Shown: positions 1-63,179 of the stretch, piece by piece
How positions within the stretch are numbered: position 1 is the first letter of the stretch
How the letters are laid out: the number at the start of each line of letters is the position of its first letter
Source of the DNA: Candidatus Aenigmatarchaeota archaeon
GTDB taxonomy: Archaea; Aenigmatarchaeota; Aenigmatarchaeia; CG10238-14
DNA: 63,179 nucleotides
Assembly: GCA_018920365.1 (NCBI GenBank)
Contig: JAHLMM010000001.1
Span: forward strand, 70,449-133,627
Direction of reading: 5' to 3'
Notes under the pieces: model-generated
The model's database searches: none
Seen by the model: only the letters and a program-made list of their open reading frames with translations
What the model was told of the DNA's origin: nothing
Translations under genes and position numbers: made by a program

Positions 1-2017
1 AAACGACTTGACCTAAAACACTGTAAACGCTGTTGTCTTTAATATCAAGGTTTTCAGTTTCAAAATAGCCACAATAAGGCCAATTGCCACAACTATATAG
101 CCCTGGTATAGAAGTTTGCCAAACCAAGTTTTGATCTTTTGTTATATAAACATTAGAGCTTGAACCTTGTAAATAATTCCAATAAACAATTCCTGATACT
201 TCAAAACTTGGACAATAAGACATTTTTAAAAGTGCACATTTAGGATAGCTGTGACATTGTAATTCAATGCCTGGATTGACAGAAGTTTGGCTTCCTGTTG
301 CGCAAATATAATAATCGCTTTCTTTTGGTGAATGTGCTTCATCATAAAATTCATAACCTATGCTGTCGCCTTCAGGCAATTTGATGAAAAGAATTCTTGC
401 AATTCCTATATTACTACCATACCAATAATCTGTTAAATTAAATGGGCCTTTTGAACATAATCTTCCAGGCGCACCTCCGGGGCCGTCCATGCCTTCGCCG
501 CGTTCATCGCATAGATAAACCCATCTACCTTTAGAATATATTTGAATAAGGAACTTTGACATAATAGATGATTCGTACAAATAGTTGAATTCAATATTAT
601 CTAAATATTCATAGTTGTTTACAAGATTCCAGGCAATATACAAAGCTCTTGTGCCATATTTGTTTGTGCAATAAACATCTGTATTTACACTTACAGAGCC
701 GCTACATGCAGTCAATATCTGCTTTATGTTTCTTCCATTATCATCATTACATCTTACTTGATAATTGCTGTTACAATCGTACATAAATGCAGTAAATGGA
801 TACAACGTTTTTGTTGTATAATCTGGACAAGAGCACTCAGCATTTATATCTATTGAGCATGGGAGTGTTGTGGTTGTCGTAGTTGGTGTGGTTGTTCTTG
901 TTGTGTTAGGTGTGGTTGTGATTGGTGGTGTGGTTGTTCTTGTTGTGTTAGGTGTGGTTGTGATTGGTGGTGTGGTTGTTCTTGTTGTGTTAGGTGTGGT
1001 TGTGATTGGTGGTGTGGTTGTTCTTGTTGTGGTTTTTGTTGTTGTAGTAGTTGTCGGAATAGAACATTGCACAATTTTGTCTGACAAACAACCTTCTATA
1101 AACGAAGTGCTGTTAAAAACTCTTCCTTCAGCTTTGTAAATGTATGGGTATATCAAAACATTATCTATGTGTTCAAACTTATTAGGCGATGTATATAACG
1201 GACCCCAATTTCTTATTGATATATACCTATATGTTACTTCACCAGATTGAGCATCTGTTGAACTTTCAGGCATGCCTGGTTCATTACCAAATCTTACACC
1301 TTCAAATCTATACAAAGTTACATAAGAATAAACACTTGGATGATTCATTGTAAACCAATTGAATGTTACATTTAATTTTGGTCGCCCTCCAAAAATTTCA
1401 CATTTTATATCAATATAACTTTGACAAACTTTAACTGTAGTGGTTGTTGGTGTTGGAGTGGTTGTGCTAGTGGTTGTTGGGGGTGTGGTTGTTCTTGTTG
1501 TTGTAACAGGACAGCAATTCCATTTTATGTAATATTTGTTTCCGCAACCTGCTGCAAAACATTCTTTTTCATAAGATATCCCACCTGAATTGCAAAGTCT
1601 TGTTCCTGCAGGACATGTTTTAGCAGAATCACCACAATTAGGATCTGGTCCTGTACAAACAGATGCATAATAACAGCAAGTTGAAATTGCTCCTGGGTTT
1701 CCACATCTTTGAGAATCACATGTTGCGCATACACAATGAGAACCGGCAGGATCATTACATGTACAAAATGCTGTTTCAGGCCAATAACATTTAATATTAC
1801 ATTGACTGCCACTTGAACAAGGAATAATACCAAGTGAAGATGATGCTTGAGCTGGAACTATTTCATTATCTGTTATATAAGTAGTTGAAGGTATTCCAGG
1901 ATTTGATATCGAACTAAAGAATTCTTTTAAGCTTGTTACCAATCCTGTAAAGCTAAATGCATATACTAATGATGGCAGTAAAATGAGTGCCAACAATACA
2001 TAGCTTGAAAATTTCAT
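1..2017 (-). CDS. Large secreted Cys-rich surface protein with Thr/Pro-rich linkers (3' end runs off the window)
   Basis: Manual translation from ATG 2017 gives MKFSSYVLLALILLPSLVYAF (signal peptide), then dense Cys modules and TTTP repeats. The same frame is open at the window start. It is absent from the ORF track because no stop lies in the window. Confidence 0.85.
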   Translation of the reverse strand, partial: MKFSSYVLLALILLPSLVYAFSFTGLVTSLKEFFSSISNPGIPSTTYITDNEIVPAQASSSLGIIPCSSGSQCNIKCYWPETAFCTCNDPAGSHCVCATCDSQRCGNPGAISTCCYYASVCTGPDPNCGDSAKTCPAGTRLCNSGGISYEKECFAAGCGNKYYIKWNCCPVTTTRTTTPPTTTSTTTPTPTTTTVKVCQSYIDIKCEIFGGRPKLNVTFNWFTMNHPSVYSYVTLYRFEGVRFGNEPGMPESSTDAQSGEVTYRYISIRNWGPLYTSPNKFEHIDNVLIYPYIYKAEGRVFNSTSFIEGCLSDKIVQCSIPTTTTTTKTTTRTTTPPITTTPNTTRTTTPPITTTPNTTRTTTPPITTTPNTTRTTTPTTTTTTLPCSIDINAECSCPDYTTKTLYPFTAFMYDCNSNYQVRCNDDNGRNIKQILTACSGSVSVNTDVYCTNKYGTRALYIAWNLVNNYEYLDNIEFNYLYESSIMSKFLIQIYSKGRWVYLCDERGEGMDGPGGAPGRLCSKGPFNLTDYWYGSNIGIARILFIKLPEGDSIGYEFYDEAHSPKESDYYICATGSQTSVNPGIELQCHSYPKCALLKMSYCPSFEVSGIVYWNYLQGSSSNVYITKDQNLVWQTSIPGLYSCGNWPYCGYFETENLDIKDNSVYSVLGQVV
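885..1031 (-). repeat. 42-bp coding tandem repeat, about 3.5 copies, encoding PPITTTPNTTRTTT
   Basis: Unit ggtgtggttgttcttgttgtgttaggtgtggttgtgattggt at 885, 927 and 969, partial at 1011. Confidence 0.95.
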
Positions 2018-2070
2018 AATTTAATTTTGATTTCTATATAAAAAGTTTTTTGTATAAGTATGTTATATAT

Positions 2071-2155
2071 GCCCCAGTAGCTCAGTTGGTAGATAAAAGC
2101 CAAAAGCAATTGCCTCGTAAGCAATAGGTCGTGGGTTCAAATCCCACCTGGGGCT
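2071..2155 (+). tRNA. tRNA-Thr(CGT) with 12-nt intron (2093-2104) at position 22/23
   Basis: Acceptor GCCCCAG/CTGGGGC, anticodon arm ATTGC-CTCGTAA-GCAAT, T-arm GTGGG-TTCAAAT-CCCAC. The D-stem GCTC/GAGC is restored only after removing ATAAAAGCCAAA. Confidence 0.9.
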
Positions 2156-4020
2156 TAACAGAATTTAATTGAATCTCTTTTCATACATCCAGATGATATC
2201 AACTTATTCACTGCATTAGGATCGCAAAAAGCAGCTCTTTTTACATCATCTTCACTGCATCCTCTATCAACAAGTATTTGACCTATTTCTCCAGCCGATT
2301 TTCTCTGACCTTCAAATTCAAAACAATAATATCTACTTCCAGAATAATATTCAGCACCCCATTCTGATTGATCACCTGTTTTGCAACCGCCGTATGAAAA
2401 TTGAAGTCCATGCAAAAGTTCATGCCTAAAAAGAATATTTAATTCATTTTGACCTAATCCAGATAAAACATTATATTTACAATATACAGCCAATCCCTTA
2501 CAGCCTTTTTTAGTGACATAACACCAATATCTTATGCCTTCTTCTGTACAATCATCAGATAAATCAATATTAACCCCCATCTCTTTTTTGATCTGCTCAA
2601 AAATCTGCCTAAAATCCCCTGAGTACATTGTATGTGTCCAAGGAATGTCTGTAGCAGGGATTGAATGTCCAATTGATGGTGGATCTTGAAAAGCAACAGC
2701 TTGATCAGGTGTTTTACACCCTGTACACCAGCTGTTTTTCAAATTTTCTGGAACACATCTATCACATTGAGGTTGAACGCCTGCCAAAGGAATTCTAGTA
2801 ATAGCATCTACACACAAACCTAAATTGCTATCAAAAACTCCTGTACTGCAACTCCAATCACATTCACATTGGCCCATGGTATAACAATTTCTTGATTGAA
2901 TCGCAACATTTGTGTGAACAGAAAAAGTCAGATAGTTTTGTCCTGGAACAGAAAGTCTATATTTTTTATCTGTACAACTAAATGTTGCTTCTACGCTGCT
3001 TTTGACAGTACTCCACATTTCAACAATTTGATCTGAACAATCATCCTGCAATGTTTGAGCGTTTGCTGGCGAATATACAAATGGTTTTGATTGATCATAT
3101 GATGAAAGTTTTAATTCGTCTTGTATACACAAATCACCATATGAACCATAATAGCAGTTATTGCATGTCGGTGACTCATCCCAATACACACAACTTGTAA
3201 CATCACCACAAGATTGCTTCTCCTGATGACAACATCCATAGTTTGCTTGACATGTAACATAGCTATCAAATCTATTTTGCAAATTTTCTAATGCCTTCTG
3301 AACAGCATTTGTATAGCATTGATAAAAACCTGGGCAGTTTGATTGACATTCTCCTGCTTGATTGCAATTGCATATCTGCATCATACAACCGCACATATAT
3401 CTTGAAAACACATTGTCTTCTGCCCATCTTCTAAAATTTCTATAGAGGTACCAAAATCTTACTTTGCCTATGTCTTGATAAACATTATTTGACGAATTTA
3501 TGAAGAAATTTCCATCGTTTATATACAAATAACTTCCATATGCACCAACATCAAACGATTCGTCATTCGTGCCTGACATTATATCTTGCTGATTGACATT
3601 ATAATCAATGCAATTAAATTTTCCTGAAAAAAATTCAACACCTTCATCTTCTTTGCTCTTGTTTGATTTAATCATATAACTGTTTAAGATTTTTTTCGTA
3701 TCTTCTGATAAATAATATTTGATTTCATCAACAGACGGAACAGATGGTGATGTGCATATCCATGTTCTTGTTGTACCTATATTACTTCCACCGTTTTTGG
3801 CTATATTTTTTGTTGATTGGTGAGAAGCAAGTGTTAATGCAGTTTTTGTGAATCCTTTGAAATTTTCTATATATTGCTGCATTTTAGACATCATGAAATT
3901 TTTTAATGACTCTTTTGTGTATGTTGTTTGATTATACATAGATAAAATCCAAATTACAGCTGTAACTGCAACTATTGATACTATTATCAGCAAACTACTT
4001 TGAGATTTTTCACCAAACAT
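2155..4020 (-). CDS. Cys-rich pilin-like surface protein with C-terminal HEXXH zincin-like domain
   Basis: N-terminus EKSQ plus hydrophobic helix (class III signal peptide-like), many Cys, FRHELLHGLQ followed by SEWGAE. Confidence 0.65.
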   Translation of the reverse strand: MFGEKSQSSLLIIVSIVAVTAVIWILSMYNQTTYTKESLKNFMMSKMQQYIENFKGFTKTALTLASHQSTKNIAKNGGSNIGTTRTWICTSPSVPSVDEIKYYLSEDTKKILNSYMIKSNKSKEDEGVEFFSGKFNCIDYNVNQQDIMSGTNDESFDVGAYGSYLYINDGNFFINSSNNVYQDIGKVRFWYLYRNFRRWAEDNVFSRYMCGCMMQICNCNQAGECQSNCPGFYQCYTNAVQKALENLQNRFDSYVTCQANYGCCHQEKQSCGDVTSCVYWDESPTCNNCYYGSYGDLCIQDELKLSSYDQSKPFVYSPANAQTLQDDCSDQIVEMWSTVKSSVEATFSCTDKKYRLSVPGQNYLTFSVHTNVAIQSRNCYTMGQCECDWSCSTGVFDSNLGLCVDAITRIPLAGVQPQCDRCVPENLKNSWCTGCKTPDQAVAFQDPPSIGHSIPATDIPWTHTMYSGDFRQIFEQIKKEMGVNIDLSDDCTEEGIRYWCYVTKKGCKGLAVYCKYNVLSGLGQNELNILFRHELLHGLQFSYGGCKTGDQSEWGAEYYSGSRYYCFEFEGQRKSAGEIGQILVDRGCSEDDVKRAAFCDPNAVNKLISSGCMKRDSIKFC

Positions 4021-5548
4021 ATAAAATCACTTCTGCATACATTCCATACGGTCCTGGTACTGGTAACGGCATATGAAATGTCCTAACTGTTTGTTCTGAT
4101 GTAAATTTATGACCATAATTAACAACTTCATCGACCTTGCTTATTTTTAAATTGTAATCTGTAAAGAAATTATACACATAATGGTTTGAGCCAAATGATG
4201 ATGAAACAAGATAATTTAAGTTTTCATCAAATTTGTACATATAAGTATCTTCGCAAGCAACCCAAACATTGCCTTTTGAATCAATACCAACGCCATGGGG
4301 GCCATTACAAGTATCGCCTACTGCTTTGATATTGCCATTTTTATCTATTTTCACAATAGCATTGCTTGTCTTGAAAACAGCATATATGTTATCTTGATTA
4401 TCAACCATTATTCCTTTACCGCCAGTATATTCGTCTAATTTAATTTCAAGTATTCTATTTCCTCTGCTAGATGGATCAGTACTCAACTTGAGAATTTTTT
4501 TATCATTATAACAGTTTACAACCATACACTCATCCATTGTGCATGGTGCTATGCCATAACTCGTGCAATCAAAATTTATTGTGTTAACCGTGTTAGATGA
4601 TGGATTAAATGTCATGATATTTTTATCAAATGTTGATATCCATACAATGTTGTGTTTATCAACAAAACAGCCATATGGTCTGTATGGAAGATTTACTTGA
4701 TTTAATATACTTCCAGTTTTTCCATCAATATAAAATAATACCTTATCATCATACATTCCAACATATACATTGTCATTTCTGTCTATGCACAATGCTCTAA
4801 CATACACAGCATCCTTTTGCTTTGGCAATATTACATTAAGAAGCATGCATTCGTCTTGCCCAAAATTCATCATTTCGCTTTCATCTATAATCATATCTTT
4901 GTTTTTATCGTATGACGTCTCTATTACGCCATTACTATTTTTATCAATGCAACCGTTTTTTTCAGATAATCCAAACTTTACAACAGAATTATAATTCCTG
5001 TTGCCAATCCAGACATTTCCTTTGCTATCTAAAGCTATTCTTGAGGGATTGCCATTAACACCCTCTGGCACTGTGTAATATCTTCCCATTTCTCTGCCAT
5101 CATCTGAACTTACTTTGGAAATTGAATTTCCGTGCGATCTTCTTGAAACATCCAATGGATTTGCATTAGGTATCCACATTGGATTTATTTCTCTTGACAC
5201 AACTAAAACTGTCAAATTCCATCTATCTCCATAATAATCGGTGAAATATTTTTCAATTATTTTTTTTGCATCAAGATAGCCATAACCCTCGCCGTAAAAA
5301 ATCATATCGTCTTGAGAAATTATTCTGTCTGATAATATTTGCGCTATTGTTTTTTCTGTTCCTGGCAGTTCTGTATAGAAAATACCTTTTACAGAATCTG
5401 AATTATAAAGCAAATTTCTTTCTTCTATTTGAACATCTTGTTTTGTAATTGATGGTTTTCTCATGAAATACAAGGATGTTAAAACAACAAATATTATCAA
5501 AATTACAATAATTGTAAGTTCAAAAATTTCTTTTGATTGTCCTTTCAT
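4010..5548 (-). CDS. Pilin-like protein with beta-propeller domain
   Basis: MKGQSKEIFE plus TM helix; repeated blade motifs (PSRIALDSKGNVWI, PHGVGIDSKGNVWV, GIMVDNQDNIY). Confidence 0.7.
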   Translation of the reverse strand: MKGQSKEIFELTIIVILIIFVVLTSLYFMRKPSITKQDVQIEERNLLYNSDSVKGIFYTELPGTEKTIAQILSDRIISQDDMIFYGEGYGYLDAKKIIEKYFTDYYGDRWNLTVLVVSREINPMWIPNANPLDVSRRSHGNSISKVSSDDGREMGRYYTVPEGVNGNPSRIALDSKGNVWIGNRNYNSVVKFGLSEKNGCIDKNSNGVIETSYDKNKDMIIDESEMMNFGQDECMLLNVILPKQKDAVYVRALCIDRNDNVYVGMYDDKVLFYIDGKTGSILNQVNLPYRPYGCFVDKHNIVWISTFDKNIMTFNPSSNTVNTINFDCTSYGIAPCTMDECMVVNCYNDKKILKLSTDPSSRGNRILEIKLDEYTGGKGIMVDNQDNIYAVFKTSNAIVKIDKNGNIKAVGDTCNGPHGVGIDSKGNVWVACEDTYMYKFDENLNYLVSSSFGSNHYVYNFFTDYNLKISKVDEVVNYGHKFTSEQTVRTFHMPLPVPGPYGMYAEVILYVW

Positions 5549-5552
5549 TTTA

Positions 5553-6365
5553 TCAACTTTTTATTTTTACTTTATTTATTTGTGAATTTGACTCAAAAAA
5601 ATAATATCCTTTTGATTCAATTTTGGAAAATTCTATCTCTTTTTCACAAACCAAATTTTGACATTTTTTTCCTGTTATAAAATCCATACAAATGAAATTC
5701 TTGTTATTAATTCTCTCCACATATGTTGGATAATGTAAATACATTTCAGTTTTAGATTGACCCAAAGAAGAGCAGCTTGAATCTATAAATCCTGATAATT
5801 TTTCCATTTCACCTGAAACAACTTCTACGGTTATTTTTCCAGGGACTTGTTTATCTCTATCATAGAAAACTATAACTGGACTTGTGACTGTTATCAATTT
5901 AGAAAAAGCATCTCCTTCTGAAAAATCGTTTATCCCAAACTCCCATTGTTCTGGCTGAACAACTGATTGAATTGTTTCTTTGGTGTTCCCATATTTCTCA
6001 CTGTTTATGTTATAACCAAACGTCTCGACTTTAACTCTTATACCATATTCTGTTTTGTTGTCGCATGGTATTTTAAAGCCCTTGAAATTGCTAGAAAAAA
6101 AATCAAGTTTTGATTTGTCCAAAATTTTATAAGTGGAAACTTTAATCTGTTCATTTCTTATATTGGCATTCTCATTATATCCTATGCATTTGCTAGATAA
6201 AAGCACACCAACTGTTTCATATGATGATTTATAAAATTTAAGTGATTCTTTATCTTCTTCTGATTGAAAATTCAAATAAACAGTTCGATTAATGAAAAAA
6301 GCAATTAAAATTATTACAAGTATTAAATATACAGATTTTACAAAAAAACTAGACTCTGATTTCAC
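5553..6365 (-). CDS. Membrane-anchored pilin-like hypothetical protein
   Basis: MKSE plus hydrophobic N-terminal helix, paired Cys; first gene of the three-gene operon. Confidence 0.6.
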   Translation of the reverse strand: MKSESSFFVKSVYLILVIILIAFFINRTVYLNFQSEEDKESLKFYKSSYETVGVLLSSKCIGYNENANIRNEQIKVSTYKILDKSKLDFFSSNFKGFKIPCDNKTEYGIRVKVETFGYNINSEKYGNTKETIQSVVQPEQWEFGINDFSEGDAFSKLITVTSPVIVFYDRDKQVPGKITVEVVSGEMEKLSGFIDSSCSSLGQSKTEMYLHYPTYVERINNKNFICMDFITGKKCQNLVCEKEIEFSKIESKGYYFFESNSQINKVKIKS

Positions 6366-6441
6366 ATTTAATTTATTGATTATTTAAAAAATAAAATTAG
6401 CATTTGATAATTTTTTAAAGTTTTTGATAGAATATATTAAA

Positions 6442-6688
6442 GGTGAGTTGGAGAGATAGCTTCGCCTTTCCCTCAAAAGAAAGGTGAGGAAGTTCCACCC
6501 GTTGAGAGATAGACAAGGTGAGAGCCTTGTTTTCGGCATCAGAAACGATACCTTCGTATCCAAATGGAATGATTGGATATGACGTCGGATATTGAAGGAT
6601 GAAACGGGCCGAAATATCTATGAAACGCAAGCTTTTGCGCTTAGACGGATGCTATCTTAAAACAGAAGGTGGGCTACCCCAACACACC
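6442..6688 (+). ncRNA. rnpB: Archaeal RNase P RNA (compact)
   Basis: GC-rich island. P4 signatures GAGGAAGTTCCACCC and AACAGAAGGTGGGCT; P1 GGTG..GTTGG/CCAAC..CACC; P2 AGATAGC/GCTATCT; P3 CGCCTTTC/GAAAGGTG; two GAAAC motifs. Confidence 0.92.
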
Positions 6689-6720
6689 ATTTTATATATG
6701 TAAAATACAAAGGTGAAAAT

Positions 6721-6879
6721 ATGGGAAAGAAAGATCAAACAAGAATACCATCTGGAATGGCTGGTATAGTAAGATATGGTGAAGAACCAAAAGATACAAT
6801 AAAAATAAAGCCAGAACAAGTTGTATATTTTACAATTGCATTGCTTGTGCTTGAAGTTATACTCAAATTCTATGGCTAA
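6721..6879 (+). CDS. secG: Preprotein translocase subunit Sec61beta/SecG
   Basis: MGKKDQTRIPSGMAGIVRYGEEPKDTIKIKPEQVVYFTIALLVLEVILKFYG, with family motif AGxVRY..I.I.P plus a TM helix; GGTGA RBS. Not in the ORF track. Confidence 0.9.
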   Translation: MGKKDQTRIPSGMAGIVRYGEEPKDTIKIKPEQVVYFTIALLVLEVILKFYG

Positions 6880-6904
6880 ATATTTTTAATCTTATATTAT
6901 TTTA

Positions 6905-7987
6905 ATGCAAAAATTTCAGGAAATTATAGATAGACTTACAGATATTGAAAAAAACAGAATGAAAATAGCAGATACACTAAAAAATGTCAATAACTCATTC
7001 TCGATAGGGCCGAATGAAGAGATTTTTGATAAAAGACTGATAAATAAAATTCAACTAAAACCAATCAAAAAAAATGTTGTTGGTGTTGATGGTGGTATAG
7101 TAAAGACAAGTTTGCATGGCGTTGATTTAATACTTTTTAGAGCAATAGGAGTCAATTTCATTTATCTTGATAATGTTTTGCATCAAACTAATTATTTTCC
7201 ATCAACCTTTCCAGAACCTTCTTCTGAAGTGATAGTTAATGCCTTGTCAGAGATTGAATTAGAATATTGCCATAATTTTGTTAGACAAATAAAAGAGATT
7301 GAAACAGCAATTGAATCTATAAAAAAATTCAAACCTGAAATGGTTTTGCTAGATGGATCAATTATACCACATTATGTAACAAAACCTGAAAATGACTTTC
7401 TTAAAGAGTATTACAAAAAACTAATAGATATTTACAAAGAGCTCTTTGATTTAAGCGAGAATATTGTACTTGCTGGCGTTATTGAAGATAGTAGAGGCAA
7501 TAAATTTTGCGATATTTTGATTAGAAGAGCTTTCAGTATATTTGAAGATGAACTAAACAAAAAAAGCCTAAACATCCTTGAAAAGACGAGAGATACAAAC
7601 TTGCTATATTATATGCTTGAGAAAGGAGAGAGAACTTGTGTCTTTAATTATTCATCTACACCATCAAATCATCCAATAATAAAGGAATTCAGCAAATTTT
7701 TTGATAAATTCGTAAGTTTCTATGTGAAAACAGTTGAGTTTGATAGGCCGATAAGAGTGGATTTTTTGGCAAATGATGATCCGATAGAAACAGCAAACGA
7801 AATATCAAATTTCTTAATATCTACAAGTGGCCATGCTGACTATGGATTGCCTGCTGTACTGATAGAAGCTGATAAAAGAGCAAAACTCACTCATCAAGAT
7901 TTAGACAACTTTTATCATGATATAATAAATAAGATTGGTAATTTTTCAAGTATTTTTAAATTAAGAAGAGAAAATAGGCCTTTTTGA
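6905..7987 (+). CDS. nurA: NurA family 5'-3' nuclease
   Basis: VGVDGG, LLDGSI and YGLPAVLIEADKRAK motifs. Confidence 0.85.
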   Translation: MQKFQEIIDRLTDIEKNRMKIADTLKNVNNSFSIGPNEEIFDKRLINKIQLKPIKKNVVGVDGGIVKTSLHGVDLILFRAIGVNFIYLDNVLHQTNYFPSTFPEPSSEVIVNALSEIELEYCHNFVRQIKEIETAIESIKKFKPEMVLLDGSIIPHYVTKPENDFLKEYYKKLIDIYKELFDLSENIVLAGVIEDSRGNKFCDILIRRAFSIFEDELNKKSLNILEKTRDTNLLYYMLEKGERTCVFNYSSTPSNHPIIKEFSKFFDKFVSFYVKTVEFDRPIRVDFLANDDPIETANEISNFLISTSGHADYGLPAVLIEADKRAKLTHQDLDNFYHDIINKIGNFSSIFKLRRENRPF

Positions 7988-8680
7988 TTATTTGAAAATT
8001 CCAATAGGCACATTATTTAGCTTCATATAGCTTGCATATCCTTTGATATAAACAAGTCCGTTTTTATAATTTATCTCACCGTCAAAATTGTAAATCTCTA
8101 ATCTGTCATTCTGCAATACAGCTGGTATTTTCAACCCAAGCCAACTTAAGCTGCCTGATACTTGTTTGAATTCCAGATAATCGGATTCTGCATTTGTTAT
8201 TTTGTATTGCATTGGTTTTGAGGTAAGAGAAAATGAAATATCTGTTTTGTTTATCCCAAAATTATCTATCCAAAAATCTGAAGTCTTGCCTGATATAACC
8301 AAGCTATCTGAAGTATATGTTATCTTTCCATTAGCATTTTGCGTGTAAAAATTAACTTTGTCTTTAAATGAAAGTGTTGCTGCATCCATATTTCCAGAGA
8401 TTACATTACCTTGAATGCTTATCTCGGAATCTTTTATATCAAACTCTATACCATTTAAATAAGTCGGATCAACACCTGATAGTGTTAATTCTATCTTACT
8501 ACTATCATCTTTTTTGACAGAGGTTACTTTGCCTGTAAGGTTTTTGAAAAAATTGCCTAATGTCTTGACTTTATCGTTTAACTTGCTCTTTTCAAGAAAA
8601 TCTCTGCCTCTTGGGGATGCTAAAAAAAGTGCGCCTAAGATTATAACTGCTATGATAAAAACTATGACTTTGCTATCCAT
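7988..8680 (-). CDS. Membrane-anchored beta-rich hypothetical protein
   Basis: 230-aa ORF with N-terminal TM helix. Confidence 0.75.
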   Translation of the reverse strand: MDSKVIVFIIAVIILGALFLASPRGRDFLEKSKLNDKVKTLGNFFKNLTGKVTSVKKDDSSKIELTLSGVDPTYLNGIEFDIKDSEISIQGNVISGNMDAATLSFKDKVNFYTQNANGKITYTSDSLVISGKTSDFWIDNFGINKTDISFSLTSKPMQYKITNAESDYLEFKQVSGSLSWLGLKIPAVLQNDRLEIYNFDGEINYKNGLVYIKGYASYMKLNNVPIGIFK

Positions 8681-8757
8681 ATTAATCCTTATTTAATTTA
8701 TGATAAATTAACAATATATTTATATAACTTCAATACAATTTGAAAAAAGGTGCTTGA

Positions 8758-9966
8758 ATGGTAGATATATTGAACATTCTTACAGGGCAATCAGATGGAG
8801 GAATAATAGGTCAAATAATAAGTTTTATCATATTCATCTTATTCTTATCTTTCTATACGAGAATAATGGTTCAGCAGACAATGATGAAGTTAGAACAAAG
8901 TGCAAGCGAGCTTGAAAAATTGGCTACAAAAGCTGAAAATGAAGTTACAAAAAAAATAAGCAAAAATCCTGATAAAAAAACAAGGAAAAACATAAAAAGA
9001 TTTTTAGAATTTTACGCAATTCCACCTGTTAATCTTGATCCGTATGGGATTGTGAAAAAATATGATCATATACAAAATCTTGAAAAGCAAAGATTCAACT
9101 ATTTTGTTTCTCAAGTTGCTCCTGATGCAAATTCTGAAGAAAGGGCAAATATTGTTATGGGTTTATCTGGAGCCATACAATTGTATGAAATAAAAAAGGT
9201 TGTAAGACATTTTATTGAGTTGATTAAAAAGACAAAAAGTGTTAATCTTGCATTTATTATACAAATGCAGCTTCCGTTTATAGAAAGAATTGCTAAAGCA
9301 TTGCTTAAAGGTACTGAAGCTTTGACAAATGGATGGCCAATTGGTGATGGAGTTGGTCCATATGTTGCTGCCTCTATAATAGGCAAGGACAAAGTGGAAA
9401 TCGCAGATGAAGAAACTGTTGTATGCAGAAAGAATTATAGAAAGAAAGATGTTATTATCATCAAAGCAAAAGGTCCTGGAGGAAGAACCGGCAATCCTGG
9501 CAAAGTATTAGAGCAAATAGCAAAGAAAGAAAAAATAGCAAAAATAATTACAGTAGATGCTGCTGCAAAACTTGAAGGTGAAAGAACAGGTGATACAGCA
9601 GAAGGTATTGGTGTTGCTATGGGTGGATTAGGCGTTGAAAGATATGAAATAGAAGAAGTTGCTGTAAAAAACAAAATACCGCTTGACTCTGTTATAATAA
9701 AAATGGGCCAGGAAGAGGCTATAATGCCTATGCCAAAAGATGTCATTGATGCTGTACCTGAAGCTATAGAACTTGTGAATGAAGCTATAGATAGAACTCA
9801 TGAAAAGGGAAAGATAATAATAATAGGAGTCGGCAACACTTGCGGAATTGGCAATGATGCAAAATCTTTGGAAAAATCAGATGAAATAATTAAGGAAAAT
9901 ATTAGGAAGATTGAAAGAGAAGAAAAAGAGAAGAAAAAGAAATTCAAAATACCTCTTTTTGAGTGA
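8758..9966 (+). CDS. DUF1512 family protein
   Basis: P..LDPYGIV, PIGDGVGP, TVDAAAKLEGE.TG and GVGNT motifs. Confidence 0.85.
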   Translation: MVDILNILTGQSDGGIIGQIISFIIFILFLSFYTRIMVQQTMMKLEQSASELEKLATKAENEVTKKISKNPDKKTRKNIKRFLEFYAIPPVNLDPYGIVKKYDHIQNLEKQRFNYFVSQVAPDANSEERANIVMGLSGAIQLYEIKKVVRHFIELIKKTKSVNLAFIIQMQLPFIERIAKALLKGTEALTNGWPIGDGVGPYVAASIIGKDKVEIADEETVVCRKNYRKKDVIIIKAKGPGGRTGNPGKVLEQIAKKEKIAKIITVDAAAKLEGERTGDTAEGIGVAMGGLGVERYEIEEVAVKNKIPLDSVIIKMGQEEAIMPMPKDVIDAVPEAIELVNEAIDRTHEKGKIIIIGVGNTCGIGNDAKSLEKSDEIIKENIRKIEREEKEKKKKFKIPLFE

Positions 9967-9997
9967 AAAATAAATAATTTGGTTTATTATTATAATT

Positions 9998-10681
9998 GTG
10001 TTGAAAAAAGGTATATTCATAAATTTTGAAGGAATTGATTCTTCTGGTAAAAAAACACAAGCCAACATGCTTTGTCATGCTTTAAGAAAAATGGGTTATG
10101 ATGTAGTTGAATTAAATTTTCCTGCTTATGAAAGTACTTTTGGTAAAATAGTAGGAGCATATTTAAGAGGTGAGTTTGGTAAAAATGAAAACATACCAGA
10201 AATACCGTCTTTACTTTTCGCAATAGATCGTTATCAGTTCAAACATGAAATAGCAGATGCTTTGAAAAATGGAAAGATAATAGTTTGCAACAGATATACA
10301 CAATCTGCAATGGCATTTGAAGGTAGTATGAATCAAGATAAAAAAGAAATAATAGAATGGATAAGTAAAGTTGAATCTAGATTACCTCAACCTGATCTGA
10401 TATTTTTGCTCGATATGCCTGTTGAAGCAACAATTGAATTAATTAAAAAAAGAGAAAAGAAAGAATATCTTAAGGATAAAAATAAAGATATACTTGAAGA
10501 AGATATTGAATTTCAGAAAAAGGTAAGAAAAACATATCTTGAGTTAGCAAAAGACAAAAAATGGAAGGTAATAAATTGTGCTGTTAGAAATGAAAGATGG
10601 ATAGTAAAAAGTATTCAAGATATACATGATGAAATTTTGAATGAAACAATTCGTTTTTTAAACTCAAACAACAAAGATTAA
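9998..10681 (+). CDS. tmk: Thymidylate kinase
   Basis: FEGIDSSGKKTQ P-loop, DRY, CNRY..S, PDL.F.LD. Confidence 0.93.
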   Translation: MLKKGIFINFEGIDSSGKKTQANMLCHALRKMGYDVVELNFPAYESTFGKIVGAYLRGEFGKNENIPEIPSLLFAIDRYQFKHEIADALKNGKIIVCNRYTQSAMAFEGSMNQDKKEIIEWISKVESRLPQPDLIFLLDMPVEATIELIKKREKKEYLKDKNKDILEEDIEFQKKVRKTYLELAKDKKWKVINCAVRNERWIVKSIQDIHDEILNETIRFLNSNNKD

Positions 10682-10685
10682 TTTA

Positions 10686-11102
10686 ATGTTTCAAACATTG
10701 ATAGGTTTATTGCTTCTATTTTTGTCAATATTTTTTGTATTCAAAATAATTGGAAATGTCGTAAAAACTGTTTTTATTGCTGTGTTGCTGTTGATATCAT
10801 ACTATTTAATTTTTGGATATATTCCATATACCGATAAAATAGATTTGAAAAGTATTTTTGGATTATCAATTCAAGATGTTGAAAGGGATAAAGAAAATAA
10901 CTTGCTTGTATATGTTAAAAATAATTGGCTTTTTGCTGCTAAAAATCTAAATGTGCTTGTTGATGAGAATAATGCATCTATACTAAACAATATAACACAA
11001 ATAAATGGAAGGGACAAGTCAATTTTGCAAGTACAATGGGATAAAGAATTTGGGCAAATAGTCATACAGTCAAACATTGGTCAAGCAAAATATAAAAAAT
11101 AG
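10686..11102 (+). CDS. Membrane protein of unknown function
   Basis: Two N-terminal TM helices and a beta-rich C-terminus. Confidence 0.7.
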   Translation: MFQTLIGLLLLFLSIFFVFKIIGNVVKTVFIAVLLLISYYLIFGYIPYTDKIDLKSIFGLSIQDVERDKENNLLVYVKNNWLFAAKNLNVLVDENNASILNNITQINGRDKSILQVQWDKEFGQIVIQSNIGQAKYKK

Positions 11103-11145
11103 TTTAGAAATCATTTTTAATGAAAAAATCAAATTTATTTTTTTA

Positions 11146-11334
11146 ATGAAAATAGAATGTAAATCTAATGAAGTAAGAATATATAGAGTGCAAGGAATTT
11201 TTGGCAATTACACAAACATTTCAGCGCCATCAGAAGAAGGTAGAAGAGATTATTTGGTTGCAGAATGTGAATGTTTAGAATTAACAGATGGAAGATACAC
11301 AATTAGAAATGGTCAAATGGAAAAATTGGCATAG
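11146..11334 (+). CDS. Small hypothetical protein (62 aa)
   Basis: ATG at 11146 after an AT-rich spacer; fills the intergenic gap. Confidence 0.55.
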   Translation: MKIECKSNEVRIYRVQGIFGNYTNISAPSEEGRRDYLVAECECLELTDGRYTIRNGQMEKLA

Positions 11335-11345
11335 ATTTTTTATTT

Positions 11346-12062
11346 TTATATATATTTTTCCAATCCAAACTTGAGATCTCTTTCTGTATCTATTACAACA
11401 ATCTTTCCATTTAATGATAAACCGACATTGAAGATTGGTACACCATCTATTCTCGTCATTTTCTTTCCTTTGTGTGCATGACCGCAAACAACAAGATTTG
11501 GTTTCACTTCTAAAATAACATTTTCCATTAATTGACTGCCAAGTTCTGGGTAAGCGTTGATGTTTTCTCCTTCCAAAATTTTGTAAGTCGGGGCATAATG
11601 GGTTAAAAGAATTTTAAACTCTGCTTGTGTTGAAAATAATTTTTCTCTTATAATTCTAACTCTATTTCTATATTCCTCTTCAACCCCTGGTATATTTTTG
11701 TATTGCCAATAAGTTGGTCTGTCTAAACTACCTTTGCTTCCAACTATACATACTTTGGAATTTTTAACATCTAAAACAATAGATTCATCGTCTAGAAAAG
11801 TTATTTCATTCGAATATCTTTGAATTATTTTTTCTGTTTGTTCTCTGCCAAATTCTGAATTACCAAAACATGCTACCTTAGGGCAGTTAATTCTACCAAA
11901 TAACGCATTGATAATTTTTTGATATTCTTCTACATTTCCTTGATCAACAATATCTCCTGCTAACAAAAATAAATCTATTTTATCTGTCAAATTATCTAGC
12001 GATCTTACAAACAGCTCGTAATTTCTTGGAGAATGAATATCTGATGTTGCTGCTATTATCAT
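11346..12062 (-). CDS. Calcineurin-like metallophosphoesterase
   Basis: SDIH, AGDIVD, GNSE, THY and GHAH motifs. Confidence 0.9.
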   Translation of the reverse strand: MIIAATSDIHSPRNYELFVRSLDNLTDKIDLFLLAGDIVDQGNVEEYQKIINALFGRINCPKVACFGNSEFGREQTEKIIQRYSNEITFLDDESIVLDVKNSKVCIVGSKGSLDRPTYWQYKNIPGVEEEYRNRVRIIREKLFSTQAEFKILLTHYAPTYKILEGENINAYPELGSQLMENVILEVKPNLVVCGHAHKGKKMTRIDGVPIFNVGLSLNGKIVVIDTERDLKFGLEKYI

Positions 12063-12093
12063 TAATTATAATTTAAATGAAAATCTAAAAAAG

Positions 12094-12948
12094 CTATCTG
12101 CTTGTCATAAAAAGCGAAACAGCTATGCCTGTAATTAAAGCGACCATGCTTTGACTTGAAAAATAGCCTAAAGATACTAGCTCTGATAAAGATTGACCGT
12201 TCCAAAAATAACCTAAAAATACAGATAATATATATCCAAATATCAAAGCTATACCAAAGTGTATCAGACCTATACGAAAGTTTTTGTATATTTTACTTAT
12301 AAAAAATACAGAAGCTGCTATAAACATTAAGAAAAATGTTAAGCCTATCTGGAAATTTGGCGCGGTTTTTGTTGGAGAAGAAAATATGCCAAATTCTGCT
12401 ATAATCAAATATATCAAAATAGCTAGAATGCTTTTTTCCTTGAATAAAATTTCTGTTTTTATTGTTTCAAAAGTATTTCCCTGTTTTTCTGGTATTATTG
12501 TTTCTTTCAATGATTCTTTTTCCAAATCTTCCTTTGTTGGCAATATTTTTCCTTCTTTTATTTCATTCTTTTTGAAACTTTGGAATAACCAATAGAACGA
12601 CAAGCTCGTTCCGGCTATACCAAGTATGATTCCAAAAACTCCAAAAATTATGTTTTCTGCTGTTAAGCCCATAACAGAAACTCTGACAAGAAATGTTTTG
12701 AAAAAATATAGAAATGCTATGCCTGTTATAAAAAATAAAATTGTTCTTTTTATTATTGAAAGTATTGCTTCTGTCATTTTATTCATCAAAAAAACTCCGA
12801 TGAAAAAAAGTATAAAAGATAATGCTATTGCCGCAACATCACCTTGAGCTGCTCTGCTTGGTAATGAATACATGTATATTTTAAGGAAATCAACAGTAGT
12901 TGTATTTGTATAGTTTGCCGGAATGTCTGCAAATATGAAATCAAACAT
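12094..12948 (-). CDS. Polytopic membrane protein of unknown function
   Basis: About 7 hydrophobic helices. Confidence 0.75.
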   Translation of the reverse strand: MFDFIFADIPANYTNTTTVDFLKIYMYSLPSRAAQGDVAAIALSFILFFIGVFLMNKMTEAILSIIKRTILFFITGIAFLYFFKTFLVRVSVMGLTAENIIFGVFGIILGIAGTSLSFYWLFQSFKKNEIKEGKILPTKEDLEKESLKETIIPEKQGNTFETIKTEILFKEKSILAILIYLIIAEFGIFSSPTKTAPNFQIGLTFFLMFIAASVFFISKIYKNFRIGLIHFGIALIFGYILSVFLGYFWNGQSLSELVSLGYFSSQSMVALITGIAVSLFMTSR

Positions 12949-12977
12949 TGTATTAAAATTGAATTAATTAAAATAAA

Positions 12978-14618
12978 TTATTTGTATTTTTGTTTTATTT
13001 CCTCTATTCTTTTATCGATTCTTTTTTCAGATTCTAGTCTCTCAAGCGAATATTGGTTCATATCAACAAATTTTGTTGCATATTCTGCAAGATCAGGATG
13101 TTTTTGTCTAACTAATCTTGCCATCTCCTGAGCTATTTTTCTATAATACTCATGACCTTGTGGTGTACTTCTAAGCTCTGTCAAATGGCAAATTTCTCTT
13201 AAGTTGAGCTTAAAATACCATCTTACTCTAAAGCCAAGAGGAACAACATATTGGGCTTGCACTGACATCTTTTCTCTGATTTTATTAAATGTAGTGATGG
13301 CTGTGCTCATGGCTTTTTTATATTTTTTGTCTAATCTACACTCAACAATTTCTTTTGGCAATTCATATCCATAATCTGTTGTTATAAGCTGTCTCTGTTG
13401 TGTAAGCATTCTATGTCTTTGCAAATCTTTGTATGCACCCAAAGGATAGAGTATATCAAATGTATAAAAAGTATTTTCAAATGCTCTGCCCATTCTGTGT
13501 TGTCTAACCTTTCTTCTCGATCCGTATTCAAACAATATTTTTTTTCTCTCATTTCTATCCATTCTTTTTACTTTTTTCCTCAATTCTGTCATGCTCATAT
13601 TTGTATGCGGATACAAAATTGCAGATATTACTTTAACTTCAGCGTCTCTATCATAATCTATAAGTTTTACATAATTTTTTTTGCTAAATCTTGTCGATTT
13701 ATAATTTTTTGCTAAATCTTGTACTGCCTGTTCTGTCTGTTTCATAAATTCTTGGTTGCCTTTGCCTAACTCATTTTTAGGTCTTTTAACAAAAGATGGT
13801 ATAACTTTGTCAAGTTCTTCTTGCATTGATTCTGCAAGTTGCCTTACTTCTGCTAAAGGAGAAATATACATTTTATTAAGCAAATATTCAAATGATCTTC
13901 CATTGCCAAATAATCCAACATTTGTCAATGTTGCAGATGGTAAAAGTTGTCTTAAAATATCACACACCTTTGCCCTTGTAGCTGATTGATATGCTCTATC
14001 AGAAACATCATCTGTTTTGGGGAATTTCTTTTCAATAAATTCTGTCAATGGAGGTATCAACTCTGAATATGTGTCAAACAAAAAATCCATCGTTTCTTCA
14101 TACAAATTATCAAAACCAGACGACATTATGTCAGGATCTCTGTAATATTTGTATTTACCATTTTCTTTTTGATCGAACCAAACATATCTAGTTGATTTTT
14201 CTAATGGTGAAATGCCTATTCTGTTGTCTTCCAATGCCTTTGCTGCCAAAAGTTGTGAAACATCTTCACACGCTATATGTACACCTGCTAGCTCTGCAAC
14301 AGAATCATCACCATATCCAACTAAAACTCTGTCATAAAACTCTTCAGCTTTTTTTGTCGCAATAAATTTTTCAAAATGTGTTTTTTCATCCATTGAAACT
14401 ATTTCATCAAAATGCATGTCAGGATTTTGTATAAATTCTTCAAGCAGCAACCTTCTCAAACTCTTTGGTGATCTGCTATATCTAGAGAACAAAGTACCTT
14501 TGACAACATCTGGCATGTTTACTAAAACAAAAACAGGTTTATCGAGATTTGTGAAAAATGGTTTTAAAATTGCTTTCTCTTTTTCAGTAAATGAATCCAT
14601 AACATCACATCTTTTCAT
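12978..14618 (-). CDS. thyX: FAD-dependent thymidylate synthase ThyX, two-domain form (likely start at MDSF)
   Basis: [28 protein letters not shown] and ELRS.PQGH..YR. Confidence 0.9.
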
Positions 14619-15927
14619 AAAGTGGGAACTTTTTGCATAAATCTAACACTTTTTGCCTTATTTCTTTTATCTTCTTATTTGATTTTATCTCTTCCCTGAA
14701 CTTTTTAATTGCGAAATCTCTTTCTTCTTTTGATGTAGGCATTTCATAATGTTTGATTTCATTTATTACTTCAGTTATCATATCAGCTATCTCTTTCATT
14801 TGTTCCTCTTTCATTCCCCTAGTTGTCAATGCTGGCGTACCACATCTTAAACCACTTGGATAAAATGGTGAAGGATCATTTGGTATTGTGTTTTTGTTAA
14901 CAGTTATACCAGCTAAATCTAAAGCCTCTTGAGCAAATAATCCTTTTCCAGGACCAAATGGAGTTAGATCAATCAAAACCATGTGATTGTCAGTTCCTCC
15001 TGTAACAAGCTTTAATCCATTTTCTTTAAGTTGCTCTGCCAAAGCTTTGCAGTTGTTAACAATTTGTTTTGCATACTCTTTGAAAGATGGCAGAGATGCT
15101 TCATGCAAAGCGACAGCTATGCCTGCTATAGCATTGTCATGTGGTCCTCCTTGCAATCCAGGAAATACAGCTTTGTCTATTTTTGCAGGCAATTCGGGAT
15201 CTTTTTCAACTCCTTTTTTAGTGACCATTATCATAGCTCCTCTTGGTCCTCTTAAAGTCTTATGTGTTGTAGTTGTTATTATATGGACAAATGGAACAGG
15301 ACTTTTATGTACTCCTCCTACAATTAAACCTGCTATATGAGCTATATCAGCAACAAGGTAAGCATCAACTTCATCTGCTATTTCAGCAAATTTTTCAAAT
15401 GGTATTTCTCTTGTATATGCCGTTGCGCCACACCATATAAGTTTTGGTTTGTGCTTCTTTGCTAACTGCCTCAATTCATCAAAATCTATATAGCCATCTT
15501 GATTTACATGATAAGGAACTGAATTGAAAAATATTGCAGAAGCACTTGTCTTCCATCCATGTGTTAAATGACCGCCGTCTGTTAAATTCATTCCCATTAT
15601 TGTATCGCCTGGTTTGCAGACAGCCATATAAACAGCAAAATTAGCAGGGCTGCCTGAATAAGGCTGTACATTTACATGCTCTACACCAAACAATTTTTTT
15701 GCTCTATCAATTGCAAGCTGTTCAATATTATCTATAAACTCATTGCCACCATAATATCTTTTTTTCGGATAACCCTCAGAATATTTATTTGTTAATACAG
15801 AACCCAAAGCTTCTAAAACAGCGGGACTGGTAAAATTTTCTGAAGGTATCATTTCTAGAACTGTCTGCTGCCTTTTCAGCTCATTCCTAATCTGCTGATA
15901 AATCTCTTTGTCTGTTTTAGAAAGCAT
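14605..15927 (-). CDS. glyA: Serine hydroxymethyltransferase
   Basis: [36 protein letters not shown]. Confidence 0.97.
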
Positions 15928-15990
15928 AAATTTTATTTAATTTGAGTTATTTAAAAAAATTTTAATACTGAATAACAACAAAGTTTTTTA

Positions 15991-16224
15991 ATGGATATAT
16001 GCGTTCATTGCGGTAAATTTGCAACAATGTATAATTCTTCTGAACAGCCAGTTTGTAAAAATTGTTTTGAGAAAAAACCAAAACATTACAGCTGTAAAAA
16101 ATGTGGGGCAATGATGGTTGTAAAAAAGGGAAAGTATGGCTCCTTTTGGGGTTGTATAGGTTATCCTTTATGTGATAACACTGTTTCTTTGAAAGAAGCC
16201 TTTTTGAAAACAATCAAAAAATAA
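15991..16224 (+). CDS. Small double zinc-finger protein with topoisomerase C4 Zn-ribbon
   Basis: CVHCG..CKNC, then CKKCG.M...GKYG.FWGC.GYP.C. Confidence 0.8.
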   Translation: MDICVHCGKFATMYNSSEQPVCKNCFEKKPKHYSCKKCGAMMVVKKGKYGSFWGCIGYPLCDNTVSLKEAFLKTIKK

Positions 16225-16231
16225 TGCTTTA

Positions 16232-16304
16232 TGGACCAGGTGGGATTTGAACCCACAGCCTCTGCCTTGCGACGACAGCGATCTAGCCATTGATCTACTG
16301 GCCC
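16232..16304 (-). tRNA. tRNA-Ala(CGC)
   Basis: Cloverleaf GGGCCAG...CTGGTCCA with G3:U70; anticodon arm CTGTC-GTCGCAA-GGCAG. Confidence 0.93.
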
Positions 16305-16350
16305 ATAATATAAATTATTAAAAATTTGTATTGAATTTAAATAATTGCAA

Positions 16351-16425
16351 GGGCCACTAGCTTAGCCTGGTTGGAGCGCCTGACTGATAATCAGGAGGTC
16401 GCCAGTTCAAATCTGGCGTGGCCCA
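16351..16425 (+). tRNA. tRNA-Ile(GAT)
   Basis: GGGCCAC/GTGGCCC acceptor; CCTGA-CTGATAA-TCAGG anticodon arm. Confidence 0.95.
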
Positions 16426-16469
16426 TCTGGTTTTAAATCGTTTTAATTTAATTATAAACAGGTGAAATT

Positions 16470-16700
16470 ATGGTGGAATATAAAACTTTAAAGTCTGAAC
16501 ATATGGGCTTTGGTAAAAACAACTTTATAGAAATCGCACGAAAAAAGGTGATAGCTGACAATGGTGAAAGTGAGTTTATATCACTATCAAGAGGGTTTAT
16601 AACCAATAATGGTGAAAAAAGATACAAGCAATCTGTAACAATACCTAGCTCTAAAGAAATGGTCGATTTTATAAAAAAGAAGCTGGATGAAATGGTTTAA
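16470..16700 (+). CDS. Small protein, possible PC4/Pur-like nucleic-acid-binding fold
   Basis: GGTGA RBS; four beta-strands plus helix pattern (FIEIARK, EFISLSRGF, K.SVTIP). Confidence 0.6.
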   Translation: MVEYKTLKSEHMGFGKNNFIEIARKKVIADNGESEFISLSRGFITNNGEKRYKQSVTIPSSKEMVDFIKKKLDEMV

Positions 16701-17167
16701 ATTTCTTCCCAAACATCCTCTTCTTCATCACTATCCTTTATAACATCTTGATCATATTTTGTCATTTTTTTGATTGATTTTTCTATTATTTTCTCCTTTA
16801 TATCAAATTTTGGCTTTTTTTCTGTTTCTTCTTCAACTTCTGGTTCTTCCTCTATTTGCTCTTCTTCCTCTTCCTCCTCATCATGTTTTACACTACTTGC
16901 CAGATTAAATTGAAGTGTTTCTATTTTTGATGACAAGCTTTGAATTTGCTCAGAAAGATTTTTTACGGCTGTTTCAAGCTTTTCCAGCCTACTTTCTTCG
17001 TTTAAGGGTTTTAAAATCCCCATTTCAAGAAAAATCCCTAAAACACCTATGTTTGTTTTTTCACCTGTTTCGATGTTTTCAGCTATATGTGTCTTTTTAT
17101 TGTTGTCAAAATAAACCTTAAAGTCGTCTGTGTTTAGCTTATATTTTGTGACTATATTCAAAGCCAT
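16697..17167 (-). CDS. Hypothetical protein with coiled coil and acidic tail
   Basis: 156-aa ORF. Confidence 0.7.
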   Translation of the reverse strand: MALNIVTKYKLNTDDFKVYFDNNKKTHIAENIETGEKTNIGVLGIFLEMGILKPLNEESRLEKLETAVKNLSEQIQSLSSKIETLQFNLASSVKHDEEEEEEEQIEEEPEVEEETEKKPKFDIKEKIIEKSIKKMTKYDQDVIKDSDEEEDVWEEI

Positions 17168-17237
17168 AGAATTGTTATAGTATTGAATAGATTTATTTTT
17201 ACATTAAGTTGATAAGCTTTGCTACCATCTTCTTTTT

Positions 17238-17441
17238 ATGAAGGCAGAACCTTATGAAATGAGAGTTTCAAACATTATTTATAAAGGAGTTAAATATACA
17301 ATTGAAGGACGAGAAAAAATTGATGATTTTATTTCTACCATTCCACCAAGCGGTTATCTGTTTAAAATTTACAACGAAATATCATCTAATGGGACAGTGA
17401 AAGCCGAAATAGTGATCATTTTTAGAAAAGCAGTTTTATAG
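17238..17441 (+). CDS. Small hypothetical protein
   Basis: 67-aa ORF filling the gap. Confidence 0.55.
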   Translation: MKAEPYEMRVSNIIYKGVKYTIEGREKIDDFISTIPPSGYLFKIYNEISSNGTVKAEIVIIFRKAVL

Positions 17442-17476
17442 ATAATGATTTTAATCATAAAAACAAATTAATTTTT

Positions 17477-17716
17477 ATGGGAATTTTCAATCTCAAGAAA
17501 GCTGCAAAAGAACCTTTACCTGAACCGATGCCGATAATACCAGAGCAGCCGAAGAATGAGCCTCAACCTGAAACAAATCAAGATTATGCTAAACTAAAAT
17601 TTGACTTGATGCTATCAGAAATTGAAAATGTAAAAACACAGATACAAATGGTAAATGAAAGGTTGAAGATGATAGAGAAAAAGCTTGATCAAAGAACCAC
17701 TATAAGATATGTATGA
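17477..17716 (+). CDS. Small Pro-rich/coiled-coil protein
   Basis: 79-aa ORF, ATGA-coupled to the next gene. Confidence 0.7.
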   Translation: MGIFNLKKAAKEPLPEPMPIIPEQPKNEPQPETNQDYAKLKFDLMLSEIENVKTQIQMVNERLKMIEKKLDQRTTIRYV

Positions 17717-18066
17717 AACAATATATTGCTGTTTTGCTGTTGCTAATAATTTCATTCATTATTTTTTATAGGCAAAAAGTCGAGATAATATACTTTTACA
17801 GCAAAGATTGTATAGTCTCTAATCAAACTGACTCTATAATTGAAGATATTGAAAGGAATTTTAACCGTAATGTAAATGTAATTTATGTTGATGGATTTAA
17901 TCCTGAAGGTGAAAGACAGAAAAAAATGGTTGATCTTTATAACATAAACAGCGTTCCTGTCATAATAATTGATGGTAGTGTATTCAAAGGAGAATTTACA
18001 TATGAATCGTTGAAATCCAGTATATGTGAAAGGTTTGTTTTTAAGCCATCTGCCTGCTTCAAATAA
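17713..18066 (+). CDS. Membrane-anchored thioredoxin-fold protein (CxxS)
   Basis: TM helix, YFYSKDCIVS, SVPVIIIDG. Confidence 0.7.
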   Translation: MKQYIAVLLLLIISFIIFYRQKVEIIYFYSKDCIVSNQTDSIIEDIERNFNRNVNVIYVDGFNPEGERQKKMVDLYNINSVPVIIIDGSVFKGEFTYESLKSSICERFVFKPSACFK

Positions 18067-18127
18067 CTTTTTAAATCTTTATTTTTAAATTTAAGTTTCG
18101 TATATATTGTTATCTTGGGGTGTTCAA

Positions 18128-18400
18128 ATGGAAGTAAAAGCTATCAAAGGAGATAAAGACTCTATTATGGTAGAGATTAAAGGAGATACAATCAGTTTTG
18201 CAAATCTTATAGCAGAAGAACTATGGGAAATAAAGGATGTAAAAGAGGCTGCTGCAATCAAAGAGCATCCATACTTATCAGAACCAAGAGTATATGTTAA
18301 AGCAAATGATCCTAAAAAGGCCTTGGTTACAGCTGCAAAAGAAGTACAGAACAAAGTAAAGGAAATAGAAAAAGAATTTCAAATGAGTAGCAAAAAATAA
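18128..18400 (+). CDS. rpoL: RNA polymerase subunit L (Rpo11)
   Basis: I.GD..SFANLI..EL, V.EAA..KEHPY; ATG at 18128 after GGGGTG. Confidence 0.85.
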   Translation: MEVKAIKGDKDSIMVEIKGDTISFANLIAEELWEIKDVKEAAAIKEHPYLSEPRVYVKANDPKKALVTAAKEVQNKVKEIEKEFQMSSKK

Positions 18401-18439
18401 TTATTTAGTATTAAACTACAAATAATATTTAGGATTTAC

Positions 18440-19069
18440 ATGTATGAGCCTTACGATGATAAAAAGGGTTCTTTCTTTAAAAGGTTAGCCAATAAAATAA
18501 AGGATAGATGGGAAGCCTTTAAGCAAGATTTGCATTTCAACGAAGGTTCAACCAAAAATATTTTGATTGTTGTCATACCACTTGTCTTGATTGCATTAAT
18601 AGGGATAAGTTATACAGGCTATGTAACATATACTGCTAGAATAACTGAAGCTCAATCAAAAGTAATGGTAATGGAAAAGCAATTAACTGGTTTGGAACAA
18701 GAGTTGATAAGTACAAAAAATGATTTATCAGCATGTAACAATAATCTTGACAAAACTAAAAACGATTTACAAGAAACAAAGAACAGTCTTGAAAAGTCGC
18801 TGAAAAATGTTGATAGTTGCATTGTAGAAAAACAAGAGCTAGAATCTGATATAAATGATTTGACCAAAAAATACAATGATTTGGATACAAAATTCAAAAC
18901 ACTTGAATCTAATTTCAAATCATTAGAATGCAATTGGGCTAAAAGTAAGGGTTGCCTATATTATGTTCTGAAAAGCAACAATATAGATTGTGTTGTTAAA
19001 ATAGCAGATAAGTATTATACAATACCTGTAGGCATAGAAGTTAAAGAAAGTGAAGTTAGAATATGTTAA
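18440..19069 (+). CDS. Single-TM coiled-coil protein
   Basis: TM helix, long heptad region, Cys-containing C-terminus. Confidence 0.75.
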   Translation: MYEPYDDKKGSFFKRLANKIKDRWEAFKQDLHFNEGSTKNILIVVIPLVLIALIGISYTGYVTYTARITEAQSKVMVMEKQLTGLEQELISTKNDLSACNNNLDKTKNDLQETKNSLEKSLKNVDSCIVEKQELESDINDLTKKYNDLDTKFKTLESNFKSLECNWAKSKGCLYYVLKSNNIDCVVKIADKYYTIPVGIEVKESEVRIC

Positions 19070-19074
19070 ATTAA

Positions 19075-19926
19075 TTGAAATTCATTATAGTTTTAATGAT
19101 GTATGTAAAAAAATTTGATGGCAGCAGGCAGGTTTTTGATAAAAAGAAGATTTACAGAACATGTATAAGAATTGGAGCAAATGAACAACAAGCAAATGAA
19201 ATAGTAAATAAAGTAAGCAGTAAAATTTACAATGGCATAACAACAAAACAAATATTGGATTTAATTTTTAATGAAATGAACAAGTTCAAGTCAGGTTTTG
19301 CTAAAAGGATTGATCTGCGTCAATCCATAAGTATGCTTGACCCAAAACCAGATTTTGAAATCTTTTCATCACTAATACTCAAAGAGCTTGGTTATAAAAT
19401 AAAAAACAATCTAATAATAAGCGGAAAGTGCGTTGAACATGAAATTGATATTGTTGCGATGAAAAATGACAAAACATTATACGTTGAAGTTAAACACCAT
19501 CAAAACCCACATGCATACACAGGTCTTGATATTTTTCTTCAAGCAAATTCCACATTTCAAAGCCTGAAAGATGGATTTGCCTTGAAAAAGAATAGAATTG
19601 ATTTTAATGATGTGTTGATAATATGTAATACAAAAATTTCTGATCATGCTAAAAAATATGCGGATTGCATGCATATAAACTATCTTTGTTGGAATTACCC
19701 TGATGGTGGCTTGGAAAGATTGGTTGAAGAAAAAAAACTATATCCAATAACAATAATAAAAGACTTGGATGATCAAACGAGAAAAAAATTAACTGGGAAT
19801 GGAATTATCATTCTTAAACAAATTGTAGAATCCAATTTAAAAGATGTTTCAAGAAAAGCAAAAATAGGGCTAAGCAAGCTAGAAGAAATAAAAGAGGATG
19901 CACTCAAAATATTGCAAATCGTTTAG
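19075..19926 (+). CDS. ATP-cone plus restriction-endonuclease-like (PD-D/ExK) protein
   Basis: VKKFDGSRQ.FD..KI ATP cone; HEIDIVA...VEVKHH; likely start at MMYVKK. Confidence 0.8.
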   Translation: MKFIIVLMMYVKKFDGSRQVFDKKKIYRTCIRIGANEQQANEIVNKVSSKIYNGITTKQILDLIFNEMNKFKSGFAKRIDLRQSISMLDPKPDFEIFSSLILKELGYKIKNNLIISGKCVEHEIDIVAMKNDKTLYVEVKHHQNPHAYTGLDIFLQANSTFQSLKDGFALKKNRIDFNDVLIICNTKISDHAKKYADCMHINYLCWNYPDGGLERLVEEKKLYPITIIKDLDDQTRKKLTGNGIIILKQIVESNLKDVSRKAKIGLSKLEEIKEDALKILQIV

Positions 19927-21277
19927 TGTTTTTATATAAAAGCAATGATTTCAATGCTTTAACTGCTCTTTCTGGCGAAGGATAAACAGGTATTCCTTCT
20001 TTCATTAACATCATGTTTTGTGTTTGTGAAAAGTTGCTTCCAACAGAGCATACTGCAATAGGTTTTTTGAATTTTTTAGCTTCTTTAATGTAATTTACAA
20101 CTTTCTCTGATAAAGTTGGTACTTGGAAAAGAGATATTATTAAAACTAAATCATATTCGTTTGATGAAAGGCATGCGTTTATTGCTGTTTTATATCTTTC
20201 TGCATCAGCATCGCCTGTAAGATCTATTGGGTTTTTTAAGCTTACATATCCAGGCATTTTTGATTTTAATTTTGATTTTAACATTTCAGATGGCTCTGGT
20301 AAAGCAAATCCTAATCTTTCAGCTTCGTCTGTAGCAAGAACACCAAAACCGCCGCCGTCAGTGATTATTGCTAAACGATTTGATTTTGGCAATGATTGTG
20401 TTGAAAGCATCATCGCATAATCCTGAAGCTCTTCCCAGTTTGATGCTTCTAAAATACCGGATTGTTTAAAGGCTGCTGAATAAATTTGTGCCTGTCCTGC
20501 TAAAGAACCTGTGTGAGAAGAGACTGCTTGCATGCCTTTTGAGCTTTTTCCAGCTTTCAAAACTATTACAGGTTTTTTTCTTGTAACTTTCTTTGCTACC
20601 TTCATAAACTTTGAACCGTTGTCCTTAAGTCCTTCTAAGTAAGCTATTATAACTTTTGTTTTGTTATCCTTACCAAGAAACTCTATTAGATCTGTTTCAG
20701 TAACATCCATACCATTGCCATATGAAACGAATTTGCTTATTCCTATTTTGTTTTCATAAAAAACATCTAATATTGTTGAACCAACTGCACCTGATTGAGT
20801 GATGAAAGAAATATTGCCTTTGGCAGGACGCATACATCTCTCTCTTGATAAAAACAAAGTATCCACACCCGAATAAGCATCGTAAATGCCTATGCAATTT
20901 GGTCCTATAACTCTTGTTTTTGTTTTTTGTAAAATTTGCTTTAATTCATCTTCAAGTTTTTTTCCTTCTTCACCTGTTTCTGAAAATCCTGATGTAATGA
21001 TGACAACTGATTTAACTTTTTTTTTGATGCATTCAGACAATGCTTGCAAAACCGATTTGACAGGAATAATTATAACAGCGAGATCTATGTCATCTTTAAC
21101 GTCTAAAACTGATTTGTAGCATTTTCTTCCCAAGATTTCATCTGCATTTGGGTTTATTGGGTACAAATGCTTGAAGTTATTGTTAACAAAATTCGAGAAG
21201 ACTATATATCCAAGTTTGTTTGGGTCGCGAGAAGCACCTATGACAGCGACTGATTTTGGCGAAAAAAATGTTTGCAT
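19904..21277 (-). CDS. acdA: ADP-forming acetate/acyl-CoA synthetase alpha subunit
   Basis: SVAVIGAS, GPNCIG, QSGAVG, SHTGSLAG, NPIDLTGDA. Confidence 0.92.
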   Translation of the reverse strand: MQTFFSPKSVAVIGASRDPNKLGYIVFSNFVNNNFKHLYPINPNADEILGRKCYKSVLDVKDDIDLAVIIIPVKSVLQALSECIKKKVKSVVIITSGFSETGEEGKKLEDELKQILQKTKTRVIGPNCIGIYDAYSGVDTLFLSRERCMRPAKGNISFITQSGAVGSTILDVFYENKIGISKFVSYGNGMDVTETDLIEFLGKDNKTKVIIAYLEGLKDNGSKFMKVAKKVTRKKPVIVLKAGKSSKGMQAVSSHTGSLAGQAQIYSAAFKQSGILEASNWEELQDYAMMLSTQSLPKSNRLAIITDGGGFGVLATDEAERLGFALPEPSEMLKSKLKSKMPGYVSLKNPIDLTGDADAERYKTAINACLSSNEYDLVLIISLFQVPTLSEKVVNYIKEAKKFKKPIAVCSVGSNFSQTQNMMLMKEGIPVYPSPERAVKALKSLLLYKNTKRFAIF

Positions 21278-21295
21278 ATAATTATTTTGTATGGC

Positions 21296-21895
21296 TTAAA
21301 ATATAATATCGTCTTTTGTCAACCTTATCTTCTTTCTAGGCTTGTCATTAGCATAACCTATTGGACAAAGCACTGTTGGGATAAGATTTTTTGGTAATTT
21401 CAGTATTTTGCTATATTCTTTTGGATCAAAACCTTCCATTGGACAAGCATCAAAACCCAAAGCCTTTGCACCATTTAAAGCATTGGAAAGTGCGATATAG
21501 ACTTGGTTTTGAGCCCAAACTATAATTTCTTCTTTACTTAATGATTTCAAGAATGATTTCACCATTTTTGAATATGCGTTCGCTTTGTCTTTTTCAACTC
21601 CTTCTTTTATCATCAATTCTGCTATTTTGTCAACATTTTTTTCAACATCTATATCAGCACATAAAACAAACAAATGAGAGCATGTTTCAACTTGAGGTTG
21701 ATTGTAGGAAGCTGACATCAATTTTTTCTTTGTCTCATCATCCTCTATTATCTTTATCTTCCATGGCTGAACATTATATGATGACGGAGTCATTCTTATT
21801 ATTTCAATGAGTCTATCAACAAGCTCTTTTGGTATTTTTCTTTTATCAAAAGATTTTGCTGCATACCTTTCTTTTACTATTCTTTCAAATTCCAT
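21296..21895 (-). CDS. Nitroreductase family oxidoreductase
   Basis: RYAAKSFD, PSSYNVQPW, ACPMEGFD. Confidence 0.92.
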   Translation of the reverse strand: MEFERIVKERYAAKSFDKRKIPKELVDRLIEIIRMTPSSYNVQPWKIKIIEDDETKKKLMSASYNQPQVETCSHLFVLCADIDVEKNVDKIAELMIKEGVEKDKANAYSKMVKSFLKSLSKEEIIVWAQNQVYIALSNALNGAKALGFDACPMEGFDPKEYSKILKLPKNLIPTVLCPIGYANDKPRKKIRLTKDDIIF

Positions 21896-21945
21896 ATTAA
21901 CACCTATGTTGTATTAGAATTTCAGCTTATATAAATTTGGCTTAA

Positions 21946-22848
21946 TTATACTCTTTCAAGAGTTTCACTTTTTGTCTTAATTGAAAAGTAAGAGCCAACC
22001 AAAATCAAAAATGAACCAAAGAGCTGAAGATATGTGAAATCTTCATTAAGCAAAATTATACCTAAAAGCAAAGATATCACTGGCGAAATTAAAAGAAATG
22101 TTGTTGCTTTTGAGACATTTATCAGTCTTATGCTTGAATACCAGAAAAATACATAGCTGAATAGTGTGAGTGTTGATATAAGTATGTTTCTGACTTGAAT
22201 AAAATCAAGCTGTGCTATCATTGTCAATTTACCTGTTAATGTTACAAGCCCAAATAATATAAGGCCGCCGAAAAACATTCTTGAAAATGAAACGATGAAA
22301 TTATGTAAACCTTGATTCATGACTTTTTTGGCTATAATATTTTCAACTGCCCATAGAAATGTTGCTGTTATTACAAGCAAATCACCTGTTTTTGGATCTT
22401 GCCATAGTTGGGATGGTTTTATCTGGCCATAATATATTGAGATTGTGCCTAAAAACATCAAGAAAATCGCTATCATTAGCTTTTTGTCTATCTTCTCTTT
22501 TAGGAATATGAATGAAAGCAATGCAACATATAATGGTAGTGTTTTATGAAGGAACGCTGCCCTGCCGCCTGTCGTCATTTTCAATCCACTAAAATAGATG
22601 TAGAAAGCTAAAGCACCGCCTATTAAAGCTATCAAAAGCAAATTTGGCAATTTTGTTTTGAATTTTTTGTCAATTTTTCTTGCTGAAAGTGATATGAAAA
22701 GGAAAACAATTCCAATTATAATTGATCTTATTGCCGTAAATATCAAAGGATCTATGTTTACAATAAATATTTTGTTTAATGGTATTGCTATACCACTTAT
22801 TATTGCAGTTATTATCGCAAAAATAGTGCCCAAAGTTTCCTTTTTCAT
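21946..22848 (-). CDS. EamA/DMT family transporter
   Basis: About 10 TM helices in two repeats. Confidence 0.88.
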   Translation of the reverse strand: MKKETLGTIFAIITAIISGIAIPLNKIFIVNIDPLIFTAIRSIIIGIVFLFISLSARKIDKKFKTKLPNLLLIALIGGALAFYIYFSGLKMTTGGRAAFLHKTLPLYVALLSFIFLKEKIDKKLMIAIFLMFLGTISIYYGQIKPSQLWQDPKTGDLLVITATFLWAVENIIAKKVMNQGLHNFIVSFSRMFFGGLILFGLVTLTGKLTMIAQLDFIQVRNILISTLTLFSYVFFWYSSIRLINVSKATTFLLISPVISLLLGIILLNEDFTYLQLFGSFLILVGSYFSIKTKSETLERV

Positions 22849-22851
22849 TGT

Positions 22852-23358
22852 CTATAATATTGGTTTGCTTTTTAAAATATTTTTTAGATTTGTTTTATCA
22901 ATTTTTTCAGAAATAAAATCATAATGTACTGAAACAGTATCACCTGGTTTTATGTTATTCACAAAATCTGTTCTGTATTCTGATATACCAAAAGGTGTTT
23001 TGACTCTTGCCTTACCTTGGCTGACTGATAGAACTTTGCCTATTTTTATTTTGCATTGGATTGGATTGAAATCTTTCATTTCTTCAAATCTTGCATCAAC
23101 AATTTTGTCATGATCAATCAAATAGTATTGATGAATGACTTGCTCGTCTATTTCATTTTTGCCCATTTTTGATGCTATTATTTCTAGCATTCTGTTAGCA
23201 ACCAAAAAATGCTTTTCAAACCCATCAATGTTTTTGCCTTCAGAAAAATCTTTTATTGTTTTATCTAAATCTTGCTGTTTTAATTTGCCTCTTTTGACAA
23301 ATGTTTGTGCACATGGCAATGCATAACAGAAATACAGCCTTTTATCTTTTATTTTCAT
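22852..23358 (-). CDS. DUF6390-like protein with C-terminal HypC-like domain
   Basis: YFCYALPC, V.HQYY...H, CKI..GKV, PGDTVSVHYDF.SEKI. Confidence 0.65.
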   Translation of the reverse strand: MKIKDKRLYFCYALPCAQTFVKRGKLKQQDLDKTIKDFSEGKNIDGFEKHFLVANRMLEIIASKMGKNEIDEQVIHQYYLIDHDKIVDARFEEMKDFNPIQCKIKIGKVLSVSQGKARVKTPFGISEYRTDFVNNIKPGDTVSVHYDFISEKIDKTNLKNILKSKPIL

Positions 23359-23533
23359 TGCAAACCACGTCTTCTTCAGCTTTGTCAATTATATAATCTG
23401 CTGCACAAATGACAAGATCGTCTTTTTTTATTTTCACAAATGGATTTTTCATTGAATGAATTTTGCCGTCTATTTCAACCTTTGCTTTATCTTTTTCAAC
23501 TGATAAAACTCTGCCTATTATTTGTTGGCACAT
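23342..23533 (-). CDS. HypC/HupF-like small protein
   Basis: MCQQIIGRVLSV....AKVEIDG...K.DDLVI. Confidence 0.7.
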   Translation of the reverse strand: MCQQIIGRVLSVEKDKAKVEIDGKIHSMKNPFVKIKKDDLVICAADYIIDKAEEDVVCNENKR

Positions 23534-23614
23534 GAAAAAAGAATTTGTGAAGAAAATATAAATCTTTTAATAACATTTATTAATTTTATTGTCATTTAAT
23601 TTGAAGTTATAGAA

Positions 23615-24157
23615 ATGACGAGAAAACTTTCATGGATAAATCCAAAGGTTGAAGTAAGAAATTCTGGAATAAATGGCAGAGGGTTATTTGCAAAAGATAG
23701 AATAAATAAGGGTGAAATAATAACAGTTTCTGGAGGAAGAATTGTTGATGAGGAAGAATATAAAAAATTGAAAAACCAAAAAAAAGAATTTTTTATGACA
23801 TACTCCACACCAGTAGCGGATGGGTTCTATATTATTTCTGGGTTTAGTCATAAAAGCTTAGAGCCTGATGATTTTTACAATCATAGCTGCGCACCTAATT
23901 GTGGCTTGGGTGGTCATTTAGTAATAACTGCATTAAGAGATATAGAAAAAGATGAAGAATTAACTTTGGATTATGGAACTTTTGAAGACGATGAGGATTA
24001 TAAGTTAATCTGCAATTGCGGCAGCCCGGAGTGCAGAAAAATAATAACAGGTAAAGACTGGATGAAACCAGAGTTGCAGAAAAAATATAATGGATATTTT
24101 ATCTGGCATTTGCAACAAAAAATAAATTCCATGAACAATGGCCATGAAAAAGAATAG
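23615..24157 (+). CDS. SET-domain lysine methyltransferase with post-SET motif
   Basis: GRGLFA, NHSCAPN, EELTLDY, C.CGSPECR. Confidence 0.92.
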   Translation: MTRKLSWINPKVEVRNSGINGRGLFAKDRINKGEIITVSGGRIVDEEEYKKLKNQKKEFFMTYSTPVADGFYIISGFSHKSLEPDDFYNHSCAPNCGLGGHLVITALRDIEKDEELTLDYGTFEDDEDYKLICNCGSPECRKIITGKDWMKPELQKKYNGYFIWHLQQKINSMNNGHEKE

Positions 24158-24187
24158 ATTTTTATTGGTTTCAACAAAATATTATTC

Positions 24188-24391
24188 ATGCCTGTTAAAA
24201 AGGAATTGCTAGAAATTTTAGCATGCCCAAAATGCAAAGGAGATGTTGAGGAAAAAGAAATGTTTTTATTGTGTAAAAAATGCAAGTTGGCATTTCCAGT
24301 TATAGAAAATATACCTGACATGCTGTTAGATGATGCTTGGAAGATTAGCAAAGCTGAAAAGAATGAATACAAACACAATCTAAAACTTTAA
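24188..24391 (+). CDS. Trm112 family methyltransferase activator
   Basis: LLEILACPKCKG...C..C..AFPV.ENIP.ML. Confidence 0.9.
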   Translation: MPVKKELLEILACPKCKGDVEEKEMFLLCKKCKLAFPVIENIPDMLLDDAWKISKAEKNEYKHNLKL

Positions 24392-25419
24392 TAGTTTTCA
24401 ATGTCTTTCATATCTATGCTTATATTTTTCTTATAGATGATTTTATTTTGCTCCTCTATTTTTTTCAGGCTCCATTCCCATGTCTGCTGATCTCTAACCA
24501 TAATTATTACTCTGCTTACTTTGTCTATGGATTTGATGATATAGCCGGTATGTTTTGATATGGCATCTGCAAAATCTTTCAACTCATCAAGTGATGGCAT
24601 ATTTTCTTTCTTTAATCTGAATTTTGATTCGCCCAAATGTGAATATCCTTTTAATTCAACAAAATGCGGTTTTGCCATGTTTATTAACTTTGAATAGCCT
24701 TCGGGGTCTTTCATATTCAAGTCTTTGACCATTGTCATTCTGAAAACTGTCCTAGCATGCTTGAAATCTTTCATTAGTTTTAAGCTCTCATTAACTCTCT
24801 CCCATTCATCTGGTAAAAACGAATTTGTGACAACCTTGTAATCTTCTTTGTTTGTTGCATATACGCTTATGTAAATGTTTGTGGGTTCTGCATCTTTTTC
24901 TATCAGCTCTTTTAATCTATGAGGCATTGTTCCATTTGTTACAAGAAACGCTGTCATGCCTCTTGATTTTATTTCTTTTATCAAACCAACCATGTCAGGA
25001 TATAAAGTTGGTTCGCCGTCAAGGCTAATCGCTACATGCACAGGTTTTTTTGCTTCATTCCACAATTCTCTTTTTGTTTTTGGATTTCCGCCAAAACCTG
25101 ACAGCAATTCTATTTGTGCATCTATTATAGCGTCAACAATCTCTTTTGGTGAATCCCATTTGCTTTCTGTCTTGAATCTTTCAGGACCAAAAGTACGCCA
25201 GCAGAATTTGCATGAAAAAGGACAAAAGTCAAGCGTCGGTGTCATCTGCACGCATCTATGCGACCTTATGCCATAAACTGCTTTGTAGCAATTCCTGCCA
25301 CCTCTTAAAACAGATTTTGTCCATCTGCATATTTCAACTCCTGTATGCTTGTTGCTTCCGACTATTCTATAGCCTGCTTTTTTGTATTTCTTGAGCCTAT
25401 CTTCTGTGAACTTGGGCAT
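24388..25419 (-). CDS. taw1: 4-demethylwyosine synthase (radical SAM)
   Basis: C.WTK, YGI.SHRC.QMTP, CPFSCKFCWR, AISLDGEPTLYP. Confidence 0.93.
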   Translation of the reverse strand: MPKFTEDRLKKYKKAGYRIVGSNKHTGVEICRWTKSVLRGGRNCYKAVYGIRSHRCVQMTPTLDFCPFSCKFCWRTFGPERFKTESKWDSPKEIVDAIIDAQIELLSGFGGNPKTKRELWNEAKKPVHVAISLDGEPTLYPDMVGLIKEIKSRGMTAFLVTNGTMPHRLKELIEKDAEPTNIYISVYATNKEDYKVVTNSFLPDEWERVNESLKLMKDFKHARTVFRMTMVKDLNMKDPEGYSKLINMAKPHFVELKGYSHLGESKFRLKKENMPSLDELKDFADAISKHTGYIIKSIDKVSRVIIMVRDQQTWEWSLKKIEEQNKIIYKKNISIDMKDIENY

Positions 25420-25482
25420 GTTTTTTAATTTGAGTAAAGAAATTTAAAGCATTTTATTATTTATATCATAAATAGTATTTGT

Positions 25483-25630
25483 GCCAAGGTGGCAGAACCA
25501 GGTAATGCACCGGACTTGAGTCGTGTTCCGATGTGGAAGATGGCTTGACCCTGATTAATGATGTCAAGGAGGTGAACCGAAGGAAATCCGGCGGGCTTTG
25601 CCCTTCAGGGTTCAAATCCCTGCCTTGGCG
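25483..25630 (+). tRNA. tRNA-Ser(TGA) with 65-nt intron (25521-25585) at 37/38
   Basis: Acceptor GCCAAGG/CCTTGGC with G73; CCGGA-CTTGAG|A-TCCGG; long variable arm GGGC-TTT-GCCC; BHB-like junction. Confidence 0.92.
25521..25585 (+). ncRNA. Putative intron-encoded box C/D guide sRNA
   Basis: Degenerate C box (25531-25540), guide, D' CTGA (25551), C' ATGATGT (25558), 12-nt guide, D-like CCGA (25577). Confidence 0.6.
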
Positions 25631-25675
25631 TTTTGATAAAATAAAACTACTGTTGGTATAAAAATATGAAGAGAT

Positions 25676-26998
25676 CTAAGCAATAAACGCAGTCTTCAAC
25701 TCAATCAGCAATAAAATCAATAAACAAACAGGTGCGACAAATCTTACAATCAAAAGAAAAACGTCTCTTTCAACAAACTTGTCCAATTTTCTGCTTATTT
25801 TCTCAAGCTCTATGTCAACTTCTTGTAAGAAGCTTCTAGTATTCCAATTCCATGAAACAATCAATGATACAGCTATTGAGGATAATATCAATAAAAGGCC
25901 ACCAAAAATAAAATCAAACTTTTCAAGCAAACTTATTTCTTGCAGCATTATTCCGCTGTAATTCAAAGATATTATTGTTGATATTACAGCTAAAACAAAA
26001 AAATTAATCAATGATGATTTTTTCCTGCTAAAACCAAATTCTTCAATAAAAGTTGAAACAACAACCTCTTTCATTGATATTGCTGATGTCAAACCTGCTA
26101 TGAAAAGTAGCAAGAAAAACAATGGCTGTATGATTGATCCAAATTTTATTGTTGAAAATATTTTTGGCATTACTTCAAAAGCTAGCTTTGAACCAGAGCT
26201 TATTTCTTGTTGGTTTGAATACACAAAACCAAAAATAACCATTCCGTTCAACAAAGCAGTCATGACAACAGACAGTGCAATTATTATAGATGAAGATGGT
26301 ATATTTTCCTTTTTACTCAAATAGCTCCCATATGTTATCATTATTCCTGTGCCTAAAGATAACGAGAATAAAGCTTGACTTGCAGCAAACAAAAGTATTT
26401 TAGGATCTAACTGCTTTGAAAAGTCTATCTTAAAATAGTACCCGATACCTTCAATTCCTTTTGGAAATGTCAATATGAAAATAAACATGACAAGCAGTAT
26501 AGCAAAAAAGAGTGGCATGAATATTTTTGAAAACTTTTCAATCCCATTCTCTATACCTAAATAAACTATAACAGAAGTCATCAGTAACGAGAATACTGTA
26601 GAAATAGTTGGTATAACTGAATGGCTGTAAGAATTAAAATCTATTTTCATCACCAGAGATGACTGAACAAAGTAGCCGAAAACCCATCCAACGATCACAA
26701 TGTAATATGATAAAGTGAAAAAGTTGACTATTATTGGCAATAATCCAATCCATTTGAATTTTTTGTTCAAACTGGAAAAAACAGCAATAACAGATCCTCT
26801 GAATTTTCTACCGCTTGCAAATTCCAAAAACATTAAAGGCAAGCCTATTATTACTACTGCAATTATGTATGCTAACAAAAAGCTGCTGCCACCATATTGG
26901 TTGAATATATAGGGGAATCTCCATATGCTACCTAAACCAACAGCTGAACCAATAGATGCAAAAAGAAAACCTATTTTGCTTTTCCATTCTTCACGCAT
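25676..26998 (-). CDS. Sodium-dependent transporter (NSS/SNF family)
   Basis: REEW.S..GF..A.IGSAVGLG.IWRFPY, Q..FSLSLG.G.MITYGSY. Confidence 0.93.
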   Translation of the reverse strand: MREEWKSKIGFLFASIGSAVGLGSIWRFPYIFNQYGGSSFLLAYIIAVVIIGLPLMFLEFASGRKFRGSVIAVFSSLNKKFKWIGLLPIIVNFFTLSYYIVIVGWVFGYFVQSSLVMKIDFNSYSHSVIPTISTVFSLLMTSVIVYLGIENGIEKFSKIFMPLFFAILLVMFIFILTFPKGIEGIGYYFKIDFSKQLDPKILLFAASQALFSLSLGTGIMITYGSYLSKKENIPSSSIIIALSVVMTALLNGMVIFGFVYSNQQEISSGSKLAFEVMPKIFSTIKFGSIIQPLFFLLLFIAGLTSAISMKEVVVSTFIEEFGFSRKKSSLINFFVLAVISTIISLNYSGIMLQEISLLEKFDFIFGGLLLILSSIAVSLIVSWNWNTRSFLQEVDIELEKISRKLDKFVERDVFLLIVRFVAPVCLLILLLIELKTAFIA

Positions 26999-27027
26999 TA
27001 AATAATATTAGCTGAATTTGCTATAAA

Positions 27028-27567
27028 TCATTTTTTCATTCCAACAAAACTTATCATCAATATAATGATGAAAGCAGTTAAAGCCATCAAAGGTATTGTG
27101 ACAAAATCAAAATATATGAAATAGTCAACTAGGCATGAAACTGAACCTATTTCACAAAAATTGGAATCATAATTTTGCAAAGACAATCTTGATATGTTAT
27201 GATAAGTTGAAATAGAAAGACCTAACAATGCTAGAGGAATTATATAAATAAAGGGTTTTTGTTTTTTCACTATTCCTGTTAATGCTATTATTGAGATGGG
27301 ATACATAAATATTCTCTGATACCAGCATAAATTGCATGGATCATATCCAGCTATTTCAGAGAAAAACAGACTACCTAGAGTCGCTACAGTAGAAATAATC
27401 AAAACAATTTTTACTGAGTTTTTCCATAAAAATGTTCTGAACTCTTCTATTTTTGTTATTTTGACTTTTTTTCTCAATATTGAGTAAAAAGAAAATAATA
27501 TTATGAATATTATGCTGGTCACAGTAAGCATGGAGAGCAAATAGTTTACATTATAAACCAAATCCAT
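27028..27567 (-). CDS. Disulfide bond formation protein DsbB/BdbC family
   Basis: PCNLCWYQRIFMYP and a second Cys pair. Confidence 0.9.
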   Translation of the reverse strand: MDLVYNVNYLLSMLTVTSIIFIILFSFYSILRKKVKITKIEEFRTFLWKNSVKIVLIISTVATLGSLFFSEIAGYDPCNLCWYQRIFMYPISIIALTGIVKKQKPFIYIIPLALLGLSISTYHNISRLSLQNYDSNFCEIGSVSCLVDYFIYFDFVTIPLMALTAFIIILMISFVGMKK

Positions 27568-27658
27568 GACAAGATTATAACAGAATAGGATTTAAATCTA
27601 TGTGAAAATCATAAGTTAGCATAAGTTTTTAATATTTGTCATTTTAATTTAATTTGAT

Positions 27659-28621
27659 ATGAAACACAAAGAAAAACATTCTGAGTCTAGAAAAGAAAGA
27701 AACTGGTGGATGTATTCTACTGTTTTGCTTTCTGTTGTAGTAATAGCACTAGTCGTAATATTTTTAAAGCCAACAAGCCCTCAGAGAGTTGGAAATATTG
27801 TTGTTTCTTATATAAATGAAAATCTTGTTCAAGATGCAGATAAAGCTACGCTGTCATCTGTTACTGAAGAGGCTGGAATGTATAAAGTTATAACAATTTA
27901 TAAGGGTCAAGAAATACCTGTTTATGCATCAAAAGATGGTAAGTTTTTATTCTTGTCTCAACCTCTAGACATGAGTCAAACATTGCCAAAGAATGAAGAT
28001 TCAACAACAGGAACTTTTGATGCGCCTGATAGCAATAAACCACAAGTAGACCTTTATGTAATGTCTTTCTGTCCATATGGTGTTCAAGCAGAAAATACAA
28101 TGAAGCCTGTGTTTGATTTATTGAAAAATAAAGCTGACTTTAATATATGGTTTATAGCTAATGTAGGTGGCGACACTGTTGATTCTATTCAATCACTTCA
28201 TGGAAAAACAGAAGCAATGGAAGATTTAAGACAAATATGTGTAATGAAGAATTATGATAAAACAACACTATGGAATTATATAATTGAAGTAAATGCAAAT
28301 TGCTACTCTTTGTATAGAGATGAAAAGGCTTTGGATACATGTTGGAGAAATGCAGCAAAGAAATTCAATATAAATGAAAAATTAATAGATGACTGCTCAA
28401 AGAGTAAAGAAGCTGTGGAAATAATGAAGCAACATGAAGCAAGAGTTAATCAGTTTGGTGTTAGAGGATCGCCAACATTAATAATAAATGGCGCCACTTA
28501 TAATGGTGCTAGAACACCTGATTCATTCAAACAAGCTATATGTTCAGGATTTGCAACCAAACCAACAGAATGTTCGCAAACCTTAGAAAGCAATACAGCA
28601 ACTGTTTCTGGATCATGCTAA
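27659..28621 (+). CDS. Membrane-anchored DsbA/thioredoxin-fold protein
   Basis: TM helix, MSFCPYG, SLHG..E, GSPTLIING. Confidence 0.8.
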   Translation: MKHKEKHSESRKERNWWMYSTVLLSVVVIALVVIFLKPTSPQRVGNIVVSYINENLVQDADKATLSSVTEEAGMYKVITIYKGQEIPVYASKDGKFLFLSQPLDMSQTLPKNEDSTTGTFDAPDSNKPQVDLYVMSFCPYGVQAENTMKPVFDLLKNKADFNIWFIANVGGDTVDSIQSLHGKTEAMEDLRQICVMKNYDKTTLWNYIIEVNANCYSLYRDEKALDTCWRNAAKKFNINEKLIDDCSKSKEAVEIMKQHEARVNQFGVRGSPTLIINGATYNGARTPDSFKQAICSGFATKPTECSQTLESNTATVSGSC

Positions 28622-28636
28622 TTATAAATATTTTTT

Positions 28637-38004: not shown

Positions 38005-38560
38005 AGAAACAATTGATTTGTTAGTTGAAGGTGGAAATGCAAAACCAGGACCAACAACAGCTCCAAAATTTTCTCAATTTAAAATCAATATGGGTGAGCT
38101 TTTTAACAAAATAAATGAAGAGACTAAAGAATACAAAGGAATGAATGTTCCTGTCAAAGTTGTTATAGATACTGATACAAAAGAATATTCAATCAAAGTT
38201 GGTGTGCCACCTGTTTCTTCTTTAATCAAAAAAGAGTTAAAACTTGAAAAAATTGGAAGTAGCGGTTCTAAAAAAGATAAGGCTGCTGAAGAAAAGAAAG
38301 CTGCTGATAAGCCGGCTGAAGAAAAGAAAGAAGTTAAAGAAGAAAAAGCTGAAAGAAAAATTGTCGGCAACTTGACAATAGATCAGTGTGTAAAAATTGC
38401 AAAGATGAAATATAGCGGTTTGCTTTCAAAAAATCTAAAAAATGCTGTTAAAGAAATAGTTGGTTCTTGTGTTAGTATGCCAATAACAGTAGAAGGAAAG
38501 CCACCTAAGCAAGTGTTAGCTGAAATAGACAAAGGAATTTATGATAGCAAGCTTCAATAA
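37997..38560 (+). CDS. rpl11: 50S ribosomal protein L11
   Basis: LVEGG.A.PGP, GM.VPV, PP.SSLIKKEL, EI.GSC.SM. Confidence 0.93.
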   Translation: MSKETIDLLVEGGNAKPGPTTAPKFSQFKINMGELFNKINEETKEYKGMNVPVKVVIDTDTKEYSIKVGVPPVSSLIKKELKLEKIGSSGSKKDKAAEEKKAADKPAEEKKEVKEEKAERKIVGNLTIDQCVKIAKMKYSGLLSKNLKNAVKEIVGSCVSMPITVEGKPPKQVLAEIDKGIYDSKLQ

Positions 38561-38590
38561 GTTTAAAAGTTTCACTTTCATTCACTAATC

Positions 38591-39001
38591 ATGAACATAA
38601 TTGTCCTGTTAATATTGGCGTCAATAGGATTATCTGTTTACATAGCAATAACACAATCTATTATTGTGGGCATCGTTTTAGCTTTGAATTCAATATCCAT
38701 TCTTTTTCTGTTTGCTGCTAGAACAAAAAATGAAGATTTGGAAAGGATTGAGAAAAAAATAGATAAAATAGATGTAAACAAGATAATTCAAAAGATGGAT
38801 GAAATAAGGGATAAACAAACTAGTGCTAACATTAAAGGATTTGAAGTAGAGATGAAATTGGAAGAATATAAAAAAGAGCAAGAAGACAAATATAGAGATG
38901 TTGTAAAAAAAGTGTTAGAAATTGATAATAAATTGACTGAAAAATATGAATTGCTAGGTAAAACTATAATAAAACTAAGCAAAGATTTCAAAAAGAATTA
39001 A
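38591..39001 (+). CDS. Two-TM coiled-coil hypothetical protein
   Basis: 136-aa ORF. Confidence 0.7.
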   Translation: MNIIVLLILASIGLSVYIAITQSIIVGIVLALNSISILFLFAARTKNEDLERIEKKIDKIDVNKIIQKMDEIRDKQTSANIKGFEVEMKLEEYKKEQEDKYRDVVKKVLEIDNKLTEKYELLGKTIIKLSKDFKKN

Positions 39002-39501
39002 ATGCAAGTAACCTTGACAAGTTTTTCTGCCCACGATGAAGGACAGTTTGACGGTGAAACTCTTACTTTAGTTATAGTCTGATTATCCTGACATAAATCA
39101 GCACAACCATATTCAAGTATAACGTGCTCTCCTGGATATAATGGTGAATCAATAGTTGGCCCGCCAGTGTTGTTTATATACTGGGTTGTACCTATCTCTG
39201 CAAATGATGAAAAGCCATATAACGCATTATTTCCTTCATTTGAAATTGCTATCATAATCTTATTTGGACCGTTAACAGACGTGTTTGTACATACAACATT
39301 GAATATGCTTACCACTGATCCTGTACAGTTCATTGTTTCCATAGAGCTTTTTTCTATTGATTCTGTTTGGGTTTTAGTCATTCCAGAAAGCCAGCCGCCT
39401 ATTAAACCTGCTATAGATAGTGTAAATGCTATCAGCAAAACTGTTGCTATTAGCGGCGAAACACCTTTTGATTTCATATATCTATTTATCTTCTTTGCCA
39501 T
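38998..39501 (-). CDS. Archaeal type IV pilin
   Basis: Class III signal peptide KG|VSPLIATVLLIAFT. Confidence 0.88.
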   Translation of the reverse strand: MAKKINRYMKSKGVSPLIATVLLIAFTLSIAGLIGGWLSGMTKTQTESIEKSSMETMNCTGSVVSIFNVVCTNTSVNGPNKIMIAISNEGNNALYGFSSFAEIGTTQYINNTGGPTIDSPLYPGEHVILEYGCADLCQDNQTITKVRVSPSNCPSSWAEKLVKVTCI

Positions 39502-39590
39502 TTAAAAATCTTAAACCATTTATATTTTGAAATCAAATTAGATTAAGCATTTAAGTTTATATATAATATAAAGTGAAGAGGTGAATCAAA

Positions 39591-40019
39591 GTGGCGTCTT
39601 TGGAAATAGGTAAAGTATGTGTGAAAACAGCTGGGAGAGAAGCAGGAAGATATTGTGTTGTAATAAAATCTGTTGATGATAATTTTGTATTTGTAACAGG
39701 ACCTAGAGCTTTGACAGGAGTAAAAAGAAGAAAATGTAATGTAGAGCATCTAGAACCAACAAATTATTCTATAAAAATAAAAGAAGATGCAAATGATAAG
39801 GATGTAATAGAAGCATATGAAGCAGCTGGTTTGATTTCAAAACTTGGTTTGAAAAAACCTAGTCCTGAGGAATTAAAAGCAGAGAAAAAGGAAAAGGTTG
39901 AAGAAAAACAGGCTAAAAAAGTTGAGAAACCTAAAAGCGAAGAGAAACCTAAAGCAGAAAAACCAAAACAAGTCAAAAAAGAGAGTGAAGAAAAACCAAA
40001 AAAGAAAACTAAAAGTTAA
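39591..40019 (+). CDS. rpl14e: 50S ribosomal protein L14e with K/E-rich tail
   Basis: G.VCVK.AGREAG..CV, GVKRRKCN..HLEP. Confidence 0.93.
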   Translation: MASLEIGKVCVKTAGREAGRYCVVIKSVDDNFVFVTGPRALTGVKRRKCNVEHLEPTNYSIKIKEDANDKDVIEAYEAAGLISKLGLKKPSPEELKAEKKEKVEEKQAKKVEKPKSEEKPKAEKPKQVKKESEEKPKKKTKS

Positions 40020-40043
40020 ATTTATCCTATTTTTATTTTTATT

Positions 40044-40817
40044 ATGTTTTTATTGCTTTTAAACAAACCTAAAGGTATAACTTCTAGACAAGCATGTGAA
40101 ATTGTAAAATCAAAGCTAAATGTTAAGAAAGCAGGTCATTCTGGTACGCTTGATTTAAATGCTGAAGGTCTTTTGATTATTTGTTTAGATAAAGCAGTAA
40201 AGGCAATGCCTTTTTTTGAAAATTTGGATAAAACATACAAAGGTGTGATGCATTTGCACAAACAAATAGACAAGGATGAACTTGAAAATGCTGTTTCCAA
40301 ATTTGTTGGTGAAATAATTCAAAAGCCTCCTGTAAAATCAAGGGTTAAAAGAGTTGAAAGAAAGAGGTTTGTTGAATATTTTAAAATAGAAAGTGTTCAT
40401 GATAGAGATGTATATTTTGAAACAAAAGTTCAGGCTGGAACATACATAAGAAAGCTTGTTGATGATATAGGAAAATTAATAGGTGGTGCTCATTTAAAGT
40501 ATCTAAAAAGAATTAAAATAGGTAAGTTTAATGTTGAAAATGCCTGTGATATTGACAAAATAGATGAAAAATGTAAAATCGAACTTGAAAAATGTATAGA
40601 TCATGTGAAAAAAATTTATGTAAAAGATGATTATGTTGAAAAAATCATGAAAGGATCTCCTGTATATTTTGGTTGGATTGAAAGATACGACAACGTAAAA
40701 AAAGGTGATAAAGTTGCCATATTTTCTTCAAAAATTATAGGCATTGGTATTGCTTTGTTTGATTCTGAAATGTTTATAAAGAACAAGATTGTTGTTAAGA
40801 CAGATAGAATTTTCTGA
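40044..40817 (+). CDS. cbf5: Pseudouridine synthase Cbf5/TruB with PUA domain
   Basis: KP.G.TS, KAGHSGTLD, QKPPVKS.VKR, AGTYIRKL. Confidence 0.88.
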   Translation: MFLLLLNKPKGITSRQACEIVKSKLNVKKAGHSGTLDLNAEGLLIICLDKAVKAMPFFENLDKTYKGVMHLHKQIDKDELENAVSKFVGEIIQKPPVKSRVKRVERKRFVEYFKIESVHDRDVYFETKVQAGTYIRKLVDDIGKLIGGAHLKYLKRIKIGKFNVENACDIDKIDEKCKIELEKCIDHVKKIYVKDDYVEKIMKGSPVYFGWIERYDNVKKGDKVAIFSSKIIGIGIALFDSEMFIKNKIVVKTDRIF

Positions 40818-40850
40818 AGTTGTAGTTAAATATTTAAAGTATTGTTACCT

Positions 40851-40871
40851 AAATATAACAAGGTTATATTT
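40851..40871. promoter_or_regulatory. Palindromic operator-like site
   Basis: AAATATAAC-AAG-GTTATATTT directly before the HTH start codon and downstream of a TTTAAA box. Confidence 0.6.
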
Positions 40872-40872
40872 T

Positions 40873-41196
40873 ATGCTTACGACACCCTGCGAAACTGCAT
40901 CAAAATATGTGATACCGGCAATAAGAGCAAATGTAGCAAAATCTCTAACAAAAAATAAATATACACAAAAGTCCATTGCAAGAATACTCGGAGTAACACA
41001 ACCGGCTGTAAGCAAATATCTTTCAGAAAAATATGAAGGCAAATTAAAGTATATTGTTAATGATAAAACCATCAAAAAATATGCAGATCAGATTGTTGAA
41101 ATGATAATAAATGGGCAACCAGAAGAGAATATTAGATTAAGCATACTTGGCAGTTCTGCTAAGATCTTAAAAGATAACCCAAATGGTTTTTTATGA
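40873..41196 (+). CDS. HTH (XRE-like) transcriptional regulator
   Basis: TPCE...IPAIRA, TQ..IA..LGVTQPAVSKYL. Confidence 0.88.
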   Translation: MLTTPCETASKYVIPAIRANVAKSLTKNKYTQKSIARILGVTQPAVSKYLSEKYEGKLKYIVNDKTIKKYADQIVEMIINGQPEENIRLSILGSSAKILKDNPNGFL

Positions 41197-41206
41197 GGTG
41201 ATTTAA

Positions 41207-41815
41207 ATGTTTGAAAAGAAAATAGCAATTGATTTTGTAAAAGCAAAGCCTGAATTGCTTAAAATGGATGGCTTTTCTGAAAAGTCCATTTTGGAGCATT
41301 TAAAGCTGTACCAAGGCTATGTAAATAAATACAATGAGATAATGGAAAAATTGGATGCTTTGAGTATAGATGAAGCAAAAAATGGAAATGCGACTTTTTC
41401 AACAATAAGAGAATTAAAGGTTGAATTAACATTTGCAATAGGTGGAGTAAAAAATCATGAAATATATTTTAGCAATTTAGGAGGCAAAGGTGGTAAGCCT
41501 AATAGTAAATTACTGAAGCAAATTGAAAAAGATTTTGGGAGTTATGAAAAATGGGAGGCTGATTTTAAAGGTAGTGCACTATCAGCAAGAGGATGGGTGT
41601 GGCTTGCATGGGATAGAGATGCAAATATGTTAATGAATGTAATAGGAGATGCACAAAACACATTTCCAATTTGGAATGCAAAACCAATATTAGCTTTGGA
41701 TATGTATGAACATGCATTTTGGCTTGATTATCAAACAAATAAATCTGCATATATAGACGCCTTCTTCAAAAACATAGATTGGAATGATGTTTTAAAGAAG
41801 TTTGAAAAGGTATAA
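41207..41815 (+). CDS. sod: Fe/Mn superoxide dismutase
   Basis: H..LYQGYV, NHEIYF, DMYEHAFWLDY. Confidence 0.92.
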   Translation: MFEKKIAIDFVKAKPELLKMDGFSEKSILEHLKLYQGYVNKYNEIMEKLDALSIDEAKNGNATFSTIRELKVELTFAIGGVKNHEIYFSNLGGKGGKPNSKLLKQIEKDFGSYEKWEADFKGSALSARGWVWLAWDRDANMLMNVIGDAQNTFPIWNAKPILALDMYEHAFWLDYQTNKSAYIDAFFKNIDWNDVLKKFEKV

Positions 41816-41817
41816 TA

Positions 41818-41916
41818 ATGGAAAAATGTGATATTTGTGGAATTGAAATGAAAGAAGTTCATTGCAAAATAGTTTGCTTTAATTGTGGTTTTAAAAAAGA
41901 TTGTTCGGATATTTAG
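41818..41916 (+). CDS. 32-aa zinc-finger microprotein (HVO_2523-like pattern)
   Basis: MEKCDICGIEMKEVHCKIVCFNCGFKKDCSDI. Not in the ORF track. Confidence 0.8.
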   Translation: MEKCDICGIEMKEVHCKIVCFNCGFKKDCSDI

Positions 41917-41925
41917 GTGGAACAA

Positions 41926-41973
41926 ATGGATGGAAAAAAGAAAGGCTGTGGATGCGGTTGTGGTTGCTGTTAA
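41926..41973 (+). CDS. 15-aa Cys/Gly micropeptide MDGKKKGCGCGCGCC
   Basis: AGGTGG RBS 5 nt upstream; mixed synonymous Gly and Cys codons. Confidence 0.6.
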   Translation: MDGKKKGCGCGCGCC

Positions 41974-42593
41974 AATTTCAAAGCAACAACACCTTGTGAA
42001 GCATATTCTCTATAAGCCTTGTTAAAACCTGCTAGCAATAGTCTGTTTATTATTCCTTTTGGCAGATTTTTGCCATTTTTCGAGCCAGGGGATCCTGTAT
42101 AATGATACAATTTTCCTTGTGGTTTTAATATTCTATACAATTCTTTGTAAAATTCAAGAGAATACAATTCTGGAGCAAAACTAAATCTAGGCGGATCATG
42201 AATTATAAAATCAAAAAAACTATTTTTTAAAGATTTTACTGCAGCAAAAGAATCATTTATTGATAAAAATACATTGTTTTTTGAAAACAAATCAGACGAA
42301 TGTTTGTTCAATTTAGCTATTTTAATCATATTTTTATCTTTTTCAAATGTGAAAACCTGATAAGCATATCTTGATGCTAATATTGAAGTATAGCCAAGTC
42401 CACAACAAGTATCCAAAACTTTGCCTTTGATTTTACCAATTGCCTTCAATTTAAGAATTGTATCTGTTTTAGGATCAATTTTGTCAGTTCTATGCATCCT
42501 TATTCCTGATATCACAACAGTTGGCCATGTTTCAGTTTCAACAAGTTTGTAAAATTTTCTAGTTTCTTCAGAATAGAATTGTATATTTTCCAT
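41970..42593 (-). CDS. SAM-dependent methyltransferase (COG2521-like archaeal family)
   Basis: ISGIRMHR, VLDTCCGLGY, HDPPRFS.A.ELYS. Confidence 0.85.
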   Translation of the reverse strand: MENIQFYSEETRKFYKLVETETWPTVVISGIRMHRTDKIDPKTDTILKLKAIGKIKGKVLDTCCGLGYTSILASRYAYQVFTFEKDKNMIKIAKLNKHSSDLFSKNNVFLSINDSFAAVKSLKNSFFDFIIHDPPRFSFAPELYSLEFYKELYRILKPQGKLYHYTGSPGSKNGKNLPKGIINRLLLAGFNKAYREYASQGVVALKF

Positions 42594-42615
42594 AAAAATA
42601 AATTATTTTATAAAA

Positions 42616-43347
42616 CTATTTAGTTGTATTTGTCAATTGAAGCTTTTCTAATATCACCTTTTCAAAATCTTCAAATGGTCTAGATCCAACAATTCTTCTA
42701 TCATTAATAAAGAATGTTGGTGTTCCTGTTATCTGATATTGTTTGGATTCTTGCATTTCTTTTAAAATAATTTCTTTCATTGCACCGCTTTGCAAGCATT
42801 TATTAAACTCGGCTACATCCAATCCAATTTCTTTTGCATAATCATCAAAAAGACTTGGGCCTATTCTTCCCCATTGCTTCTGTCTGCTATAAAGCAACAT
42901 TGCATACTCTTCGTATTTACCTTGATCATAAGCGCACCTAGCTGCTTCTGAAGCTTTAAATGAAAATGCATGTTGTTCTGATGGTAATTCATAAAACACA
43001 AATTTTACTTTGCCTGCGTCAACATATTTTTCTTTTATCTCTGGATATGTCTTTGTATAGAAATCAGCACAATATGGGCATTGAAATTCGCTAAAAGATT
43101 TTATTGTAACAGTCGCGTCCTGGTTACCAACTGATGGCAGATCTGTTTTTATTGGTGTATATTGAATTTTTTCACTTTTTGTCAAAAAAATCACAGCTAT
43201 TATCAAAATAGGTATTGCAATAAACAGAGCCAATTTTTTAAAGTTAATTTTCTTAGTATTTGATTCTGTAGGTTGTGGCAATTGCTGCTGAATATATCTC
43301 ATTTTTTTCTTTTCTTTTTTGCTCAGCCTTTTCCCCATGGATATCAA
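42616..43347 (-). CDS. Membrane-anchored DsbA family oxidoreductase
   Basis: FSEFQCPYC, GTPTFFIN. Confidence 0.9.
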   Translation of the reverse strand: MISMGKRLSKKEKKKMRYIQQQLPQPTESNTKKINFKKLALFIAIPILIIAVIFLTKSEKIQYTPIKTDLPSVGNQDATVTIKSFSEFQCPYCADFYTKTYPEIKEKYVDAGKVKFVFYELPSEQHAFSFKASEAARCAYDQGKYEEYAMLLYSRQKQWGRIGPSLFDDYAKEIGLDVAEFNKCLQSGAMKEIILKEMQESKQYQITGTPTFFINDRRIVGSRPFEDFEKVILEKLQLTNTTK

Positions 43348-43406
43348 TTATTATTTAAGCATTTATATTTTAAAGGCTTTTATACAACTAAAAATAAAAT
43401 AGTTTT

Positions 43407-44045
43407 ATGAAAGAACCGTTTTTGCTTGTGAACTTCAAGACATATGAGCAAAGCACTGGTAAAAATGCTGTAGCACTTGCTAAAAGAATTTCCAAAATTG
43501 ATAGAAATATTGCAGTTGCGCCTCAGTATGTTGATATAAACAGACTGTCAAACATATGCAAAAACATATTTGCTCAACATGTTGACGGAATAAATTTTGG
43601 TAGAAATACTGGTCATGTTCTCGCAGAATCTTTAAAACAAGCAGGAGCTATTGGTAGTTTGATAAATCATTCCGAAAAAAGAATTGAAATGAAAGAAATA
43701 GAATTGTCTGTAAAAGCTTGCAAAAGAGCTGGGTTGATATCTATTGTATGTGTTCCAGATGTAAAAACAGCTGCAAAAGTTGATAGATTAAAACCAAATT
43801 ACATTGCCATAGAGCCACCTGAATTGATAGAGAGTGGTAGGGCTGTTTCAAAAATAAAACCATCTCTAATAACAAATGTGGCAAAAAACGTAAAATCCAA
43901 AGTTATTTGTGGTGCTGGTATAAGCTGTGGTGATGACGTCAAAATTGCTTTAGAATTAGGGGTATACGGCGTGCTTGTAAGTTCTGCTGTTGTAAAGGCA
44001 GAAAAACCTGAAAAGATCTTGAAGGAAATGATAAAATATGTTTAG
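43407..44045 (+). CDS. tpiA: Triosephosphate isomerase (archaeal type)
   Basis: VNFKTY, NHSEKR, EPPELI, GAGIS. Confidence 0.95.
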   Translation: MKEPFLLVNFKTYEQSTGKNAVALAKRISKIDRNIAVAPQYVDINRLSNICKNIFAQHVDGINFGRNTGHVLAESLKQAGAIGSLINHSEKRIEMKEIELSVKACKRAGLISIVCVPDVKTAAKVDRLKPNYIAIEPPELIESGRAVSKIKPSLITNVAKNVKSKVICGAGISCGDDVKIALELGVYGVLVSSAVVKAEKPEKILKEMIKYV

Positions 44046-44472
44046 AATGCTTGCAGTTTTTTTATTAATAATTTTGAGTGGTTGCATTCAAAATACTGAT
44101 TACAAGAAGGTTGAAATAATTACAAATCAAGAGGAAATAAAGCTAAATCTAGAAGTGGCTGATACTTTTGAAGAAATGTCAAGAGGTTTGATGTTTAGGC
44201 AAAAATTAGGTGAAAGTGAAGGTATGATTTTTGTTTTTGATAAAGAAAAAATGACAAGTTTTTGGATGAAAAATACATTAATACCTTTAGATATGATATT
44301 TGTTTCTGAAAATGGAACAATAAATGAAATCAAAGTTGACGTTCAACCATGCTATCAGGATCCATGTGAAACATATCCATCAAAATATCCATCAAAATTT
44401 GTAATCGAATTAAACGCAAATTATACAGTAAAGAAAAATATAAATGTTGGGGATTTTGTAAAAATAAACTGA
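44038..44472 (+). CDS. DUF192 family lipoprotein
   Basis: LSGC lipobox-like, EVADT, GLMFR, FWMKNT.IPLDMIF. Confidence 0.9.
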   Translation: MFRMLAVFLLIILSGCIQNTDYKKVEIITNQEEIKLNLEVADTFEEMSRGLMFRQKLGESEGMIFVFDKEKMTSFWMKNTLIPLDMIFVSENGTINEIKVDVQPCYQDPCETYPSKYPSKFVIELNANYTVKKNINVGDFVKIN

Positions 44473-44563
44473 AATTTTTTATATTTTATCATTAAATAAT
44501 TTGTATGAAAATTTTGATTGAATTTGTTTGCTCAAAAAATGAACTGAAATTTTCTACTAATTA

Positions 44564-45073
44564 TTGTTGGTGATTGTTTTGTCTAAATTAAAAGGTTTGA
44601 GGGATGATGGAAGCATAGATGCAAAAGCTCTACAAAGTGATGAGGATATATATAGAATTGTTGATTATTTAATAGAAGTTTTGAAAGAATGTGAAGATTG
44701 CATTTTAGAAAGAAAAGGGGATAGAATAACATGGATTTCTTCAGAAAAACCAAATCCTGTGGTAATAACTGTTTCAAATTTAAAAGGAAGCGACAGAGCC
44801 AATTTTTTAAATAGCACTGGAATAATAAGAAGATACAATCAACAAAGAAAAAATGGGCAAGAAAAAAATGGTAAATATGATGGTTACCCAGAAATTGGCA
44901 GTGAAATAGATATAGGTGGTATAAGAGGTTATGGGTTCTCGCCTGGAACTAGGGGAATTGTGCAATCATACAAGTTTTATCCTAATGATAACAGAATGTA
45001 TGTAGAAATAAAAACGTCTAGGGGTGTTATACCTATACCTGTCGAGATGTTAAATGATTATTCTTTCAAATAG
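44564..45073 (+). CDS. Hypothetical protein (start uncertain)
   Basis: 169-aa ORF; possible SH3/KOW-like C-terminus. Confidence 0.65.
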   Translation: MLVIVLSKLKGLRDDGSIDAKALQSDEDIYRIVDYLIEVLKECEDCILERKGDRITWISSEKPNPVVITVSNLKGSDRANFLNSTGIIRRYNQQRKNGQEKNGKYDGYPEIGSEIDIGGIRGYGFSPGTRGIVQSYKFYPNDNRMYVEIKTSRGVIPIPVEMLNDYSFK

Positions 45074-45115
45074 AAAATTATTTCTTAAAAAAAATGCAAT
45101 TTATTTTGTGTTTTA

Positions 45116-46864
45116 ATGACAGAATTTAGTTGGAAAATAGGTGGAGAAGCTGGTTATGGAATAATGACATCTGGCCTTATTTTTGGTAAGGCTTTTGTCA
45201 AAGGTGGTCTTTTTGCATTTGACACAAACGAATATCCATCATTAATTAGAGGGGGTCACAACACTTATACTGTAAGGGTTTCTGATGAACCCATTTTCTC
45301 TCATTCAAAAAAAATAGATATACTAGTCGCATTAACAAAATTGGCTGTAGATAAGCACAAAGATGAAATAACAGAAAACGGTTTTATAATTTTTGATCAA
45401 AGTGTATTTAGCATAAATGATGACGAGATAAGAGATGATATTAAGCTTTTACCATTGCCATTGACAGAAATAGCTACAAAAATAGGCGGTCAAGCAATAA
45501 TGAGGAATAATGTTGCTATAGGCGCATCTTTTGGATTAATTGATTACAATTTTGAAAATCTGGTTGATGTAATAAAAGGTATATTTGGCGGCAAAAAAGG
45601 TGAAGAAGTTGCAAAAACAAATATTGATGTTGCAAGAGAAGGATATAATTATGTTTTAAAGAACTTTGGAAATTTGGCAAAGTCCATCAAGATGACTGTA
45701 AAAAAACCAATAAAAAGAATGTATATAACTGGGAATGAAGCAATTTCTCTTGGTGCTATAAAAGCTGGTTGTAAATTCTATTCTGCTTATCCAATGACAC
45801 CTGCTTCTTCTATTTTACATTTTCTTTCGTCAAAAGAAAACGATTATAATATAGTTGTGAAACAAACAGAAGATGAAATTGCAGCGATACATATGGCAAT
45901 AGGCGCTAGCTTTGCAGGAGTTAGATCAATGACTGGAACTTCTGGTGGTGGTTTTTCATTAATGACAGAAGCTTTAGGGCTTGCTGCTTTGACAGAAACT
46001 CCACTTGTAGTTGTTTTAGCACAAAGACCAGGACCATCTACTGGGATGCCGACACACACAGAGCAAGGTGATTTAAAATTTGTTATAAATGCGTCAAACG
46101 GCGAGTTTCCAAGAGTTGTTGTTGCACCTGGCGATGTGAACGAATGTTTTTATGAAACTTTTAATGCTTTTAATATTGCTGAAAAATATCAAATTCCTGT
46201 AATAATTTTAACTGACAAATTTTTAGCAGAAGCACATTCAACCAATGATTTTTTTGTCACAAAACATTTGAAAATAGATAGAGGTTTGCTTTTGACTGAC
46301 GAAAAGGCTAAAGAGATAAAAGATTATAAAAGATATGAAAATACTGCTACTGGTATATCTCACAGGTCAATACCATCTCAGACTGCAATATTCAAAGCAG
46401 CGACAGACGAGCATGACGAATATGGAAGATTATCTGAAGAGCAAAGCGATAGGATAATTCAAATGGATAAAAGATTTAGAAAATTAAAAGTTATCGAGTC
46501 AGAGATTGATGGTGTAAAAATTTATGGAGATGAAGACGCTGATATAAATATAATAAGTTGGGGTTCAACAAAAGGTCCTATATTAGAAGCTATGAAAATT
46601 TTTGCAGAAAAAGGAATCAAAGTTAGGTTTATTCAAGTTTTATATTTAATGCCGTTCCCAACAAGCAAAATAAAAATTCTGCTTGAAAATAATAAAAACA
46701 AAATAATAGTTGAAAATAATAAAACAGCACAATTGGCAAGTTTGATTAAAGAGCATACAGGAATTGATGTTGATTATAAAATATTGAAATATGATGGAAG
46801 GCCATTTTCACCTGAAGATATTTATGAAAAAATTGATGAGGTGTTAACATTTGCCAAGCTTTGA
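45116..46864 (+). CDS. korA: 2-oxoacid:ferredoxin oxidoreductase alpha subunit
   Basis: GGEAGYG, IRGGH, YPMTPAS, EDEIAA, TSGGG, QRPGPSTG. Confidence 0.93.
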   Translation: MTEFSWKIGGEAGYGIMTSGLIFGKAFVKGGLFAFDTNEYPSLIRGGHNTYTVRVSDEPIFSHSKKIDILVALTKLAVDKHKDEITENGFIIFDQSVFSINDDEIRDDIKLLPLPLTEIATKIGGQAIMRNNVAIGASFGLIDYNFENLVDVIKGIFGGKKGEEVAKTNIDVAREGYNYVLKNFGNLAKSIKMTVKKPIKRMYITGNEAISLGAIKAGCKFYSAYPMTPASSILHFLSSKENDYNIVVKQTEDEIAAIHMAIGASFAGVRSMTGTSGGGFSLMTEALGLAALTETPLVVVLAQRPGPSTGMPTHTEQGDLKFVINASNGEFPRVVVAPGDVNECFYETFNAFNIAEKYQIPVIILTDKFLAEAHSTNDFFVTKHLKIDRGLLLTDEKAKEIKDYKRYENTATGISHRSIPSQTAIFKAATDEHDEYGRLSEEQSDRIIQMDKRFRKLKVIESEIDGVKIYGDEDADINIISWGSTKGPILEAMKIFAEKGIKVRFIQVLYLMPFPTSKIKILLENNKNKIIVENNKTAQLASLIKEHTGIDVDYKILKYDGRPFSPEDIYEKIDEVLTFAKL

Positions 46865-47708
46865 GGAGTTGACAACAAAAGAAAGACCAACATGGTGCCC
46901 AGGTTGTGGTGACTGGGGAATTTTAACTGCATTGAAAAAGGCTTTAGTGGAGATAAATGCTGATCCTACAAAGACAGTAGTAGTAGCTGGTATAGGTTGT
47001 TCTGGTCATTTACCGCAGTGGATAAACACTTTTGGTTTTCACTCTTTGCATGGTAGAGCATTACCTGTAGCTCAAGCAATTAAACTTGCAAATCATGAAT
47101 TAAATGTAATCGCTGTTGGCGGTGACGGTGATGGTTACGGCATAGGCATGGGTCATTTTATACATGCCATGAGAAGAAATGTTAATGTCAAATATATAGT
47201 ACATGATAATCAGATTTATGGTTTAACAACAGGGCAGGCATCGCCAACAAGTGAAAAAGGATTCAAAACAAAATCAACACCGCATGGCCTCATAGAAGAA
47301 CCAGTTAATCCTGTTGCATTGGCATTAGCTGCTGATTGCTCTTTTGTTGCAAGAGGTTTTGCAGGAGATGTTCCTCATCTTGTCAAGTTAATCACTCAAG
47401 CAATAAATCATAAAGGTTTTGCTTTGATAGATGTTTTGCAGCCTTGTGTTACTTTTAATTATCTTAACACATTCGAATATTTTTATAGAAGGGTTTATAA
47501 ATTGGAAGAAACTGATTATGACATTAGTAATAAAGAGGCTGCCTTTCAAAAAGCTTTTGAATGGGGTGAAAAAATTCCAATAGGTGTTTTTTATAAAAAA
47601 GAAAGAAAAACATATGAAGATGAATTACCACAAATATCAAAAGAACCTCTAGTCAGGCAGAAAATCGATAACATAGACATATCTCAGCTTATTGAGGAAT
47701 TTTGTTGA
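46851..47708 (+). CDS. korB: 2-oxoacid:ferredoxin oxidoreductase beta subunit
   Basis: WCPGCGD, GIGCS, HGR, GGDGD, YGLTTGQASPT. Confidence 0.93.
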   Translation: MPSFEELTTKERPTWCPGCGDWGILTALKKALVEINADPTKTVVVAGIGCSGHLPQWINTFGFHSLHGRALPVAQAIKLANHELNVIAVGGDGDGYGIGMGHFIHAMRRNVNVKYIVHDNQIYGLTTGQASPTSEKGFKTKSTPHGLIEEPVNPVALALAADCSFVARGFAGDVPHLVKLITQAINHKGFALIDVLQPCVTFNYLNTFEYFYRRVYKLEETDYDISNKEAAFQKAFEWGEKIPIGVFYKKERKTYEDELPQISKEPLVRQKIDNIDISQLIEEFC

Positions 47709-47718
47709 GGTGAAATAT

Positions 47719-47976
47719 ATGGGGAAATATAAAATAGTTTATGAAAGAGATGTTTGCATAGGTGCTGCTTCGTGTGTTGCAGTTGCACCTTTGGTTTGGG
47801 AATTGGATAAGGAAAATAAAGCAGTATTAAAAGGTGGGCAAAAAACAAACGATCCGAATATATTTGAAAAAGAAATAGATGAAAAGGATTTGCAAGTAAA
47901 TCTGGATGCAGCAAGAGCATGTCCAGTAAATGCAATACACATAATAGAAAAGGAAACTGGAAAAAAACTTGTTTAA
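47719..47976 (+). CDS. Monocluster ferredoxin (CxxAxxC, probably 3Fe-4S)
   Basis: CIGAASC...ACPVNAI; GAGGTGA RBS. Confidence 0.9.
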   Translation: MGKYKIVYERDVCIGAASCVAVAPLVWELDKENKAVLKGGQKTNDPNIFEKEIDEKDLQVNLDAARACPVNAIHIIEKETGKKLV

Positions 47977-48365
47977 TTTTTCAATTTTTTGCACACTTCA
48001 TCCATGTCAGAATTTTTTACAGATGTAATAGTTTTTCCATTAAAAATTAGATTGACACAATCTTCCTCTCTTAAAACAACAAACTCTTTAATTTTTTCAC
48101 ATGATTCTATTTTTCCCTCTTCATTAAAAACAAATGTACAGTCCATATCTTTGATGTTTGTAAAACTGTCAATATTTTCACAAAATTCAGTACTTGTCAT
48201 TTCTGACAGAAAATAGCTATCATTTTCATCTTTAGCGCATAAAATAGATGAATATATAGGTGTCAATAGGTTTTTTGCTTCTATTGAAAAAAGACTAACA
48301 ACATAAGTATAAGATAGTAGTAAAACTATCAATAATGCCAAAAATACCCAAAATGACTTTTCCAT
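47973..48365 (-). CDS. Membrane-anchored Cys-containing hypothetical protein
   Basis: TM helix plus six Cys. Confidence 0.65.
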   Translation of the reverse strand: MEKSFWVFLALLIVLLLSYTYVVSLFSIEAKNLLTPIYSSILCAKDENDSYFLSEMTSTEFCENIDSFTNIKDMDCTFVFNEEGKIESCEKIKEFVVLREEDCVNLIFNGKTITSVKNSDMDEVCKKLKN

Positions 48366-48402
48366 ATTAATTAATTTATATTAACAAGTTAATAATATTT
48401 AC

Positions 48403-49209
48403 ATGGGCGCCTTTGAAGCTATGGAAAAGAACATACCGATGATAATAAAAAATCCGAGGATTGTTGTTGCTTCTGCATTGAACTTAATTCCAGGTCTAAT
48501 GGTAATGATATTATTTTTATTGGCATGGAAAGATTTTAATCAGAAATATAGTTTCAAAGATATTATAACAAATGCCTTTAAATCAAACGACTTTAACGAA
48601 TTTTATAAATCTTTAAGTGGCATTGATTTGCTTTCATTTTTATCACCATATATATTTGGTTTTATCGGTATAATGATCGTGATGTTTTTGATAGATATTT
48701 TTCTTAACATTTTTTATACAGAAGCAGGAAGACAATACATGTCTGGTAAAATAAACATGGATAAATGTGTTTCTTTTTCTATAAAAATGTTGCCTAGAGC
48801 GTTTTTAGCTTATTTTTTAGCGTTTATTGTTTTAGTTGGCTTTTCAATTTTTTCATTACTTCTCATGACTTTACCAATAATTAATTTCATCGCAATAATT
48901 CTTTTTATTGCATTCATTGTTTTTTACATTTTTACTATTTTTATGATACCGCCGTTTGTAATTGAAACCAAAGCAAACGGGTTTGATCTAATAAAAAAAT
49001 CTTTTGAATTTTCATTAAAGAATTTTGGTTGGATATTGCTTTCGTTTTTAATTTTTTGGTTTGCCCAAATAACTTTGACATCATCTTTAGAGTTAATACC
49101 AATTATAGGATATTTTATATTGTTGATAACAGAATTGTTTTTGACAACTTGGATAAAATCAATGCCAATATTTTTGTATTATGACATTCTAAAGAAGCAA
49201 GCAATTTAA
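48403..49209 (+). CDS. Polytopic membrane protein
   Basis: About 6 TM helices. Confidence 0.75.
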   Translation: MGAFEAMEKNIPMIIKNPRIVVASALNLIPGLMVMILFLLAWKDFNQKYSFKDIITNAFKSNDFNEFYKSLSGIDLLSFLSPYIFGFIGIMIVMFLIDIFLNIFYTEAGRQYMSGKINMDKCVSFSIKMLPRAFLAYFLAFIVLVGFSIFSLLLMTLPIINFIAIILFIAFIVFYIFTIFMIPPFVIETKANGFDLIKKSFEFSLKNFGWILLSFLIFWFAQITLTSSLELIPIIGYFILLITELFLTTWIKSMPIFLYYDILKKQAI

Positions 49210-49231
49210 ATGTAAAAATTAATTAACTTTT

Positions 49232-49822
49232 ATGGTAAATCATGAAAAATTAAATCTTTTTGATAAAATTATTGCTGTTTTTTCAAAACCAAATGATTTT
49301 TTTGCATATGTTAAAAATGAAATAGGTATAGGTAGTGCATTCGTTTATTTTGCTGTTTTATCACTTTTTTCAACATTTGTAGATTATATCTTAAATATAC
49401 TTTTTGGCGAATCGCCAATTTTTGTGTTAGTTATTTCATATGGTCTTGGTTTAGCGCTGATTTTTGTTGCTTCATTTGTGTTTCATATTTTTTTGAAAAT
49501 ATTTGATGGAAAATCAAATTATGAAGGTACATTCAAAGCTTATGCATATTCAATTACACCATCTCTTTTGTTTGGATGGATTCCGTATATAAAAATGGTA
49601 GCACTTTTATATTCAATTTATCTTGGAGTAAAAGGATTTTCAATAATTCATGAAATAAGCATGGTGAAATCGTTCTTTGCTTTTATTATGCCTATAATAC
49701 TTTTGATAATAATGTTAATTGTTGCTTATATAATAGGTATTAGTTATCTTACTAGCATTAATCCTTATCTTAGCAATGATTTGACTGAGACAACAGGAAT
49801 GGCTACTAGAATTTTCAAATAG
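49232..49822 (+). CDS. YIP1 family membrane protein
   Basis: P..FF, F.GK..YE.TFKA.AYS..P..L.GWIP. Confidence 0.8.
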   Translation: MVNHEKLNLFDKIIAVFSKPNDFFAYVKNEIGIGSAFVYFAVLSLFSTFVDYILNILFGESPIFVLVISYGLGLALIFVASFVFHIFLKIFDGKSNYEGTFKAYAYSITPSLLFGWIPYIKMVALLYSIYLGVKGFSIIHEISMVKSFFAFIMPIILLIIMLIVAYIIGISYLTSINPYLSNDLTETTGMATRIFK

Positions 49823-50396
49823 CTTTGTTTTTTATTTCTATTTCTAACACTCCATTTCTGAATGTTTTGTTGACAACTGAATTTGCTGGTATTGGTATTA
49901 ATTTGAAGTAAGTTTTGTCTTTGGCAAATGCCTTCACTTCAATGCTTTGCTCAAACTGCTTTATTTCTATCTGATCTTCTGATTTTATATCGGGAAGGTT
50001 TATTGTTATAATTGTTTTGTCTTTGTTTTTTGACATTTTAGTTTCAGGTTCTTCAGTCTTTTTTGGTTTTCTAAAAGTATTTTTTATGCTTTCACTTAAA
50101 CCCAACTTTCTTTTTATTTCTGGCTCTAAATTCTTATAATCGCCTGAAGTCCTAACTTCTATTCTAGGTTCCATACCAGTACCACTTTGTACTGTTATGT
50201 GTATTTCACCGCCACTCGTCTTTATTCTTGGTTTTTTGAACTCCTTATCTATTCGCTGAAATTCTGTTTCTATTTCATTAAACATTCTTTCAAAAATTCC
50301 GAACTCTCTCACTGGTCGACCGCAATTTGGACAAAAACTCCAGTCATTTTTAAGATTATAACCACAAAAGTTGCACTGCTTCCTTTTCCAAATCAT
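49815..50396 (-). CDS. Zinc-ribbon plus Hsp20-like domain protein (paralog of 34350..34850)
   Basis: CNFCG...WSFCPNCG; EPET...LP....IEVKA...YFKLIPIP...NGVLEI. Confidence 0.78.
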   Translation of the reverse strand: MIWKRKQCNFCGYNLKNDWSFCPNCGRPVREFGIFERMFNEIETEFQRIDKEFKKPRIKTSGGEIHITVQSGTGMEPRIEVRTSGDYKNLEPEIKRKLGLSESIKNTFRKPKKTEEPETKMSKNKDKTIITINLPDIKSEDQIEIKQFEQSIEVKAFAKDKTYFKLIPIPANSVVNKTFRNGVLEIEIKNKAI

Positions 50397-50429
50397 AATT
50401 AAAATTTAAATTTTGTGGTTAAATTTCTT

Positions 50430-50642
50430 TCATATTTTTGATTGAAAAAACAGTAAAATTGCCAAAAGGGTAAGTATAACCAATATTAGACCATATTTGC
50501 TACTGGCCCAACCAAATGGTATTGGTCCTATAAATCCACCGAAGGCATATTCTACTTTAGATGATTTTAATGAAGATATTATGATAATTATCATGCCAAG
50601 AAAAATCAAAGCAAAACCAACAACAAACAAATTATCTTGCAT
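50430..50642 (-). CDS. DUF131 family small membrane protein
   Basis: GGFIGPIPFG between two TM helices. Confidence 0.82.
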   Translation of the reverse strand: MQDNLFVVGFALIFLGMIIIIISSLKSSKVEYAFGGFIGPIPFGWASSKYGLILVILTLLAILLFFQSKI

Positions 50643-50674
50643 AATTATATTTTAATTGAATTAATAATTTATTT

Positions 50675-51391
50675 ATGAGATTGTTTTTTGCTTTGGTAAT
50701 ATTTATAATATTAAGTGGTTGTGTAAATAGAGGTGATGAATTGAATCAGGTAAAATTTACTACAGATGATGGTGTTGTTATTTATGCTAATTTTGTTGAA
50801 TCTCAAGAAAAAAATGGAAAAGCTGTAATACTGCTTCATATGTTGAGAACTGATAAAAGCTATTGGACAGTATTTTCAGATGAGCTTAATAAAAACAATT
50901 ATACTACAATAGCAATTGATTTAAGGGGTCACGGAAAAAGTGTTGTAAAAAATGGAAAGGAATACAGGTGGCAGGATTTTACAGAAGATGATTTCAATAA
51001 AATGGTTCTAGATGTAAAAGCTGCAAAATTATTTTTGATAGAAAGAGGTTATGAACCGAAAAATATAGCAATAATCGGCGCTAGTATAGGTGCTAACACG
51101 GCAATAAACTATGCGGCAACAGATGAAGAAATAAGATCAATTGCACTGCTTTCTCCAGGACTTGACTATAGAGGTGTAAAAACAGAAAAATCAATGAGTA
51201 TTTTTGATGGAAATGTGTTCATTGCTTCAAGCAAAGAAGATGAACCGTCTTATTCATCTTGCTTAAAATTAAAAGATTTAGGCAATTCAAGAAAAACTGT
51301 TGTTTTTTATGAAAATGCTGGTCATGGAACTTGGATGTTTCAAAAAACAGATCTAGCTAAAAAACTTCTTGAATGGCTTAATTCTTTGTAA
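50675..51391 (+). CDS. Alpha/beta hydrolase lipoprotein
   Basis: LSGC, DLRGHG, GASIG, GHG. Confidence 0.88.
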   Translation: MRLFFALVIFIILSGCVNRGDELNQVKFTTDDGVVIYANFVESQEKNGKAVILLHMLRTDKSYWTVFSDELNKNNYTTIAIDLRGHGKSVVKNGKEYRWQDFTEDDFNKMVLDVKAAKLFLIERGYEPKNIAIIGASIGANTAINYAATDEEIRSIALLSPGLDYRGVKTEKSMSIFDGNVFIASSKEDEPSYSSCLKLKDLGNSRKTVVFYENAGHGTWMFQKTDLAKKLLEWLNSL

Positions 51392-52768
51392 AAAAAGTAT
51401 AATACCATCAAATAAATTTTCTTCTTTTTGTTTGTTGACACTATTAATGTTAACATCTACTTTTGTAATATTTTCAGGTTTAATCTCTATTTCCGGTATC
51501 TCTGTTTCATCTTTGTTTATTTCTTTCAAGCAATTTGAAAATATTTCAAAATCTATTGAATAGCAAGGCATAAAATTTGTATTCAGGGCATTCAACAGAA
51601 TCTTATTTGATTCTTTGTAATCTGTCACAGGTCTTTTTATTTCTTTTATTTCTGAATAAGCTTGACTTAATTTTTCAATTCCGTTCTTCATCACAGAATA
51701 TCTTATAATAAGTTCACTGAATGCATATCCAAAATCACGTGTTTCTGCATTTTCAGGATTCCAAATTTCCATAAAAGATTTAGAAGTTGAATAATATTCC
51801 CAAAGTTGTGTTTTGCTTCCTTTGGATTTAATAAAAATCTTGTTGCCATCTTCCTTGAAAATTTTATTATCTCCAAAAAGTTCTGGGTTTTTCAAACCTA
51901 AATGCTTGTTGGATAGATATTCTATATAACTTGACATGCCTTCTTCAAACCATGTTGGGCTCACTTGGTTCCATTTCAAGACTTTGGAATTAAATCCATG
52001 CATTGTTTCATGAAGAATTATACTTGCATTATATTGTCCTTCAGCAATAGACCTTTTTATTAGTATCAAACCACCTCTCATATGAGTTGCTGAACCCCAT
52101 GGTTGTATTTTTGAAGTAAATGTCGAATCATCTAAAACAAAAACAGGAAATCTTTTGTATGGTTTTGGCAACCCTGTTATATTTGGTATAATTGAAAAAG
52201 CATTGTCAGCCGCTGTTATATCTGTACTTCCAAAAAGCAAATAATTTTCGTATTCTCTTCCTGAATAACCATAATAGATGACTATATCAGCTGATCCATT
52301 TCCAACAAACTGTGCAAAATTGTCATCAAAATATTCTGTAAACCCAAAAGAAGCATCACCAGAGATTATTCTATTTGCATATATATTTACTATTGTCTGA
52401 TCATTTTCAAAACCAGATAGGTATAGCTGTATTTTTTTTAATGGTACAAAATCATCGTAAATAGAATTTTTCAGTGTATATTGAATGTTAATAACCCTTT
52501 CATTTGAGTTTAATCTATGTGTTTGGAAAACTATATAGTTGCCTTGTTTTTTATAACTTATGATGCCTACTTCATCTTTTATATAGTCTATTTCATTTTC
52601 TTGTGGTATTTCCCAAGATATTTCAAAAATATCATAACTCTTTGCAGCATCAATTTTTATTGTGGTGTTTACTTTTACAACATCATTATTAACCGTGACA
52701 TTATGGAAAACCAAAGCATTAGATATTGGAATTATTAAAAGTGCGATGAAAAACAAGCTAAATTTCAT
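51353..52768 (-). CDS. Secreted gluzincin metallopeptidase-like protein
   Basis: Signal peptide; HETMH...WFEEGMS. Confidence 0.78.
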   Translation of the reverse strand: MKFSLFFIALLIIPISNALVFHNVTVNNDVVKVNTTIKIDAAKSYDIFEISWEIPQENEIDYIKDEVGIISYKKQGNYIVFQTHRLNSNERVINIQYTLKNSIYDDFVPLKKIQLYLSGFENDQTIVNIYANRIISGDASFGFTEYFDDNFAQFVGNGSADIVIYYGYSGREYENYLLFGSTDITAADNAFSIIPNITGLPKPYKRFPVFVLDDSTFTSKIQPWGSATHMRGGLILIKRSIAEGQYNASIILHETMHGFNSKVLKWNQVSPTWFEEGMSSYIEYLSNKHLGLKNPELFGDNKIFKEDGNKIFIKSKGSKTQLWEYYSTSKSFMEIWNPENAETRDFGYAFSELIIRYSVMKNGIEKLSQAYSEIKEIKRPVTDYKESNKILLNALNTNFMPCYSIDFEIFSNCLKEINKDETEIPEIEIKPENITKVDVNINSVNKQKEENLFDGIILFLQRIKPFKKFFS

Positions 52769-52796
52769 ATCATTATTTGAATATTTGCTATATAAA

Positions 52797-53432
52797 TTAT
52801 CTACCTTTGACTCCGATCTTTTTGCAATAATATTTTATTTTACAAGCATCACATTTTGGTTTAGTCGGCAAACATATGTTTTGTCCCCAAGTCACAAGAA
52901 GATTGTTGTAATCCTTCCAAAATTTTGGTGGAATCTTTTTTTTCAGTTCAAACTCTGTTTTTTCAGGCGTTTTTGTCTTAACTATGCCTATTCTGTTTGA
53001 AATTCTGTGTACATGAGTATCAACTGCTATTGTATTTTTACCAAAAGCATAAATCAAGACTATGTTTGCAGTTTTTCTTCCAACACCTTTTAATTTTAAA
53101 AGATCATCTATATTATCTGGAACATCACCATTATATTTTTGAATCAATTCTTCTGAGATCTCTTTTATTCTCTTTGCTTTTGTTTTGTAATAGTTGACGT
53201 TTTTAATTGCATTCTCGATTTTATTTAAATCCAATTTTGAGATTTCGTGTGGTGTTGATGCAATAGAAAACAATTTTTCGCTTGCTTTTATTGTTATTTT
53301 GTCTTTTGTCCTTAAGCTCAACAAACATGATATTAAAACTTTGAATGGGGTTGGCTTTGTTAGCTGTTCCATAGCTGGTTTTTCAAATTTTACAGTTTCT
53401 TTCTTTAAAATTTTTATTATCTTGGTTATCAT
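52797..53432 (-). CDS. nth: Endonuclease III
   Basis: L.GVGRKTAN, VDTHVHR, C......C..C.....C. Confidence 0.95.
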   Translation of the reverse strand: MITKIIKILKKETVKFEKPAMEQLTKPTPFKVLISCLLSLRTKDKITIKASEKLFSIASTPHEISKLDLNKIENAIKNVNYYKTKAKRIKEISEELIQKYNGDVPDNIDDLLKLKGVGRKTANIVLIYAFGKNTIAVDTHVHRISNRIGIVKTKTPEKTEFELKKKIPPKFWKDYNNLLVTWGQNICLPTKPKCDACKIKYYCKKIGVKGR

Positions 53433-53457
53433 AAAGAATTATTGCAATTTATTATTT

Positions 53458-53973
53458 TTATTCTGAATTGTATATAGCTAGTGCTTGAATGAAAAACGGA
53501 TTTGAAAAAAATGTACGCGGTAGGCATTGCACGTTCATTTCTCTTTCTTTCATAGCATATAATCCTCCAATAAATGGTGTAAATTTATCTCTATATTCTT
53601 GATTCATTCTAAGCTTTCTTATTTGCGGAAATTTTTCTTCAAGAATTCTTCTGAGTTTTTGATATTCACCCATGTTATTAATAACTATTGACTCTAAATA
53701 CCCTCTTATAAAAGCATCAGTATCTGAATTAACATGTAAATACATTATTAACCAAAGCGTTTCTTTTCCATATCTTATAGTCAAGTATGTGCCAAGTTTT
53801 GTCCAAATCTCTGACTCATTAACAAAATTTTCAACACCTTCAGATGTCCCAAAAAAATCTATATACAACTCTACTAAAGCTTTTGTCATATCGTTTACAA
53901 AACCTAAATCTGAAAATGAATGGTGTCTTTTTTTTAACCTCAAGCCAATAGTCGGAAAATAAATATCATTCAT
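53458..53973 (-). CDS. Hypothetical protein (ORFan-like)
   Basis: 171-aa ORF. Confidence 0.65.
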   Translation of the reverse strand: MNDIYFPTIGLRLKKRHHSFSDLGFVNDMTKALVELYIDFFGTSEGVENFVNESEIWTKLGTYLTIRYGKETLWLIMYLHVNSDTDAFIRGYLESIVINNMGEYQKLRRILEEKFPQIRKLRMNQEYRDKFTPFIGGLYAMKEREMNVQCLPRTFFSNPFFIQALAIYNSE

Positions 53974-54025
53974 AAATAAAATTTATATAAAAAGCTTTAA
54001 ATGCTATTTCATTAAAAACAAATAC

Positions 54026-54673
54026 TTGAAAAATATATTATTTAATATGAAAAAATTTGAATTTCTAGCTTCATTGATAATAATATTCACATTCTTGATT
54101 ACAATATATTTTTATACATATATCCCTGACATAATAGAAAGCCATTGGGATTTGAACGGAAATGTTAACGGATATATGAAAAAGGCGTCTGGATTACTGC
54201 TAATACCAATAATTATGATTTTTTCAACTATGATGTTTTTCACCCTACCAAAAATTGACCCGTTAAAAGAAAATATTAAAAAATTCAGAAATTACTATTA
54301 TTGGTTTATTATAATATTTTGCTTGTTTATGCTCATCATTCAATTACATTTAATCTTATGGAATGTTGGTTTTAAAATCAATCCCAAAATTATAATTTCC
54401 TTTTGTTGCTCTGCTTTGTTTTTTTATGTTGGAATACTTTTGGGCAAAACAAAAAGAAATTGGTTTATAGGTATAAGGACTCCTTGGACATTAAGCAGCG
54501 ATTATGTGTGGGAAAAGACAAACAAACTAGGAGGGATGATTTTCAAAATGCTTTCAATTTTATGTCTAATTTCAATTTTATTTGAAGAATACTATATTTT
54601 GTTTGTACCTATCATAATTTCAGCAATATTTCTAGTAATATATTCTTATTTTGTTTACAAAAAATCAAAATAA
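54026..54673 (+). CDS. SdpI/DUF1648 family membrane protein
   Basis: HW..NG..NG, NWFIGIRTPWTLS...W.KTN. Confidence 0.88.
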   Translation: MKNILFNMKKFEFLASLIIIFTFLITIYFYTYIPDIIESHWDLNGNVNGYMKKASGLLLIPIIMIFSTMMFFTLPKIDPLKENIKKFRNYYYWFIIIFCLFMLIIQLHLILWNVGFKINPKIIISFCCSALFFYVGILLGKTKRNWFIGIRTPWTLSSDYVWEKTNKLGGMIFKMLSILCLISILFEEYYILFVPIIISAIFLVIYSYFVYKKSK

Positions 54674-54674
54674 C

Positions 54675-55766
54675 TCATTTCTCTAGAACCCATATTTCTC
54701 TCTTTGTTTTATGTCTCTCTTCAGCATCCACAATAGATTTGTGATTTGGCAATAATTCAATAATTTTGAATTTTGTTTTTTTGCATAAATCTTCCATATT
54801 TATTCTTGCTGTTTTTCCTTCTTTTACAACAAAAAGCGGTGTTATCATGCAAATTTTTGCTCTATCTTTCATTACTTTGTGAGCTTCTGATAAAAAAGAT
54901 TCAAACAATTTTGTTACATCATTTAATATTTTTTCTGCTTGATGTATTGATGGATTTGATTTTAACGGCTGTCCTAAATAAGGCTCTGTTACTATGACAT
55001 CTATACTATCTCTATTCAAGTAATTGCTAAGCTTGGTTGCGTCACCTTCAATCAGATTAAATTTTTCAAAACCTAACCAATTGAGATTTATCTTTGCATC
55101 ATCTAAACACTTTTTATTTTTATCTAAACCATAAACATCCATACTTGAAATCAAAGCTTCTTGCAATATAGTTCCTATGCCACAAAATGGATCAAGCAAT
55201 TTTTGCCCTGGCAAAGCAACTAGATTTATCATTATTCTTGCCAATCTAGGTGGTATTGAATATATTGGTCTTTGTCTTGGTCTCTCAACATCCCTTTTTT
55301 TGAATGCAAAGGGGTTGTGAACTTGAACAGTCTTGTAAAATTTTGAATCAAATGAAATTATTTCAACTCCATTTTTCTTCAAAATTTTTAAAACCTCGAA
55401 ATGTTTCAAATCAGTATGCCCATGAAATTTTGGAGATGAAAAAATAGCTTTGATTTTTTGCTTTTTTAAATCATTGAGTATATGTTTTTTGACATTTTTA
55501 TACTCTGAGTTTGATTTTGGATACACGCTTAAGCCTATTTTAATTTTTTCATAATTGTGTAATTCATCAAGATTTAACGGAACTGCTATCTTGATAGTTC
55601 CACCAAGCTCGTCAATAATATTTCCGATATTTCTGTCAGTTTTCACTTCAAGAATATTTTCAAACTCTTTAATGAATTCAAAGTTTATTTTTCTGTTTTT
55701 AAAGTAATGATAAATCTCCGCCTTTGATAAAACTGGATTCTTGCCTAAAACAAAAAGATAATTCAT
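54675..55766 (-). CDS. Trm11-like tRNA (m2G10) methyltransferase
   Basis: LG.NP.LS.AE, PPRLARIMINL, DPFCG.GTIL.EA, IVTEPYLG. Confidence 0.8.
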   Translation of the reverse strand: MNYLFVLGKNPVLSKAEIYHYFKNRKINFEFIKEFENILEVKTDRNIGNIIDELGGTIKIAVPLNLDELHNYEKIKIGLSVYPKSNSEYKNVKKHILNDLKKQKIKAIFSSPKFHGHTDLKHFEVLKILKKNGVEIISFDSKFYKTVQVHNPFAFKKRDVERPRQRPIYSIPPRLARIMINLVALPGQKLLDPFCGIGTILQEALISSMDVYGLDKNKKCLDDAKINLNWLGFEKFNLIEGDATKLSNYLNRDSIDVIVTEPYLGQPLKSNPSIHQAEKILNDVTKLFESFLSEAHKVMKDRAKICMITPLFVVKEGKTARINMEDLCKKTKFKIIELLPNHKSIVDAEERHKTKREIWVLEK

Positions 55767-55797
55767 GATAATAATTCATACAAAACATATTTATTGG

Positions 55798-56091
55798 TTA
55801 GCAAACTTTCCATTTCAAACCCCAGTTGCCTAATTTCTTTATAATAGGTAATAATTCTTTGCCTTTTTGCGTCAAAAAGTATATGTTTTTATTGTCCATT
55901 GATTTATGGTCTATTATTTTTTGTTCTAAAAGATATTTGAGGTTGATAGAAAGTGTTCTAGAACTTATCATGCAAACCCTCCTTAGATCATTAAAGCTTT
56001 TCTCACTATCGCTTAAATATCTTATAATAAGCAATCTTGGTTTTGTGCCTATTATTTTTATTGATTCTGTTATTGGGCATATTTTTTTCAT
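55798..56091 (-). CDS. HxlR/DUF24 winged-helix regulator
   Basis: MKKICPI, FNDL, SSRTLS..LK, Y.LT.KG.EL. Confidence 0.88.
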   Translation of the reverse strand: MKKICPITESIKIIGTKPRLLIIRYLSDSEKSFNDLRRVCMISSRTLSINLKYLLEQKIIDHKSMDNKNIYFLTQKGKELLPIIKKLGNWGLKWKVC

Positions 56092-56116
56092 ATAAATTAA
56101 TTGATGTGATAGATTT

Positions 56117-56141
56117 AAATAGTTTACTTTGTAAACTATTT
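56117..56141. promoter_or_regulatory. Palindromic operator-like site between the divergent regulator and glutaredoxin genes
   Basis: AAATAGTTTAC-TTT-GTAAACTATTT, perfect 11-bp arms. Confidence 0.7.
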
Positions 56142-56150
56142 TAGAGGTGA

Positions 56151-56390
56151 ATGAAAATGGAAGTAATCTTGTATTCGGCTGACTGGTGTCCATGGTGTCA
56201 GAGAACAAAAATGTTTCTGAAAGAAAACAATATAAAATTCAAAGAAATGAATGTTGACAAAAACCCAGAAGCTGCAAGAGATTTAATTGAAAAAACCGGG
56301 CAGATGGGAATTCCAGTTACGCTTGTAGATGGTAAACCAATAATTGGATATGATGTACCAAGATTAAAGCAAGCCTTGAAATTAAAGTAA
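56151..56390 (+). CDS. Glutaredoxin/NrdH-like protein
   Basis: WCPWC, TGQMGIPV. Confidence 0.9.
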   Translation: MKMEVILYSADWCPWCQRTKMFLKENNIKFKEMNVDKNPEAARDLIEKTGQMGIPVTLVDGKPIIGYDVPRLKQALKLK

Positions 56391-56429
56391 TTTTTATTTT
56401 TATTTAATCTAAATTAATTAGGTGATTTT

Positions 56430-57401
56430 ATGCAAGAATTTGATTTAATTATAGTAGGTGCAGGCCCTGCAGGCATTACTGCTGGAATTTATGCTTCTAG
56501 GAGAGCGTTAAAAACTGTTATAATAAGTGAAAATATAGGCGGACAGATAATGTCAACTACATGGATTGAGAACTATCCTGGATTTACTCAAATAAAAGCT
56601 GTTGAACTTGTACAAAAATTTGAAGATCATGTAAGACATTTTGGTGTTGATATAATTCAAGAATTAGTTGTTGAAGTAAATGAAGTAGAAGGTGGATTTG
56701 TAGTAAAGACAACACAAAATGAATATAAGGCTAAAGCTGTTATACTTGCTTTTGGAAAATCCCCAAGAACGTTGGATGTGCCTGGAGAAAAACAGTATAC
56801 GGGGAAAGGTGTCTCATATTGTGCAACTTGTGATGCACCTTTGTTCAGAAACATGCCAACAGCTGTTATAGGTGGTGGTAACTCTGCATTTGAAGCTGCA
56901 CATTTGCTATCTCAAATATCATCAAAAGTTTATATTATACATAGATCTGATACTTTTAGGGCGTTTGAAAGTTTAGTTGAAGACGTAAGAAAAAAAGGCG
57001 TAGAATTTGTAATGAATAGTGAAGTGAAAGAAATAAAAGGAGATAATTTTGTAAGGTCGATCGTTATTGAAAATAATAAAACAGGTGAAAGAAAGGAAAT
57101 ACAGGTAAATGGTGTTTTTGTTGAAATTGGCTCTGAAGTAAAAACAGATTTAATAAAAGATCTTGTAAAGCTGGATGAGAGTAAGCATGTTGTTGTTAAT
57201 GAAAAGGCAGAAACATTTTATCCAAATAGCGATAAAGTTAGACCTGGATTATTTGCTGCTGGTGATTTAACTAATGTGCCTTTTAAGCAAATAGTTGTCT
57301 CTGCAGGCGAAGGTTGTAAAGCAGCTTTGCAAGCATATAATTACATACATGGAATTGAAACAAAAGGACATGTAGCAGATTGGTCTGCTTCTAAAAAATG
57401 A
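56430..57401 (+). CDS. trxB: Thioredoxin reductase
   Basis: GAGPAG, SYCATCD, GGGNSA, FAAGD. Confidence 0.93.
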   Translation: MQEFDLIIVGAGPAGITAGIYASRRALKTVIISENIGGQIMSTTWIENYPGFTQIKAVELVQKFEDHVRHFGVDIIQELVVEVNEVEGGFVVKTTQNEYKAKAVILAFGKSPRTLDVPGEKQYTGKGVSYCATCDAPLFRNMPTAVIGGGNSAFEAAHLLSQISSKVYIIHRSDTFRAFESLVEDVRKKGVEFVMNSEVKEIKGDNFVRSIVIENNKTGERKEIQVNGVFVEIGSEVKTDLIKDLVKLDESKHVVVNEKAETFYPNSDKVRPGLFAAGDLTNVPFKQIVVSAGEGCKAALQAYNYIHGIETKGHVADWSASKK

Positions 57402-57402
57402 G

Positions 57403-63179: not shown

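Follow-up and report, generated by a model that had tools for sequence, protein, structure and literature searches.

The tRNA-Ser(UGA) gene of a small archaeal genome carries a 65-nt intron, and the question raised by this locus is whether the intron is itself a guide RNA and, if so, which molecule it guides. The earlier note on this DNA had read positions 25521-25585 as an intron with the layout of a box C/D guide aimed at the anti-Shine-Dalgarno sequence of 16S rRNA. The window, which is the whole stretch of 63,179 nucleotides that was analyzed, is part of contig C11 of an archaeal assembly of 752 kb (19 contigs, 93.75% complete). ARAGORN run without its intron option misses the tRNA gene, and with the option (-i) it reports tRNA-Ser(tga) with a 65-nt intron after position 37; the Rfam tRNA match skips 68 nt in the anticodon loop. 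The coordinates of the intron were thus confirmed by Rfam and ARAGORN -i, and its C/D layout by the sequence. Among the 40 tRNA calls made by ARAGORN -i in the assembly this is the single tRNA-Ser(UGA) gene, the remaining serine tRNAs having the anticodons gct, cga and gga. Because the sole tRNA-Ser(UGA) of the assembly carries the intron, reading of UCA codons requires that the intron be removed.

If a bulge-helix-bulge is defined by a 4-bp helix with a 3-nt bulge at either end, located at the splice sites, the pre-tRNA can be read by hand as a relaxed form of this motif, in which C32:G, U33.G, U34:A and G35.A lie between the bulges AG/U and AA/A. The motif was not seen in the minimum-free-energy fold of the pre-tRNA (z -1.67), and neither the intron (z -0.50) nor the pre-tRNA arm (z -1.67) folded into a significant structure.

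From 5′ to 3′ the intron consists of UUCC, AUGUGGA, a 13-nt spacer, CUGA, UUA, AUGAUGU, a 12-nt spacer, CCGA, A and GGAA (Table 1). This order is that of an archaeal double-guide C/D RNA, in which the internal D′ and C′ boxes are canonical and the terminal C and D boxes are imperfect. The internal boxes, D′ (CUGA) and C′, are joined by a short loop at 25551-25564, and the spacers of 13 and 12 nt agree with the approximately 12 nt expected and with the 12-13 nt found in most of 29 aligned copies. The earlier note had cautioned that boxes C and D are imperfect, and this caution was justified: AUGUGGA is identical to the box C consensus RUGAUGA at five of seven positions and has lost the UGA core, the alternative register UGGAAGA retains GA..GA, and box D is CCGA. 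The terminal stem UUCC/GGAA is 4 bp long and is offset by one base on either side. Since the C box lacks UGA, the D box is CCGA and the 4-bp stem is offset, L7Ae binding at the terminal C/D end is uncertain. No Rfam C/D family exceeded its threshold; sR34 and sR41 matched no better than E 2.3 and E 9.3, respectively. An internal CTTGAC/GTCAAG hairpin, which had been raised as a caveat, can form in this copy but is not conserved in relatives, and it was rejected as a functional feature.

Table 1. Positions of the tRNA-Ser(UGA) gene, its intron and the predicted elements of the intron in the window, followed by the 16S rRNA sites at which related copies are inserted
Feature	Position	Strand	Basis or remark
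tRNA-Ser(UGA) gene, host of the intron	25483-25630	+	Rfam tRNA 43.8 bits; ARAGORN -i tRNA-Ser(tga) i(38,65)
65-nt intron, predicted box C/D sRNA, tRNA position 37/38	25521-25585	+	Rfam, ARAGORN -i, model R1
Terminal stem, 5′ strand UUCC	25526-25529	+	Pairs with GGAA 25582-25585; covaries in family f1
Box C-like AUGUGGA	25531-25537	+	Alternative register UGGAAGA 25534-25540
D′ guide, 13 nt	25538-25550	+	25539-25549 pair with 16S 1405-1415; 25546 faces A1408
Box D′ CUGA	25551-25554	+	C.GA invariant in alignment A1
D′-C′ loop UUA, 3 nt	25555-25557	+	Sequence reading
Box C′ AUGAUGU	25558-25564	+	3 nt after D′, K-loop arrangement
D guide, 12 nt	25565-25576	+	25566-25575 pair with 16S 1532-1541 (anti-Shine-Dalgarno tail); 25572 faces C1535
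Box D-like CCGA	25577-25580	+	GA retained
Terminal stem, 3′ strand GGAA, final four intron bases	25582-25585	+	Pairs with UUCC
16S insertion site 1	before AAGUCG		
16S insertion site 2	between AAGUCG and AAGGUAGCC		
16S insertion site 3	helix 45, after GUAGCCGUA		
16S insertion site 4	after helix-45 loop		

The 16S gene lies outside the window, as the earlier note had pointed out, and is likewise absent from all 19 contigs of the assembly. Because the assembly lacks this gene, the targets were taken from two genomes of the same genus, G001 and G003, whose tRNA-Ser genes are 98% and 100% identical to the one studied here, respectively. In the 16S rRNA of both, the D′ guide forms 11 contiguous pairs with CGUCAAGCCAUCC at 1405-1415 in the decoding site, which supplies the GGUCAAGCCA-like target that had been predicted for the second guide. 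The D guide, with the stretch AAGGAGGTGA that had been proposed to be complementary to the 16S 3′ tail, forms 10 contiguous pairs with that tail at 1532-1541, and C1535 falls at the fifth position from box D as had been stated. In both duplexes the fifth base from the box is Watson-Crick paired (U:A1408 from D′ and G:C1535 from D, in the 16S of G001 and G003, that of this genome being unassembled). We take the D′ target to be 1405-1415 in E. coli numbering, which is consistent with the statement on A1408 in one of the papers cited below.

The A1408 and C1535 sites are the best sites of their respective guides across the 16S and 23S rRNAs of G003, and the D′ guide also forms 10 pairs with a 23S site. 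Against the same two rRNAs, shuffled guides reached equal pairing in 15 of 300 cases for D′ (11 pairs) and in 82 of 300 for D (10 pairs). Within the window, AAGGAGGTGA is found once, at 25566-25575, compared to an expectation of 0.09, and 9 of 100 shuffles reached one match. Complementarity within one genome alone is not beyond chance and is weak evidence; it is the conservation and covariation across relatives that make the observation non-random. A target in cis on the tRNA was ruled out, as both guides fall short of eight contiguous pairs with the host tRNA and with each of the 38 other called tRNAs, the longest contiguous runs with the host tRNA-Ser being 3 and 4 bp.

With the DNA of the tRNA and its intron as query, 55 of 61 genomes had a match (E ≤ 0.01), and matches spanning the intron came from the genus, from at least eight other genera of its family (f1) and from other families of the order. 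Full-length identity was 94-100% within the genus and 76-88% in other f1 genera. All 29 unique copies that were aligned (alignment A1) share the guide cores GG.TTGAC (D′ guide) and GGAGGTG (D guide), the C.GA of D′ and the TGA of C′ without change. Variation in both sequence and length is seen in the 5′ portion of the intron and in the D′-C′ loop, with whole hairpins inserted in the loop of some relatives. Of the 118 genomes of the order, 69 contain the guide-plus-box pattern, nearly always as a single copy (71 matches), compared to one match for a reversed-pattern control. Model R1, a sequence-only model built from the alignment, finds the intron as the only strong match in its own genome (53.6 bits, E 1.1e-14; next best E 0.05). 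Conservation in relatives, one of the checks named by the earlier note, therefore covers boxes and guides across the order.

The boxes that deviate from consensus vary in a coordinated manner. Box C of the 12 unique f1 copies reads AUGUGGA in ten, AUGUAGA in one and AUGAGGA in one (G013), with the consensus UGA missing in 11 of the 12. Positions 5 and 6 of box C pair with positions 2 and 1 of box D in the copy studied here (G:C and G:C) and by A:U in G007, where AUGUAGA stands with CUGA in place of the family's AUGUGGA with CCGA, so that both sides have changed and the pair is kept. G007 and G016 have CUGA as box D, and in copies outside f1 this box is mostly UUGA. The terminal stem in f1 takes the forms UUCC/GGAA, GUCC/GGAU, AUCC/GGAU and UUUC/GGAA. 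Across a set of 52 unique copies, NUGA stands at the box C position, 12-13 nt before D′, in 41, and the GA of boxes D and D′ is retained in 46. Position 6 of box C is paired with position 1 of box D in 49 of the 52 (36 A:U, 12 G:C, 1 C:G), compared to a mean of 38.7 and a maximum of 44 with permuted partners in 1000 trials. A flush terminal stem of at least 5 bp is present in 27 of the 52, with 23 distinct flank pairs (permuted mean 5.0, maximum 11, 1000 permutations). Across the family, these counts support a K-turn formed by boxes C and D and closed by the terminal stem. These permutation controls overstate independence because the copies are related lineages; the variety of the stems would nevertheless argue against simple inheritance.

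In all copies compared, the first paired base of either duplex is the second one upstream of its box (D′ or D). Covariation between guide and target was compared in 21 distinct combinations from 16S-borne copies. Position 1410 is A in four of them (G018, G023, G073 and G075), each with a guide U opposite, and G in the other 17, where the guide has C in 16 and U in one (a G.U pair). In f1, 16S genes reading ...CCAUCC and guides reading GAUGG... give 11 bp, compared to 8-10 bp for the D′ guide with the ...CCAAC or ...CCAAU of other families. The D guide always covers the 8-nt core UCACCUCC, with a duplex of 10 bp in f1 that lengthens to 12-13 bp in genus g21, and in most copies of family f2 it pairs with just this core. 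Counting against the reading, the guide of the tRNA-borne copy in G018 meets position 1410 of that genome's 16S with a C.A mismatch; a second, 16S-borne copy in the same genome matches. Three guides contain an extra A, which also counts against it. For the guide variant GGCGUGAC of G034 no 16S motif was found in the five genus-g14 genomes searched.

Based on these results, the observation made in the earlier note is confirmed and its interpretation is supported at the level of sequence and comparison. Our main reading, to which we assign a probability of roughly 0.78, takes the intron of tRNA-Ser(UGA) to be a double-guide box C/D sRNA that would act on 16S rRNA at 1405-1415 and 1532-1541. That the intron belongs to a real family of C/D-type guide RNAs aimed at 16S is very probable. 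For this copy to methylate both sites the chances are somewhat better than even, and the case for C1535 is weakened because the D guide of f2 is limited to UCACCUCC and the D box of g21 is degenerate. Beyond what the earlier note had proposed, the A1408 guide is the half of the RNA that is conserved more widely, the same RNA is present in 16S introns of sister families, and neither guide is complementary to the host tRNA.

The proteins that such a pathway would use are encoded in the genome. Fibrillarin and Nop5, which are adjacent, and L7Ae all exceed their Pfam cut-offs (PF01269 279 bits, PF01798 213 bits and PF01248 103 bits), which settles a check that the earlier note had named, and the genome also encodes EndA and RtcB. 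We envisage that EndA would excise the intron from the pre-tRNA at the relaxed bulge-helix-bulge, and that RtcB would join the exons and probably circularize the intron, the UUCC/GGAA stem thereby being closed by a 5-nt loop. The excised intron, if stable, could then assemble with L7Ae, Nop5 and fibrillarin on its unusual C box, and the particle would pair in trans with the 3′ minor domain of pre-16S rRNA, at the 5′ strand of the top of helix 44 (1405-1415) and at the 3′ tail (1532-1541). By the fifth-nucleotide rule, the predicted outcome is 2′-O-methylation of A1408 and C1535 (E. coli numbering). While bound, the sRNA would hold the decoding-site strand and the anti-Shine-Dalgarno tail open during late 30S assembly. 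We infer that a chaperoning or sequestering role may accompany the methylation or take its place, and that a link to initiation may exist. A chaperoning or masking role is plausible because both targets are single strands that later engage other partners, and it would plausibly apply most to the g21 copies and to copies placed in cis within 16S genes.

The intron-borne guide would account for genomes of approximately 0.75 Mb keeping fibrillarin and Nop5 despite few free-standing guide genes in a simple scan. In this genome a relaxed double-guide regular expression for free-standing C/D genes gave three matches, compared to 0-2 in five shuffled genomes, and did not reveal a clear set.

We considered where the copies reside. 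The 52 unique copies divide into 23 in tRNA-Ser(UGA) introns and 29 in 16S genes between approximately position 1400 and the 3′ end, with none elsewhere; with loci added later there are 30 unique 16S-borne copies at four insertion sites (Table 1), all of which lie between the two targets. In G040 the insertion in helix 45 (site B) has a 4-bp GCCG:CGGC helix with a 3-nt bulge on either side (UA/A and AA/C). If the bulges are cut behind their second base, the helix-45 sequence that results is identical to that of G016, whose gene has no intron, as would be expected of a bulge-helix-bulge intron. The 16S genes of f1 are mostly without the module (G001, G003, G007, G016 and G021).

The position of the 16S-borne copies bears on whether the RNA methylates at all. 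It could be purely an antisense chaperone or masking RNA, which would bind pre-16S with or without the C/D proteins, keep the helix-44 strand and the anti-Shine-Dalgarno tail unpaired and shield the 3′ end until late maturation; the 16S-borne copies would then act in cis and couple intron removal to 3′ end maturation. Placement of all 30 copies between their own two targets is as this account would have it. In genus g21, UUAA or UAAA replaces box D and the pairing extends to 12-13 bp, past the mature 3′ end, which again speaks for this account, as does the non-canonical C box of the copy studied here. Double guides have also been proposed, in the available text of Dennis et al. 2015 (PMC4644070), to serve as folding chaperones. 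A plain antisense RNA, however, would need no strict register of its duplexes to D′ and D, which is found everywhere, and the GA of both boxes has been kept in most copies and fibrillarin in a 0.75-Mb genome. Moreover, methylation and chaperoning are not mutually exclusive roles. We regard a role restricted to chaperoning or masking as a possibility to be held tentatively, with the odds against it.

The host contexts also speak to a simpler account, by which the intron sequence serves only splicing, through recognition by EndA, or only mobility or homing, and its resemblance to C/D RNAs and to 16S is incidental. In the by-hand reading, the D box region overlaps the would-be central helix of the pre-tRNA bulge-helix-bulge, and the module has moved between at least five host sites, both of which would suit an element of this kind. 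Yet the same core is found in hosts with completely different splice-site helices, its invariant parts are exactly the guides and boxes, and the guides track changes in their 16S targets. Further, introns can do without the module at these positions: at the same sites the 16S genes of G008, G020 and G022 have insertions unrelated to it, and genus g2 has short tRNA-Ser introns that lack it at the same position. An incidental resemblance is accordingly extremely improbable in our view.

The distribution of the sRNA proposed here would also allow a more extended reading, namely that one cassette has moved repeatedly between tRNA-Ser(UGA) introns and at least four sites in the 16S 3′ minor domain, always between the targets. 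The rRNA-borne form would act in cis and clamp the decoding-site strand and the anti-Shine-Dalgarno tail, and intron excision would be the checkpoint that releases a translation-competent 30S 3′ end. We consider this rather unlikely as a whole. If it were true, intronic snoRNAs and U3-type pre-rRNA chaperones would have a counterpart in archaea in this cassette, which would also be the first guide RNA to be encoded in an rRNA intron.

Could the D guide instead be a Shine-Dalgarno sequence? The earlier note had excluded a ribosome binding site at AAGGAGGTGA, and indeed no ORF starts behind 25566-25575. The excised intron could still mimic a Shine-Dalgarno sequence in trans, titrating the anti-Shine-Dalgarno of mature 30S subunits and tuning initiation to the expression of tRNA-Ser. 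The D guide equals the Shine-Dalgarno consensus over 10 nt, and motifs of this type are enriched upstream of ORFs: among 422 crudely called ORFs, GGTGA occurs at -20 to -1 in 21, compared to 5 of 422 in a control region (-70 to -51), an approximately four-fold enrichment. The suggestion that many genes here have GGTGA-type ribosome binding sites holds only in part; the motif is confined to a minority of ORFs, which also counts against titration. Such mimicry leaves unexplained the more widely conserved 1405-1415 guide, the boxes and their spacing, and each rRNA molecule yields a single 16S-borne copy, a ratio more in keeping with biogenesis than with regulation. We therefore judge it very unlikely.

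Outside the order, the two guides of the sRNA have different distributions. Of 253 other genomes of the class searched, two contained the pattern with the anti-Shine-Dalgarno guide (G146, where the copy is 16S-borne, and G307; control 0). Among 99 sampled genomes of other orders, 22 gave model matches, which mostly cover the C box, D′ guide, D′ and C′ only. At 12 of 14 such loci inspected, an identical D′ guide and CUGA follow the anticodon-loop word CUUGAG; ARAGORN called tRNA-Ser(tga) with an intron at four of the 14, another tRNA name at five and nothing at five. The second guide differs in the loci of other orders, G243 alone having a full copy, which lies inside the 16S gene. For the different D guide of the sister orders, no convincing site was found in the rRNAs of G003 (best 9 of 12-13 pairs, interrupted). 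From the shared D′ guide and the different second guide of the sister orders, we infer that the A1408 guide in the tRNA-Ser intron is an old, class-wide feature and that the anti-Shine-Dalgarno guide is largely a feature of this order.

Intron-borne C/D guides have precedents in archaea. The euryarchaeal tRNA-Trp intron is a C/D guide in Haloferax and Pyrococcus (sR50; Clouet d'Orval et al. 2001, as cited in PMC7994747). By that account it likewise sits in an anticodon-loop tRNA intron, is freed by the splicing endonuclease and works with L7Ae, Nop5 and fibrillarin, but it guides methylation of its own pre-tRNA (C34 and U39), whereas the guides of the tRNA-Ser(UGA) intron match 16S instead. 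In Nanoarchaeum equitans, the tRNA-Met intron is a stable C/D-like sRNA with one imperfect box (Randau 2012, PMC3491384), which resembles the present case in being an intron-derived C/D-like RNA of a small DPANN-type archaeon with an imperfect box. The N. equitans sRNA has a different host tRNA, and the available text of that paper names no target and mentions no rRNA-intron copies. For the decoding site, C/D-guided methylation has been predicted at the equivalent of A1408 in S. acidocaldarius and N. equitans (Dennis et al. 2015, PMC4644070). Those free-standing sRNAs are predicted to act on the same nucleotide at the top of helix 44 as the D′ guide of the tRNA-Ser intron; the available text gives no intron location for them and mentions no 3′-tail guide.

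As far as the available texts go, methylation of A1408 thus has a published, predicted precedent, and for methylation of C1535 we found none. Our literature search returned no C/D guide in a tRNA-Ser intron or rRNA intron and no guided modification of the anti-Shine-Dalgarno sequence; it covered main texts, and supplementary sRNA lists may include A1408 guides. Within the literature covered, the intron-borne archaeal C/D guides are those of tRNA-Trp and tRNA-Met only, and what appears new here is the tRNA-Ser(UGA) host, the predicted rRNA target in trans and the relatives in rRNA introns. Intron-encoded snoRNAs of eukaryotes are produced from introns of host genes, and some, such as U3, pair with pre-18S rRNA for folding and cleavage and not for modification. 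The present case differs in that the host introns, which lie in tRNA and rRNA genes, would be of the archaeal bulge-helix-bulge type, and in that for the 16S-borne copies the host is the target molecule.

The locus thereby offers testable cases of a guide RNA that switches between tRNA and rRNA introns, of a pre-rRNA that may be modified or chaperoned in cis by the intron it contains, and of an anti-Shine-Dalgarno sequence that would be modified or masked. The results further suggest that short insertions in the 16S genes of these lineages need not be junk and can be functional.

Two other introns of this genome look guide-like and resemble the published cases. The tRNA-Met(CAU) intron, which is of the N. 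equitans kind, has a stretch that pairs with the anticodon loop of the same tRNA, C34 taking the fifth position ahead of an AUGA box, and the tRNA-Trp intron contains AGAUGAUGA. Separately, the window also encodes an archaeal RNase P RNA, as identified by Rfam. Sequencing runs that contain window positions 24500-26500 were listed in 18 rows, all of them DNA and mostly labeled as hot-spring metagenomes.

Besides the host tRNA-Ser(UGA) gene in the window, this genome has other intron-containing tRNA genes at positions outside it, and their introns may be the source of several guide-like RNAs, because of what is found within the introns of tRNA-Trp and a putative tRNA-Leu(CAA). The latter gene was named tRNA-Asp by ARAGORN but looks like tRNA-Leu(CAA) when judged by eye, and its intron holds CUGA-UU-UGAUGA. 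In the tRNA-Met(CAU) intron, AAUGAGCG is followed by AUGA and pairs with the anticodon loop of its own tRNA, so that C34 falls at the fifth position counted from AUGA. When the whole genome was scanned with the regular expression for double guides, a single match resembled a free-standing double-guide C/D gene, with the order AUGAAAA, 12 nt, UUGA, 5 nt, UUGAUGA, 11 nt, CUGA. The coordinates of these features are listed below, together with those of other RNA genes found in the window.

Candidate guide-related and other RNA genes of the genome
Feature	Location	Strand	Remarks
Candidate free-standing double-guide C/D gene	C11:196822	-	regular-expression match; outside window
tRNA-Met(CAU)	C9:2558-2672	-	42-nt intron; outside window
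tRNA-Trp	C11:371033-371152	-	46-nt intron with AGAUGAUGA; outside window
tRNA-Asp (ARAGORN name)	C11:335653-335778	-	outside window
Archaeal RNase P RNA	window 6443-6687	+	103.8 bits
85-nt tRNA	window 2071-2155	+	Rfam match; missed by default ARAGORN
tRNA-Ala and tRNA-Ile	window 16231-16425		divergent pair

Among the relatives, the 16S genes of genus g21 carry an additional short insertion 3′ of AAGUCGCCAC (at about 1600-1650 in locus L054 of genome G040, and also in L052, L055 and L057). This second insertion contains AAUGAUGA with CUGG about 10 nt downstream, and thus it may be another box-C-like element. Other, longer insertions that lack the guide module occupy the 3′-domain sites that hold the module elsewhere, in 16S genes of the window's own family, f1 (L036 of G020, L044 of G008 and L039 of G022), and the one in G008 is several hundred bases long.

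The tRNA-Ser genes at L015-L017 (genus g8) and L021 (G016) have an extra insertion of about 17-20 nt on the 5′ side of their anticodon loop; by its appearance, each of these genes has two introns. The tRNA-Ser(UGA) intron of genus g2 (L023 and L024; G014 and G005) is short, unrelated and without the module, and a search of these two assemblies did not find a 16S gene.

The host anticodon arm, GGACUUGAG (window 25510-25520), is similar to the D′ guide core, GGCUUGAC (25542-25549); the version of this guide in the relative G089 is GGACUUGAC. The guide may have been born by duplication of exon sequence, or the likeness may be a coincidence.

Follow-up and report, generated by a model that had tools for sequence, protein, structure and literature searches.

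The window analysed here, a stretch of 63,179 nucleotides at C11:70449-133627, belongs to a 752-kb genome of a Candidatus Aenigmatarchaeota archaeon (G000; 19 contigs, 93.75% complete, GC 31.6%). Archaeal housekeeping genes (Spt5/NusG, L11, Cbf5-type TruB-PUA and TIM) surround the locus of interest, and the public sequencing runs that contain its DNA are all labelled as hot-springs metagenomes. Four genes follow one another on the plus strand, namely a helix-turn-helix (HTH) regulator, a superoxide dismutase (SOD), an ORF of 32 amino acids and an ORF of 15 codons, with gaps of 2 nt between the SOD gene and the 32-aa ORF and of 9 nt between the 32-aa ORF and the ATG of the peptide; a methyltransferase gene then converges on them from the minus strand. 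The features are as follows.

40851..40871, no strand assigned: inverted repeat AAATATAAC-AAG-GTTATATTT (core TATAAC-N3-GTTATA, 40854-40868), putative operator just before the HTH start
40873..41196, plus strand: HTH regulator, 107 aa, first gene of the operon (HTH_37 1e-4, HTH_3 1.3e-4 and HTH_5 5e-4, all under cut-off)
41207..41815, plus strand: Fe/Mn-type SOD, 202 aa (Sod_Fe_C 1.4e-27, Sod_Fe_N 3.4e-7)
41818..41916, plus strand: predicted zinc-ribbon microprotein MEKCDICGIEMKEVHCKIVCFNCGFKKDCSDI, 32 aa, 6 Cys and 1 His (best family match NF041914)
41915..41920, plus strand: AGGTGG, Shine-Dalgarno-like (SD), 5 nt ahead of the peptide ATG and overlapping the zinc-finger stop codon
41926..41973 (TAA end), plus strand: peptide gene, 15 codons, MDGKKKGCGCGCGCC, last cistron of the operon, with homologues in G003, G001, L060, L061 and L063
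41970..42593, minus strand: class-I SAM-dependent methyltransferase, the 3' boundary (Cons_hypoth95, Spermine_synth and MTS matches)

This layout, with its two short gaps, the six-Cys 32-aa ORF, the AGGTGG and the codons of the peptide, agrees base for base with the one described in the first-pass annotation of the sequence, which had also pointed out the converging methyltransferase; the stops of the methyltransferase and of the peptide share the letters TTAA, which makes an overlap of 4 nt between the two ORFs. Both SOD domains score above the Pfam gathering threshold (Sod_Fe_C 96.2 bits, Sod_Fe_N 31.1 bits), and the top NCBIfam match is superoxide dismutase [Mn] at 2.2e-36, under the equivalog cut-off. 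The methyltransferase matches only generic class-I families in Pfam and NCBIfam, and it adjoins the SOD gene also where the peptide is absent (G004, L058). Because it is convergent, generic in family and retained in loci that have no peptide, gene order marks it as a bystander neighbour outside the operon, and the earlier proposal that it modifies the peptide finds no support on the same grounds, the gene being unchanged in the loci that do without the peptide.

The peptide MDGKKKGCGCGCGCC is built from a cationic, Lys-rich head and a (Cys-Gly)n-Cys-Cys tail. Five of its 15 residues are Cys (33%), it has neither aromatic residues nor His, and its composition lies within what is expected of metallothioneins (about 30% Cys and low mass). 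Such a composition alone is weak evidence, because Cys-rich stretches abound in every frame: the genome, at 31.6% GC, holds 927 windows with Cys-rich 9-mers, spread over all six frames. Of 412 tiny ORFs that follow a GGTG in the genome, five contain at least four Cys, and SD-like 4-mers stand before 85 of its 424 long ORFs, against a background of 7.5%. A second blastn match in the same genome (L002) was dismissed as an AT-rich chance match.

What lifts the ORF above chance is its conserved position in the clade together with a coding-type pattern of substitutions. Homologous loci were sought with the SOD protein in 61 genomes, 23 of which matched, and in metagenome contigs, and the DNA 3' of SOD was then read. 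The clade, defined by SOD proteins at least 73% identical, comprises 11 loci, and in nine of them the 3' DNA is fully visible; outside these nine, G002 breaks off within SOD and L062 ends 110 nt past it, with no peptide in that interval. A tiny ORF stands at the homologous position, right before the convergent methyltransferase stop, in six of the nine, so the frame that the first-pass annotation had proposed to look for in relatives is found at the same spot. The six peptides are:

G000 (window): MDGKKKGCGCGCGCC
G003: MDGKKKGCGCGSGCC
G001, TTG start: GGKKTKTSCGCGCGCC
L060: MGGKKGKSSCGCGCC
L063: MGGKKGKSNCGCGCC
L061, GTG start: KGRKTKSECGCGGDCGCH

All are 15-19 aa long and contain 4-5 Cys; the head is rich in K/R, and the tail has the form CGCG...C(C/H). 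The CGCG core occurs in every one, and the tail ends in CC in five and in CGCH in one. The tail variants CGCGSGCC, CGCGCC and CGCGGDCGCH, the last of which has gained a terminal His, would by their residues retain the same chemistry. The lengths differ by multiples of three; the start codon differs among loci (ATG, TTG, GTG), yet start and SD are maintained, with a GGTG core upstream of the start in five of the six; and the ORF terminates exactly on the stop of the convergent gene in all six. The remaining three loci of the nine (G004, L058 and L059) lack the ORF and manage without it, which makes the peptide dispensable.

The codons of the tail vary synonymously within the window (GGC TGT GGA TGC GGT TGT GGT TGC TGT), and the same tendency is seen between loci. 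Seven base differences separate the window from G003, six at third positions (five synonymous, one in a non-synonymous codon), and five separate L060 from L063, four at third positions. Pooled, these two independent pairs give 10 third-position differences out of 12, for which a binomial test against 1/3, calculated by hand, yields about 5e-4. Judged by this comparison and by its persistence in six of nine loci, the 15-codon ORF is a genuine gene with its frame under purifying selection, which bears out the earlier argument that selection acts on the peptide. A readthrough fusion of zinc finger and peptide, which in the window share a frame with one TAG between them, was rejected as the two ORFs lie in different frames in G003, G001 and L061. 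A DNA pattern for CGCGCGCC followed by a stop (at most one mismatch) matched two of the 118 genomes searched in the order and gave two control hits, and one for CGCGCC followed by a stop matched two of the 371 searched in the phylum and gave no control hits; both times the genomes matched were the window genome and G001. Across these 118 and 371 genomes, the peptide gene thus appears limited to a single genus, and four further runs of DNA contigs yielded no new allele of it.

The first gene of the operon is harder to place in a family. An invariant Pro-Cys-Glu lies near the N-terminus of the HTH protein, and only six homologues were found, one of which is named by NCBI as an ArsR family regulator of Candidatus Aenigmarchaeota. 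Against HTH_5 the protein scores 20.3-20.9 bits where the cut-off is 22, and true HTH_5 genes occur elsewhere in the genome; by this measure it does not seem to be a bona fide ArsR/SmtB protein. A weaker paralogue is present in G000, G001, G003 and G004. The HTH gene accompanies the peptide in six of six peptide-bearing loci, and in G004, where peptide and zinc finger are both absent, no HTH gene lies within 1.5 kb upstream of SOD. In two other genera of the family (L031-L033 and L034) the zinc-finger gene is immediately preceded by an ORF of about 110 aa that has 38-41% identity to the window HTH, and the residues invariant between them include Pro-Cys-Glu; in genus g1 the SOD gene is placed between the HTH and zinc-finger genes. 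Gene order across these genera indicates that the pairing of HTH and zinc finger predates the operon.

Just ahead of the HTH gene, the palindrome AAATATAAC-N3-GTTATATTT has 9-nt arms that are 100% complementary. It is invariant in the five loci that could be aligned, and in three of them the HTH ATG overlaps it. The full palindrome is present once in the genome (0.05 copies expected) and its core, TATAAC-N3-GTTATA, three times (0.41 expected); the three core sites precede the HTH-SOD operon, an AhpC/TSA peroxiredoxin gene and a SufC-like ABC ATPase gene. The related genomes G001, G002, G003 and G004 hold 5, 1, 6 and 3 copies of the core respectively, against 2, 0, 1 and 1 for the reversed control. 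In these the core immediately precedes HTH-SOD (G001, G003) or the SOD gene itself (G002, G004), and it also stands before genes for peroxiredoxin (Bcp; G001, G003), SufC (G001, G003, G004), SufB (G001, G003) and a B12-binding radical SAM protein (G001, G003). A looser ATAAC-N3-GTTAT stands ahead of the HTH gene of genus g4 and ahead of SOD in L059 and L062, and the site is degenerate in g8. The core is also seen before a 49-aa Cys-rich ORF in G003 and, perhaps by chance, before Cdc6 in G004.

We infer from these positions that the palindrome is the putative operator of an autoregulated repressor system with an oxidative-stress/Fe-S regulon. Since the same palindrome precedes peroxiredoxin, sufC and sufB in the genus, the peptide would belong to that regulon, as a member through its probable co-transcription with the HTH and SOD genes. 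The earlier notion of an oxidative-stress system gains substance from the recurrence of the operon's palindrome before the peroxiredoxin and suf genes.

The third cistron proved to be part of a large family, and the microprotein proposed in the first-pass annotation can be taken as real. The 32-aa ORF matches no Pfam family. In NCBIfam it aligns over 29 of 33 positions (profile 2-30) with NF041914, the HVO_2523 family zinc finger protein, at E 2.6e-6 and 27.2 bits where the cut-off is 60; by its sequence it is a distant relative of the haloarchaeal HVO_2523 zinc fingers and not an equivalog. With a profile made from three members in the genus, 1.84 billion proteins were searched and 452 cluster representatives retrieved at E<=1e-3. 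The members inspected are 38-188 aa long, with the domain mostly C-terminal, and follow the consensus CxxCG-x7-HCKxxCxNCG(F/Y)xRDCSDP; the residues C4, C7, H15, C16, C20, C23 and C29 are conserved family-wide. An AF2 model (pLDDT 84.3) has three short strands, and the top Foldseek matches are zinc ribbons, namely TFS4 (7oqy_Y, TMq 0.76, rmsd 0.8 over 27 columns, E 0.45, short of significance because the domain is so small) and Csl4. The Foldseek search and a sequence search of the PDB gave only generic zinc-ribbon or rubredoxin-knuckle likeness, none of it significant. The model predicts a three-stranded zinc ribbon.

Like the HVO_2523 microproteins, the 32-aa ORF encodes a predicted one-domain zinc finger of about 30 residues with two CxxC knuckles; unlike HVO_2523, its gene is paired with those of an HTH regulator and a SOD, and the score of 27 against 60 bits sets the two apart. 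According to one report (PMC6562870), deletion of HVO_2523 in Haloferax volcanii is pleiotropic, with glycerol growth, biofilm and swarming affected. The zinc-finger gene is present in four of the nine clade loci, and L060 and L063 have kept the peptide but not the zinc finger, which makes the two separable. In another family a relative of the zinc finger is encoded immediately before an FeS_assembly_P (DUF59) gene. A predicted complex of HTH, zinc finger and two Zn scored 0.00, which speaks neither for nor against an association. The gene neighbourhoods suggest an independent zinc-ribbon protein whose gene was paired ancestrally with that of the HTH regulator, and it is probably a co-factor of this regulator or an Fe-S-related factor.

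Tiny ORFs with the same ending are also encountered in bacteria. A scan for CGCGCC followed by a stop in one genome per prokaryotic species gave at least 119 loci; many of the matches listed are off-frame or due to chance, and several prove to be tiny ORFs preceded by a strong SD site, among them the following.

Actinomycetes MAGs: MSCCEGGCGCGCGCC, MCELSCCEGGCGCGCC and MRATSCECGCGCGCC
Thermoleophilia, Gaiellaceae: MPSCCDEGCGCGCGCC
Trueperaceae: MKRSADCDCDCGCGCGCGCC
Ktedonobacterales: MSCCDGPDCCPCPECGSGGCGCGCC

From the matches, at least 119 in number, 12 tiny-ORF loci were picked by hand, close relatives included, and eight of these have flanks of at least 1 kb. Six of the eight adjoin an ArsR-family gene (HTH_5, E 1e-9 to 1e-19), five of these being divergent and one directly upstream; a seventh has a MerR gene directly upstream, and the eighth, from Gemmatimonadota, has neither ArsR nor MerR, a count that overstates independence because the loci were hand-chosen and include close relatives. 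Such a neighbourhood fits, by analogy, the smtB-smtA logic of metallothionein control. Six of the bacterial Cys-rich small proteins compared with NCBIfam belonged to no family there, apart from one spurious TatA match on a transmembrane helix. CGCGCC also terminates larger proteins (a P-type ATPase, GAPDH and a methylmalonyl-CoA-mutase-like protein), as well as a thioredoxin-fold protein and a ferredoxin that are each encoded beside an ArsP-type permease.

The bacterial ORFs, found in Actinomycetota, Thermoleophilia, Trueperaceae and Ktedonobacterales, resemble the window peptide in being 15-25 codons long, in having a strong SD and a (Cys-Gly)n-Cys-Cys end, and in adjoining a small regulator of metal type. 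They differ in their acidic or neutral heads (MSCCEGG..., MPSCCDEG...) and in that they stand alone or diverge from a repressor, unlike the window ORF, which ends a SOD operon. Their regulators, unlike the window HTH, are bona fide ArsR or MerR proteins, and the peptides are too short and too low in complexity for a test of homology. The bacterial parallel is thus one of analogy, as the window HTH stays under the ArsR/SmtB cut-off. In the open-access literature searched, neither tiny (Cys-Gly)n peptides nor archaeal metallothioneins nor micro-ORFs linked to ArsR are the subject of any paper retrieved, the nearest being work on the polycysteine attenuators of mycobacteria.

Several known systems invite comparison. 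Short fungal Cu-thioneins, such as that of Neurospora crassa with about 25 aa, and the product of smtB-smtA of Synechococcus share with the peptide a very small size, one-third Cys arranged in CxC and CC, richness in Gly and the lack of aromatics. As in smtB-smtA, the peptide is encoded near a small HTH regulator that apparently controls it, and there is a link to metal and oxidative stress. Unlike metallothioneins, it has merely 15-19 residues with 4-5 Cys and a polybasic head, and it is archaeal and encoded within a SOD operon; a metal cluster would need several chains, the peptide being so short. We know of no described metallothionein as short as this. SmtA is longer and contains His residues; no sequence relation to SmtA or BmtA is detectable, and by eye the peptide has neither the length nor the His residues of SmtA.

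Phytochelatins and glutathione offer another analogy, with repeated Cys units accompanied by Gly and thiol-based protection against metals and reactive oxygen species (ROS); they are made enzymatically with gamma-glutamyl bonds, unlike the window peptide, which is a ribosomal alpha-peptide that contains no Glu. The description of the peptide as phytochelatin-like in the first-pass annotation therefore holds as an analogy and not for its chemistry. Polycysteine leaderless short ORFs of mycobacteria (10.1101/834739) are likewise unannotated, very short, Cys-rich and located in operons. They are reported to be 5'-proximal and to control downstream genes of cysteine metabolism by ribosome pausing, unlike the window ORF, which is a 3'-terminal cistron with no gene downstream and with conserved residues other than Cys.

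Our preferred interpretation, for which we see the arguments as evenly balanced, is that the peptide serves as a thiolate buffer for metals and ROS, i.e. as a minimal metallothionein. The metallothionein-like or thiol-buffer role raised in the first-pass annotation is the one that best fits the composition and, by analogy, the bacterial ORFs beside ArsR and MerR genes. The HTH protein, with its invariant Cys, would bind the palindrome and let go under oxidative or metal stress, upon which SOD and peptide would be produced together. The 4-5 closely spaced thiolates in CxC and CC, probably contributed by several peptides jointly, could then bind Cu(I), Zn/Cd, Fe or As(III), and might also be oxidised sacrificially; oligomeric clusters must be assumed here because CxC spacing is unable to enclose one tetrahedral ion. 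Metal binding or thiol oxidation would limit metal-catalysed radical chemistry while SOD clears superoxide, and the Lys-rich head might provide solubility or tether the peptide near anionic surfaces.

The gene content of the host bears on this proposal. Neither GCS2 nor Glu_cys_ligase was found in the 93.75%-complete genome, nor was any CDF, Acr3/SBF or ArsB family, and an inexpensive thiol peptide would fill a plausible gap. An arsenic-specific reading was set aside, there being no Acr3/SBF or ArsB family in the genome. For the export of metals the genome does encode a P1B-ATPase that carries an HMA domain, which speaks against a metallothionein, as does the narrow distribution of the peptide, seen in a single genus when 371 genomes of the phylum were searched. 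The context of SOD, peroxiredoxin and Suf would suit a redox or Fe-S role as well as it suits a metal sponge, which weakens the case for a metallothionein.

Two other readings keep the peptide as a working product. It might be purely a surrogate for low-molecular-weight thiols, a ribosomal stand-in for glutathione that would buffer redox state or be sacrificed as a scavenger, with thioredoxin-type recycling and no specific role for metals. The peptide repeats the Cys-Gly unit, which is the reactive part of glutathione, the family of glutamate-cysteine ligase was not found in the genome, and the gene sits in a SOD operon that has its operator-like site in common with the peroxiredoxin gene. We still regard this as unlikely: vicinal and CxC thiols favour intramolecular disulfides and metal clusters over a diffusing buffer, one variant has gained a terminal His, a metal ligand, the bacterial analogues adjoin sensors of metals and not of redox state, and a stoichiometric buffer demands high abundance. 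Alternatively, several peptides could hold a [2Fe-2S] or [4Fe-4S] cluster, or released iron, and pass it to Suf. That sufC, sufB and the radical SAM gene have the putative operator in common would agree with such a carrier, and so would the zinc-finger relative upstream of the FeS_assembly_P (DUF59) gene and the existence of a ferredoxin with a Cys-rich ...CGCGCC tail. Set against these are the lack of linkage between the peptide gene and the suf genes and the bacterial analogues, which indicate ions sensed by ArsR or MerR; we know of no Fe-S carrier of such form and consider this role unlikely.

The remaining readings deny the peptide a function of that kind. If translated only for an effect in cis, the ORF might direct ribosome traffic that protects or terminates the 3' end between the convergent genes, where it stops exactly on the neighbour's stop in six of six loci, or cause a pause sensitive to Cys-tRNA, like the mycobacterial polycysteine short ORFs, which are reported to be attenuators that respond to cysteine (10.1101/834739). 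Attenuators sit 5' of the genes they control, whereas no same-strand gene follows the peptide ORF; Gly, Lys and the alternating pattern are preserved beyond the Cys codons; and the ORF is kept in L060 and L063, where the preceding zinc-finger gene is lost, all of which makes a cis-acting role quite improbable. Constraint on DNA or RNA, such as a terminator for the minus-strand methyltransferase or a short G-rich element, would dispense with translation altogether. The complement of the Lys codons is indeed an oligo-T tract just past the methyltransferase stop on the minus strand, in the window and in G001, so that conservation of these codons could partly serve transcription termination. There is very little room for this explanation when differences concentrate at third positions of the peptide frame, start and SD are maintained with different sequences, lengths change in multiples of three, and the region neither matches an Rfam family nor folds as RNA better than its shuffles (z -0.61).

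A precursor of a RiPP, methylated or cyclised into a natural product, had been offered in the first-pass annotation. Short Cys-rich precursors are typical of several RiPP classes, and a SAM methyltransferase gene does adjoin; a Pfam scan of the 24 ORFs between 34983 and 50396, which reaches about 7 kb to each side, revealed no maturase family of the radical SAM, YcaO, lanthipeptide or MNIO type. The methyltransferase persists where there is no peptide, in addition to being convergent and generic, and 15 residues show no division into leader and core, so that we give this origin hardly any credence.

Returning to the minimal metallothionein, we offer a wider version tentatively and with more doubt than confidence. 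Genome-reduced archaea that have no glutathione-type pathways might encode their protective thiol as a ribosomal (Cys-Gly)n micropeptide, induced together with SOD, peroxiredoxin and Suf by one HTH protein that senses redox state or metals, and these peptides, with the bacterial ORFs linked to ArsR and MerR, might form a widespread, unannotated class of metallothioneins of fewer than 20 residues that gene callers miss.

Should the peptide be produced in the cell and prove to bind metals or scavenge oxidants, it would rank as the smallest metallothionein-like molecule encoded by a gene and, as far as the literature searched goes, the first such molecule in archaea. A peptide of 15 residues costs little to synthesise, and its chemistry is directly testable. 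The ORF adds to the evidence that gene callers systematically overlook functional ORFs of fewer than 20 codons, and the putative operator, HTH protein, SOD, peroxiredoxin and Suf together provide a testable regulon in a phylum without genetics. A working peptide would show how a symbiont-type genome of 0.75 Mb can obtain its protection by thiols and against metals from 48 bases of DNA.

In the window (41818-41973), the zinc finger and the 15-codon peptide are separated by a single TAG and lie in one common reading frame, an arrangement seen in the window genome only. TAG readthrough would join the two, a reading rejected since their frames are unequal in two other genomes of the genus (G003 and G001) and at locus L061, and for the same reason the common frame in the window looks coincidental. 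Further downstream, the methyltransferase gene is syntenic, in most loci of the clade, with the following gene:

42616-43347, minus strand: membrane-anchored DsbA-like protein (Thioredoxin_4, 2e-40; NCBIfam Rcas_1661 family thioredoxin-like lipoprotein, 1e-35)

Outside the genus, unannotated ORFs of 15-25 codons that end in CGCGCC occur in several bacterial phyla, with strong SD sites and adjoining ArsR-family or MerR genes. The regulator is ArsR-family at six loci and MerR at one, hand-picked among the matches listed (L156, L189, L162, L192, L198, L159 and L191), and these tiny ORFs are likely to be mini-metallothioneins. Also among the matches listed, CGCGCC forms the C-terminal tail of larger proteins:

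L148:1504-3021: P-type ATPase
L209:1504-1803: Thioredoxin_3 protein
L175:1504-1884: 4Fe-4S ferredoxin

The Thioredoxin_3 gene and the ferredoxin gene each have an ArsP_1 permease gene directly 5' of them. A protein family of Clostridia (Acutalibacteraceae/Oscillospiraceae MAGs) has CGCGCC at the end of a tail rich in Cys, Gly and Asn (L195, L210, L164, L248, L251 and about 20 more among the matches listed); its members are 44-60 aa long, begin with a hydrophobic helix and match no NCBIfam family. At the window start, CGC/CSC runs are abundant in off-frame translations of G000:C11:70267-71920 (from about 180 nt before the window to window position 1472), pointing to coding sequence with a G/C-rich repeat.

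The HTH regulator gene adjoins an HVO_2523-like zinc-finger microprotein gene, with no SOD gene in between, in two further genera of the family (L031:1501-1954; L032; L033:1135-1590; L034:921-1363). At these loci the palindrome given below for the genus, or a degenerate form of it, overlaps the HTH start. A different family of the order has an FeS_assembly_P (DUF59) gene directly downstream of the zinc-finger microprotein gene (L035:1486-1895, L036:1193-1602). Within the genus, the palindrome TATAAC-N3-GTTATA was located as follows:

40851-40871: window
L268:2200-2214: contig G000:C2 of the window genome
L267:2192-2206: contig G000:C12 of the window genome
L269-L283: further loci

GGDEF proteins are unusual in archaea; a GGDEF-domain gene (diguanylate cyclase, E 1.9e-35) is divergent from sufB in the small archaeal genomes G001 (L280:622-1452) and G003 (L281:1595-2473). 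Across the five genomes of the genus, the genes behind the palindrome encode HTH-SOD, an AhpC/TSA peroxiredoxin, SufC, SufB and a B12-radical SAM protein, and its counts in G001/G002/G003/G004 are 5/1/6/3, against 2/0/1/1 for the reversed control. In G003, one more palindrome copy lies 6 nt from the start of a 49-aa Cys-rich ORF (MHCIVCGDNL...; L271:1349-1495), whose product could be an additional small zinc-finger protein of the candidate regulon. TATAAC-N3-GTTATA upstream of these genes marks a candidate oxidative-stress/Fe-S regulon.
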